63,668 nucleotides of DNA, filler included, from Lenisia limosa (GCA_001655205.1; 8 parts of 8 records of this genome joined end to end with filler, not necessarily neighbours in it); one strand, 5' to 3'. Positions 1 to 63,668 are shown, counted from the whole stretch's first letter. The notes: generated from the letters alone by a model not told the origin. Translations and numbers: made by a program.

Positions 1-167
1 GTATTATTTAAGCTCCAATAAGGTGTATACTATTGTGTTTCTTGAGGTAATGGATATGGAAATAAGTTAAATAGACCATGGAAAGAAAAAGACTAAGAAA
101 AAGGGGAAAAGGTGCAACCCGGCTCAGCTCCAAAAAGCAACTAAGAGATAAGTGAAACTGTTCTTCT

Positions 168-3100
168 TTAGTTTTCAAGAATCAATACAATGAGTTTAAC
201 TGGCAAAACTATCAAGAAGACAAAAGAGCAACGCTCACCTCTTCCGTCGTTCATTCCAGCAGCTATAAAACGGGGGCCTAGAAGAGCTGTGTGTGACACG
301 TTGACTGGTGCTTGCAGGGTGGAGAGACTTAGTGGGGGGTTTTCGGGCTGGAGATGTCAGCAATGCTTCCCTCAAAATCTGATTGGCAGGAAGTCAGTAG
401 AACGCTTACATGATGCAGTGAGAGGGAGCAAGAGCCTTGGGAGAGAACCAGCAACTCTGATGAAGACACTATTTGCGGCGATGCCTGCACTGTAAAGAAA
501 AGAAAGATCTCTTTGGGTGACAAGTCATGTGGTTGCAATAAGTGATAGAATACGTGAGTTCTTTATCCGACCATTTGGTTTGGCTTTCTGCTCTTGGGAT
601 GGAATGCAAAGGGAGAGCTGTTCGACAGGACAGATGACGACTGCAGAGTGTCGGAAGGGACGGAGAATGAGAAGAGGTTGGCTCCGGACTCCCGAAGGGA
701 CCACGATGCTGGCCGGTTAGAATGAATCAAAAACAACAAAGGAAACGGCACTCAGACCAAAGTACTCAGACAAAAGTCCCACCCCCTCCCACCAAAGCTT
801 CCGTCTGCGGTGGCGGTGAAGACGACTGAGTCCTCCGAAACACTGAGAGAAGTAATGGGCGCGTTGGCCGTCACCCTCCACGACAGTATAACGGCCTTCG
901 AGGATGTGTCTGGAGGGAGGAGTGAGCCAAGAGGTGTAACGGATTTACACTCTCCTCCCCAGAAGTAAAATTGTGCTCCATTATAACCTCTTTAGTTTAG
1001 CAAGTCATTTTACCACCTGAGAAAGATTTTTGCATTAGCCTACCATAAACGCGAATCATGCCGTCAGAACACGCCGTAATGAGCTTTGATGACCTGAAAT
1101 GTCAGAAATGGAGGGCAATGGTGGATAAAGGTTGGGAGTGATACTAATTGTTGAAACTAAGAAGGCAACCCTAGGCCACCTCAGGTGCCCACCTTAAAAC
1201 GGCCTTGGTAAAGCATATCTGTGGTGGAGGCTTGATTTTTTTCTGAATCGGTGAAAAGGTAAGGAATAAAGAAGAAAGCAAAAGTACATTAATAATGCTG
1301 ATAAAAGAGCAAAGGCGTTTAAAAGCCAGTTAGGTAAAAATAAAAAGTCTGAAATGCCTTTTACTTGCTGGTCAGGCGATTTAAGGCATGCGATGAGCGT
1401 AACTCCCCCCCCCCCACGGCNNNNNNNNNNNNNNNNNNNNNNNNNNNNNNNNNNNNNNNNNNNNNNNNNNNNNNNNNNNNNNNNNNNNNNNNNNNNNNNN
1501 NNNNNNNNNNNNNNNNNNNNNNNNNNNNNNNNNNNNNNNNNNNNNNNNNNNNNNNNNNNNNNNNNNNNNNNNCAAAGCCTAGGCTAGTCGCTTCTGCAGT
1601 ACCGTATCCCATCACTCCAGCGTATGTAAAAGCAGAGATCAACAGTAGCCTAATATTGAAGTCATGCAAGATAAACATTCTGTTTCACCAGCCTCAATTC
1701 CTTACGCTCGGCTTTCTCCATGCCCTCCACTCACTTCGGATAGTCGGAGTCCACTGAAAACGATGACGCCTACAACGTGAGGGGTATTTTTATTTTTCGA
1801 AAAAACAAAAAGAAAACAAGGGAATCAAATCTGAAGAAATTGAATTGTTACAATCATCAAATGTCTCACCAAATAGAGACTTGAACACCCAACCCCCTGG
1901 TCACATTGGGCATACCTGAACTTTGGACGCACAATCCCACACTTTGACGGACTTCTCAGAAGTGGCACATAACAGCTGATAACAGGTAAGAACTGAGTAC
2001 GCGAGAACACTCTCAACATCCACTCACACTGAGTGACTATTCATTTCACCATACTTCCAAAATAGTAGTATTTGATATTAAAAGGCCACGTTTCCCATAG
2101 AGAGACATACTACAGGACTATATCATATTATATGTATGATATGTAATATGTTAAGACTATATGGTATAATACACCCTAGGGGCACATCCTCACCAAATGC
2201 GGTGACCTCGGCATCCATGACAAGTCCACGACTGGGTTAGAGAGATGCAGTGTCGCCTCAGGGGCAAGGGCCACGTCATCATCCGGAGACCAAATACTAC
2301 AAGGTAAAACACATGTTTCCTTTGGTAGTGTCAAGATAAACAAAAAAAGTTTTATCAGAGAAAAGTGGGCATCCTCTCACCAAACGCTCTTATCAAGTGA
2401 ACTTGATGCCACTCTGGCGGCGAAAGGATCCACTACGACGGCAGTCACGGGCTGAGAATGCCGTTCAAAGACCCTCTACAGCGTCGTTACAAAGAGTCAA
2501 GATGGATGTTGTTTTGGGAAATAAAGCCAAAGGTCAAAACAAATCTTGTCTTTTATCAACAACAAAGTATCCTGAAAACCCAACCAGTTGAAGAGAGTCC
2601 GCGACGTCATGTGATGGTGTTAGCGCCTCCTCACTCGAAAGCGGCGTTCTTTATTGTTAGAGCTTCACAAGAAGGCAGTGAATGCTAATGGTCAGGATAC
2701 ATTCCTTCCTGAAGTGGTGAAGGCTTTACAGTGGTAACTTAAGGGATATATTTCCCTGTATAAGAACAATGCTGTTTCACCTCAGCAACTCACGGTACAC
2801 CCCAATTCCAACTCACGGTACATATTGGTTTTTGAGGTCACGTAACTCCTGCTGTAAAATGGCATTGTCTCTTCTCAAGTCCTCCACTTGATGCCTAACA
2901 ATTAAAAAAGGACAACTATTTGGTGGGACTGAAGATTGATGCTGTTCATACATGAAATGGGAATTGTCATTGCGCAGAATAGCAAGTTCTTGTGACATTT
3001 GCTTTGTACGATTTCGTTCAACTTGAAAAGCCATAATTCGTGGTGTAGCTGGAGGGAAGGTGAAAAATTAGAACACAATATCAAAACAAACACCAAGATG

Positions 3101-4420
3101 TTAAATTTATTGACAAACACAAAAAGAATATAATAATAAAAAAAAGGGGGGATGGGGGGCAAAGATCGACATTGAGTCCGGCATACGTGTGGCGGCAAAA
3201 ACAGTTGCTAGGAAGTTGTGGAGGGAGAGAAGAAAGAAATCATGCCAGGCCTTGCAAAAGTATCTAAACCGTCAAAAAAAAAACAATATGATAACCCTTT
3301 GCATACAAATTGTTCGTAAACTCAAGTCAACAATGAATGATACAAAATTTTTCTTAACAAACCCCCAAACTCTTGGAAAAGGGGGTCGTTTTGAGGATTG
3401 CTCACAAAGGGTAACGCTACATTGTTAACCACCATAGAAGTGTAAAACACAGCAAGCATTATCAAGAGATATGGGTCAGGGTTTTTTTTAAGGTTTTACA
3501 CACTTCTCCCAGGATTACTCGCTTGAACGCAATACATCCCACCCACAGAACCAGTGGTGCCATTCTGGTGAGGTGTGCGCCAGTTGGCCACCCACCAGTC
3601 GGAAAAAGTCCAACACCACGTCTGGTTTGTCTGAGATATGAGGTTTCATACACTTCCAATTAAAGAAAATGACAACACAACATTTCTGGCACGACAGTGA
3701 CACTATTTCCCCCCCCAAATATTAGCCTTTAAGCTTTCTCCCACAAGCCCAAATACTTTCCTTCATTGCGGACACGATGTAGAACTTCCAGAGTTCTGTT
3801 TCCAGTCGTTCCACTGGGCCCATGAATTCTTCCGCCAGTCTGACGTGTAAATCCTCAACAAACACGGCTACAAAAAACAATTGTTCCCATGAAATGATTC
3901 TGCCATCCACTTGTTTCTATTCTTAGTCCCCACGATACCGTCGACAAAAAAGCCAATCAACTACCCATATTTCCCGGCTATTATTTAGACCATCAAAAGC
4001 CCTAGCCAATGAGCCAAAATAAAACCGGATATTTTGGAGTTAGTAGTATTGCTCCCTCACCTTGAAAAGCAAACATCACAAAGAAACAACCATAGATCCC
4101 TGAAATTGTGAAACCAAACCCAAAGCGTTAAGCACAGAATCCAACCTTAGTCCAATTGCATCATGTGTTAAAACGTGCTCTAAAATGCTTTCAACAAGCT
4201 CATCAGCCTGATGGGTTAAATACTCATCAAAAAGGGAGAGGGAAACCCTTACCTTATACTGCCTCAACGGATCACTATTAATATCTTCATTAAAGGCTTT
4301 TAGTGCCTAAATGGGAATGAGAAGGCAGCTCAAAAAGATAAAACGTACTTTAGTGAAACCTCGGGATAGTAAATACTCTTTGACAAGAATGTCTGCCGCT
4401 AATATATTGTCCGCTTCCAT
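168..4420 (-). CDS. WDR91: WD repeat-containing protein 91 (WDR91/SORF-2-like), multi-exon
   Basis: Spliced exons give N-terminal MEADNILAADILVKEYLLSRGFTK (WDR91 ELVREYLLFRGFT), RLETELWKFYIV, VVLDFFRLVGGQLAHTSPEWHHWF and a coiled coil (2813-3034). WD40 repeats follow (HSQPVTAVVVDPFAARVASSSLDKSVCIWS; LCATSEKSVKVWD; LITACSDGMIRVY), ending GRVKLIVLILEN* at 168-170. One N gap (1421-1572) lies inside. Confidence 0.85.
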
Positions 4421-4629
4421 ATTAGCTTACAATATATGCTTTTTTGAGGATTTCTTCTCCCACACACATATGTAGAAGATCACCAAGATCTATTGTTTTT
4501 GATTGTTTGCTTGTTTTCAGGTGGTTTTTGTCGGATTTTTGTTTGTGGTTTTCTTGGACATTTATAAACATATATAAAGTGTATTTAAAACTTTAAAGAG
4601 GAGAATACTCAAAATATAATTTAGTGAAG
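4421..4629. promoter_or_regulatory. Short bidirectional promoter region between WDR91 and PEX19
   Basis: 209 bp separate the two divergent start codons (4420 minus, 4630 plus). Function is inferred from position only. Confidence 0.45.
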
Positions 4630-6361
4630 ATGACTAGTGACGATATTGACTTTGATGACCTTCTAGACAGTAAGATTTCCTGATATGAGTATGAATCACA
4701 CTTAATTTTAATTTAGGCGCGCTTGCCGACTTTGATATCAAAGATAAAGCAGCTTTGAAGCAAGCTACTGAGCCACTTATTCCTAAAAAGGAGCACGAGA
4801 CGACTGGAGATGTAGATTTAGATGACGCACTCAATGATTTTGGTACAGCAGCTAAACTAAGTATGCAACCGGTCTCTCCTTTGCCAGTGTTTTTCACATT
4901 TGAAGTATAATGAAGTTTTAAGCCACTAATTGTCACAGGAAACACTTCCCCCGATGTGTTGATGGAGAAGTTGAAGAAGTCAATGGAAGACCTTGCAACC
5001 TCCACAGACGCAGCTGCTGGAATGAATGGAGAGGTTTGTTGGGTAATTTGGACCTATTAAGGAGATGTGTATAATATTTGGCTTGGCTTCATCCCCGCTT
5101 CTTCTGGCTTTGTTGTCTCACTCATTCTTCCCCTCACCATCAGGCCTTAAACACCCTCTTGGGAGATTTTGAAAACTTGGAGGAGAACCCCATGTTCAAC
5201 AATATGGTGGACAGTATGAGGGATGGAGAGGGCTATTTGTGGCATCAGGTTGCACATAGCAGTTTGATTATGTGTGAGTTTGATGAATAATTGTGTGATG
5301 GAAAATTATTCGGGTAGTTTTATATTTAAATGTCGCTTTTTGTTGAGTTACGCTTCTGTTCTCATCATAGGTGGAGATAGTGTTGTGTATTATTATTCCC
5401 AGACTTTATGAACACTCTTCTGGGCAAGGAAGTTTTCTACCCCCCGATGGCTAAACTTTTTGAAGAGGTGGGATCCCGGTGTAGTATTCGTTTGAAACAC
5501 CTCGCTGTAGTTTATTGAAATGAAGTTGTGTATTGCTCCATTCACGTTCAGAATTTACAAATGCTAGAAATGTCTTCGAGCTTTTTGTTTTATAACATAG
5601 TACCCAAAGTACCTTGAGGAGAAAGGTGACAAATTAACAGAAGAAGAACAGAAAGAGTATGGGGACCCGGTATTTCTGCTCAGACAATTTATATGATAGT
5701 ATCTGATATATCATAGTTAGGTCTTCCCTTCGTCCGAAGAAAGACTGATTTTCTCGAAAAATCCTTTTTCGGACAGTAGGGATGCCCTAATCTTAGTATA
5801 TCAGATAATATTTTTGAAAAAGATGGTACTATTTTGTAAGCGCCATTTTGTTGTAGGAACTGGTAATAAATGGTGTGATAATGTAGCACTCAACTGAAAT
5901 GAGAAATTTGAAAAACCTTAACTGAAGGGACACGTGGAATGACTCTATGTAGTATCAAGGAACAGATTGACATTTTGAGCAAGATGCTTGTAATCTACGA
6001 GGGAGTCAAGGACGGAGAGGACTTGACCAAGAAGCAGAGTGACGTTGTCTCAGAACTCCTTGAAAACGTTGGCCTTGGGTATAAAGTTTCTGGATCCTAT
6101 TTGGCTAGTGTTTTCACTATCACTTGTAATAGGGTGGCTTCAACACATCCCTTTTATCGCACAATATTAGAACTAGTCAAATTGGGTGCTCACTGCTTTT
6201 GCCAACTCTTGACTTTTAGATGCATTCACCTCCCCAAGAACTTGCGAAGAAAATTGGTGATCTTGGAATTTTGGGTGAGTGATGGATTTCTACAATCATT
6301 ATGTATGAGTTCAATTCCACAATTTGTTCCTAAACTCACCAATCAAGGTGCCCACATGTAA
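4630..6361 (+). CDS. PEX19: Peroxisomal biogenesis factor 19, multi-exon
   Basis: MTSDDIDFDDLLDS|ALADFD matches the Pex3-binding motif (LEELLESALDDF). DFMNTLLGKEVFYPPMAKLFEE|YPKYLEEKGDKL and HSPPQELAKKI match the Pex19 C-terminal domain. Best terminal exon ends LGILGAHM* (TAA 6359-6361). Confidence 0.85.
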
Positions 6362-6498
6362 CTGTTTCTCTCTTTGTCCTGCATTTTTTGCTAATATACA
6401 TTGTGTGAATGTATATATTCCTTTTTGTTTCCATCATTTGAGGTTCTCATTGTCAATAGAGTCAATGTTTATTTGACAGGCAATACAATGAAAAACAT

Positions 6499-9400
6499 TT
6501 AGCGGGAACGGGTGACCTTACTGACTTGGCCGAGATCCATGGCACCAAAAATGAGAACCGTCATACCCAGTTCAGTATAGAGGGTCATTTCTTGATAATT
6601 GAGACTTTGAAAGACAGCACAAACCTCCTTTTGTCGAGACCCACTCGTCACCATTACGGGGTACTTGCATGTTGTTAACTTGACCTTCACCAGACCATAG
6701 CAAGCCTAAGGATGTCATATTCCAGGGAATTGGAAATGCCATAGTTTTTGGGAAATTCGTCATATTTTTTTCAAAACGACCATATTTTCAAATAAACATC
6801 ATATTTTATGCTAATATTGAACCCTTTCCGAGACAAGGGGGGCAGGGGGGTAAAAAGGGAGGGGAAAGAAAGGAAACTTTGGTGACACGTCATTGGAATG
6901 TCGACAATATGCGGTTGTATTAATATTAACTTATTATGTGCTATGTACTACATATATGTTACTTCAGCAAACATGCAGAAGTGTTGGCGACGTGTACAGT
7001 GACAGTTGCACCCGCAGCCATGATAACCTCCTCAAGTTGGAAGCAAGGCTAAGTTGTAAGTCGGATCCTGTAATACATCGATGCTACCTACATGGAATAT
7101 TGAAGCCCTCCTGAGGAACTTATCTGACGAATCAATCAATTTCGCTTTTGTGGTCAAATGGTTTTGCGCAAAGCTGGAATCTGAAGAACTGAACTGGTCA
7201 GACGCGAGGAGGTGAAAAGGCCAAATAAGTGACATACTATATACTACATATGGATGAATGTTTTGTTTCATAGCTAAGAACATACCTAATAGCCCGCTTG
7301 TGCACCATATTTTCACCTTTCAATTTTTTAAAATGTCGTAATTGTTTTGATCGAAATCAAAGTTCCAGAGTCTTCTGAAACGGAAGAAAATGTGATTCAG
7401 AAATTGTCAAGAATTGAAATTTTAAATTTGAAAACTTGCGTGTCAACTGTCAGTAAAAATTTGACTTGTAAAGTGTTGATATGATATGTATCTCATCCTT
7501 TTCTCTCATTAAACCCCCTTACAGAGTGTAATCAAGACACTGTTCGATCCATTCGTCATGGTCGGTCAGTCCCCCTCTGAGATGCTGGTCTTTGACAATG
7601 GTAGTGTCGTTGGTTGGGACCGTCTCCCCCATTCTCCATGACGCAAGCGCAAAGTCATCTTGTGGCCTGTACAAGGGGTAATTTTTGTTGAAGAATAATA
7701 CCATAATTAAAAATAACTCATAAAAATAACACATGATAAAAATAAATAAAAAATTACGTCCAAAAAGGCAGGTGAATAAACGTACAGCTGAACTTCAACA
7801 GTCAGTGTTGGGCCCTGTGCGATTAGAAGGAAACAAAACTTGGGAGCCTACAGGAGCATGGATGACCTTCGGTGGTATCAACCACGCATGTCCGGGCTTG
7901 ACATCGTAGGACTGTAGCAGGGTGTAGCATTTGTCATCCTTACCAAAATGCCCCAAGGCCTGAAACTGTCAAAACTGACAAAATCCAAAGAACCAATCCA
8001 ATCTGAATTACCCTATTAACCTCTTTGACTTGGTCTTTGGACACCCCTGGGTTGAGCCCTATACGCGTTTTGCAAAGTGTGACTTGCGGGAGATCTGAAG
8101 ATCAGCAAAAATGTTATCATTAACACCTGTAATCTGATACCCCTGAATGCAACTCTGTTGGCTCTGAATCATGAACCCTATTGTTAAGAACTGAGATGGC
8201 CCCCTACCATAAGGATCTTGGGTATTGTCTGCCTATGACCGTTAACAAATCTAGGAAGAAAGTAACAAACCATAAAATCTCTTTCTGGTGCCAGAAGGGG
8301 AAAGTAGTAGGCTTCCAACTTGCCAACACCGCTGGTTTTACCATTGGAAATTTTTCCCTAAACATTAACCAGACGAGGCATCAGTGGACAAACCGGGTGG
8401 ACATGGCATGGGATAGGGGGCACCTCTTGCGCAGCCCCCTCAATATTCGGGGTCACGGGGTTGCCCTAAAAATTACAATATTTACGAATTTGGAATGTAT
8501 CAAGGAAGTGCTATAAATACCATAGCCACCCACTCCAATATAAAGGATATAAATACCACAGCCCCCACCCCAATATCAAGGATTTTGATGAGCGGCCAGG
8601 ATCCATCAACTGGAAGCACCTGTACTGTTATTTCAAGGGAGGCGGTAGAGATGTACGTTCATCTTTTGAAACAAGGGGCTGGATCCACATATTGAGGGCA
8701 TACCTTCAGCTCTTCTACGGGCATTCCAGTTGTCTAAAAATGGTAAAAATAACGGTTGGGCTCGGATTGAGGTAAAATGATGTACCTTTTCGCATGAAAT
8801 GCCTTCGTTGTCCTTCATGACCCCGTTTTCAGCTTGAACAGTGCTACAAATCCATCGTTCTTGGAAATTAGAGGAAATCATATGTGCAGGTCTTGTTATT
8901 ATTTCTTTCGTTCTAATTAATTTACATTATATTAATAAAACTCAGACGATATATGATATGTACATTACGCATCATAAGAAATACACCTGTCATCAACATA
9001 TTCGGCAAATATAGCAGCAGTGGAAAACCATATGTACTTCAAGAAATAACCCTTTTCATACCTACAGCAAGGTAACCTCTACTGTCTTTTTGGCTCCCTT
9101 GAGACCCTGCTATATGAGGAGCTTTATATGTAAACACATGTGGCTTGGGAGAATGTTTGTGCACTAGTCACAGTTTTAAAAATGAATGGGCTGTTGACGA
9201 ATATAAAAACACAGTGAAGATTTTATTTACCGTTTAAGCAGTTCATGTTATCACCTCGTAACGGATTAAACCGCAAATTAGTACTGTGCCATTGTGCCCA
9301 GTAGAGTAGAACACCAGAGCCTTATTCAATTGATATATTCACCTGTACTGACCAACCATCATTTTCAGCCAGTATGTTTCTGCCAGAGTACTGGGGTCTC

Positions 9401-9839
9401 CATACCTAAATAAAATGGGAGTTAACCTGTTCAAACTGTATAGACGAGGAGTATAAATATCGATGGTTTTGTGAAGAGGAAAATGATACGCATTCTTTTA
9501 ACATTCCTGTTAAGACTCCNNNNNNNNNNNNNNNNNNNNNNNNNNNNNNNNNNNNNNNNNNNNNNNNNNNNNNNNNNNNNNNNNNNNNNNNNNNNNNNNN
9601 NNNNNNNNNNNNNNNNNNNNNNNNNNNNNNNNNNNNNNNNNNNNNNNNNNTGAAGTTTGGTTTGCTGAGTGTTGATAGAGTTTTGAATTGTTTGGTTGTC
9701 TCTTAAAGACGTAAAATATATATTCAAAAAATAATTACAACAATATCAAAAGAAAGAACAAAAAACAAAAAACAGGGCATACAAGGAGAAGCGGGACGGA
9801 GGCAGGAGGGTCTAGTTTGCAGTTAAGTTCTGAAGTCAT
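6499..9839 (-). CDS. Mannose-6-phosphate-isomerase-like cupin protein (bacterial-type family), multi-exon; 5' end uncertain
   Basis: Exons read RGYLAVERWICSTVQAEN, VPPIPCHVHP, GVGKLEAYYFP, TRIGLNPG, YDVKPGHAWLIPPKVIHAPGPTLTVEVQ and FQLEEVIMAAGATVTVH. These follow the motif order of the PMI class I-like cupin family (ERW..ST, P.P.H.H, K.EAYYFP, PG..W..PP..HAPG...E.Q). Core about 6499-9110; upstream exons to about 9839 are tentative and cross an N gap. Confidence 0.7.
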
Positions 9840-10191
9840 TTGCTTGCTAGGATCTAGGGTGGTTTACTTTGTGCCTCTGTTCCCCTTATCTCCTCTACAG
9901 CTATCCATCTATCCATCCCATCACTCTTAAGAATTCTACAAACAGTAATCCCCCCCCCCCCCNNNNNNNNNNNNNNNNNNNNNNNNNNNNNNNNNNNNNN
10001 NNNNNNNNNNNNNNNNNNNNNNNNNNNNNNNNNNNNNNNNNNNNNNNNNNNNNNNNNNNNNNNNNNNNNNNNNNNNNNNNNNNNNNNNNNNNNNNNNNNN
10101 NNNNNNNNNNNNNTCAAAAAAAAACAAAAATACCAATAATAAGATCAAGCCACCTCAAAACATGAACATTCAAAAAGTTAAAAAGTTTCAT

Positions 10192-13100
10192 CTAGGCCTT
10201 TGAAGTCGTAAAAGGCAAGTACAAATTGTCCATAACACCCGGGCCTAAAGAGTCAAAGAAATCCAGAATGCAACCATTATGCAATTCAGTGATGTTGTAA
10301 AAAAATAAATAAAAAAAAATAGCATGTCTGGGAAGAACAACAGCATTCCCAAACATACTCAACACTTGTTCTCTCATGAACTCGTCGTCGCTCACAGCTA
10401 AATCGTGACAAGATGACACAATTGAACCAAAAGACCCCCCCCCCCGAGNNNNNNNNNNNNNNNNNNNNNNNNNNNNNNNNNNNNNNNNNNNNNNNNNNNN
10501 NNNNNNNNNNNNNNNNNNNNNNNNNNNNNNNNNNNNNNNNNNNNNNNNNNNNNNNNNNNNNNNNNNNNNNNNNNNNNNNNNNNNNNNNNNNNNNNNNNNN
10601 NNNNNNNNNNNNNNNNNNNNNNNNNNNNNNNNNNNNNNNNNNNNNNNNNNNGATTTTTGGATGCAAGTCCAGAGGCTACTCTCACGACATCATCAATGGC
10701 AATGAACTTCTCCGATACCACTGGCTTGTCTTTCGGTTTACGCCACATAATCTGAAGCAATGAGGCGGGAACAAAGGACCCCCGCTAAACAGCTTGACCC
10801 ATGTGTTGCGCTTAACTTATAATAGGGAAAATCAGTTGATAATAAGCAAGAATGAAGTTCTACTAGTGGCCAATGCGCCCCGATGCTGACCTTGCCTGCC
10901 GCCTGTTTGACAGAGAAGGAGTGAGGCGGCTTCTCGAAATGGACCCACACGTGCCTGGGCTTACGGCTGCCTGAGTTGACCTGGGGGAGTAAAATTGAAA
11001 CCTGGGGGAGTAAAAATGAAAAATTTATGAAACAAAAAAAAGAGACAAAAATTGACAATCAATGAAACAAAAAAAAACCCAAAATCAACTTGGTTGGCTA
11101 GCCATTTTANNNNNNNNNNNNNNNNNNNNNNNNNNNNNNNNNNNNNNNNNNNNNNNNNNNNNNNNNNNNNNNNNNNNNNNNNNNNNNNNNNNAAAAACAG
11201 TTGTGTTGGTTGCTACGGTGCCAATTTCGCTTTCAAATAAAGAAAAAAGGCCACCCATTACTGCAAAAAAAAAAGAGATAATACCTTTGTTAACACCATG
11301 CCGTCCTTGAGAAGATTCCAGGCGTCCCGAAGGACAATGAAACGCTTCTTTTCCCTCTCGGACACCTCATCAATGAGGTTGTTGGCGTTCTTGCTGCACT
11401 AGTCAGTTCTTTTCTTCAAAGGTTGATGTTTTTCATAAAATATGATTAGGAATCCAATTTGACCAAACGAAGTGCGACGCTTGATAAATCCTTCAGGGCT
11501 ATCGACATCCCCCCAACGTGTCAAGGATGAGGTTCTGTGCAGTGGCTTTACTTTGCTGGATTTCCAAGGAGTTTAGAATGGCTGGGAGCGGGTCTGGGAG
11601 CTCCTAAGATGTCAAATTTGGCAGGGGAAAAAAAAAAGGGGGGGGGGATGATGTTGATCTGACCATTCCATACACAGTATGCATTTCTATAACCTTGCAA
11701 TTATTTCCCCCTTCAAAGTATAACAGCTCCGATGAGAACCATCACCCACAACGTCGCCACGACAGCGTATCAGGAAGGCAGTCAAAAGGCCGAACTACAG
11801 AGTGAGGCCTTCAATTCGGGATATAACGAACGTGGAAATGAGAAGAGCTTTGTGTAAACTAATCGATTAAGATGATTTTTCATAGTCACCCTCCAACCTC
11901 ATAGTCAAGATCCACGATAGATGAGGCACTTGGCGGAGTTTCACCTTCAACAGTCTAAAGGGTCAGACTACAGAATGTTGGAATATTGAGCGGCAGGTTT
12001 TAGATACGGGGCAAGAAATAAGACGAAAAACATTGTTTGTTTTCCCGAATCCAGAAGAGTCCCCTGGGTTGTTTCAGCCGCCATACGTAAGCCTTGGCCA
12101 AGAATTCCTTCATTNNNNNNNNNNNNNNNNNNNNNNNNNNNNNNNNNNNNNNNNNNNNNNNNNNNNNNNNNNNNNNNNNNNNNNNNNNNNNNNNNNNNNN
12201 NNNNNNNNNNNNNNNNNNNNNNNNNNNNNNNNNNNNNNNNNNNNNNNNNNNNNNNNNNNNNNNNNNNNNNNGATGTTTGGACTATCGTAACTTTTTTTGA
12301 GTGACGAGATATCATGCCGACACCTGAGCTATGCTTTGGTTTGCTTATATTATGTTTTCAAATTGTAGTGTTGATATACAAACAATCGTCATCATGAATG
12401 AAAAATACAGTGAATGTGAAGAGCGTACCGAACTCAGCGAGATTGGCCAGGTTCTGGATAGACTTGGAGAGAAGGGTGAGGGTTCGTGCTTGCTCAGGAG
12501 ATGGGTGGTCTGAAATGTGGTCAACGAAGCAACGGAGAAAGCGGTGCTCCAGTCAAGGATTATCATCGCATATAGTGTAGCATGTATAATACATATAATA
12601 TAGCCCACCATTTGCAAGGGAGAAGAGCTTCGGGCCTAAGATGGCAGCTCCGAAGAATCTAGAACAATCAAAAGGTAAATTAGTGAAATAAGAAAGGAAA
12701 ATGGAGGAGGTGGGGGGAAGACCAAATTATGAAGGTAAATGCAGATCGATGAAAGGTAACTCCAGTTTCATTCTTGCACCATTTTTCTTTCCTCAAAAAC
12801 ACTTCATACAGACGGAAATAGTCCTATTTCAAGAAGACCCCCCCCCCCCCCNNNNNNNNNNNNNNNNNNNNNNNNNNNNNNNNNNNNNNNNNNNNNNNNN
12901 NNNNNNNNNNNNNNNNNNNNNNNNNNNNNNNNNNNNNNNNNNNNNNNNNNNNNNNNNNNNNNNNNNNNNNNNNNNNNNNNNNNNNNNNNNNNNNNNNNNN
13001 NNNNNNNNNNNNNNNNNNTCCAGGCCCTGAACTGTGAGAAATGCATAAATAGTGGTAGTATATCTGGGGGATTGATATTCAAAGCCACTCTTCATTCAAA

Positions 13101-16100
13101 AGTGGAGATACTCATATCATCTAGGAAGCCCCATGACAAACTTGGGCATCTTGTCAAACGACGCAAAGATGGCGCGAGCGCAATCTCTGACCAGGTCCTT
13201 CAACTGCGGCCAATTGGCGTCAGCGTCACTCTGGCCATTGTCCAGACGAGTGGGGTCAACCTGGCGGTCAGATATTGAGTGCGACGACAGCAAGGATTAG
13301 TACCAAGAAGAGAGAAAGTACACCAGAAACGTCAGTCTTACCTCGTAGCCGGTTGGTTTGTCCATAATGCGAGTGATTATCGGCTTTAGTGTATCCTGTA
13401 GAGGAGTAAGAAAGCGAAAGGTGGATACTCCATCTTCAAGAACTGCCTCTTGTAAATACAAAGTCAATAAAGTTGACCACTAAAACACTCTAAATGCCCC
13501 CTCCCCCCCATAGCGGTACAAAACCAATGCTTACTTCAAGGTATTGTTGTCCGGTGAGTTTCATGAGGAAGTCAAGTCCCTTAGTCACCACTGAGTTGCC
13601 GCGGAAAAGGGTTTGTTGTGAAACTGAACAAGCATTAGTGCATGTCACAAAAGACAAGCTGAAGAAAACAACAGATTTACCCCTCTTACGTGTGTTCATG
13701 ATCTCTTCATTGCACATGGGGATGAGCATTTCCTCCAAACAGTTCATTCCGTATCCAATAGACACCAATAGCCGCGCAACTTCCACTCGTTCCTATAGCG
13801 TGAACGCTATCGCCATCAATATCTCAAATACAGCAGTTGTTCATAAAATTACTAAATAAAGAGCTAAGAAATGACCAAAGAGTTAAGAACGCTATATCCG
13901 AAGCGACAGTATTTCGTCCCAATGCCTACAGCTTCTCTGGTGTTGAGGAAGTCAATTAGTTTGCGGTCTTTGTCTATAAGCATTTTCTGGTCGAGGTGAG
14001 ATGGATCTGAAAAAAAGGAAGAAAAAAAAGCTGTATTCGGCTGAAACAGTCAACACCATACGTTTATCAGGGATACTGATTACAAATGGATATTTCCGCA
14101 ATTAATCTAGAAAGAAGAAATAGAATTAGGCTTCACCAAGGGTCTAATAAAAGGCTCAACAAGGTTACTCTCGAAATGCGTTTACCAAAAACGAACCTGG
14201 AGAGGACTGTAGTACTCAAGAGGCATAACAGGCTCCATCTAAAAAGTAAGAATCAAGTAATGCTCCGGCTTGAGCGAAAGAACTCGAGCCCCCCCCCCCC
14301 NNNNNNNNNNNNNNNNNNNNNNNNNNNNNNNNNNNNNNNNNNNNNNNNNNNNNNNNNNNNNNNNNNNNNNNNNNNNNNNNNNNNNNNNNNNNNNNNNNNN
14401 NAGTTCGGGGTCGAGAGCATAAGATGCCATTGGGATCTCTAGAGGACTTAAAACACAGTAAGGGAATGGGGAACGATTGGATGAAGCAATTGGGAAATGG
14501 GACTAGTTGTACAAGAAGCTCATCATCGGAGGTGCCAGGCCAACGTACCGACAAGGAGGGCTTGGTACTCGGCAAGGTCCGTGAAGTCAACCTGTGCTCT
14601 TGAGACGACTTTGCCGTCCTCTTGAATGAACATGTCGAGAGACGGTTTGGTGAAGGATGTGAGAGGGCTGAAGGGTCAAAAATAATTGCAATAGCACCAT
14701 GCTTTGAAGAGCGTAATGTCCTCTTACAATCTGGAGTCTGCGGATGGGAATGTGGGGTTGGTGGTGGACTTGTTGACGGAAGGTGTGCTGTTTCGGGTGT
14801 CTCCCAGGGCGAAATCGACTTGGACGGTGCCGTCTAATGATTACAAAGGCTTCATGTGCCATCATAGCAAATCCTTTTGGCTCTCCCCCTCCCAAGGATA
14901 TTCTCTTTCAGCTAAACCCCAAACTACTTTTCTTGTCATTGGTGGTCTTGAAGTTGATGATGTCACGAACTAGAAACAGTGAAAACCGAGAGAAAGGGAT
15001 GTTGATAGTCCATAATAAAATGTCCTTCGTTGTACAGTTTCGATGGCTGAGAAAGGAATACAGGAATATCAAATTCGGCTGAAGAAGTCAAAACACTACC
15101 TTTAACAGTCAGGCTGCCGGGAATGTCTCCAGTAGGCTTCACCTTGCGTACCTACATAGTTACCCTCGGCTCTTTAGAAGGGGTAGCAATTGCTTCGGCC
15201 CACAACATTTCTCATTTCTCATTTATCAATATCAGCATTCACAAGTTTGAGTCTCACTTCGAGTCTGACGATACCTCCGGGCATGCCAGAAAAGAGGGGA
15301 GGTGGCTGCAAGGGGGCCCACCACTCGTCTTTCGGTGTACGCTGAATAAGTTAGCTGCGTACATAGAGGATCTGTTCACTCATGAGATATAAGGCACCTT
15401 TTGAACCTATGATTATAAATTATTATGTATGTCACAGTACAAAATATATGATGGAACCGGAGAGTTGCCAACCATATCCTTCTTTGCAATGACCATGAGC
15501 GCAATGGGATACTCGTGCGGCATGTGTCGGAGTGACGTGTCCCAAACAACAAGACGGAGCTTCTCGTACCCTTGTCTAAAAGGCGTGATGAAGTGCTAAT
15601 AACAATTTGTCCGCCTTTTCCATCAACAGCTGCGCGCATTCCACATTTCCCACCCCAACACATTAACCCTGAGAGAAAACCATTCCTTTGTGCCAATCAT
15701 CCGAGTTCTTAAGCTCTCATCACTCCAAGCTCACGTATCAATAACTACGTCGTGTCCGTAAATCGGTTCACAGCTAGCAGAGGCCACTGAAGTTCTCTCA
15801 ACAGCCTGAAACAATTAAAAAGAGACTCCTGCCAAGAGATGATTAACAACCTAATCCAGTCCTCAAACCTGGCCATCAACTTCTACGGTGACCACAGTAT
15901 CCGGCGGCGTGTCTTTGTCACTTGGAATACAGCCCGGTGCGGCCGCAATGAGATCACGTGCAGCCGCCAGCTTGAGACGAATCGTCCCTGCATGCCGGAC
16001 CTTGGCTACAGGAGTTACCAACGTTTTTGAATAACAACCCCTTCCAAACGTAATCACGATAACTAAGAAGGAATGCAAAAATTGCCTCTGCTTACGTGGG

Positions 16101-16944
16101 GGCAAAGCATCAATCTCAGCCGTAACCGAATTATCTGTGTCACTCTGGAGCTAGAAAGAAAGTAAAAAAATGAGAAATACAAAAGTGAGTAGTGTAATTA
16201 TTACTTGTTTTAAGCTCATTGGGTACAGTTTCTTTGAGGTCGATAATCACCATTACACCAAGTCCTCACTCACCTTCTCGATGATCATCATTATCGAACT
16301 CCAGTGGGAAGAGGCATTTGTGAGCGCTGTTTTCAGCTGCAAGATGAAAAAAAAAAAAACAGTGAATCGGACTTCGGAATGCACATGTACAAGCGGTGGA
16401 GTAATAAGGCCTGGACGGACCTTTTCTCGGACATTATCTTGGGTTTCAGGGTCCTTGATTACGTCTGACACGAGGTTCAAGAGGGCAGCACCTTGGTTCT
16501 GAACATATTAGCCAATAACGGCGATTCAGAGAGACTGTCCACTCCTTTCCAACCTTGGTGGCTTCGGCAACCTCGGGTGACGCCATTCTCTGATAGTTTC
16601 GGGTAAGGTCGCGGTTGAACCTGTCGCATGCCGGCTAAATACGTCATTGCAATTCCTCCTTAATACGCCGCAAAATCTCATATCCACTCAAATGATGAAA
16701 AAGATATATGAGTGAACCCGAGTGTATATGTATAAGAGTTCACACATGTGAAAATGAGCGAAAAAGTGATATGCTGACAGCCAATGACGAACCTTGATAC
16801 GGGCCGGACCAGAGGGGGTGCCTTCGTGAAGGGCATTCAGAGCTGAAGCGTGAACAAAGATGCTGACCAAGCCACAACCAAGACACCCCACAAACACGAC
16901 ATTCTCTTGATGGCGTTGTGCGTTGACGTGATGCTTGTTGTCAT
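10192..16944 (-). CDS. GAP1-family-like Ras GTPase-activating protein (helical N-terminus, C2-C2-RasGAP-PH), multi-exon
   Basis: C2A: TIRLKLAAARDL...EKLRLVVWD. C2B: VQVDFALGDTRNSTPSVNKSTTNPTF. RasGAP signatures: TLFRGNSVVTKGLDFLMK, VDPTRL, FFGAAILGPKLF, RTLTLLSKSIQNLAN. C-terminal PLC/ELMO-type PH: LLKDGMVLTKVNSGSRKPRHVWVHF...IAIDDVVRVASG. Ends PFTTSKA* at 10192. Several N gaps lie inside. Confidence 0.85.
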
Positions 16945-17193
16945 CCGTCGGCCGTAGGTAAGTAAAAGCGTGGCAAGGTCCTCACGCCCTGAGACATTAG
17001 TTATCATGACTGTCGAGTGAAAACTACATCACACATAAAAGCAGTATTATAAGTGCCTGTCAAGTTGAAAGCAGTTTGAAAGAACATCGTTCACAAGGAC
17101 AGGCATCAGAAATGTGAGGACAAATAGGGAATGCTGGCGAGAACAATGGCAAAAAAATACCAAACCAACCGGCAGGAAGCTCATCATCGTTAA

Positions 17194-17738
17194 TCATAGG
17201 AGATACAGAGCCCTAAAGAAGGTTAAGAAGCAAAAGAAAGCGGGTGGGCGAACTGAGGCGAAACCCTCCTCAAGAGGAGGCATGAGTGAATTCTCCGCTA
17301 TTTTGAGAGCAGATGAAGGAACCTCCTCGGGCTTTGCAGACTCGCTGGCCTCACTTGCTGACTCAGAGTTCATGTTGAAGTCCTCATCGAGTTTCTCGAG
17401 CATAGAATCCAAAAAACCATCACCAACACCTTGATGGTGCATGTCCGACTGTGAATCCGGCTGAGCCATCTTCTGAAATCTGAATACAGGAAAACTACCA
17501 GACAACCCCCGTCTTTTCCACTCACTAGCTCCTGCTAACTGGTTCCAATCTGTCACTTATTGCCTCTTACAACTGGTTTCACGGTGCAAATCTTCTCTCG
17601 AATTTTTTCCATATATGTTGTACCATTACCTATACTTTTATATGCCTTTGCGGTTGACGCTAACAGGACAACAAGCACAAAAGCGACCGACAGCCCTAGT
17701 GCCAGAGAAGAAGAGTGACTAATCCTTCCGCTCATCAC
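17194..17738 (-). CDS. Small hypothetical membrane/secreted protein, 2 exons
   Basis: ORF 17553-17738 (hydrophobic LALGLSVAFVLVVLLA) splices in phase 0 (KPV|KMAQ) to an acidic, Ser-rich exon ending in the hydrophobic tail AFFCFLTFFRALYLL*. No family recognised. Confidence 0.45.
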
Positions 17739-17781
17739 TCATCACTTTTTCTTCCAGCCAGACCCAAGCTGTCCTCTGAAG

Positions 17782-19469
17782 ATGGCAACTTTGTTCTTTC
17801 TTCTTCTCAGTCTCCTGTCCATACTGGTGAATCCATGCTCTGGGTACCTTGAAGCGACACCCGAAGGCACAAGAATCTCAGCAAGTCACATCGACACATC
17901 ATCTTTTTCTGCAGACAATGTGGTTATCAATCATCTTAATTTCTCCGATGGTTCTTCAAGTGAGAGATTGTGTTGGTAATAAGTGTTTATCAATTATCAA
18001 CCCCATAATTATGATATGTATGTGACTACCAGTGTAACTCTCCAGTGACAACTCGAGGTGTGACTTCCGATGAGCTTTCTGCTGTACAAAGTAAGCCATC
18101 TCATACTTGCACAATTGCAAGTTGAGAACTTTTGATCACCATCAGGTCAACTTAGCATCCCGGTGCGAGCCAAGAAGTCTATGACGCTGATGGATGGCCT
18201 CTCTGATTGGACCTTGGTCGGCAACGCTGCCTGCACCATCACTGTCAATGACACCGTTAGTGGTGTAATATGGCTTGGGGCACCTTGGAAATTCATGACA
18301 GGATCATGGGATAGTAGTATGAAGGGATTCCTTGAGATAGTATGTTTTTTTTTGTTGTTGTTGATATATCTAATTGACCCAGGTTGCCTATGGCGCCACC
18401 AAAAGGGGCCCGATTGGTATGCGTTATTATGTATGGTCATACCCAGGATGATTGTTGTAAGGAACTCATAACAGCTTATCTTTTGTATTGTTATTTTTTT
18501 TACCATTCAGCTACTGAACTTCTTGACTTCCTGAAAAGACAAGAGCAGTACATCTTCACTGATTTTAAGGTGTGTGGCTGACAGTTTGGCCCGCAACACG
18601 ACTGGAAGTTGATTTTTGTAGATTTGGCATATCGTGTGCGATCGTCTAGCAGGAAAGACATTTTTCCACATGGGGCCACAGACAAGGGTATTCGGGCTAT
18701 CATCAATGCCACGCTTCTAGTAGTGACCTTATCTCAGTCAAGTATAGTCTTGTAGCTTACTATGCAGATTCCCTACTTCAATCAAGGTACAGTAACGTTT
18801 GGCTATGTTGCTAAAGTCATTAGCTCTGATCTCAACTTTGTAAATGGTTGGTGTTGGGTTGGTGTTTTATTCTATTTATTGTGTGTTTTATACCAACGAC
18901 TCTCTGTGTGATAGTGCATATTAGATGAAACTATCATGCTTAATCATCATAAGGTACTCACTCACCCGTCATGGAAAGTTGTAAAGGATAGAGGGGAAAT
19001 GATTCAGCTTTATACTCCATATCGATATACTAGTAATACATACACATTTCGACAAGTAGCAACCATTTTTAGTTTCTCATCCCATGTCTTTTTAATCTTG
19101 ACTCTGTCATGTAAATGGTCTTAGTGAAATATAATTATGACTTAGGTCCATTATCCTCGGTTACTGAACTAAACAAATGGACTGTCGCTACCTCAAAGTA
19201 CAAAGGCGGAGGAAGAGGATACAGCTACCCTGCATCACATAACTACATTGATACTCATGTAGGCGGAGTCCTCTTCTCCCCTCTTCCTTTGTGACGTTTG
19301 GACATTTATCTCATTACATGCTAACCATTGCAGGTGGAGTACTACTTTGCACTTCCTGCACTGGTGTATGCTGATGTTGATGTTTCTGACCCACTTAATT
19401 GGTGAGTAGTTTGTTTAAAACCATTTTACCCAGTTTAGGTGGTTTTTCCCTGTTGCTGAGTTTTATTAA
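17782..19469 (+). CDS. Secreted hypothetical protein with a C-terminal domain resembling phage tail-fibre-associated domains, about 9 exons
   Basis: Signal peptide MATLFFLLLSLLSILVNPCSG. Phase-compatible GT-AG exons give FKIWHIVCDR...IPYFNQGTVTFGYVAKVISS...ELNKWTVATSKYKGGGRGYSYPASHNYIDTHVEYYFALPALVYADVDVSDPLNWWFFPVAEFY* (TAA 19467-19469). The gene is well supported; the domain assignment is from memory. Confidence 0.7.
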
Positions 19470-20102
19470 ATGTGCCTTTTGTCGTATGTATTTTATATTC
19501 ACTATGTGATATATAGTCTAGATATTCTTCATTCATAGTAGGACTCTGTGCGATTAATTGTAATTAAAATAATACAGTTTTTTTTGATATAAACAAAAAT
19601 GGGCTTGCATAAAAAAAAAGGGGGGGTGGCTCTTTAAAAAAACGTCTGTAGTTACAAATCTTGTCCAGTTTTATTCATAGAAATGCCACACTCACTCAGG
19701 GGTTCCTCTTAGATATATGAGACACAGGTGGAATCGGAGTGCACTTTTATCACTTTTTATAATTACAGACGCAAAAAATATTGTCACCCCCAGTAAAAAA
19801 ATTATTTCGATTTAGAAAATTCCAGAAAATCCTTGACATATATTTAATTGTGACTTTTTTTTGAAAAGAAGAAAATGAAAAATGTAAATTGCAATTATTT
19901 TATAGTCTAATAACATTTCAAAATTAGCTTAATGACAATTAATTGCGCAGAGTCTTAATTAGTGTGCAAAGAGTGACACCAATAATCAATGTGAGTCAAT
20001 TTAAAGAATACACTGCACACATAGTTTAGCGGGCCCTCACAATCGTGGTGTACTAGAGATATTAAATTACAAAGCAACCCACTTTTTCTCTCATTCTATT
20101 GG

Positions 20103-22867
20103 TCAGAAGTCTAGAATCAACCTGCTCAACTGTAGCTTTAATAGTGGACTTTGTTGGAGTATTAAACGCATCTGGGGGGTCAAAAAGCCAGTATTATTTC
20201 CATTGAGTTTTTGCATTATAAGGCGCTTCAAATAATTGCTTAACGCTTTATGGCGAAAGTGATTCCAATGTAGCACCTCAACATAGAAAAAGATAGAATT
20301 TCTCAATAATCATCAGTTTATGATTATACTATTACCGATCTTTATCAACTGGGTCGAAGTCCTAAGCATATCATATGATATATACATTTACTTTCAATGG
20401 AGTGTGCTTAAAAATAACCTCCTCCAACTGAACTGAAAGCCTCGGGCAAGGATTCCAAATGAAGGGTTCATCTTGCGAGCTTCAACTTTAGTACTTCCGA
20501 GTACGAGAGTGATGAGCCGAAGACAGGAGTCGAAGATGTTGAACGTGAGGTAGTGCGTGTTCATACGTTCTGCCAAGATGAGATGAAGCCATTTCATTAA
20601 TATCAGTTTCAATATCAAGCTAGCAGCAATACCCGCCCACGCCCAAGAGTGTAGAGGTTCCATAAGGCCCCAAGGCCGAAGTACAGGGTGTCAATGTCGT
20701 TTGACTGGGGAAGGCGGTGAATAGAATTGAGAAATACTGCTTTAAGAACACGTTGTGTGTGTGTGGGGGGGGGGGGGGGNNNNNNNNNNNNNNNNNNNNN
20801 NNNNNNNNNNNNNNNNNNNNNNNNNNNNNNNNNNNNNNNNNNNNNNNNNNNNNNNNNNNNNNNNNNNNNNNNNNAGGTAACTGATCGCTCAATCATAATT
20901 CAGCATTATCTTATGTAAATTACTTTTCTCATTTGCTACATTGACCAACCGTAGATAAAATTGGGGCAATGATGGCGATGAAATTAGTTCCAAGAAGACT
21001 GTTCTTGAAGGTGGCTTAACAAATTAGGAGATAACACAGCTAAGACAAGACAAATTGCCTATTGTTGAATACCATCATCGGCAAGGTTCCAAATAAAGTC
21101 TGCAACCGCAGGGAAGAGTTGTGAAGGACAGTTCTCAAGCTGTGAGATTGCAATGCTATGTGCTCCAGCTTTTACAGCCCTTTGAACACCCTCCGGATCT
21201 TCTGGGATTAAAAGGCAAAACAACAGTATTTTTAGCACTACAACGCTTACATTTTGTGACTAAATTCCTCAGAAGTTTGTACGCTTTGAGATGACATTGC
21301 ACCTAAAGAACCAGCCAGGTTACTCAACAGAGAAAAAGGCAGTTACTTACATTGTTGTCAATAATTGGATGTTTAAGGATAGGAACAATCTAAATAGTCA
21401 AAAAGTAAAAGTTACACACCTTTTCAATGTAGTCCTTTTGTACCAGTTTTCTGAGGCCAAGGTAGCCTAAAAGATGAGGACAAACTCTGTTGGAGCCGAA
21501 GTTTTTTCCAGGGAAATACTGCTGGTAGATATTCATAGCAGTTGATAAAAAATAAAACGCAAACTATTCTCCATTTTTCGCTGGTGTGTTTTTTTTATCT
21601 TAAATCAAAATCACAACGAAAGCTCAGCATTAAGCGTAAAACACACACTTGAGATCCCCTCAGTGGCTTCATCTATGATCTTCTTGTTGACTTCTTGCGT
21701 TTTCAAGTACTCCTGTTTTTGTACCTCAGGCATTCCTTGCAGGGTTATAGACAAAAAAAAAAGCACATATCCACGTTGTTATTCACAAATATCTTGTGAA
21801 TACAGTACCCTTGATTCTAGATAGATACAGTACCAGATAGTAGCTTGATTCTAGTTTTTTTTTTTTTCATATAGAATATCCACAGTATGAAAAAAGGAGT
21901 GACAATGATGTGCCTCCCCCCTCTAGCTCCCATTAAAATTATTCATACCTGTTGTCTGGTCACCTTCAGGGCTATTTTGAGGGTTTTTGGATTCGATGAT
22001 TTCGTTGAGAAAAGGCTACAAAGTTACAACAGAGAAGAAGGGAGGAAAAACAAAATGAGGTAACCATTTGTCAGTACAGTTTAGCAAAGTTTGAGAAAAG
22101 TTTGGAAACAAAAAAAAAAGTGATTCATTTTTGAGCAATACTGGACCGGGAATTGTTGACCAACTTTGACGTAATCAGTTACGCGTTTTTTACAGAAGGG
22201 ACATGGTTTCTTTTGGTTCTTTCTGGCACTAAACGATGATGTTCAAAGATTCAGGTTTTTCAGTTTTCCTGAACTCATCTTTTAGGCACCTCAAAAGTTC
22301 ATCTTCAACCAGTACCAACTCACCAAGCTGTGCACAAACCGTGAGCACAGGGCAGCAAAATGGCGGGGTGCTCCTATGGTAATAAAATCATGACAGAAAT
22401 CCAAAAACAAGAGAGCCACACACCTCATCCATTCTTTCAAGACTGTAATTGATAGCACAGATCGTGCACTCGCCAAGAGTGTAGAGTTCTACAGCATCAG
22501 AGGATTCAAACGCATTACATTAGTCTTCTCACTTTGTTCATCCTCGACTTGAATTCTGCCGCTGGGGTGGGACGGTTCATTGTAAATCTACACCATCATT
22601 TCAGGGAATAATCACTTTTCTTCACACAGCATTAATAAACCCCCACACCTTTGGTTCAGCAAAACTGGGACCATTTTTTCTGGGGATTTTTGGAAATGAA
22701 GTGTCACTCATGGCTGGTTGTAAGGGCTTAGAGGAAACTGTTTGCCTGAAGGGTGGCACGGGAAGCAACTTCGGAGGAATTATGCTGGGTGCGTACCGGG
22801 ATCGTTTTTTTGACCAAATGATTGCAGGCATTTTTGCATTTGTATTTATCACTGGTTTATACCTCAT
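20103..22867 (-). CDS. RING-HC (C3HC4) plus armadillo-like repeat protein, putative E3 ligase, multi-exon
   Basis: The spliced RING reads ECTIC...PCAHGLCTAC|ARKNQKKPCPFC (about 22190-22500). It joins in phase (TT G|MPEVQ) to ARM-like exons LFPAVADFIWNLADD and SNDIDTLYFGLGALWNL. Start is 22831 or 22867; the last exon is tentative. Confidence 0.7.
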
Positions 22868-22958
22868 TCATAGGTGCAATTTGTTTTGTGAGTGTATTTG
22901 TCGTTTTCGCGTATTTGTTTGTTTTTGTTTCAAGCAAGTTTCAACAATATTTTTATAT

Positions 22959-25900
22959 TTATGCAATGCAGAAATGCACCATGCTCCTGAGCACAACTGT
23001 CCCTGACTCTGATAGTTCTGTAGCCTCACTCCAGGACTTTTGATGAAAGACCAAAACGTTAATATTATTGTATACAGTGGCCTGAAATCCTGACAGCACC
23101 ATGTAAATCATCAACTGAAATAAAAAAAAAGAACTAACAAAAGAATACATAGGAAAACCTAAAACAGAAAGACAACTTAACCCAAAATAGACCAATACCA
23201 TGGAAGTGGAGTCACCCAAAGCGAAGGGAACGCCCCCCTCCATCAGCTTCTATGAAGTAAACAAATACCAAGGCCGAAAATAATACCTGATATGCCCGAA
23301 CAATCATCTTGTCTGTGCTGCTGCCATTCAAACCTTGATTACCTTCATTTGTCTCTGCAAAACTCGGACGCACTCGGATTTGCTTTCGGGCTAAATGGTC
23401 ATGGCAAAGACTTGGCTTATTATGATGAATATCAACACTCAGCTACCATAAAGAGACCTCAGTGAGGTTTATTCCATTCCTTTGAAGAAGCAAAAGCCCC
23501 CCCCCCCTCTATCCTGATAGATTCACCAATACTTGAGACCAACTTTTCATTGCAGAGCGCACTGGCTGGTGGGAGACTGACACGTGGGAGCGAACTGAAC
23601 TGTTACTGAAAACACGATTTCTAGCTGGAGTACCTGGATATCAGAGATAACCAAGAGAGAAAAGGAACCATAAAAATAATCCTGTATTTTTGCGAGGATT
23701 GTCTTAGGTATGATATGATTTTGTTTCTGATATTTTGCATATTCTCCAAACCTGGGGTGACGGGGGACTTCTGTTTTGGGGACAGAGGAGCCTGATACTC
23801 TGGGGTAGCTTGTAGTGCTACACAGTCTGGGTGGTCTAATCAAATTACCAGGGCAATGAGTGAGCTAAGTCCAATGATAACAGGATGATAAGAGTGATGA
23901 GAGATCAAATGAAATGATATGGACAGTACCTGATGGGTTCCGTTGTAAGTAGTCAATGAAGAGCGATTCTTTTCTATTGGCTCGGAGATGCTTGACAATA
24001 GTTTTCACCTATTGATCAAAGAAGTGTTTTGCTGCAAACCTCATTACTTGAAACAAAGTGACTAAATGTGGCATCCAAACTGTCCCATTTTTCAGCAACC
24101 ACAAGAGAAGCCGGGAAGTTACCAATTTGGTAGTAAATGGATAATAGTTGTTGGTACTGCATTGTATCTTCCATCATGCTTCCGGCAATGGTCCTATTAG
24201 AATGAAATAAAGAATCCTCATGCTGTATGTTTGATATTCTCCACAAACATACTCAGTAAGCATTTGTGCAGAGATCTTTTTGTTTGTCTTCAGGGATCGT
24301 TTGACAATATAAAGTGCCATATTGCGCACTGTCTCAGCCCTTTGGGGTAACAGTTTCAAAACCCAATTTTGTTTTAACCTTAGACTTACTTGAAACAAGC
24401 AGAAAGCCTCTTATTAATGCAGTTGAAATACTGTTCGAACTTAGCGTCGACAGAGAGTTCCAAAAGAGTGATGCTTTGGGACGATACCGCGTTTAAGGAG
24501 TCCATGAGGTTGACATAGCAAGTCGAAACTGTTGTGGGTGTTGAAGGTAGATCTAAAGTGTCAATGTAAAAACAAAAGTTTTAACGCACATTTTTTGAGA
24601 AGGTTAAGGATGAAGTGAAGAAATACGACTTTGGTCATGATCCTGCTGAAATGCAGAATTTGAACGTTTTTGATTGACTTGCTGCTGCCACACTGCATGA
24701 GCACCCTAATGTTCACAGAAGGCACTACACCCATTAGGAAATCGGAGCTGGTACAATTGAATAAATAATAATAAATGGATGACCACATATCATATTAGAC
24801 TGATTTGAGAAGTCTAATCAGCGGCTTACACAGTATTTCTTCACTTTTTTTTTTAAAAAAATGACATTATTCTTACATGTTGAGATAACTTCAACGTCTG
24901 TTGAGTCTAAAATGTTCAGAATTGTTCTTGCAAAGAAGACTGAGCAAAGAAGTTGTAATAATATGGTATATAAACGATAATAAATACCATAACCTGATCT
25001 ATCATACCAAATCTGTCTCTTTCAAAGAAGTCATAGAAGTCTTCAATTTCTTCATGATCCGGTACAAAGCAAACAAGATCAAAGATCAAAGTTGAGAGTC
25101 CTGCTATCTGGCTGAGGCCACTATTGGCTTGGACAAGGCATTGCTGATCACTTTCCGGAAGAGTGATGCGGTCACAGAAGATCGGCCACACCTTCTGCCA
25201 TCCATCTTCATCGTTAGATGATGACAAAAAGGACAATAGCATGAAAATTGTAAGTTGAGAAAACAAAACCCTGACATACAAATGTGATGCTTGATGTATC
25301 GGAATTCAAGAGATTTTTTGACTGCCAAATGCTCGTCAATGGTGTCCTATTGATATAAGGATCATATGGCAATGGTACCAGCCGTGTTTGTGCCTGTGTG
25401 TGTGTGTGTGTTACTTTCTAACAATGAAGAACCGCCAAGCTTACGATTTGCATTATGCTCTCTACCCAGTCCTGGACAACAGTGAAGCAGAGAGACGATT
25501 GGTACAAAAGTGAAGTGAGAACGTTCGGTCCCAAAAGGTGATCAATGACGTCTTGGCTCAGAGAGTCCCCAGAAGCTAAAACGATAAATAAACTTGATGC
25601 TTTTTATGGTTACCGAGGAAAGAGAGACCGAATGCAATCAGAGTGGAAAGCAATGATGGGAAACGATCTTCACAAGGCTCTTCATTGGGACTATCCTGAT
25701 TGACTTGCTCAAGAGAAAGGTTCAAGATAGCATCGGAAGCTATGAGCGAACTGGACTGTTGATAACTTCCGAACGAAAGCCTACAGCAGGTGCTAATCAA
25801 TGATAAGAAAGAGCTACTTTCAAAAAAGCTTACCCGATTATCGGCGCACTGAAGAGGAGATCAACAGACAATGAGTCGGGTGATAAGGTGTTGTGTGGAA

Positions 25901-28475
25901 TCTGCACGATTATTGCCCATATGAGACGGCATAAATCCCAATCCAATTGAAGTATTTCAAGTTAATAACCAACACCTGAGAAATTCGCATCCGAAACAAC
26001 CCATAGTCCTTCGATATTCCCCATCCTACGTGTTGCTGCGTTTTGGTTGTAATAGGTGGAGATATCTTGACAGAACCTTCGAGGGGCTAAAAAATGACGA
26101 TTATATGATTGTTTTGTACTTTGTTCATTTCTTAGTTTGGACACAGAACTGAACTGCAAAAGAGAAATGGACTTTCAACTGACTCTCAAACCTGAAGAAA
26201 AGGGAAGGAAAAGGGGACTAAAAGTGATCTAACTGATCTTGAGGCTTCATTCTTTGTCTTCTAAACAAGGGTTAACCTTGTATCATTGGGTGATATGTTA
26301 ATACAATCCAAGAACCTTAACTCCCACTAGAGTAACGCTGCCGTTTTGTAAGTTGTTCATAGGGCGGTTGGCACTAAGAACTGGAGAATCTGTGTCCAAT
26401 GTGTCAATCCACGCTCCAAGAGAGAACACCCAACAGTTTTGTGTCACATAGTCGTCTGGACATTAAAATTAAGAAGAAAAGAAGGAAATACAAAAGATGT
26501 CTCCTCACCTGAAGCAACGGAGAGAAGAACAAAGTTCCTATTTGGTACTTTGATTTCGGCAGTTGTATCGTGGTCAAAGAGATCCGCTGCAGAGTATTAG
26601 CGAAATGGTTGAAATGGCCTCGAGTGAAAGAGAGAGCACAGAATTGCCTATGATGAGAAGGGCCCACCAGTGTAGTCACATAGGGTTGTGAGTGAGCAAT
26701 GTATCCAAGACGAGGCGAAAGACCTAATATGTTGGATAAAAAGAGGGAAACGCCCCAATCAATCTGGTAAACTATTTGAGAAACTCTGACATTTAAAAAC
26801 CTCAACCTAAAACAAGGTGAAAACTCACTGAGTTCGATCAACAAGAAGAGAAATGGCCCGATCTCCTAAAAAATAAATGCTTAGCAATAAGATTTGATTG
26901 CCCTAAAGTTGAAAATCTCACCATTAGTGATGTGAGTTGTTAAAAGAATCAACACAAGATGACTTGTATTTGTGTCTTCCTAAACAAAATAAAGGGGTTT
27001 CGCCATTAGCAAGTATTCAAATACTTTGATTTGACTCCCACAAACATCAATTACAAACAGCATGACATATGACCTTCCCTCATCTTCAGATAAATTGCAG
27101 TGTGTCAGAGCAACGGGTGTTCCTTTTGATTCTTAAACAGGTAAACTTGGTAACATAAAACACTTTTTTTTGCACAGCAGAACCCGTCTACCACAATCAT
27201 AGAGCGCCGTATGTGAGGTTAATGAAGCCAATGAAATGCAAATGACAACACCAGTGTTGGTGCAAAGAGAAAGCACCGATGTGTGGGGGTCAATGTCGAA
27301 GAAAGTCATCTGTAACATGAGTAAGAAATACTGCACCAAAGCCATACTATCATATCGCTGTCTGGTGGGAGTACTTCTTCGAAAGTAATCTACATTATGA
27401 AAATACATCCAACAGCAAGAACATAAAAACAACTAAGATACTTCGGCTTCCCCCAAAACAGATAAATATTGAAATTTATGTGAATTGGGGACAATAGGAA
27501 GCCCCTAATAACACACCTGTAGAACCGCATCCCCAAGGTCCTTGATCTGTGTTTCAGTCTCAACCTGCAGTAACTCATGGAGATCCACCACCAGCAGTGA
27601 GCAATCGAGGAAGCCTAAGAAAATCGGGTGCATAAACTCAGCTATTCGGCTGTTGACATTCGGGTACAGACTCTGGACAATAAGCACCATCCTGATACCC
27701 AGTACCACTACCATTTGAGATGGGTCAACAGAGTGCACGAGCTTTGAATGGAGTTTTATTGATGAAATCAGTCCACGGAATAGGTCTACCACACGCAAGA
27801 TTTGGTCACCTATTGTTATAAGTAATCAGAGCAGGATGACCCAAGTATGTTAAGGAATTGAATGTTTGATACAGCACTAATACAACCCCTACCGTTAGAG
27901 TTTGTACAGGAAACCAGTATGCTATTCCCATAATGCGTAAAATAGACCGCAGCAATAACCTATCTTGTAAATTGCGTTGGAAGCAAGGGAAACCAAAGTA
28001 TTCAAACATAGCAAGACAATAGGTGAATAACGCGCAGATATGGTAATGCAATCAAGAAAAAAAGTTTTAACAGGTGGACCTCACTTACAGTATTCTTGTC
28101 TAATGTGAATTCGTTCACAACGGCAACCTAATCGGAAGTTTATAAATAACGGGGAAGGCTGTTAGCTTTACCTTTTCCTTTCTCCACTTGAGAACTTGAA
28201 GCGTATTTTCAAAGAAACGAACAGAATAATCCCCTTAATAATTTTAGACAGAGCAAGATACTTTCTAGCCACAAACCTTGACAATCTGTTACAAAAGAAG
28301 CATGTTCTGTTACAACCGTGTCTTCGACAATGAAGGGAGGGACAAGACTATTTACCATGCCTATCGGCTCTGAACCCCCGGCTAGGTTGCTGGATCCTTT
28401 GATAACAGCCTCCATTTTTCTGAGGGATTGTTGGGGAAGATGCTTCGTTTGTGCGATCAAGTCAACGGGTGGCAT
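22959..28475 (-). CDS. Large beta-propeller/alpha-solenoid protein, probable nucleoporin Nup160/Nup120-like, multi-exon
   Basis: More than 20 phase-compatible exons. Segments PHTSVLSLCTNTGVVICISL, TCYVNLMDSLNAV, YQQLLSIYYQIGNFPASLVVAEKW and IVRAYQKLMEGGVP recall Nup160 motifs in the right order. Ends MVHFCIA* at 22959. The gene is confident; the family call is moderate. Confidence 0.5.
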
Positions 28476-28798
28476 GAGGGCGACTACATCAAAAGAAGCA
28501 ACAAAGGTTCCGCCTTCCTTTCTTTATGTGTATTTGAGTTATTGATTGAGATATTTGTTTATTGGGGATTATATGGCTTTGGAAAAAAGGCGCCCTCTCG
28601 CAATTTCTCTGTACCCCCGGACGGTCTGTTTTTGATCTGAATGATCTGAATGAATATGTGTTTGATCTGAATGATCTATTTTAAATGAGTGAAAAGCGGT
28701 GTTTGCAGATGGTTTGCGATGTTCACGTGTTCATTTGTGTTTGGTTTCATGTTCTATGTATATTAAATCAGTCTTTAATATTGCACGATACCAAGTAT

Positions 28799-29131
28799 GG
28801 TCACCCCAAAATATGTTCACCACCACTCTGGTGGTTGATAAAAGTGGCGGNNNNNNNNNNNNNNNNNNNNNNNNNNNNNNNNNNNNNNNNNNNNNNNNNN
28901 NNNNNNNNNNNNNNNNNNNNNNNNNNNNNNNNNNNNNNNNNNNNNNNNNNNNNNNNNNNNNNNNNNNNNNNNNNNNNNNNNNNNNNNNNNNNNNNNNNNN
29001 NNNNNNNNNNNNNNNNNNNNNNNNNNNNNNNNNNNNNNNCCAGGAGGGTTTCGAAAAACAGTGGCGGTGTACGGTTTTCGTGTTTTCTATAGTGGCGGTG
29101 TACGGTGGTGAACACATTTTGGGGAGTGACC
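28799..29131. mobile_element. Non-autonomous TIR (MITE-like) element spanning an N gap
   Basis: GGTCACCCCAAAATATGTTCACCACC (28799-28824) is an imperfect inverted repeat of GGTGGTGAACACATTTTGGGGAGTGACC (29104-29131). Internal AGTGGCGG(TGTACGG) repeats are present. No clear TSD. Confidence 0.5.
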
Positions 29132-29645
29132 CCCCCTTGGATTGCACGTTGTACTTTGTACCAATATTACACTTGTTCAGAATTAACTTGTTTTTACACC
29201 TTAAAGTTTGGCAAATAAAACTGAATTTTAAACCAAATTATCAAGGCATCTACAGTACCCCCCTCGGCAAACGCAAGAGCAGCAAGAGACAGAAAAGAAA
29301 GTACATTAATTAGATTAGTAGAAAGAACAATACACCATTTCACTCCTCCCTGACCATANNNNNNNNNNNNNNNNNNNNNNNNNNNNNNNNNNNNNNNNNN
29401 NNNNNNNNNNNNNNNNNNNNNNNNNNNNNNNNNNNNNNNNNNNNNNNNNNNNNNNNNNNNNNNNNNNNNNNNNNNNNNNNNNNNNNNNNNNNNNNNNNNN
29501 NNNNNATCGCGGACAAGGGCCTGGATCGGCTCACCGCTACAAAGTCAGACGTTTTGGTTTATAAGTAGTTGGATTTTAATGAGTCAAGGTTTTCAACACC
29601 TTCCTGATTATTTCAACCTCTATAGTCTGCCAATATAACAGGTTA

Positions 29646-29745
29646 NNNNNNNNNNNNNNNNNNNNNNNNNNNNNNNNNNNNNNNNNNNNTTAATTAATTA
29701 ANNNNNNNNNNNNNNNNNNNNNNNNNNNNNNNNNNNNNNNNNNNN
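29646..29745. other. Artificial scaffold linker (44N-TTAATTAATTAA-44N)
   Basis: Exact 100-bp spacer with stop codons in all six frames; the identical structure recurs seven times. Confidence 0.97.
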
Positions 29746-30039
29746 AACTCGTTTATGATATTCTAATAACGTTATTTCGGTCCCCCAGGTTTATCATATT
29801 GACCCATGTCATTTTTGTGGCCCGGCACCAGGGTCACCCCCCTGTGAAAGCTTTCAGGATATAAGGAAGGAAGTAAATTTTAAGAGAATATACCCGCTGG
29901 CGTCCAGGGGAAAGATTTTGGCAAGATTTTTCATTAGCGCATTAGCAGTAGAAATGCAGAAGAAATAGTTTGGTGGATATGGGAGGGAAAGGAAGCAAAC
30001 TGAAACCAACTCAAACCAATAGTATTGGTGTCGAAACTT

Positions 30040-31980
30040 CAAGTACGACGTCGTCTGATTTTCTTAATGAAGTCTTCTTTATTGATTTTTTAACTAGGAA
30101 AAACATTTGTTGGAAGGAAAATATGACTCTGCCCTTAAAACTATAGAGTCTTTAACAGCAGCAAAAGGATCTTTAGAAATTCTTGTAGACACTTTGAGAA
30201 GTCATGTTCAACGGCTTACAAAGACTAATGAAGAGTTTTTGACTTCAAAAACGCAGAAAAATGTTCTCCTTTTGTTTTTATCAGAGTGAAATTGAATCCT
30301 TAAATGAAGAATTGAAAAGAATCCAGATCTTGTACAATACTTTGCAAGAGGCTGAATCGAAATCAAGTTTTTTTTTTGTCGTGTGTAATCTGAAAATTCT
30401 GTTGATGACTCGTCAATAGATCATCATTCTTCTACCAATAATCCTTCAATCTTAGTTCCGAGTTTTTCTTTATTATTTATTTTGGTGAAAGTCAGTTTGA
30501 AAGTTTAATAACCTGGCTCATCGGAGACAGATCTGTAACAGAGGACGATGTTTGGAGTGCTTTTAGAGATGTTGAGAAGAGGGTTATTTTTGAATGGTTT
30601 CTTTGGACATCTCTTCATTGCAAGAGATTAGCAAAGCTGTTAACTCTTTCTAAAATGGCAACTGCTCATGTTCTACTTTCTCTCCCTGTTTGGTCTCATT
30701 TTTAATTAGGTGATGATGGCAAGAATCACGGACGAAGCTTGTATTCACCTTCAAGCAGAACAAGCAACAGTGTTTGTGTGGGATGAAGAAGAGAAGCAGC
30801 TTTATTCACTTTCGTCAATCCAAGAAGATAATTCAACAAGACCTGTCACATCGTGTGCATTTAGAGAAGATGATAATGGAAGTGATGAGGTAAGGTTGTC
30901 AATTTTTCAGTTTACCTTTTTCAAAGCCTGTTAGCATTCGTCAAAGTGATTCAGTTACAATAGATGATGATGGTATGACTTAGCCTTATTCTTTTTCTTT
31001 ATTATTTTCTTTTTATTCCTTTTTAACCTTTATTTTTAGATGGGATTGCAGGGTTTGTGTTTCAGTCTGGTGAAACAGTTTCAATTGTTGAAGTTACACA
31101 AGATCTAAGATATAGGTTTCTTTGGGAACTATAACGTAGTGAAGGTGCCGATTGTAGACAAGGAGTGATGCCATTCACCATGTGTTGCTGTAGAATCAAT
31201 GCTCATGGTGGGAAAAGGTTAGGAGTTTTACAAGTGATTAATAAAAAACAATCAGACGAATTCTCAGAGCAAGTTTTTACCTCTTTCTAACAGGATAAAA
31301 TAAGGCTTGAATCTCTTGCAGTCAAAGCAGGGGTGCAGTTATATCGATCCCAAGCCCTTGATGAAGCCAAAAATGTCATTCGAAATAACCCATTGCTCGA
31401 CCAGTTAATGTCAGTTGATCGTCGAGAACTTTCATTAAATAGAACAATACAGGAGACTCGGGAAAAAGTTTATTAGATTGTTGTAATTTCGGTTTCTGAT
31501 ATTCTTGAATGTCAGCGTGCTTCAGTATTTCTTGCTGACACTAGCACAAAAGTAGGGAGCTAATCATTGATTTTCAGGAACTTTTTACAAGAACGGTTGA
31601 AGGCTATGAAATCCGGTTTCCGTGGAATAAAGGGCTTGCAGGAGAGTGCTATTCAAAGCGTGAAGTTTGTGATTATAATTATTTTTGGTGATCATTGTTA
31701 ATGACCCCTACTCTGATTCACGCTTTAATCAAGCTTTTGATAGAAAGCATAATTTTAAAACACGTAGTATAATGTGCTTACCTATTTATGATGAAAATAC
31801 TCGATGTGTTGGAGTAATTCAGGTATATTGTTTTGTTAATGTTTGGCAATTAATAAAGGGGTTGATGAAGAAGATGAATTTGAAGAAGAAGACGAACATT
31901 ACTTCAGACAAACAGTTACACAAGCTGGAGCAGATCTTCAGTATGCAAGGCTCTTTGAAAGAGCTGCTCGTTGGACATAA
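30040..31980 (+). CDS. Coiled-coil plus tandem GAF-domain protein (PDE-type GAFa/GAFb), multi-exon; ends uncertain
   Basis: GAF-A: LQAEQATVFVWDEEEKQLY...GIAGFVFQSGETVSI...GVLQVINKK. GAF-B: LECQRASVFLAD...EIRFPWNKGLAG...VNDPYSDSRFNQAFDRKHNFKTRSIMCLPI...GVIQ. The reading frame stops at TAA 31978-31980. Confidence 0.75.
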
Positions 31981-32799
31981 AGACAATGTCAGTAATATAA
32001 CTCCTCTGTGTTAGGGATGTGTTAGAAGGAATGACATGCTATAGAGTGGAAGCCAGTTGTTCTGGAAGTATAGTTTTATCACCAACGTTGGTTAGGTCAT
32101 ATTGCTGTTGGGCCCCAGTTTATGTTTATATTGAGTAAAATAGTATTCTTTTGACATTATTTTTTCAAATATTTCTCACAATTTGTGCTCAAAACGTCAC
32201 GAACGTCATTCAGCAGATGACTAATGGGACGGTCAAGGGTTTAGATTTTGTACAATAGTGTTTTCTTGAAGTTTAGTTCTTCTTTCTTTTTTCTTGTTTA
32301 TTTTTGTTCTGATATACTGTGGGTGTTGGGTCGTTTTTAGCTTTTGTGGTTGACGAGCCGAGCTTCCCTGGGTATGTTTCCAAAAACAATTCCTAACCAA
32401 TCCCTAATGTTTCCAGCTTATACCTTAAAACCTAATGACATTCATATCATCGTAAACCTTGGTCCGGAAAGCGAAAAAGATATTAGAAACAAATAAAAAT
32501 GCACAACATGACACGCAACATACACACATACTACTCCTCAACAAAGAGACGCTTCCCTCCTGCTTCCTTCATACGAATTGGTGTAGTGGCGCATGCTTTG
32601 GCTGCCAATTTCGGTGTCATAACTGTTGTATGAGAAACAATAACATTTATGTGAAAAGTTGAAAAGCAGCGTGTGTAATCAATTTCCATTTGCCTGCTCT
32701 AAAGTCCACAAAAATGTTGCTAATACTTTGAAACTGTGAACATTCCAGGGTGACACGAAACATCAATAATCCACCTCCTCAAAGGTTGTATTATTTTAA

Positions 32800-34730
32800 A
32801 CTCCGCGCCTCCCTAACCTACTCGTTTGTCCTTGAGGCGTTGTCGGGGGTGAAGGAGACCTCGCACGGCTGCCCTAAACGATGTCACTTGAAATTCTGCC
32901 ATGATGTTACATTTATAGCTGAGCAATATGGACCCACGTGGCGCTGCTTCGCGAACTTGGCCGCAATCCCTTCAATGACAGCGAGTGACATCACAGGTGG
33001 GGTGTTCTGAATAAGTATGAGGGGATCATGGCCCTGAGGCAACAAACCTTGAGAGTTGTAATTGAGGCTTGGACGACACTGATCTCGCGCTGCCCTGTCT
33101 TCACATATTGCGAGAAATGTGTCTTGGCCCTGAAGCTGTAAACAGAGGGGACGGGTAACCAAGAAAGTATATCATATATCATATGATATATGATAGCTAT
33201 ATATATTATGTATATTATATATAAACTGGAATATTCCCCTAAAGATACACTATTTACATGCAAAAGCAAAGCAAAGTTCCAACCAGTTAACGAAGGCTTC
33301 GAATGCTTGGGGAGTGCACTCTTTGTTAATAAGACTGCGGCTGGCATCATTAACTTGACTCTATATTGGTGGGTGTTGAATTGCAAACGAAATATATACA
33401 AATTGCAGACAGCTGGAGTCCATCAAATTACCTGTGTTTTTGCCTGTGCTTCAGTCATCTTCACCTCAATGTCCCGAGTGCGTTCTTGAAGAGGGGCGAG
33501 TTGGGCCTGCAGATTCTCTGCATGGGTTCAAAAACTAAACATTGTAGACCATAATAAAGCAATAAAGGAAAGCCTTCAAACCTGAAAACAACTTTGCTCG
33601 CCAGAGCTCGATCCTCGTCGGTGATACATTTCTGGAGTGTTAAGCCTGCCCAAATTCAAGTTATAAAGAAACTTATGAAAACAACATGTATCTGTTACTT
33701 CTCTGGACGCCGGCGGGTATACTTTCGGAAAATTAGTCCCTTCCTTATACTCTGGAAGCTTTCAACTTTTTCGATCTAGTTACTCATTTCGTAGTTTTTT
33801 ACACTCTATATTTCTAATTCCCTTCTCAGCTAGTTCTCTGGGCTTGTCATAAAAGACATGTTTGGTTGGGGAATCCCTCTTCATGACTTCCCTATCGTAT
33901 TCTGTTGTTAATTGTCAACACTTACGTCAAATTCTACAGGCTCTCCTCCCTCACGATTGTTTCCTTTGTGATCTCTCCTTTTATCCAAACCTCATCACAC
34001 CGCAGGTCATTGAGGGTCCTCAATTTGAGGACCCGGTCCCCATATGCTTTGATGGAGGTTGTTTAAGGCCTAAACTTCCAGGACGACCACGAAGGCAAGG
34101 TGCAAGGGGGAGGGGGGGTATAAACAACACATCATATATTATGGTATTCCATATTTATGCGATGGTGTAGTAGTTTTTTTTGTACACCAGACTCGGCAAT
34201 AAAATCAAATTAATGTTGAGAAATGTCTTTATGGAACTGTCGTTGGGAATCAAAGCNNNNNNNNNNTTGAAGTGCACAGTGTTGATTTGGAAGGTAGTAA
34301 AACCCTTTATGCTCCAGGAAACTTGTAAACACAAGGTTATGTCCCTGGAAGAAACTGTTCGCACAAACCTGGTGCTTTCCCTGTTTCCTCTCCAGATCAG
34401 TTGAGGCCTCATCAGATCGAGGTTGCCAATCTTCTTCTGCGACGGGAGTCTGTTGCTGCTGTTCTGCCAACAGGAAGTGGTAAATCGCTGATTCCTGTCA
34501 TCGTTGCGCTTTAGTTTAGGGTTGTTATCTTTATTGTATGGGCATTGTTTTATTCATAAGAATAGGCAGGGGTATCAACATACATGCAAAATAACTTCAT
34601 GGTCCTTTAATTTTTCATGCGAAATACATTAAAAACACTGATTATGGGCCTAGAATGCCCCTGCGATANNNNNNNNNNTAAGACATTCTTGCACCATCAG
34701 ATTTGATTGTTTCCACTCTTGAGTAACCTA
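32800..34730 (+). pseudogene. Decayed RecQ-like/telomere-linked-helicase-type gene fragment, possibly mobile
   Basis: 34392-34510 reads PDQLRPHQIEVANLLLRRESVAAVLPTGSGKSLIPVIVAL* (Q motif plus Walker A of RecQ-type SF2 helicases). The upstream 1.5 kb is intron-poor coding-like sequence broken by stops and frameshifts. Confidence 0.5.
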
Positions 34731-35589
34731 GAGGCATTTAAGTAGAGAATACGAGACAAATTGGGCAAAGAATGAGCGTAAATTTCCCTTAAATGGGCAA
34801 AAATATGATAGAAGATGTTAATAAATCAAGCGAATTTGACTCTTACCTTTTGTGCCGTTCCAAACGGTAAATGGGTTATTGACGCAGTATATACCTTAAT
34901 CAGACGTCTATTTCGTCCATTGGCTCTATTATAGAGACTGAACAAGGAAAATTCTTGAAAAAACCGTTACAAAAGTTGACTTAAATACCTCAAAACCACT
35001 ACATTTTCTCCAAAAATGGACTTCAGATTCGACTTCTCCTTAAAAATCTGCATTTCTATAGTGGGGCACTTTAATAGGCTCAAAATGCTATTATTCTGAA
35101 AGAGGGGGGTTTCAAAAAATATTTACGAGTAAAGGAAACTGGTGACCCCGGCCGGGTTCGATTCTGATCAAAAGATCTATTTTTTCGATTATTTTATCTC
35201 CTCATTTTTTTTTTCTTTTTTTTGCTCAAAATTTCTTTGTTTTGATGTTGTTGATAGTCTAATACTCAAAACTGCCGAATTTCACACTAAAAAGGGTGTT
35301 ATTGAAGCGATTTATGTCGATTTTTGGCTTGTTCGCGGTTTTAATCATGTTCGCGGTTTTAAACACCAACCTGTATATATACTGTATATAATTATATATC
35401 ATACTATATGATGTAACATAAGATATACAAAATAGTATATAACACATATTATATTCTATATATATCACATGTATACATATAAGATATAATACATAGTATC
35501 AATACGTATGATACATATGATATATTAACAAAGGAGCGGTATAGTGATTTTAAATGCATATTACAATAAATATGATAAAGAAAACATAC

Positions 35590-38150
35590 TCTTTCAGTCG
35601 AATGCCATGAACATCAAGTACGAGCCATCTTGAGAGCGGTTTTATCTGCTTCAGAACGAAGTTCCAAAATAATTGATACAAGCTTTGTGATTCCTTAAAC
35701 AGTCAAAGAGGATATCATTCAAAATAAGAACAAAGTAGATTTCATATTATACATACATATCATGATATCATATCATATTATAATAATATGTAATACACCT
35801 ATAATAACCTCGTAATAAATACCCCCCCCCCATAAGATAATTAATTCCCCAATAATATGTAGATGTACTACATGGTACAAAAACATTATCATATTATTTT
35901 ACTATAAGGAAATATAATAAACAACTGTGACCATAATTTGAATACTATTCGCAAACCTAGAACGTCAGCATTCTCAAGGAGCGAAGGGAGCTTTTGGAGA
36001 TCGTCCAAAAAGGCCTGAAACTTGCCAAAGTGCTCCTTGGGATCAGGATGATCGGGATTCTTAAGGTGAAGAGTGAGATTGAACAATTAAACAATGAGCA
36101 AAAACAAGATAATGAAACGCAGCTACAAACCTACAAGCCGTTGACGTCTTTCAGGTGATCGACTGAAGCGCACTCCATCTCGGCGTTCAATGAGTACTCA
36201 TCACACAAATTGGCAATTGACAGGACTTTGCTGTAATTTGTTGAAAATTCAAGTTGGCTCACTTTTCCGGTCTGGGTGAACTCTGCATACATGCTTTGGA
36301 TTGGCGCAGTGATCTTCTCAGCCAAGACTCTCAGTTGATCCGTTTGAGGACCAATGGATGGTTGCCCAGAAGGAAGAGTTTTTTCAAACCGAGTGACTTT
36401 TCGGAGACAGGGAAAGGAGGGAAGGTTTAAAAAGCTGACTCTTGGAATGGTCAAAATTGGGGATTCATCTAGAAGGGGGCTTGGTAGGTGTTAAAGTGCG
36501 TTAGAGAAGGGACGTTAAAGCGTGAATGTGTTGGAATCGATAATTTCATTGGTTCAATTTTAATCCTGGGAATGGAATCACCAATGTCGGACTGGTCCCA
36601 ATCCTCATCAACACGAGGTATGTAGTCTTCGTCGCATTCACTTACTGAGTCCTCTGCATCTCCATCTGCATCGGTTTAGGTTGCTGGGGAAATGGACCTC
36701 ACAAGTATGGTGTCATTTTGCTTGTGGAGTCCTCTCAGTAACATTACCATCTTGGAACCGCCCATGGTTTTCACGGCCGAGGCAAATTCTAGCATGGCTT
36801 GTGAGTGTGGGGGGGAGAGGTTAAGGACAGAGAGGGCACAGTTCACTGTAAGTTCATGCTGTAGGGGGAATTTTAGCGCGAAAGAATTGGGAGGTGGTAA
36901 TACTGCCAGGACGGCAATCATATCGGCACAATCTGAGTTGCTCATAGTCTTGGCAAAGTTGGTGGCATTGGCAAGGAAAAGCATACTGGCAGACTTATTC
37001 CTTTTATACTCCTCCTGAATTTGGTCTTCAAGCATTTTGACAAATGTGGCACTAATTTTATACTTTAAGGCAACTCCATAAAGCGAATTTCCTCAAATCG
37101 ACTGGGCATGGTGAATCTTCTGCTGTTTCAGGTGGTGCCGGAGGTGGGAAGGTCGAAGGAATCTCATCTTTAAAGAAAGACAACTGCGCAGCATTACACT
37201 TTTGGCAGTTGGCAGTTATGCCTTCCGGGTTCCGAAATATGCATGCATGCGCTTGATCGTGGGGGGACGTTTCCTCTTGGTGGCGTTACCAGATGACCAC
37301 CCTTTGTGTGGGGTTTGCTCCACGAAATACTTCATCCGTGGGTTATCAAGCCCCAAGCAAGGAGGTAAAAGCGGGGTGGAGGGGAGATTGAAGGAATCAA
37401 ATCCTAATTCAGGAGATGGAGTGCAAATATTGGAGTCATATGTTGCAACGACCTTGGGAATTTCGCCCTCAAATACACAGGCAAATTTCCCTGACGGGAG
37501 CAGTACAAATGCTAAAATAGTCAATACTTTTCAAATATTACTCAGTAGAAGTTAAACAAAGAAAACCCAAAATGGCTGCATTGGCGTCTTTAAAATTTTC
37601 CGAGGCAATTAGTCTAACGAATCAGTGGTTTTAATCTTATAGATTCATACCAAAGTGTTAACAAGCTCTTGGAACCGGTGCCTCTTTGGCGGCTCTGGCA
37701 ATCATGGGACGTGGAATCTGGAAATGCTAAATGTGTCACACTGAATAAAAAATCTAACCTTCACATCGTCGGTTTATAGTCTTGCGACAAGCTGAGCAAA
37801 TATGGCAGCCTTCAGCAATTCAGCATCGGAAACAATAGACTGGTCTGACACCATGCAGTTCAGAAGTTTCAACAAGAAAGCGGCCCTCGCCTCATCGGAA
37901 TATAGTGCTTTGCACTCATTTTTGCAAACAACACATGGACCAATTTTAGAAAGTAAAATGACGATTCTGAAAAAACACTTGAGAAACAAATTCATACAGT
38001 GTTCCGTTTTTTGATCTTCTTAGGATATAAATGAGGGCTACCAGCACAGAAACTGTCTCTTTTTTCTTAGGAGGCACCTGGATGGTTAATGGTTGATGCA
38101 ACTGCTTTCCTGTATAGTGATAAATGACTCCATGTAACTCTGCTACCGTG
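35590..38150 (-). CDS. Divergent KDZ-transposase-related gene (N-terminal and middle part only visible); possibly a pseudogene
   Basis: Exon 35590-35693 (ESQSLYQLFWNFVLKQIKPLSRWLVLDVHGIRLKE) aligns with the scaffold-6 KDZ segment QDCHHLFLHLCVEDIKQ...DLAIDCVDIGIKD. Long upstream exons include the PKVVATYDSN...PPCLGL domain shared with 55621-55737. The splice model is only partly resolved. Confidence 0.5.
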
Positions 38151-38981
38151 ATATCTTTATTTCATTTATCTTTTTGACTCAATACCATCATGGATCGATA
38201 GGAGCTAGTCAAGTTACCTACTTTGGAGATGAAGTGATAAAAAAAATACCCTCCCCCTGTACTATCTAAAAATAGATTAACTGTACATGTTCAATAATAA
38301 TCAATTGCAGACAATATGGGCATGTATTGAGCAAACAATTCCCAGTAATCCTGGTATTTCTTGAGCTATGAAAAAGTTAAAACATCTTGCGTCTAAAAAA
38401 GAAATTGAACACAGCCTTTTATCATCAGAAAGTATGCCATCAAAGGAAGACTACCCACCAACCTAAAAAAACTGTCCAAAGAGAAAATGGTGAATTAGCC
38501 TACCCAATATTGCCTTCTAAAATGGTAAGAATACTGAAAAAGGGGGGGATATGTCGAAAGGTGGCTAAAAAGACTTTTCACCGAAATATATACTTGAATG
38601 AAGGCAAATGGCGAAAGAAGAAGAATAGATAGACCTACCTTAAAACAGGTTGTTGTCTAAACTAGCAGGTAAAAGTGGAGTTGGCCCCTCTCAGCTTCAT
38701 TTAAATACGCAAAATACTATATATAAACCCCCCAGTGTCATTTTGGTTCACCATTCTGGTTGGGCACGCCCGTCCGGGGGGTTAGTCCCCTGGTACTCAT
38801 TGAAGTTTGTTCAACACATGTCGAAAAGCAAATATAGAAGAGACTTTAATTAAACTAAACAACCAAAAATGTGGGAAACAATATATAATGCATCCCCAGG
38901 TATTACCTCTACACCTCATTTTGAAAAGATTCTGAATTGGAGGTTCACCACATGTTAACCACAGGACCTTGTGTACAAACA

Positions 38982-40762
38982 ATGGCTTCCAATTCTAATG
39001 TCCCACTGTTTAGGGTACGACTGGGAGGCAGTTTTTTTTCATTTACTTCAATATGCCAAAATGATTACTTATTGACTTACCGCTTTACTAGTCGGACATG
39101 TCAACTGGGATGACTCCATCATTTCCATCAATGGTTTGTTCAAAATTCAATAAGTCAGTTTTTCAGCTCTCTCCTGGCTCATCACAGCTTGATGCCATCT
39201 TAACTCGTAAGGCACATTTGGTGAAATCATATTTTAGATGACCAACTATCCCCGTTTGCCCTTTCTCCTCAGCAGAACAATGTATCTGGAATGTACTTAA
39301 TGAGTTCTTATTGGGTGAAATTCTCATATTATCCTTGCAGGCTGTTTCAGACTTAGACCTCGGTCAGAATACCCCCTTTTTGCATACCAGTGTTTCGGAA
39401 CAAGTTTGTCATCTTCGCGTCACTTTTCTCAAACCTCAGGCCCTTCAAATTCCTTCAGCTCTCCCATCAGCAACTGGTTTGGGATCAGGTCTTTTTTCTC
39501 TAACCTGCTTGTAGTGTTTCGGAAACCCTGTTTTTCACGTGTTCTTAAACAAAATAAGGTATGGTCACTTGTTGCTCTTGTTTCTTTATTTCTTTGTTTT
39601 TAACCAAAAGGAAGTAATTCCCTTAGTACGATTGCGTTCAAAGTTCACCCCCATTTTGGTTCAAGTATGTTCTTATCTCTGTAATCTAATCCACCACTAC
39701 TTCAGTTCCGAAATACTGCTATTGATACCATTCAAAAACCTGAGAGCGTCATCCCTGTCGCACAATCTGATGGTACAACTGTTATAAATACAGCTCCATG
39801 TTTTTCTATCGCATCTGTTGGCGTCATCTCTTATTATCATCTTTTAGTCAACTCTACCTGTTTCTATTGTTCCATTAGGAGAGGTTTGGCAGTTTATTTT
39901 GAATTTTTCAGCAAACCAATCCTGCCATTAGTTTTGTTGTTCCAGTGTATGAAGTCAAAAACACCAAGAAAGTGCCGACAGACCAACTTCATATGTTCAC
40001 TGCTGAGGAAATTAAGGTCTTAAAAGTTTGAATATTCATTTTTTAGAGAGCACTTGCAGTAAAGCCGTTGAAGGGAATACCCTGTGGCTATCCTGGCTGC
40101 CACAAGTTTGCCCTCTTTGTTTTTCTGATAGTTAAGAGTGTTTGCATCTGAATCAAAGAGACTCATCCACCTGTCTTCCCATTCCGGTACGATTACAAAG
40201 CTTGAAACACACTAACCAATGGGTGAAATGTGGATGATATGATTTTAATATTTAGAGGAAAGGAATTTTCAGTGTGACTTGTGTGATTCTGCGTTCAAAG
40301 CCAAAAACAATTTGGATCGGTTTGGTCTCTATTTAATAATGCTGTAGGCACTTGAGAGTGACACACAGTCATGAAAGGCCGTATAAGTGCCCAAAAAAAA
40401 ACTGTAACTGTGCGTACAAGTCATTACACGTGGGTTCTTGTCATTTTTATTTATTTTTTTCCAGAGCCTCCAAGTCCATAGCTTGAGCCACCTTGGAAAG
40501 ATATTTGAATGCAATGTTAGTTGTTTCTGGTTTCATCATTTGCTATAGGTGTGTTCAAAAAAATTCTGTACCCCTTTCGCTTTGCGAGTACATAAGAGAG
40601 TTCACACTGGTGAAAGACCCTACTGTGTAAGTAGTAATGCCAATGCTTATTGTTTAGTGTGATCTTTGTTTGAAGACTTTCACCACGAGAGGAAACCTTG
40701 TGAAGCATACAAGATCATCTCATAGTATTAATTTAGCAAAAAGTGCTTGTGTTCCTGTGTAG
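38982..40762 (+). CDS. C2H2 zinc-finger protein, multi-exon; start uncertain
   Basis: Spliced fingers: [87 protein letters not shown]. Stop TAG at 40760-40762. Confidence 0.75.
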
Positions 40763-40810
40763 TTTCAGACAATCATTTTAATGAATATCATAGTTTTATT
40801 GAGAAGAAAA

Positions 40811-43800
40811 TTACTTGACAACAAATCTCTTGGTGTAGAATGATGGAGGGGCTTTTGGTGGAGCCGAAGGAGGGTCTATCAACTGCTGCAAGGGGGAATC
40901 CCAAGAGATATGTAGTGACTAAAATGTAAGAGATGAAAGTAGCTTACCCCTTTGCTAGCTACACACATACAGTAGTGATTCAATAAAAGAGTCCATTCCT
41001 CGAGTTCATCTAATAACTCCAGATTCTCAACTCTAAAATATGAGTAATTTGTATGCAGTTAAAAAAGGAAACAAAAAAAAAACAATGTCTTTATCCTCAT
41101 TACACTAAGGTGATATCAATGATGTTTTTAAAATCACTCCGCCTGTCGTTGTATGTTTATTATCAAGGGATTGGAAAAAATTCTTTTGACACTCAAATTT
41201 TGTAAACATTTAAGTTTGCACAGTTTTGTTTAAAAGATAACACAATTGCCAATTTTCGATAAAAGTGAGGTACATCTATCATCTAACAAAAAATAAAGAT
41301 ACAATCAATAGAAGTTAACAGATTTGGTTTCTAGGCAATATTTTCAGCCCTACCTTTCTATTTCAACTGAAGGGAGAGCGTGATAGATTTGAAGCATAGT
41401 AGTAGCCGAGGCTTGATACCACCCCACCTGTGTGAACCGGGCCTCTGTTATTGTTATCACTATTGAAACGCAAACCTTGAGCCGCTTCATTTGGAAAACT
41501 TGAAAATGAATGAAGAGGTATACCACGTGACTAAAATGTGAACTGTGGCTTTATATATCATATATGTACCTGAATGTTTTTAACCATCATTTGTCCAAAA
41601 GAGGTCTCAGGGTGAATTTGTTCGTAATTAACAAAAGATGCATTGGGAAACTCAAAGATAAGGAATGAAGACATTCACCGAACCTCCGCGCCCCATTCGA
41701 TCACCGCCTGAGCCTCATGCATTTCCAAATACACCAAAACGCACTCTGCTATAAATAAGGTCTTATCCCTGAAATACGATTAAGTTTGCATTTCTTTGCT
41801 TACGACTTGATTAGGCCTGCATCCTTGAGCAATGAGTCCACACTCTGTATATCACATAAGTCACAAGGGAGAAGGTTAAAGCGCGCCGAGGTGACTGAAC
41901 CATTGTCTATTGAGATGAGAAAAGATAGAAAATAATTCAAATTGAAATAGCTTTCAAATAAAAGGCAATCAGCTTCCTAGTTGTTAAATAGAAAAAGACA
42001 TGACTCCTTAATTAGTGTTCCTTGTTTCTTAGATCAAACAAAGAGGATTGAACGTATTGGAAAAATTTTGAAGTGTTTTTGAAATAGTTTTAATGTATGT
42101 TATGAGGACTTCTTTGCCGTTCAGTTGACCCAAAAACTCTTTACTATCGTCCAAGACTATCGCTTAAAAGCCGGCCACATTACCAACATCGGAGCAAACA
42201 AAAGTGATGCCATCCACTCCCTTCCTATTCCTCCTTTGTATATAATAATTCAAAAAATCAAAATAAATTTGATTGTTATGCATTTTATGTTGTTCAGAAG
42301 GACAACTTTCGACAAATATTTCATGAAACTAATCAAATTTGTACTGACTGGCATCCTTAAAACAGGCTGGTAAACCAGAAACTTGGCTGTTTCAATTTTC
42401 AAAATAGAAGTTTACGCCCAGCCATTTCGTCAAAGGAAGAGTAGGGCAATTTTTTTATATATAAAACAGTCCAGACATGAAATTCTAAAAATGGATAAAA
42501 ATGGCTTGGAATGTGATGAGGTCACAATTGTCTTTGAAATTCTTCATATATTTTGTTTAAACCCCAAAAAGGTGGGAAAGCCCAAAAACCTCTCAAATTG
42601 GAACACCCCTAAGTCAGGAAAATTGGCATTTAAAGCAGGTATGTCACTGAGAAACCTGGCTCGGATTTTGTCAACTTTCACGCTATTTTTCACCAAATTA
42701 AAACACTTATGCTGAAAAACTCTCTAGAACTCTTAACAATCATTTGAAACGAAAATAAAATGGAAATATCCACAATATTTCACGATTTTGGTCCTGATGA
42801 CGTGGCAGTTCTCAGTGACATACATGTACCTGCTTTAAATTTTGTTTTCTACCAAAGCTGTTTTGTATTATTTTTTAGTTTTAAGGTTTGATATGGCTTA
42901 TAAATGGGTCAGACGGGCCAACTTAAGTTCTAAAATTTTCATCGTTTTGATGCGCTGATTTTTCACGGTATGACATATTTTTTTATTTCATTTCGTTAAA
43001 ACACATCATCGAAATATATTATAAAATTATGTCCAAAAAAAGTACAAAATATAATGACACACTTTTCAGAAAATAAGACCTTTTTGCCATAAGTTATAAG
43101 GAAAACATATTGCCATTACTAAAATAATTCCAAAGGTATGTTAACAAATTGTAAAACTCTCACTAAAAGACAAAGCATAATCTTTACTACCTTTATCAGA
43201 TAAAAAAAAAAAAAAAAAAAAANNNNNNNNNNNNNNNNNNNNNNNNNNNNNNNNNNNNNNNNNNNNNNNNNNNNNNNNNNNNTGTTACTTATAATGAAAT
43301 TGCGTACAAAGAGCTTTACACAATCATAATATTTCAACAATCCAGAAATATCTTAATCTCATACCAACTTGAAAACACTGGATCGTCGAGGAAGTCTCTC
43401 AACTCAGGGAACCTCCTGATGATTCCGGCTTTCTTTAGAGTTACCTCAGGTTGATCAACTTCAAACCATTTTACATCGTTTCCAACCCTTTGAGACTAGA
43501 TAAATCAATTAAGGGAGTTGGATTGGCCTTACATTCATCACAAAAAACAATGAGTCAAAACCTGCTCCAAGATTTACAACTTGTTTCCCACCTAAAAAAA
43601 AACATTATACTTGTGTTCATTCACTCAATTTATAAACCGACCTTGCTCAAGAAATACTTTGATGACATGATGGATACCTTGAACCTAACAATAACCTCTT
43701 AAAAAGCTTACTCTTGCATAATAGCCCCTTCTCATGAGCGGTGAAAATTCTCTTTTGAAACTATGACGTAAATTAAAAACCCCAAAGAATAGATGAAGCC

Positions 43801-43964
43801 ACTATTTCAACATTAAGACAACAAAAAATATAATAAACACAATGACCCGGTTCAACTAACCTAAATCGCTTGACAAAAGGATCAGTAATATAACCTGAAT
43901 CTGCAAGTGATCTGATAGTGTCACTAATAGAATCCAAACCGTTTAGCGGCGGTGCAATCCTCAT
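40811..43964 (-). CDS. LCMT1: Leucine carboxyl methyltransferase 1 (PP2A methyltransferase), multi-exon
   Basis: LADSGYITDPFVKRF, GYYAR, QVVNLGAGFDSLF, WFEVDQPEV, TLFIAECVLVYL, FVNYEQIHPETSFGQMM and VENLELLDELEEWTLLLNHYC all match LCMT1/PPM1 in order. Confidence 0.88.
42634..42834. mobile_element. 201-bp Kolobok-like non-autonomous element (TTAA TSD) in an LCMT1 intron
   Basis: TTAA|AGCAGGTATGTCACTGAGAA ... TTCTCAGTGACATAC(ATGT)ACCTGCT|TTAA, with TSDs at 42630-42633 and 42835-42838. TTAA plus AG-starting TIRs is the Kolobok pattern. Confidence 0.7.
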
Positions 43965-44159
43965 TTGTTGCCTGAATTGCCCTCACAGGATCATTGTGCA
44001 CTCTCGAAAAAAATGACATGTTCGTGCCAAATTCAGAATAGGCCCACTCTGAACAAACTTCGAACAAACTCCTCGGCTTCCAGCAGGGGACCCTGGTGCC
44101 GGGCCACAAAAATGACAGGGGTCAATATGATAAACCTGGGGGACCGAAATAACGTTATT

Positions 44160-44259
44160 NNNNNNNNNNNNNNNNNNNNNNNNNNNNNNNNNNNNNNNNN
44201 NNNTTAATTAATTAANNNNNNNNNNNNNNNNNNNNNNNNNNNNNNNNNNNNNNNNNNNN
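44160..44259. other. Artificial scaffold linker
   Basis: TTAATTAATTAA at 44204-44215 flanked by 44 N on each side. Confidence 0.97.
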
Positions 44260-44701
44260 CCTCTGGAACAGTGGTGGGGGGGGGGTGAGCTGTTTTCTTC
44301 CATCATTTATTTTGTCTTCTTAATTGTTTTATTGTTATTTTGTACCAAATAGCATTCCGTCAGGCCTTTATCCGTTCACCTGTTTCACTGTGCTTGCCCC
44401 TCTCAAGTTAACGATCCACATATGTAGTTTATTTCCGTATTCATCAAAGCTATACACAGTATATTATATATTGTCAGTGATCAGCCAGTGTATCATATCA
44501 TATGTGCATATATCCGTGGTCAAATCTTTACATGTTATATTATATATTCTTAATCAACCAAAGCAATGTTCATCATCAATGTTGGCCCTTACTTTTAACC
44601 ACATCAGAGCCCNNNNNNNNNNNNNNNNNNNNNNNNNNNNNNNNNNNNNNNNNNNNNNNNNNNNNNNNNNNNNNNNNNNNNNNNNNNNNNNNNNNNNNNN
44701 N

Positions 44702-45657
44702 ACTCATAACGAAGAAGCTCCACTACCACCTGCTGTCATTAACAGTCGTCCGGCTGAGCATATCGTGATTGATGATGATGAAACACATGACGATGACGAG
44801 CCTGATGATGAGGATGACTGGGAGGATGTCGACATGAACGAAGATCTGTTTTCCGGAGATCAAGCCGTGGATGCTCCAATGAACAGTGGAGATCAGCCTT
44901 TGTTGGACTTCTTCCGAGAGGCTGAAGGTAATGACAGCGAAGAGGGTGACGATGTTTCCTCAGACGACGCTATGAACTCTTTGATTGAAGTCTTGCGAGA
45001 TGAGGAAAACGATAGCAATGAAGATGAGGAGGTTACTAATGGTATGCTGGGGAGGTTTACAGGAAGCTGTATGACAGAGTTGTAAGGCAATGAATTATTA
45101 TAAAGGTGATGGTGTGGATGGTTTCGGACCGATAGTGTTTATATTTATTTCCAATCGCTACATATGATAAAAAAATTTCTATTTTGGTACATGCAATTCC
45201 TTCTCTTCTTGCAATTTCATTCTGTGGTTTGTTTCATGAATTGTCGAATCTCACTCCCCTCCCCTCAGAGTCAGATTTCTCCGATCAAGTTGCTGACGAT
45301 GTTGACCAAGAGGAGCTGGAAGGCGAACTGGAAAACATGCTCCGGCATATCGGGGAGTTTAGTGTAGGATGGATATTATTTTGGAATTCCGTATTATAAT
45401 ATCCTTTTTTCAGCTAAGGGAGTTGAGCACACGATGGGCATATTATGACCTTCAGTATCCCTTTAAGCTTGATAATGTGGATGTCTTCTGCAAAGCCTTT
45501 TTTTTTCGTTATTTGGGAGTTTAGCCTCTTAGTATGGTGGGGGCGGCTTTCTACATATCTTGCCTCATCTTCCAGTCTCATGATCCTGAGGCCACACGAG
45601 AATTTCTCCAACAAGTTATCGAAATCCAATCTTCAGGAGATGTTGGCCGTGAGAGGG
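44702..45657 (+). CDS. Partial hypothetical protein with a long acidic region, multi-exon
   Basis: An Asp/Glu-rich exon (44702-45031) is followed by GT-AG exons ELEGELENMLRHIGEFS|LRELSTRWAYYDLQYPF and SHDPEATREFLQQVIEIQ. No family recognised. Confidence 0.4.
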
Positions 45658-45676
45658 TAGTACTCGTGTTATTTTT

Positions 45677-45762
45677 TGAGTATTCACTTTTATTCCAAAA
45701 AAAGAATCCTCGATAAATCCTCGATATTTTATCTGTCTTTTGGAACCGAAAGTGAAGCTCTA
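45677..45762. mobile_element. Degenerate copy of the hAT-like MITE family
   Basis: Reverse-orientation match to 50474-50572 (CTCGATAAATCCTCGATATTTTATCTG...TTGGAACCGAAAGTGAAGCTCTA). TSD not preserved. Confidence 0.5.
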
Positions 45763-46399
45763 ATTTGTATGATTTAAGGACATGAAATTGCTGCGATGGG
45801 AATACCTTTTTCTGTACAGTCTAACCATTTCTTTTTTTGAGAGCAAGACCCATAAAACCAAATCTCTGTTTTGGGAATACCTTTTTCGTATATTCTTACT
45901 GATATTCGGAAGCACGATGATACATATATTTGCGACTTAATTATCCTCTCTTTTATTTTTCGTTTTAGTTTATTTTGTTATTCTTTTCTCTCTTTTTTAG
46001 CGTCGACTTTTTTGATTATTATTGATACTAATTTCGACATTTTTTGAATTGATTCTATTCTATATGTACTAGATCATATGACAAATAATATTATACTGTC
46101 CATATATTACAAAGGGTTTCAAACTGACTGCCTACCATATCGAGACCTTGTCTTGCATTTGAAGAGCCAAATAGAGACTCCTTTCTCAGAGAACTGAATA
46201 TGTTCCCATTTGAGGTACTGGTGTCCCGCCAGTCCTCATGCCAACGAAAAAGCTGGCTGTCAGGAAGGCCTGATAATATTATGAAAGGAAAGTGTTTTAA
46301 AAAATGAGGTTTCGCATGGGTGTGAATAGGTTCTTTGTTGTTATGATTTCCTGAAATTTAAAACCCTATTGCAAAAGAACACCATTTACTCCTTTTTTG

Positions 46400-47045
46400 C
46401 TTAACTCTCTAAGCCAATCTCAACATATTCACCCCATGCATGATACACGCATTGGTGTCATATTGCTTGCGGAGTTCACCTGGAGTATAAGACTGTTTAA
46501 TTTTGTATTGGAACACGGGGTTGTCATATCAGCTGCATACCACGGAGAGCTTGGCAATGTGCTTGAGGTGATGGAACTTGAGCGCTGCAGCGCTGGTTGA
46601 CGTCTACCAATCATCCGCTAAACAAAATCAAACACGGCTCCAAGAATAGTCATAGCAGCTCATGGACCTTGGGGGATTTGGTGGGGATATGTTTGGCAAA
46701 TCGGCCATAGCCGGAGAACACAAACGCAAAACCAAGACCATTTGACCAATATAACTGGCCTAATGAGCAGTGAAATAAAAGAACAAACCAAGCCACATTT
46801 ATTCAAAATCACATATATTTATTATCTCAGCATACAGAGCACTTATTAACCATTTGGCCAGGCTTGGTAGGTGAGGGACCTTGAGGCGCATAGTGACCAT
46901 GGTGGCTAAGATAAAGTCCTGGGCGGAGTCACGAAAGGCATTCTTGAGACAGTGGAGTCGAGGGCAGCGTCCAACTCAGACTCGGTAGTGGCGTTGCAGA
47001 TGGTATTAAACAGCTGACCGGTGTCAACGCTATCTCCGTAGGTAG
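46400..47045 (-). pseudogene. Mutator/MULE-transposase-like remnant
   Basis: LFNTICNATTESELDAAL...(frameshift)...W|GQLYWSNG...TSTSAAALKFHHLKH resembles the MULE C-terminal half (A.TEEEF...W...TNN..E..H..LK), with the catalytic Glu missing. Weak, memory-based call. Confidence 0.33.
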
Positions 47046-47515
47046 AGAAACCACGCCATCAATAGTGTCGGTCATTTCAGTGTCTACTCTAGTTAACCAA
47101 AAATCGTAAAATTATATTTAAACATCTTCCAATCAGTACTGTCAATTGTGAATAACTTATGGTTTATTGGATATCCCAGTGGAAAATAAAACTAGTGAGT
47201 AAATAAAACTAGTGTTTGGACCAGAATGAAGCTCCCTATTTCAGAAACCATCCTCTTTGTTGTTCTCATTTTATTTTGGGTCTGGTGAATGCTTGGTTTG
47301 CCTCTCTTTTTTGCTCCAAGGTACAGTACGTATATTACAAAGATGGGAAAGAACTCAAAATGAACTTATTCCTGCAGGTCTGGGCACGCTGATAAACAAC
47401 TTCCTGCCTCGACTGATGCCCAGTGCTAGTGTAGTGGACTGGAGTAATGTTGACCTTAATAAGTTCGTCCAACTGAAAGGTTGGGGGGGGTGGGCTTAAG
47501 AGGAATATATGTATA

Positions 47516-47593
47516 CAGTGACCGTGTTAAGTCTTGACCGATTTTCCTTGGGAAATCACATAGCAGATCGGTCAAGACTTATCCTGGTCGCTG
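47516..47593. mobile_element. 78-bp Tc1/mariner-like MITE, copy 1
   Basis: TA|CAGTGACCGTGTTAAGTCTTGACCGA...TCGGTCAAGACTTATCCTGGTCGCTG|TA, with about 26-bp TIRs and a TA TSD. Homologous to 51889-51965 and 59019-59097. Confidence 0.82.
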
Positions 47594-48852
47594 TAGGTGT
47601 GGGGGAAGTGGGGCTACTCATTTGGCTCCGCATAGAGAGATAAGGGATAATATATTATATTATAATAGGTGGGGCTTTAGAAAGTTGGCCCCGCATAGAG
47701 AGATTATTGGTGGACTGAAGCAATGTCACCTTGTTTAGTTTGTTCATCTTAGAGGAGGGGAGGCTAATTACGTGACCAATATAATTATTCATCACAACTA
47801 CTTAGTACCCTCCTTATTAGGGCTTCCCTGCAGTCCCAAAAAAAAGCTGAATAAATATCGATATTGTACCAGNNNNNNNNNNNNNNNNNNNNNNNNNNNN
47901 NNNNNNNNNNNNNNNNNNNNNNNNNNNNNNNNNNNNNNNNNNNNNNNNNNNNNNNNNNNNNNNNNNNNNNTGCTACAGAAGCGACTGGTTTGGACTTTGT
48001 TCTGCCCGCAACATAGTTGATATGGGCTTTTAAAAAATTATATCATATAGTATATATATATATATATTATATATTATATATACTGTGTGTGTGTGTGTTT
48101 ACCATCCAGCGCCTCCCATTAACACCTATCCAGAGGGCCCAGACTTTACGATGCAACATCGCGAGGGAAATACCATTCGAACGGCCGACCGCGTTTTTCA
48201 GATTGAACGCTTGGCGCAGGGCGAGTGGGGGGGGGGGTCACGNNNNNNNNNNNNNNNNNNNNNNNNNNNNNNNNNNNNNNNNNNNNNNNNNNNNNNNNNN
48301 NNNNNNNNNNNNNNNNNNNNNNNNNNNNNNNNNNNNNNNNNNNNNNNNNNNNNNNNNNNNNNNNNNNNNNNNNNNNNNNNNNNNNNNNNNNNNNNNNNNN
48401 NNNNNNNNNNNNNNNNNNNNNNNNNNNNNNNNNNNNNAACAAAAAACCTGGAAAGCCATTCAGGCCTACTTCTCACTCGCAGTGTCGTCAACATTGAAGA
48501 TGCCATTCTGAGCATGTACAGCTTTGACTTGGTGTGTGGGGAGCAGTGAACCGAAAAGATCGAAATCTATTGTTGTTCATACCCCTATCTCCTCACCCCA
48601 CAATCAAATTGTTTGCTAGTTGTACGCCACCCCCACCCCTTTTATATAGTATTATGTACATATTAAATACTGCTATATATGTTATATGTTATACATGTAC
48701 ATAGTATATAATTTTTTTCATATGTTACCCCCTCCCCCCAGGCCCGAAATGAGCCCCTCCCTCCCGCAGTCAAATCCCTGCTAATCGGTCCGAAACTGGG
48801 CATTCGCACCCCCGCGGAACTCCAAAAACTCCTTCCGAAATACGCGGCCACG

Positions 48853-48952
48853 NNNNNNNNNNNNNNNNNNNNNNNNNNNNNNNNNNNNNNNNNNNNTTAA
48901 TTAATTAANNNNNNNNNNNNNNNNNNNNNNNNNNNNNNNNNNNNNNNNNNNN
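48853..48952. other. Artificial scaffold linker
   Basis: TTAATTAATTAA at 48897-48908 flanked by 44 N on each side. Confidence 0.97.
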
Positions 48953-49089
48953 TGTTTCTAAAAAGCGTTCGCGTTCATGGGAGTGTTCGCGTTCATGTAT
49001 AGTCACCTATGTGGATATTATGAATAATTTTAATAAAAAAGGGTGTACCCCACTCAACCTCTATCATTTTGAGCGACAATTACTCCTGG

Positions 49090-49922
49090 GCCAGCAACCC
49101 CCGCGCTCAGCCATGACGTTGAAGTTTGAGGCACAGCCGTCCACGGGTACAACCCGGCCGGGTGCCATGCTATGGACTCGGGATGGTTGGGATGGGGCGG
49201 GAGAATGACCTGGGGAGGGAGGCATGTGAGTGGAAAGATATGTAAACTAAAAAAGGAGACTAAACAATTTATACTTTTTATAGAACTACACTTTTCATTC
49301 TAAAAGATGGGAGGTTCAAAAAAGTGAAGCTCTACAAGTGCTAACAATAAAGATGACAATAAAACACGACAGAACAGAAGCTCACGGAATCTTCAGGCAC
49401 AACAAGCGGGAAGGCAAGCGGAAGAGCCACATTTGAGTGGTGGATCGGAATTAACAGAGCCTCACTTCCTAGATTGACCGAAATAGCCTGATCGCCGAGA
49501 GCAAACGACATCAGCGTCGGAAGTTGGATGCCCAAATAACCGTTCGGAAGCCACGCGATTCCCGACACTTCCGAACACATCCGCGCCATTTCGCTGGAGG
49601 GTGCCGGCTGGCGAAGCGGTTGTGCGTTGTGTAGCCACCATTTGGACGGCTGTTCCAAGACGGCATCTCTCAACTGCCCGCAAATCAGGAGCTTATGGTC
49701 AATATCGGCTGAGCTGGAGTGCCCCGGACGCACCCGGGTACTCACGTTCCTTTCCATCTGGTCCAAAACCAGGTCCGCAATGACTTCTTCTTCTTCTGAT
49801 TCCTCTTCTTCATCCTCCTCGGAGCTGCCTTCCTCTTCATCTGCGTCACCATCATCGGAATCTTTGTCGGAAGTTGAACCATTGCTGCTAACCGAAGTTG
49901 CCTCTTTTGGAAGTTCCATCAC
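49090..49922 (-). CDS. Hypothetical protein fragment with acidic N-terminal tract
   Basis: A 193-codon ORF (49341-49922) has a D/E-rich tract followed by a globular-looking segment, with a probable further exon at about 49090-49200. No family recognised. Confidence 0.4.
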
Positions 49923-50473
49923 TCGCCATGAAAGTGGCTATTAGGGTAAATGGGGATGGATATAATATTCACGATTCGAATGATTTGGGTTTTGACACAT
50001 TTCCAAATACTGTGAAATAGTGAAAGAAGAAGCTTGGAGATGAATTGTGTATGATATGAAATAGCAATAACAATTTATACCAAATGGGATTTGAAGAGGG
50101 ATGAATGGATGTTTATAATATGTGAATATCATATCATACGTTTTAATCAAGTCCAATTATACTCATTTATGAATAAATATCTTATCCTATAGGTAGATAT
50201 GAGAAATAAAACATGCTTGTATCTGGCAGAAGCTGCCACACCATCACGCTTAAGAGATTGTATAGTAGTATCTCGCCAAAGCCGTTCACAGCATCACGCT
50301 TATAGAACATACAGCCTGTAGAAGAAGGTGAATCTGTCACAGACCCTTACTTTTGAGGGTTTTAAGGACTCTAAAGGCCAAACTCCAGTTCCGTATCCTG
50401 CAGGAGTTACATACAACGAAAAAAAAAAAAACGTCTCCGTATTCCGAATACACCACTATTTCTCTATTCACAC

Positions 50474-50572
50474 TAGGGCTTCACTTCGGTTCGAAAAAAA
50501 CCGATAAAATATCGATAGTTTTCGAGGATTTATCGAGAAATTCAATCTTTTTCGAACCGAAGTGTAGCTTTA
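50474..50572. mobile_element. 99-bp hAT-like MITE with perfect 8-bp TSD
   Basis: ATTCACAC|TAGGGCTTCACTTCGGTTCGAAAAA...TTTTTCGAACCGAAGTGTAGCTTTA|ATTCACAC. TAGGG-starting TIRs and an 8-bp TSD are hAT hallmarks. Confidence 0.85.
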
Positions 50573-51468
50573 ATTCACACCATTTACCCCTCTATCCTAT
50601 CACCCCCACACATGTACAACTTCAATCATACGCCACCCTCTCCAACTTCCTTACCCCCCCCCCCCAACCNNNNNNNNNNNNNNNNNNNNNNNNNNNNNNN
50701 NNNNNNNNNNNNNNNNNNNNNNNNNNNNNNNNNNNNNNNNNNNNNNNNNNNNNNNNNNNNNNNNNNNNNNNNNNNNNNNNNNNNNNNNNNNNNNNNNNNN
50801 NNNNNNNNNNNNNNNNNNNNNNNNNNNNNNNNNNNNNNNNNNNNNNNNNNNNNNNNNNNNNNNNNNNNNNNNNNNNNNNNNNNNNNNNNNNNNNNNNNNN
50901 NNNNNNNNNNNNNNNNNNNNNNNNNNNNNNNNNNNNNNNNNNNNNNNNNGAATGTTGTAGTAAAGTTACAAATCTCGAAAAAAACAAAAAAACAGAAAAC
51001 ACACACAAAAAACAACCCGGCTTGGGGGGCCGCGCTGTGGTCTGGGTTAATATATAAATAATGGTTTGGAAAATGATTGTGTTAATTAGAGGCCAAATAT
51101 GGTGGTAGGGCAGCAGATGGACGGTATGTGGATATCTGAAAGGGGGGGGGGTGAAAAATGGAACATTTATAAAACCAAAAAATCTTATAGATTTTTGGGT
51201 GATTTCCAAGAGCGAAAAAAAGGTATTGAAACAAATTACGACAAAACCCCCCCACCCAAAATTATCTCTGGAAGGGGTGCGGGTGACTGTAACATAGGGT
51301 GCAATAATTTTGATCAAGATTTATGTAGTACTCGATCGTATCATATAAAAAACATCCCGGGGGACGTAAAAACTGTGTACTTGAATAGGAGGGGGGGTCT
51401 TACCTGAGACACAAGCCGGGGGAAGCTCAGAATGTAGACCTCCGATGATGACTCTGGATGGTGATTGT

Positions 51469-51544
51469 TGGCTTCCTTAAGGTACGAAAAGTATTGAAGA
51501 TTTATCGAGAAATTCAGTCTTTTTTGGACTGTAGGGAAGCCTTA
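51469..51544. mobile_element. Degenerate hAT-like MITE copy
   Basis: Shares GATTTATCGAGAAATTCA(A/G)TCTTTTT with 50474-50572 and is flanked by the 7/8-identical TSD GTGATTGT/GTGACTGT. Confidence 0.6.
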
Positions 51545-51888
51545 GTGACTGTTTATATGTAGTTCGGCTCTGTATAGGACTAATAGGTAATATGATAGGA
51601 AAATCCGAAGAATTTAAGGCAGTAGATGCGCCATATTGCTAACAATCAACAAAACCGTCCCCAGCCACCAACCAAAAGGCTGTAGTCCAACAGTGCATCC
51701 CGAGGGTGACACTGTCATGCTTAATTGCCCTATTAAGTAAGGAGACAATATAATAAGTTTGGAACAAAAAAAATTAACCTTGTCTTGCGAAATACAATGT
51801 AAAACAAATACTATGTATGTATAAATGGATATTCTTTATCTTAAGTAAATCCTGTCAGAATTTATCGCAGCTACTGTATGAATCTATA

Positions 51889-51965
51889 CAATGACCGGGA
51901 TAAGTCTTGTCCGATTTGCTATCTGATTTCCCAAGGAAAATAGGTCAAGACTTTCCCGGTCACTG
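51889..51965. mobile_element. 77-bp Tc1/mariner-like MITE, copy 2 (inverted relative to copy 1)
   Basis: TA|CAATGACCGGGATAAGTCTTG...CAAGACTTTCCCGGTCACTG|TA. Confidence 0.82.
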
Positions 51966-52135
51966 TATATAAAAAATAATAATATACAAATGTATTTCCG
52001 GGGCTCAGACCTTGCAAATCATCGGGAACGTTGATATTTGCCACAACCGTGCCCTGGGCCCATGCTGTGATAATGGGGCGCTTTTCTGAGGAGGGAGTAA
52101 AAAATTGGAAAATTTATGAAACAAAAAAGCCCAAA

Positions 52136-52235
52136 NNNNNNNNNNNNNNNNNNNNNNNNNNNNNNNNNNNNNNNNNNNNTTAATTAATTAANNNNNNNNN
52201 NNNNNNNNNNNNNNNNNNNNNNNNNNNNNNNNNNN
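52136..52235. other. Artificial scaffold linker
   Basis: TTAATTAATTAA at 52180-52191 flanked by 44 N on each side. Confidence 0.97.
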
Positions 52236-52599
52236 TGTATGTACATGTATACATTTTCAATGCTATATACACAGTGGGGTATCGGAAGCAGAAAGAGTAA
52301 AACAATGAGCCCTATATTGCATGCGAAGTGGAGGCCTAAAAGCAACTCTTAGCTTGGAACTCGAGGGTCATTTTTGAAGGTGTTTTTGTTTCATTCACAG
52401 CATTTGATATCTACACCAGCACCACCACCCGGTGTTTTTCCCATACCTTTGCCAATTTTACTCCCCCCCCCCCCCAGGCATCNNNNNNNNNNNNNNNNNN
52501 NNNNNNNNNNNNNNNNNNNNNNNNNNNNNNNNNNNNNNNNNNNNNNNNNNNNNNNNNNNNNNNNNNNNNNNNNNNNNNNNNNNNNNNNNNNNNNNNNNG

Positions 52600-54745
52600 C
52601 CGACATCTAGCCGAATGGCGCGCTCGTCTGGCCGGCCGCCGGGCCTTGGTGGGGGGGAGAGAGTAAAGGGGTATAAAAACAATCTAGGGAAACAAACACC
52701 TGGGGGGTTACCAAGCCGGCCATTGAACAGAAACATCCCACAATGCGCACTGCTATACCCCCCAAAATCGAATTCATCCTATGATTTTGGTGTACCCTTT
52801 CATCCTTATGATTCTGGTCCTCACCCCTGCAGACAGCCATCCAAACCGAGCAAGTTGCCGACTGGAGAGACCATCGAGACGTTCACTCCGTTTTCATGGC
52901 CTGGAGAGGCATGACGCTGACCGTGGGAGGGAGGGGCAATCATGGGTGAAGTGGGAGCGGGTGAAGATCGATACTCAACCACCCCTCATCACCTCAATTT
53001 CTTTACTATCTCAATTTGGTTGGAAAAAGGTGTAGTGTTTCATCAATACATTGATAATTTGCCATTTTCTTTGATGGGCATTCCATATTCGACAGTCATT
53101 CCAGTTTTCCTGTTACATTTGCTTTGCTGATGGATGTAGAATGCACGAACGCGAAAGAGACATGAGGACCGCGCTCTTGCCATGCTCCAAAGGTGACGTT
53201 TCCTGCTTTTTATATTCCTCTAGTTCAGTTCAGTTCAGTTCAGTTCCCCTTTCATTCGCCAATATCCCATCTCTGTATCTATCGTCATTCTTCGCTCTCC
53301 AGCATTTATCACCATCCTTCGCTTTCTGGCATTACTATCGCCAGTTGTATCATATAATATGTGCAATTGCTCATATCCATAATAAACTTTATCACATCAT
53401 ACACAATAATCCTGTACCAGGAGATTTCTTATTCTATAATTTGTTACCAGGAGATTTCTTATTCTATAATTTGTTACCAGGAGATTTCTTACCCTATACA
53501 ATAACTCTCCCCCCCCCCCCCCNNNNNNNNNNNNNNNNNNNNNNNNNNNNNNNNNNNNNNNNNNNNNNNNNNNNNNNNNNNNNNNNNNNNNNNNNNNNNN
53601 NNNNNNNNNNNNNNNNNNNNNNNNNNAGGCCATCTCCACCAGGAAGGCTGCTGCAGATATGGCTGAAGTGGGGGGTGTTTAGCTTCATATGATCTGGTAG
53701 GGTTGGTTGGCACCCATGTTCTTGCTTTCAAAAAAAGGTCCGGATATGGATATTTTGAAGACCCCTCAGATCTCCGCCAATCTCCCACCAAAATATTATT
53801 TCAATCTCCAAAAGTGTCAAAAATGTTGTTGTTGAAGACAATATTTTTGACAAGTTTTTAAAAATCAGCTCCACGAGCCAGATCTTCACAGATTTCTGGA
53901 AAAAATATCATCAGAATTCCCAGATCTGCGGTATTATGTTCAACAATTCGGATTTATGTCATACTATTTTCATCTGATATGATATCTTTCAAACTATCAA
54001 ACCGTCGCCTTTTCCCGTCACATTCCTAGCGCAACTCTGTTCGCCTCCAAATAGCGGTGCTACGCAATTGGCGTGTTTCTGCGCGCACTCAGGCTGTGGA
54101 GCGGAGACGCAGTGTCGCGGCCCGGGGCTACTACTTGAAGTGGGGGGGGGTATATCGGGGCCGGCTATTACCATAGTTTTATAATAGTATATGGGGGTAC
54201 TACCTTATTCTTTCATCCCTCAGACCTGCACACCTCATGTGTTGAGGCTTCACCTCCCCTTCCTTTTGTCCCCATTATTGCCCTCCTCTCGCTTATCTCT
54301 TTCACAAATCCCTATCTCCCTAATCCCCAGCAACAGGTCTGGGCTTTGTTTAATCCTTGTGTTTCCCAAATGCTTGGCCAACAGAGTTGATTCTAAGTTT
54401 TTTATATAAATCTTTTCTCATATTCATAGTTTATTTGGACCTTTTTGCTTCATAAATTGTCCCCGTCACTCCTCTAGACGTCTTATGAGTCGCGTCTTCT
54501 TCGGCTTGCGTCTGGCTGCGCGAGAGTCTGGCTGGGAGCGGCACGAAAACGCTATTAGAAACGGACGGTTGGGGGGGTTTGGATACGACCTTGTTTTCCC
54601 ATCTCTATAATATAATATTTGTATTCGTCTGTTCTTTCGATAATTGACACATCTCTCACCTCCAAGAGCCACAATCACATCCCTGACGCGGAGTACTGAC
54701 AAGCCACTGGACTTCTCAAGGCGCTCCATCCGCTATAATGACGAG
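52600..54745 (+). CDS. Partial protein with Sfi1-like (centrin-binding-type) W-R helical repeats, multi-exon
   Basis: Exons read RHLAEWRARL, QVADWRDHRDVHSVFMAWRGMTL, ARTRKRHEDRALAMLQR, IAVLRNWRVSARTQAVERRR and RRLMSRVFFGLRLAARE. This is a repeated Arg-rich L..F..WR pattern. Confidence 0.4.
53415..53499. repeat. 30-bp minisatellite, about 2.8 copies (intronic)
   Basis: TACCAGGAGATTTCTTATTCTATAATTTGT is repeated with period 30. Confidence 0.9.
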
Positions 54746-54924
54746 GCTTCAGGGTGGGGGAAATTTCGATGAAGAATATTGGCGATATGGAACGATATGT
54801 TTGGGACCGTAGGGAAGAATACCCAAATATGACTGGAAATGCTGCTCACGCTGCAGTATTGGATGCAGTTTTGGTATTTTCAACCTTTGTGTGTTGCCTG
54901 CCTTTGTTTCATAAATTGTCCTAT

Positions 54925-55024
54925 NNNNNNNNNNNNNNNNNNNNNNNNNNNNNNNNNNNNNNNNNNNNTTAATTAATTAANNNNNNNNNNNNNNNNNNNN
55001 NNNNNNNNNNNNNNNNNNNNNNNN
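54925..55024. other. Artificial scaffold linker
   Basis: TTAATTAATTAA at 54969-54980 flanked by 44 N on each side. Confidence 0.97.
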
Positions 55025-55607
55025 CTTGTACAAGACACTTTGAGGGTCTTTGGTGAAGCGGGCTTGTGCTTTTCTGAGATGTTCCTCAGAGAATACGACT
55101 GAAAAATTGCCATTTACTGGTTGTTTCCGTTGATTGGCTTCTGGAGCTCAGCATTGGTTCCATTATGGTGAAAATATTGTCAAATATTGATAAGGAAGAT
55201 TGCGCAAGGGGTTGCCTCGAACTGCTTGAACTCCCAACAGTTTCTTTGACTTGATTTTGATAGGTAGATTTTCAATCTCATTCTTATGGCTTCTCGACTT
55301 CATGACTTATCGTATTAGGAACAAGATGGTACATTGCGAAATACTTAAAAAAAATGCTCATCTCCATCCCTGGAAAAAAAGACACGGTGCCTCTTACTGA
55401 GGTTAGATCTACTTTGAAGGAGTGATATATATACTAGTATTTCATATAATTTGATACATATTATACCTATTTTTATATACATAATTTCTGTTATAATATA
55501 TTCATATATATATACTATATAATATGATATGCTATTTTTTTTTTTCATGTGATATTTTTAATAATTCTACACTATTCTATTATAGTATGTACGTTTTGCC
55601 TCACGGC

Positions 55608-57066
55608 TTCAACAGGGCATCCAGAAATTGTTGCTTCATACTCTTCTGAGCCCCCAGTCACATGTATCCCCCTCTTGCCTTTTGGTCTTGAGCCATTCAT
55701 CCTTGCTGTATCAGTTAAACCTCCTTGTCTTGGACTTACCGATTCGAGAATCAAACACCTTGATTGGTCGACAGCACGCACAAGAAAATCTTACACTGCG
55801 TCATGGAAAAGCCGAGTACCTTGATCTCATGACTGTCAAACGACTGCGACGATTGGAGAGCACCAATGCTCTGTTTGTGCGCTGGTGTAAACAGAACTGC
55901 TTAAAGACAATTTCGTCAGGCCACAAAAGGTCACCCTTCCCCCAGTCATTGATGACACCCCACCCGCAATCTGATGGTACCTTATTTCCATAGGTTGAAA
56001 AGGTCGGTAAGGAGGGGAAAATGAAGATAATCCCCAGACAGTCCAAGAAGGTATGAACGTTCCGATTATTTTGATTTGTTAATCGTTCAGGTTCTCGAAC
56101 TGATGGCAAGACTCACCATCTACGCCAGTAACGACCGAGAGCACCACCACTCCCTTCGCATGGTGGTTGATATCCTGTCGTCAAGGATGCCGGTGGAGCA
56201 GTTGCTGAAGCCTCGCAAGTGTGGTAATGAGGTGTGCGGGTCATGTTGATAAAGAACAAAATTACTTTATTATTGTGAGAAAATCCTTGTGTTTCAATTA
56301 GCCTAGCCTTTCCTAAGCTTCATATGAAATTGATGTAGATCCAACACAATATATTCCTTATAATTTAGCTGGATAATGCTCTCTCCGAATTCCGTGAAAG
56401 CCTCACCTGACTTCGGGAAACTACCCACGACTGATGGTTTGTTACCCACTTCGTCATCAGCACAAAAATTATCATTTTGACAATATAGAAGTTCTGCAAA
56501 CCATGGTACCTGTTCCTCTGCCATTTCCCCGTTTGTCAAGTAGCCGAGCTCTTCGAACTACTCGTTGAGTTTGTCGCCCCGACTCGTGTTGTGGATGGAG
56601 AGAGAGTAAGGAGAGTTTTTGGAGGTAGTTAAGAGTTGAAATCTAATGATCAGGACGAGCCCCAGGAGCTGGAGTCCCCACTTCTCGGCTTTGATAACAT
56701 CTTGCCTAGAATTTTTTAGGCTCGCTAATCTGACCCAAACTACTCTTCAAAAGCGGTTTGCTACCACTGTTTAAACAGCAAACACTAATTTCAGCATCTT
56801 GTATCCACAAGCGCTACCCGGCCAATGAAGGCAAAGTGAGAGGGCACCTTCTCACGGTCGTGTCCAAGCGAGGGAGGGTGATTGCTGCGTGTTCGTTGCC
56901 AACGCTGAGTCTACACTTCTTCTCCTCCACTGGCTCCAGCAACGCATCGGCCCTGGTAGGAGAGGAACAGGCACACAAATCATCTCTTCTGAAATATATT
57001 ATAACATATGCACAAAGTATATGTATATATTCTCATGAATGCTGAATACTGAAGAGTTGAGTGGTG
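55608..57066 (+). pseudogene. Chimeric, truncated KDZ-like pseudogene (PPCLGL domain fragment joined to a duplicated KDZ middle module)
   Basis: 55972-57066 is a near-identical inverted copy of 57672-58777. It carries indels (about 56405, 56795, 56888) and nonsense changes (CAG>TAG and AAA>TAA near 56717-56728), and it lacks the YDNSC exon. Confidence 0.65.
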
Positions 57067-58777
57067 AAACTAATATATTAACACCATGTATATATGTTTA
57101 AAAATTAGTTTCAACATATACAAGTGATGAGTTGCCTGACTATTCTGTCCAAATGATGAAGATATTCATAACAGGGTGTGTCAGAGTATTTGAGAAAACT
57201 AACTGACCAATAAAAAATTTGTATATAAGGTCGTGCGGGCCCAAAGTAGCTCATAAATAAAAATACTCTCACGTATAAAGCATAATGAAGCAGAAAGAAT
57301 ATATTGTATCATGTATTATTCGATTTTATAATAAACAATACGCATTGAATTTCGTTTATTATATACAGCTACACACATGCATATTTAACATAGCTCNNNN
57401 NNNNNNNNNNNNNNNNNNNNNNNNNNNNNNNNNNNNNNNNNNNNNNNNNNNNNNNNNNNNNNNNNNNNNNNNNNNNNNNNNNNNNNNNNNNNNNNNNNNN
57501 NNNNNNNNNNNNNNNNNNNNNNNNNNNNNNNGAGCAAAAGCTCTCCGGCAAGCCAAGGGTCATGAATCGCCAATGTGGTGGCGGCATTACAAGAGTTGTC
57601 GTACTGTATAAAGTTCACTTTGGATCCTGTATGAATGAAAGAAAAACCACCAACGGAAGGGTTAGAATGAACACCACTCAACTCTTCAGTATTCAGCATT
57701 CATGAGAATGTATACATTTCATATACTTTGTGCATATGTTATTATATATTTCAGAAGAGATGATTTGTGTGCCTGTTCCTCTCCTACCAGGGCCGATGCG
57801 TTGCTGGAGCCAGTGGAGGAGAAGAAGTGTGGACTCAGCGTGGGCAACGAACACGGCAGCAATCACCCTCCCTCGCTTGGACACGACCGTGAGGAGGTGC
57901 CCTCTCACTTTGCCTTCATTGGCCGGGTAGCGCTTGTGGATACAAGATGAGTTCTGAAATTAGTGTTTGCTGTTTAAACAGTGGTAGCAAACCGCTTTTG
58001 AAGAGTAGTTTGGGTCAGGTTTGCGAGCCTGAAAAATTCTAGGCAAGATAGTATCAAAGCCGAGAAGTGGGGACTCCAGCTCCTGGGGCTCGTCCTGATC
58101 ATTAGATTTCAACTCTTAACTACCTCTAAAACTCTCCTTACTCTCTCTCCATCCACAACACGAATCGGGGCGACAAACTCAACGAGTAGTTCGAAGAGCT
58201 TGGCTGCTTGACAAACGGGAAAATGGCAGAGGAACAGGTACCATGGTTTGCAGAACTTCTATATTGTCAAAATGCTAATTTTTGTGCTGATGACGAAGTG
58301 GGTAACAAACCATCAGTCGTGGGTAGTTTCCCGAAGTCAGGGTGAGGCTTTCACGGAATTCGGAGAGAGCATTATCCAGCTAAATTATAAGGAATATATT
58401 TTAGTTGGATCTACATCAATTTCATATGAAGCTTAGGAAAGGCTAGGCTAATTGAAACACAAGGATTTTCTCACAATAATAAAGTAATTTTGTTCTTTAT
58501 CAACATGACCCGCACACCTCATTACCACACTTGCGAGGCTTCAGCAACTGCTCCACCGGCATCCTTGACGACAGGATATCAACCACCATGCGAAGGGAGT
58601 GGTGGCGCTCTCGGTCGTTACTGGCGTAGATGGTGAGTCTTGCCATCAGTTCGAGAACCTAAACGATTAACAAATCAAAATAATAGGAACGTTCATACCT
58701 TCTTGGACTGTCTGGGGATTATCTTCATTTTCCCCTCCTTACCGACCTTTCCAACCTATGGAAATAAGGTACCATCA
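55972..58777. repeat. Large inverted duplication: arms 55972-57066 and 57672-58777, plus outer arms 55423-55577 and 59097-59274
   Basis: Base-by-base reverse-complement match of about 1.1-kb arms around a 605-bp spacer. A second AT-rich pair of arms of about 155-180 bp lies outside them. Confidence 0.92.
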
Positions 58778-60000
58778 CAAATAAACTACCTCGACAGCAC
58801 TCTCAAGCTTGTCCATATCAGCGTCACGAAGGAGATCGCGTGCCTCTTGCGGATTTTTGAGCACCCGTTGTGAGAAAGGGATCCTTGACAGTCAAATCAA
58901 TTTTCATTTGTTATATAAACATCATATACATTGCATATTGTACATATCATATGGCCACATACATGTACTATACATTTACATATCCATATACATATCATAT
59001 ACTACTATATTATTTATACACTGACCGGGATAAGCCTTGACCGATATTCCTTGGGAAATCATTTTGCAAATCAGTCAAAAACTTATCCCGGTTACTGAAT
59101 AGTGTAGAATTATTAAAAATATCACATGAAAAAAAAAATATAGCATATCATATAATATATGATATTTTTAATAGTATATACTGTATATATGAATATATCA
59201 TAACAGAAATTATGTATATAAAAATAGGTATAATATGTATCAAATTATATGTAATACTAGTAATATATATATCATGTAATTAAATGATATTATCCATCAA
59301 TATTATTCGTGATGATACAATACAATATGATATATTATATCATATATTTTTATTGTAAATAGGGTTCTCCACAGACATGGCACGAGGTGGCTTGTCATCG
59401 AATGTGGATGGGCTGATGGTGGGCATGTCCTTGATCCCGATGTCAACACAGTCGATCGCCAGGTCTCGACCTCGTCATCATCTGAGGGGATAGTTTGCTT
59501 TATATCCTCAACACACAAATGAAGGAACAGATGGTGGCAATCCTGAAGGGTCAAAGCTATTAATAAAGCTGTCAACCAACACTGAGGTCCTGGGCTGTGG
59601 GCCTTCGGTCTGGGCGCATGTTGTTGAGAGCGGCTGTCAAAGGAAGTAAGCCGTGACAGGCCTCTGCAAAGGGGCGGGTAAAGGCTTTTGACGGCCTAAC
59701 TCTCAAGATACCAAGGCTTTTGCCAGACAAAAAGTTCCACATTCCGCAGGAGGAACACACTTGATTCAACTAAAGCGGTTATTTCAGGAGGAGAAAAAAA
59801 GTAACGAACTCCGAACTGACTTTGGACGTACAATGTTAAACCCAAACACGTCAACATATTCTTCTTGAATGTGGCCATACTACAAAATAACCATCAAAAA
59901 ATGAACAAAATATGACGTACCTCCGCCCCACAATGATAACACTCTTTGGCATGTGGGTGGTCTAAGAATAGTTCTACAGGAATAACACAATATTTCCTAA
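57111..60000 (-). mobile_element. CxC-KDZ (Kyakuja-Dileera-Zisupton) transposase-like gene, intron-rich, 5' truncated by the scaffold end
   Basis: Exons in order: HAKECYHCGAE|YGHIQEEYVDVFGF..|VCSSCGMWNFLSGKSLGIL (CxC-type); DLAIDCVDIGI (candidate D1); FSQRVLKNPQEARDLL; ILSSRMPVEQLLKP; LPRIFQARKP..|NSSCIHKRYP..RGHLLTVVSKRGRVIAAVFVAHAES; KVNFIQYDNSCN (YDxxC, candidate D2, 57589-57603); gap; DTPCYEYLHHLDRI (candidate E). One frameshift is needed at about 59466. Confidence 0.7.
59019..59097. mobile_element. 79-bp Tc1/mariner-like MITE, copy 3 (in an intron of the KDZ-like gene)
   Basis: TA|CACTGACCGGGATAAGCCTTGACCGA...TCAGTCAAAAACTTATCCCGGTTACTG. The right-hand TA is not preserved. Confidence 0.78.
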
Positions 60001-60030
60001 CTAACCAGCATCAGAACATTCCTCCCAGAG

Positions 60031-60130
60031 NNNNNNNNNNNNNNNNNNNNNNNNNNNNNNNNNNNNNNNNNNNNTTAATTAATTAANNNNNNNNNNNNNN
60101 NNNNNNNNNNNNNNNNNNNNNNNNNNNNNN
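60031..60130. other. Artificial scaffold linker
   Basis: TTAATTAATTAA at 60075-60086 flanked by 44 N on each side. Confidence 0.97.
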
Positions 60131-60191
60131 AGCTATTTATATACTACATGATATGGTCTAATGTGACGTAGTAGCCTAATCCCTCCCCTTA

Positions 60192-61304
60192 GATCTTGAC
60201 CCCATTGGAGAATGAAATTAAGTTCGATATTCTCCCCAAACATCTGACTCTCGACGGAGCCCCCAAAATGCCTGATTTTCTTGGTGATGCTGGGATCTCT
60301 GGTCCACCCCAGGCATTTATGGGTGAGATGGGTCTCTGCGTTTATAGTTTTGTTTTCTCTCGTTTTTTTTGTTTTCTCCCCCCCCCCCCNNNNNNNNNNN
60401 NNNNNNNNNNNNNNNNNNNNNNNNNNNNNNNNNNNNNNNNNNNNNNNNNNNNNNNNNNNNNNNNNNNNNNNNNNNNNNNNNNNNNNNNNNNNNNNNNNNN
60501 NNNNNNNNNNNNNNNNNNNNNNNNNNNNNNNNNNNGGCCAATCCGGGCCGACTTCCCCAAAGGCCAAAAAGACCCCTCTGAGCCCGTCGCGTAAATCGAA
60601 CCAGCTCCAGAGCCCCCAAAAATCGTCGAATAGACAGTCCATCCACCTGGCAGCCGCGCCTGAACTCCAACAAAAATCATCGGCGTCTCCCCAGGTTTGT
60701 TTATTATTACGCTTATGACTTTCCTTCTTTACCCAAATGGACTGAATGATTTCTGCATAAATCATGTATTTGTCTGTCGTGTAATCACTCCAGCCCGGGC
60801 TCTTTCTCCCAGGCAAAACGGGCGCTTCCTCTCTCCCTCCCACCCCCACTAAGTCCTCATCTTCTCAATTCACTCCCACTAAATCCTCTTCTGACCCGTC
60901 CACTTCCTCCTCTGTTCAACCCCAGCGCGATCCATCTTCGCAATCATCCAGTGTCTCCTCTCCATCAAACGCACCAACTCCGAGCCATTCTTCTTCCCAT
61001 GCTTCTGCTACTTCTTCCAACCATACTGCTGCTGTTGTTGGTGTGGGTGTAGGTGTGGGGGTAGCAGCAGGAGCAGCGGCTGTGATTGTCGCTACTCAGG
61101 GTGATAATAGCTCTGTCGAATCAGAAAGCAAAAACATTGAAGAAGAAAAGAGTGTTACAGAAGAAGCTGAGAAGAGACTTGAAGAAGAAGAAGCTGAGAA
61201 AAAGAGACTCGAGGAAGAAGCTGAGAGGAAGAGACTTGAGGAAGAAGAAGCTGAGAAGAAGAGACTTGAAGAAGCTGAGAGGAAGAGAATTGAAGAAGAA
61301 GAAG
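60192..61304 (+). CDS. Partial low-complexity protein: S/P-rich region, hydrophobic segment, then EK/ER-rich single-alpha-helix repeats
   Basis: An open frame from about 60794 to 61304 reads ...AAVVGVGVGVGVAAGAAAVIVAT...EEAEKRLEEEEAEKKRLEEEAERKRLEEEE. The 27-30-bp coding repeats run from about 61160 to the scaffold end. Confidence 0.6.
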
Positions 61305-61404
61305 NNNNNNNNNNNNNNNNNNNNNNNNNNNNNNNNNNNNNNNNNNNNTTAATTAATTAANNNNNNNNNNNNNNNNNNNNNNNNNNNNNNNNNNNNNNNN
61401 NNNN
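61305..61404. other. Artificial scaffold linker
   Basis: TTAATTAATTAA at 61349-61360 flanked by 44 N on each side. Confidence 0.97.
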
Positions 61405-61459
61405 GGTATATTTATATACATACAGTATATTGGACGACAACATTAATTCACCCAATCAT

Positions 61460-61966
61460 TTGCCTTACAAACATGTACACTCAGATTTCTGCGTGCCCCC
61501 AGCATACCTAATATGCCTCCAGCTTTCAACTTTTCGGGAATAGCAGTGCTTGCAAGGTACTCCATATCCTGAGCAAATTGTTTAAGGAAATTACAAGATA
61601 CTCCATTTTCTTTGTGAATTATATAGAGCTCTCACCTGCATATAGCGGATACCGTCCTCTTGGAACTTCAGCAGGCTTGGCGACGAGTTGCCATGGAAGA
61701 ACCGCAGGTTTGATCCGCTGAAATGTTGGTTGTGTGGGGAGGAGGAGATGTGAAGAGAAATCGGCATTATTGGTAGTAAAAGAAGACGCAAAACGTTTTA
61801 AAGGTGTGAAAGAAAAGAGCCTTACTGGTGAGCTGAAAGAAAAACGAGAATTTTGGTCGTATAACGAGATTTGAATTTTGGTCTGATGCGAAGGATTAAG
61901 AAATAAAGAGTTTTTATCTTCCATTCCTCCAAACAACATAACCCTCATTAAACTAACTTCTTCCAC
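61460..61966 (-). CDS. 5' part of a hypothetical protein, possibly with a mitochondrial-presequence-like segment
   Basis: The ORF has an S/F/R-rich stretch (SRFSFSSPVRLFSFTPLKRFASS). A GT-AG intron after YA G is followed by further small exons, and the gene runs off the scaffold. Confidence 0.35.
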
Positions 61967-62759
61967 ACACCATAATATCTATTTCACCCCCCACCCCACC
62001 AGCGCCGCCAACCTATCAACACAACCCTCTCGTCTGCATGCAGNNNNNNNNNNNNNNNNNNNNNNNNNNNNNNNNNNNNNNNTCTCCAGCCGCGCGTCGT
62101 CTTCCTATACCTTAATAAACGACATCAGATAAAAAAGCTGTTTGCAGAATTATATCAAGTGGTATTAGCCTTAATAAAGATTTCAGGGTTATATAGTGGT
62201 ATTAGACTGAAAGATTTCAGGGTTATTATAATTGGATTCATTCAGATATAAGACTTAATAAAAGAGAATTTGGAATTATTGAAAGTGGTAAAAAAAAATT
62301 TTAAAATTTTTAAAGAATTAAAGTTATGAAAAGAAGTATTATGAAGCTTTATAACTTATTGAGCTATCATGAGACATGTTAACATATTAGACTTAGTATT
62401 AGAGATATTGGACACATTCAGATTTTAAACTTAATGAAAGCGATAATGAAAATGAAATTGAAGTAGGGCTCCGTGTAATTAATGTTTTGGGGAAAATAGT
62501 TGACAAAATTAAAAAATTAAAGTGCCTGAAAAGGGTTCCAACAAGTCCCACTTCAAATTTTGAAAATATTTTTCCAATTACTTGCAGTTCAAAGGACAAT
62601 GCGATTTATGATATATGTAAAAAATATTAATGATGAATTTTGAATAGATGCCAAGAAAAAACATGATTGAGGCCCCAAACAAATCCTAATCCCCTTAACC
62701 CTTACCCACATGTGAGGATTGTATATGTAATATATGAATGCTCAGAACACCCCCCCCCC

Positions 62760-63630
62760 CAAACCAAATCCTCATCATTCTCAATGACAATCGACTTTCT
62801 GTTTCTGATCACCACGTCGTCATCATCGTCTTCCTCTGACTCTGAACGGTCAAAGTGATGAGCCCCACATATTATCATAAACAGCCAAGAATAAATATTG
62901 ATAGTTTTCGACAATTTATCGAGCAACTCAGTCTTTTCCCCTACCATCATTACCCAATTCTTCCACCTTACCATCTTCATCAGATTCTTCTGCACTCTCG
63001 TCGTCCTGTGACTCCTCATTTTCAGTCCTACAGAAAGTTGTCAGTTTCCATATCTTCAGTATAAATGTGGACTATAGTTATGACACTAGTTTAAAATGTA
63101 AACTAAAACATATTATAACGAAAAGCCGTTGAAATATCTTGTCAAGGATTTCACTATTTCTGAGACCGTTGACCCACTTGTATGAATCATTAATAGATAT
63201 GCACCATCACGCTTACACGGGATGATTATATATATATCATACTAATTCACCCAAATATATGCTTACAGCGTCTGTGCATATGATGCTCCACAACCTACCC
63301 TTCCTCCTCTTCAGCATCCTTATCCCCCGCTTCTTCGAAATCATCATCATCCGAGCCCTTATTAAGACCTCGCGTGATCCGACGAAACTGGCCCGGACCG
63401 CTCTTCTTCAACTCTTCCTTTGCCGATTTTTGCTTCGCTAACGCCGCCTTTTTTGCCAGTTTAGCCTTTCGTTTCTTCTCTTTGATTCGAGCGGCCTCCC
63501 TTTTTTCGAGTGCAGTATCTTCGGCTTTGATATCCTTCGTGTATTCAGCTGTAGAGTAAGATTGAGGGGTGAGGGTACTTTTGTTAAAAACAACAAAGCC
63601 CAAATCAGCTCTGTTGGCTGACAACACGAG
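62760..63630 (-). CDS. Partial hypothetical protein with Lys-rich and acidic tracts, multi-exon
   Basis: EKREAARIKEKKRKAKLAKKAALAKQK...DDDDFEEAGDKDAEEEEG, followed by spliced exons TENEESQDDESAEESDEDG and SEEDDDDDVVIRNRKSIVIENDEDL. Confidence 0.5.
62885..62941. mobile_element. Internal remnant of the hAT-like MITE family (intronic)
   Basis: ATAAATATTGATAGTTTTCGACAATTTATCGAGCAACTCAGTCTTTT matches the core of 50474-50572. Confidence 0.45.
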
Positions 63631-63668
63631 GGTCAATAACAACAAAACAAACCAAGCACAGGCCAGTC

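Follow-up and report, generated by a model that had tools for sequence, protein, structure and literature searches.

Positions 55025-60030, which include an N gap (57397-57531), were analysed in a window (the whole stretch of joined DNA, 63,668 nucleotides with filler) from Lenisia limosa (GCA_001655205.1). The minus strand to the right of the gap carries a genuine gene fragment, which is spliced and weakly transcribed. A GT-AG chain of 13 exons could be drawn on this strand from 59973 to 57532, encoding approximately 461 residues with one frameshift written as X (Table 1). Eight introns of the model were 34-52 nt long and four were AT-rich and longer (138-282 nt), all of them GT..AG, and GC content was 0.38-0.59 in the modelled exons vs. 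0.18-0.40 in the introns. Exon 1 opens at an acceptor site, and the start of the gene therefore lies outside the analysed piece. A heavily intronised gene with two CxxC pairs had been described here in the initial annotation, and this held: all the motifs quoted were found on the minus strand with their coordinates reproduced, both CxxC pairs were present, and the strand showed an RNA-confirmed intron and coherent codon periodicity.

Table 1. Features of the analysed piece (positions counted from the first letter of the window; -, minus strand; +, plus strand;., no strand assigned)
Feature	Position	Strand	Remarks
Further homology block	55425-55577	+	87% to 59097-59270 (part of right-copy intron 4)
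Left-only 394 nt	55578-55971	.	stands in place of right-copy 58778-59096 (319 nt)
Left arm	55972-57066	+	partial inverted copy of exons 7-12; pseudogene fragment
AT-rich spacer left of gap	57067-57396	.	without coding signal; includes the final 'exon' of the initial annotation (57141-57179)
TPCYEYLHHLDRI	57179-57141	-	rejected as exon
Assembly gap	57397-57531	.	unbridged; estimated 135 nt
Exon 13	57532-57626	-	VNFIQYDNSC; interrupted by assembly gap
YDNSC	57603-57589	-	exon 13
Right arm	57672-58777	-	exons 7-12 and part of intron 12
Exon 12	57788-57953	-	HLLTVV...AHAES; predicted strand-strand-strand-helix
AHAES	57845-57831	-	exon 12
HLLTVV	57899-57882	-	exon 12
Exon 11	57993-58094	-	GT-AG model
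Exon 10	58142-58258	-	ends IRVVDGER, alternative candidate for first acidic residue
Exon 9	58311-58379	-	GT-AG model
Exon 8	58518-58658	-	GT-AG model
Exon 7	58699-58755	-	GT-AG model
Exon 6	58790-58883	-	right copy only
Hairpin mini-element, 67 nt	59025-59091	.	terminal inverted repeat CCGGGATAAG; overlaps exon 5
Exon 5	59026-59094	-	NRDKFLTDLQNDF...; doubtful, overlaps hairpin mini-element
Exon 4	59377-59542	-	frame 2 down to 59462, frame 1 (LAIDCVDIGI) from 59461
LAIDCVDIGI	59462-59433	-	exon 4
Intron, 38 nt, GT..AG	59543-59580	-	sole RNA-confirmed intron
Exon 3	59581-59769	-	VCSSCG; 63 residues; 3' end fixed by RNA; weak coding score
VCSSCG	59760-59743	-	exon 3
Exon 2	59817-59879	-	follows 41-nt GT-AG intron
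Exon 1	59921-59973	-	ECYHCG
ECYHCG	59944-59927	-	exon 1

The spliceable ORF chain was not taken by itself as evidence of a gene: in a dynamic-programming search for spliceable-ORF length, chains of the same length came from the plus strand and from sequence shuffled in blocks. When introns were restricted to 30-60 nt, only one of three blocks exceeded the shuffles (p = 0.014). Three independent signals, from composition, phase and RNA, nevertheless spoke for the model. The codon-position composition of the modelled exons was strongly 3-periodic (chi2 58, p = 1e-10), with G enriched at codon position 1 and GC at positions 1, 2 and 3 of 0.57, 0.39 and 0.58, respectively; the long plus-strand ORFs of the same region gave a periodicity p of 0.07. 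When random phases were assigned to the 14 exon pieces, none of 20,000 trials reached a chi2 of 58 (maximum 52.6), and the relative phases implied by splicing are therefore meaningful. The model frame was the best one in 12 of the 14 exon pieces in a leave-one-out coding test.

A poly(A) RNA contig was placed on 59390-59542, and 13 of its letters left loose matched 59581-59593 uniquely, so that the contig skips 59543-59580; the joint skipping these positions was absent from the contigs of the DNA run. The splicing proposed in the initial annotation was confirmed by RNA at this intron, and the confirmation is confined to it. As for the phase-compatible GT-AG exons proposed there, periodicity, phase trials and RNA spoke for them, but the chain alone did not rise above chance. 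GT-AG chains with compatible phase arise by chance in such sequence, and support from periodicity or RNA is needed.

The RNA contig is unspliced over 59542-59390, where frame 2 alone is open and frame 1 is interrupted by a stop (59510-59508). LAIDCVDIGI, which had been assigned to the phase-compatible chain, lies in frame 1 and is out of frame with the RNA-supported frame-2 upstream part of exon 4. The shift of 1 nt falls at 59461/59462; one missing base connects the two frames, and each half of exon 4 shows the coding signal of its own frame. Because the RNA is unspliced over 59542-59390 and frame 1 contains the stop, the right copy, transcript included, carries a 1-nt frameshift. An extra G after 59461, which would rejoin the frames, was present in DNA-run contigs accounting for 52 of 226 of the summed depth. 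Related contigs of the same run carried frameshifting indels in the exon 3 region, at least four variant contigs covered 59662-59896, and several variant contigs (90-99%) with indels were found over the gene.

Exon 5 is doubtful because it coincides with a very high-copy hairpin mini-element. The depth of the mini-element in the DNA run was 2,288-4,088x vs. roughly 25-165x for contigs of the gene body, and its DNA folding z-score was -4.9. Dropping exon 5 preserves the reading frame, and the mini-element is most likely inserted within an intron.

Positions 55972-57066 and the reverse complement of 57672-58777 form an inverted repeat of approximately 1.1 kb (96.9% over 1107 columns). It is the only large inverted repeat of the piece and consists of internal exons, not element ends. 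The initial annotation had not mentioned it. In the left arm, exon 11 contains two stops and exons 9 and 12 are frameshifted; the arm terminates inside intron 12, without exon 13. The left-only 394 nt showed no significant similarity to the 319 nt of the right copy and no Pfam match; that they might be diverged exons 5 and 6 was considered and rejected (best tblastn E 0.5, matches not colinear). The arms lie on different contigs linked solely by the scaffold gap, and DNA-run contigs within the arms mostly carry left-arm letters. They differ at 34 positions and are therefore not one sequence read twice. Exons account for 59% of the arm and for 20 of the 34 differences, a spread expected without selection.

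The variant contigs and the second partial copy place more than one copy of the gene in the genome, and the copy number appears low. The family is low-copy and decaying, because the variant contigs carry frameshifting indels and left-arm letters prevail in the arms. Low copy number also fits an ordinary small gene family.

The gene had been proposed to be either recently active or domesticated. The frameshift, truncation at both ends, the dead sister copy and equal divergence of exons and introns argue against recent activity and against domestication alike. A domesticated gene should have an unbroken frame under purifying selection; here, the frame is shifted at 59461/59462, the left copy is disabled, and the exons hold 20 of the 34 differences. 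Domesticated KDZ genes of the HMGXB3 type are similar in being intron-containing and transcribed, and derivation from a transposase would be shared, but frameshift, truncation, a dead sister copy and equal exon and intron divergence set the present gene apart from them. The gene is decaying, low-copy and lineage-specific, with support for neither recent activity nor domestication.

No contig bridging the gap at 57397-57531 was found among those of the DNA run. One contig of 284 nt covers 57532-57701 and extends 114 letters into the gap from the right, and the contig to the left of the gap stops at ~57397. Between the arms of the inverted repeat lies a spacer of 605 nt (57067-57671), gap included, and the minus-strand gene, as assembled, meets the left arm in antisense 330 nt beyond the gap. 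Because the left-arm antisense begins so close, the C-terminal half of a transposase fits only if the gap far exceeds 135 nt or the scaffold join is wrong. The segment TPCYEYLHHLDRI was rejected as an exon: its GC content is 29%, its coding score is -2.6, there are 5-7 stops per frame around it, and it lies beyond the unbridged gap.

The D-D-E triad drawn in the initial annotation does not stand, with its first D out of frame and its Glu exon devoid of coding signal and across the unbridged gap. The candidate for the second Asp is in YDNSC, and the first is ambiguous (LAIDC is out of frame, and VVDGER in exon 10 is an alternative). At 60030 the gene leaves the piece and at 57531 it enters the gap, and the assembled sequence contains neither the His motif expected between the second Asp and the Glu nor the region of the catalytic Glu.

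Searches with exons and short peptides of the protein gave no homologue. Twenty stop-free stretches and exons had only chance-level Pfam matches, well below the cut-off (DUF3725, GLAA-B, DH_ALS2). A 60-residue peptide across the junction of exons 12 and 13 had no Pfam match at E up to 10, and a 60-residue peptide of exons 1-3 with both CxxC pairs matched none of CxC1-6 and gave sub-threshold matches to Zn_ribbon_3 (E 0.011), zf-AD and Zn_Ribbon_1. Exon 12 had no relative by phmmer in 1.84 billion representative proteins; two matches were judged spurious, being to internally repetitive proteins with the score summed over 4-7 short stretches. For the exon 13 ORF, no candidates came from a word-indexed search of proteins. 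Exons 12 and 3 obtained scores of 0.75 or less in the ESM Atlas, with unrelated families, and no relative in JGI metagenome contigs. Nothing significant was found in a PDB sequence search, none of ten ORFs of the window was present in a 15-billion collection (exact look-up), and the piece had no Rfam match. Tandem repeats in the piece were limited to intronic, AT-rich tracts of a microsatellite-like kind. In the stop-free stretches of the ~5 kb piece, Pfam detected neither TET/JBP nor any other domain.

A single-sequence AlphaFold2 model of exon 12 (mean pLDDT 83) predicted strands at residues 2-9, 18-25 and 30-36 and a helix at 39-53. Exon 13 opens with the hydrophobic VNFIQY followed by Asp (VNFIQYD). 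Three strands, a helix and a strand ending in Asp make up the order of the first part of the RNase H-like DDE core, and strand-strand-strand-helix is a common motif. The predicted arrangement is compatible with an RNase H-like core and not specific to one. In Foldseek, the 55-residue model of exon 12 found nothing in the PDB below E 0.1. This structural comparison produced no matching fold; the order of strands and helix in exon 12, with the hydrophobic Asp-ending strand after it, is that known from DDE enzymes and to this extent agrees with the initial annotation. The first predicted strand of exon 12 (SSCIHKRY) has no acidic residue, and a first catalytic Asp would therefore either be missing or belong to an upstream segment such as VVDGER (exon 10) or LAIDC (exon 4). 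LAIDC lies ~290 residues and the CxxC module, presumed to bind zinc, ~330 residues upstream of the strand-strand-strand-helix unit.

KDZ elements have already been reported outside fungi and animals, e.g., in green and brown algae. Their alignments run from a Cys-rich N-terminus through ...DG.. and ..SxC.. to a G-hydrophobic strand pair and a hydrophobic strand with YDxxC. The motif order of the minus-strand gene appears similar to that of these alignments, which we take as a lead and not as a test. Like KDZ transposons, the gene has a Cys-rich module at its N-terminus ahead of a putative DDE-type core, a hydrophobic strand closed by YDxxC, and at least two decaying copies in its genome. Published KDZ transposons combine a KDZ transposase domain with a CxCn zinc module at the N-terminus; some lineages (Zisupton, Cryptococcus KDZ1-3) have terminal inverted repeats and Kyakuja families are reported without them, and target-site duplications are 8 bp long, or 7 bp in Kyakuja (PMC11343200, PMC12730594). 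The CxCn domain (PMC11343200) was not recovered here, where the matches were sub-threshold and to generic zinc ribbons. The available parts, unlike KDZ transposons, match neither the Pfam KDZ nor the CxC models, neither target-site duplications of 7-8 bp nor terminal inverted repeats are visible within the 5 kb piece, there is no TET/JBP neighbour, and the catalytic Glu region is absent from the assembled sequence. The gene further differs in its introns, at least 12 in the model and most of them only 34-52 nt long.

The KDZ and CxC assignment made in the initial annotation was followed with the exons and the two junction peptides. No CxC match was obtained, and none of the exons nor the exon 12/13 junction peptide matched Pfam KDZ at E up to 10. 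The assembled protein ends ~20 residues past the second Asp, and the missing KDZ match is a weak negative, since much of the KDZ model may lie beyond this Asp.

A generic resemblance to RNase H-like DDE transposases and integrases (IS1595/Merlin-type or rve-type cores) presumably lies in the order of zinc ribbon, strand-strand-strand-helix and Asp-ending strand followed by small residues (DNSCN). Unlike DDE_Tnp_IS1595, rve and other DDE families, the gene has no Pfam match to them and no acidic residue in its first predicted strand, and its zinc module, ~330 residues upstream, is far more distant than in the IS1595/Merlin and rve types.

A transposase origin of the gene is possible. We tentatively favour descent from a divergent and so far unplaced family of DDE-type transposases, at slightly under an even chance, with the KDZ case counted apart. 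No profile, sequence or fold match to any transposase family was obtained, which weighs against a transposase origin. The apparently similar motif order and the presence of KDZ elements in green and brown algae would suit genuine, if very divergent, membership in the KDZ (Kyakuja-Dileera-Zisupton) superfamily, with the His motif and catalytic Glu falling within the gap or past it. We consider this unlikely in view of the lack of Pfam KDZ or CxC1-6 matches (exons and two junction peptides, E up to 10), of a phmmer relative among 1.84 billion representatives and of TET/JBP in the piece, as well as the spacer, which could take up the C-terminal half of a KDZ protein only with a gap far above 135 nt.

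Comparably doubtful is an ordinary host gene family, encoding a zinc-ribbon protein unrelated to transposases and affected by a segmental inverted duplication, with one or both copies decaying. The gene does have normal spliceosomal introns and poly(A) RNA, a depth of ~25-165 against thousands for the mini-element, and no transposase signature from any search, but the transcribed copy is frameshifted, several paralogous contigs carry frameshifting indels, and a comparison of the two copies gives no indication of constraint; the absence of a homologue from the proteomes searched would also be unusual for a conserved host gene. That there is no gene at all, the chain resulting from free choice of GT and AG and the palindrome from misassembly, is very improbable. 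Shuffled and plus-strand chains are equally long, and the arms are on different contigs joined by a scaffold gap, with mostly left-arm letters in the arm contigs. Against this stand codon periodicity coherent over 14 exon pieces, the RNA-confirmed minus-strand splice, the GC difference between exons (0.38-0.59) and introns (0.18-0.40) and, for an artefactual palindrome, the 34 differing positions. The RNA splice, the periodicity and the phase trials largely refute the no-gene reading.

The locus holds two tail-to-tail copies of a low-copy, lineage-specific gene. The right copy, on the minus strand from 59973 to 57532, is an internal fragment of 13 exons, frameshifted in exon 4, with the mini-element in a probable intron, and entering the gap after exon 13; the left copy (plus strand, 55972-57066) is a dead duplicate of exons 7-12 only. 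The protein probably starts with a four-cysteine zinc-ribbon-like module, followed some 330 residues on by the predicted strand-strand-strand-helix and VNFIQYD, the putative start of an RNase H-like DDE core. From this order of a zinc-ribbon-like module and DDE-core elements, we infer that the gene most likely derives from a cut-and-paste transposase gene, now decayed, whose family is very divergent and may be KDZ-like. Its intact ancestor would have bound DNA via the zinc module and cut it via the acidic triad, of which the present copies would be incapable. It is unlikely, in our estimate, that the gene represents an unrecognised, extremely divergent DDE lineage (KDZ-related or a separate superfamily), filled with spliceosomal introns in a protist whose introns are very short and still transcribed, with complete and possibly active copies elsewhere in the genome.

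As it is, the locus is mainly a case for annotation, with a transcribed, frameshifted relic beside an inverted dead copy at a scaffold gap. KDZ elements being already reported outside fungi and animals, a protist member would not be a categorical novelty. If complete copies proved to encode a divergent KDZ-like or new DDE transposase, the known range of the group would be extended, and the gene would be an example of a transposase gene dense with very short introns.

The two arms of the inverted repeat that surrounds the scaffold gap (the run of N between them), namely exons 7-12 of the minus-strand 13-exon gene model (right copy) and their dead, partial, plus-strand counterpart (left copy), were located on separate contigs within the scaffold; therefore, their orientation and adjacency are supported by scaffolding alone. 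One contig of the DNA run, i.e., the sequencing run whose contigs were placed on the window, joined 57105 to 58324 (depth 38), skipping 1218 nt, and the shorter side of this contig comprised 23 letters only. The join could represent an alternative arrangement of the inverted repeat or a chance join.

The DNA-run contigs overlying the right arm (57672-58750) carried left-arm variants at 11 of the 12 listed positions, and the remaining one, 58523, is a site where the arms do not differ. The window's version of the right arm did not turn up in the DNA-run contigs over this interval. One possibility is that it was discarded for being the rarer variant; another is that the run derives from a slightly different source.

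Features of the inverted repeat and its surroundings
Feature	Position	Description
Inverted repeat	55972-57066 (left arm) and 57672-58777 (right arm)	1.1 kb, 96.9%; arms surround the scaffold gap
Left-arm letters on the right arm (examples)	57831, 57842, 57855, 57950, 58019-58051, 58661, 58685	Seen in DNA-run contigs
Segment exclusive to the left copy	55578-55971	394 nt, GC-richer
Hairpin-forming mini-element	59025-59091	67 nt; terminal inverted repeat CCGGGATAAG

In the segment exclusive to the left copy, several frames carried long ORFs (135, 103, 98, and 72 residues); the segment had no Pfam match and showed no similarity to the right copy in the comparison of the two.

The DNA-run depth of the mini-element, which overlaps the doubtful exon 5 of the model, was 2,000-4,000x, and because of this depth the element appears to be a MITE-like repeat present in very high abundance in the Lenisia limosa genome. 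The loose-end consensus of other copies suggested a 21-nt terminal inverted repeat for the canonical copies. The motif ACTGA was observed on either side of the element at this locus.

At 59550-59651, which takes in the 3' end of exon 3 and the intron confirmed by RNA, DNA-run depth fell to 10, with neighbouring bins at ~117 and ~119; such depth holes can arise from filtering. Eight of the introns modelled within 57954-59920 were only 34-52 nt long, one of them confirmed (38 nt), which suggests that very short spliceosomal introns form a class of their own in Lenisia limosa, beside AT-rich introns of 140-280 nt.
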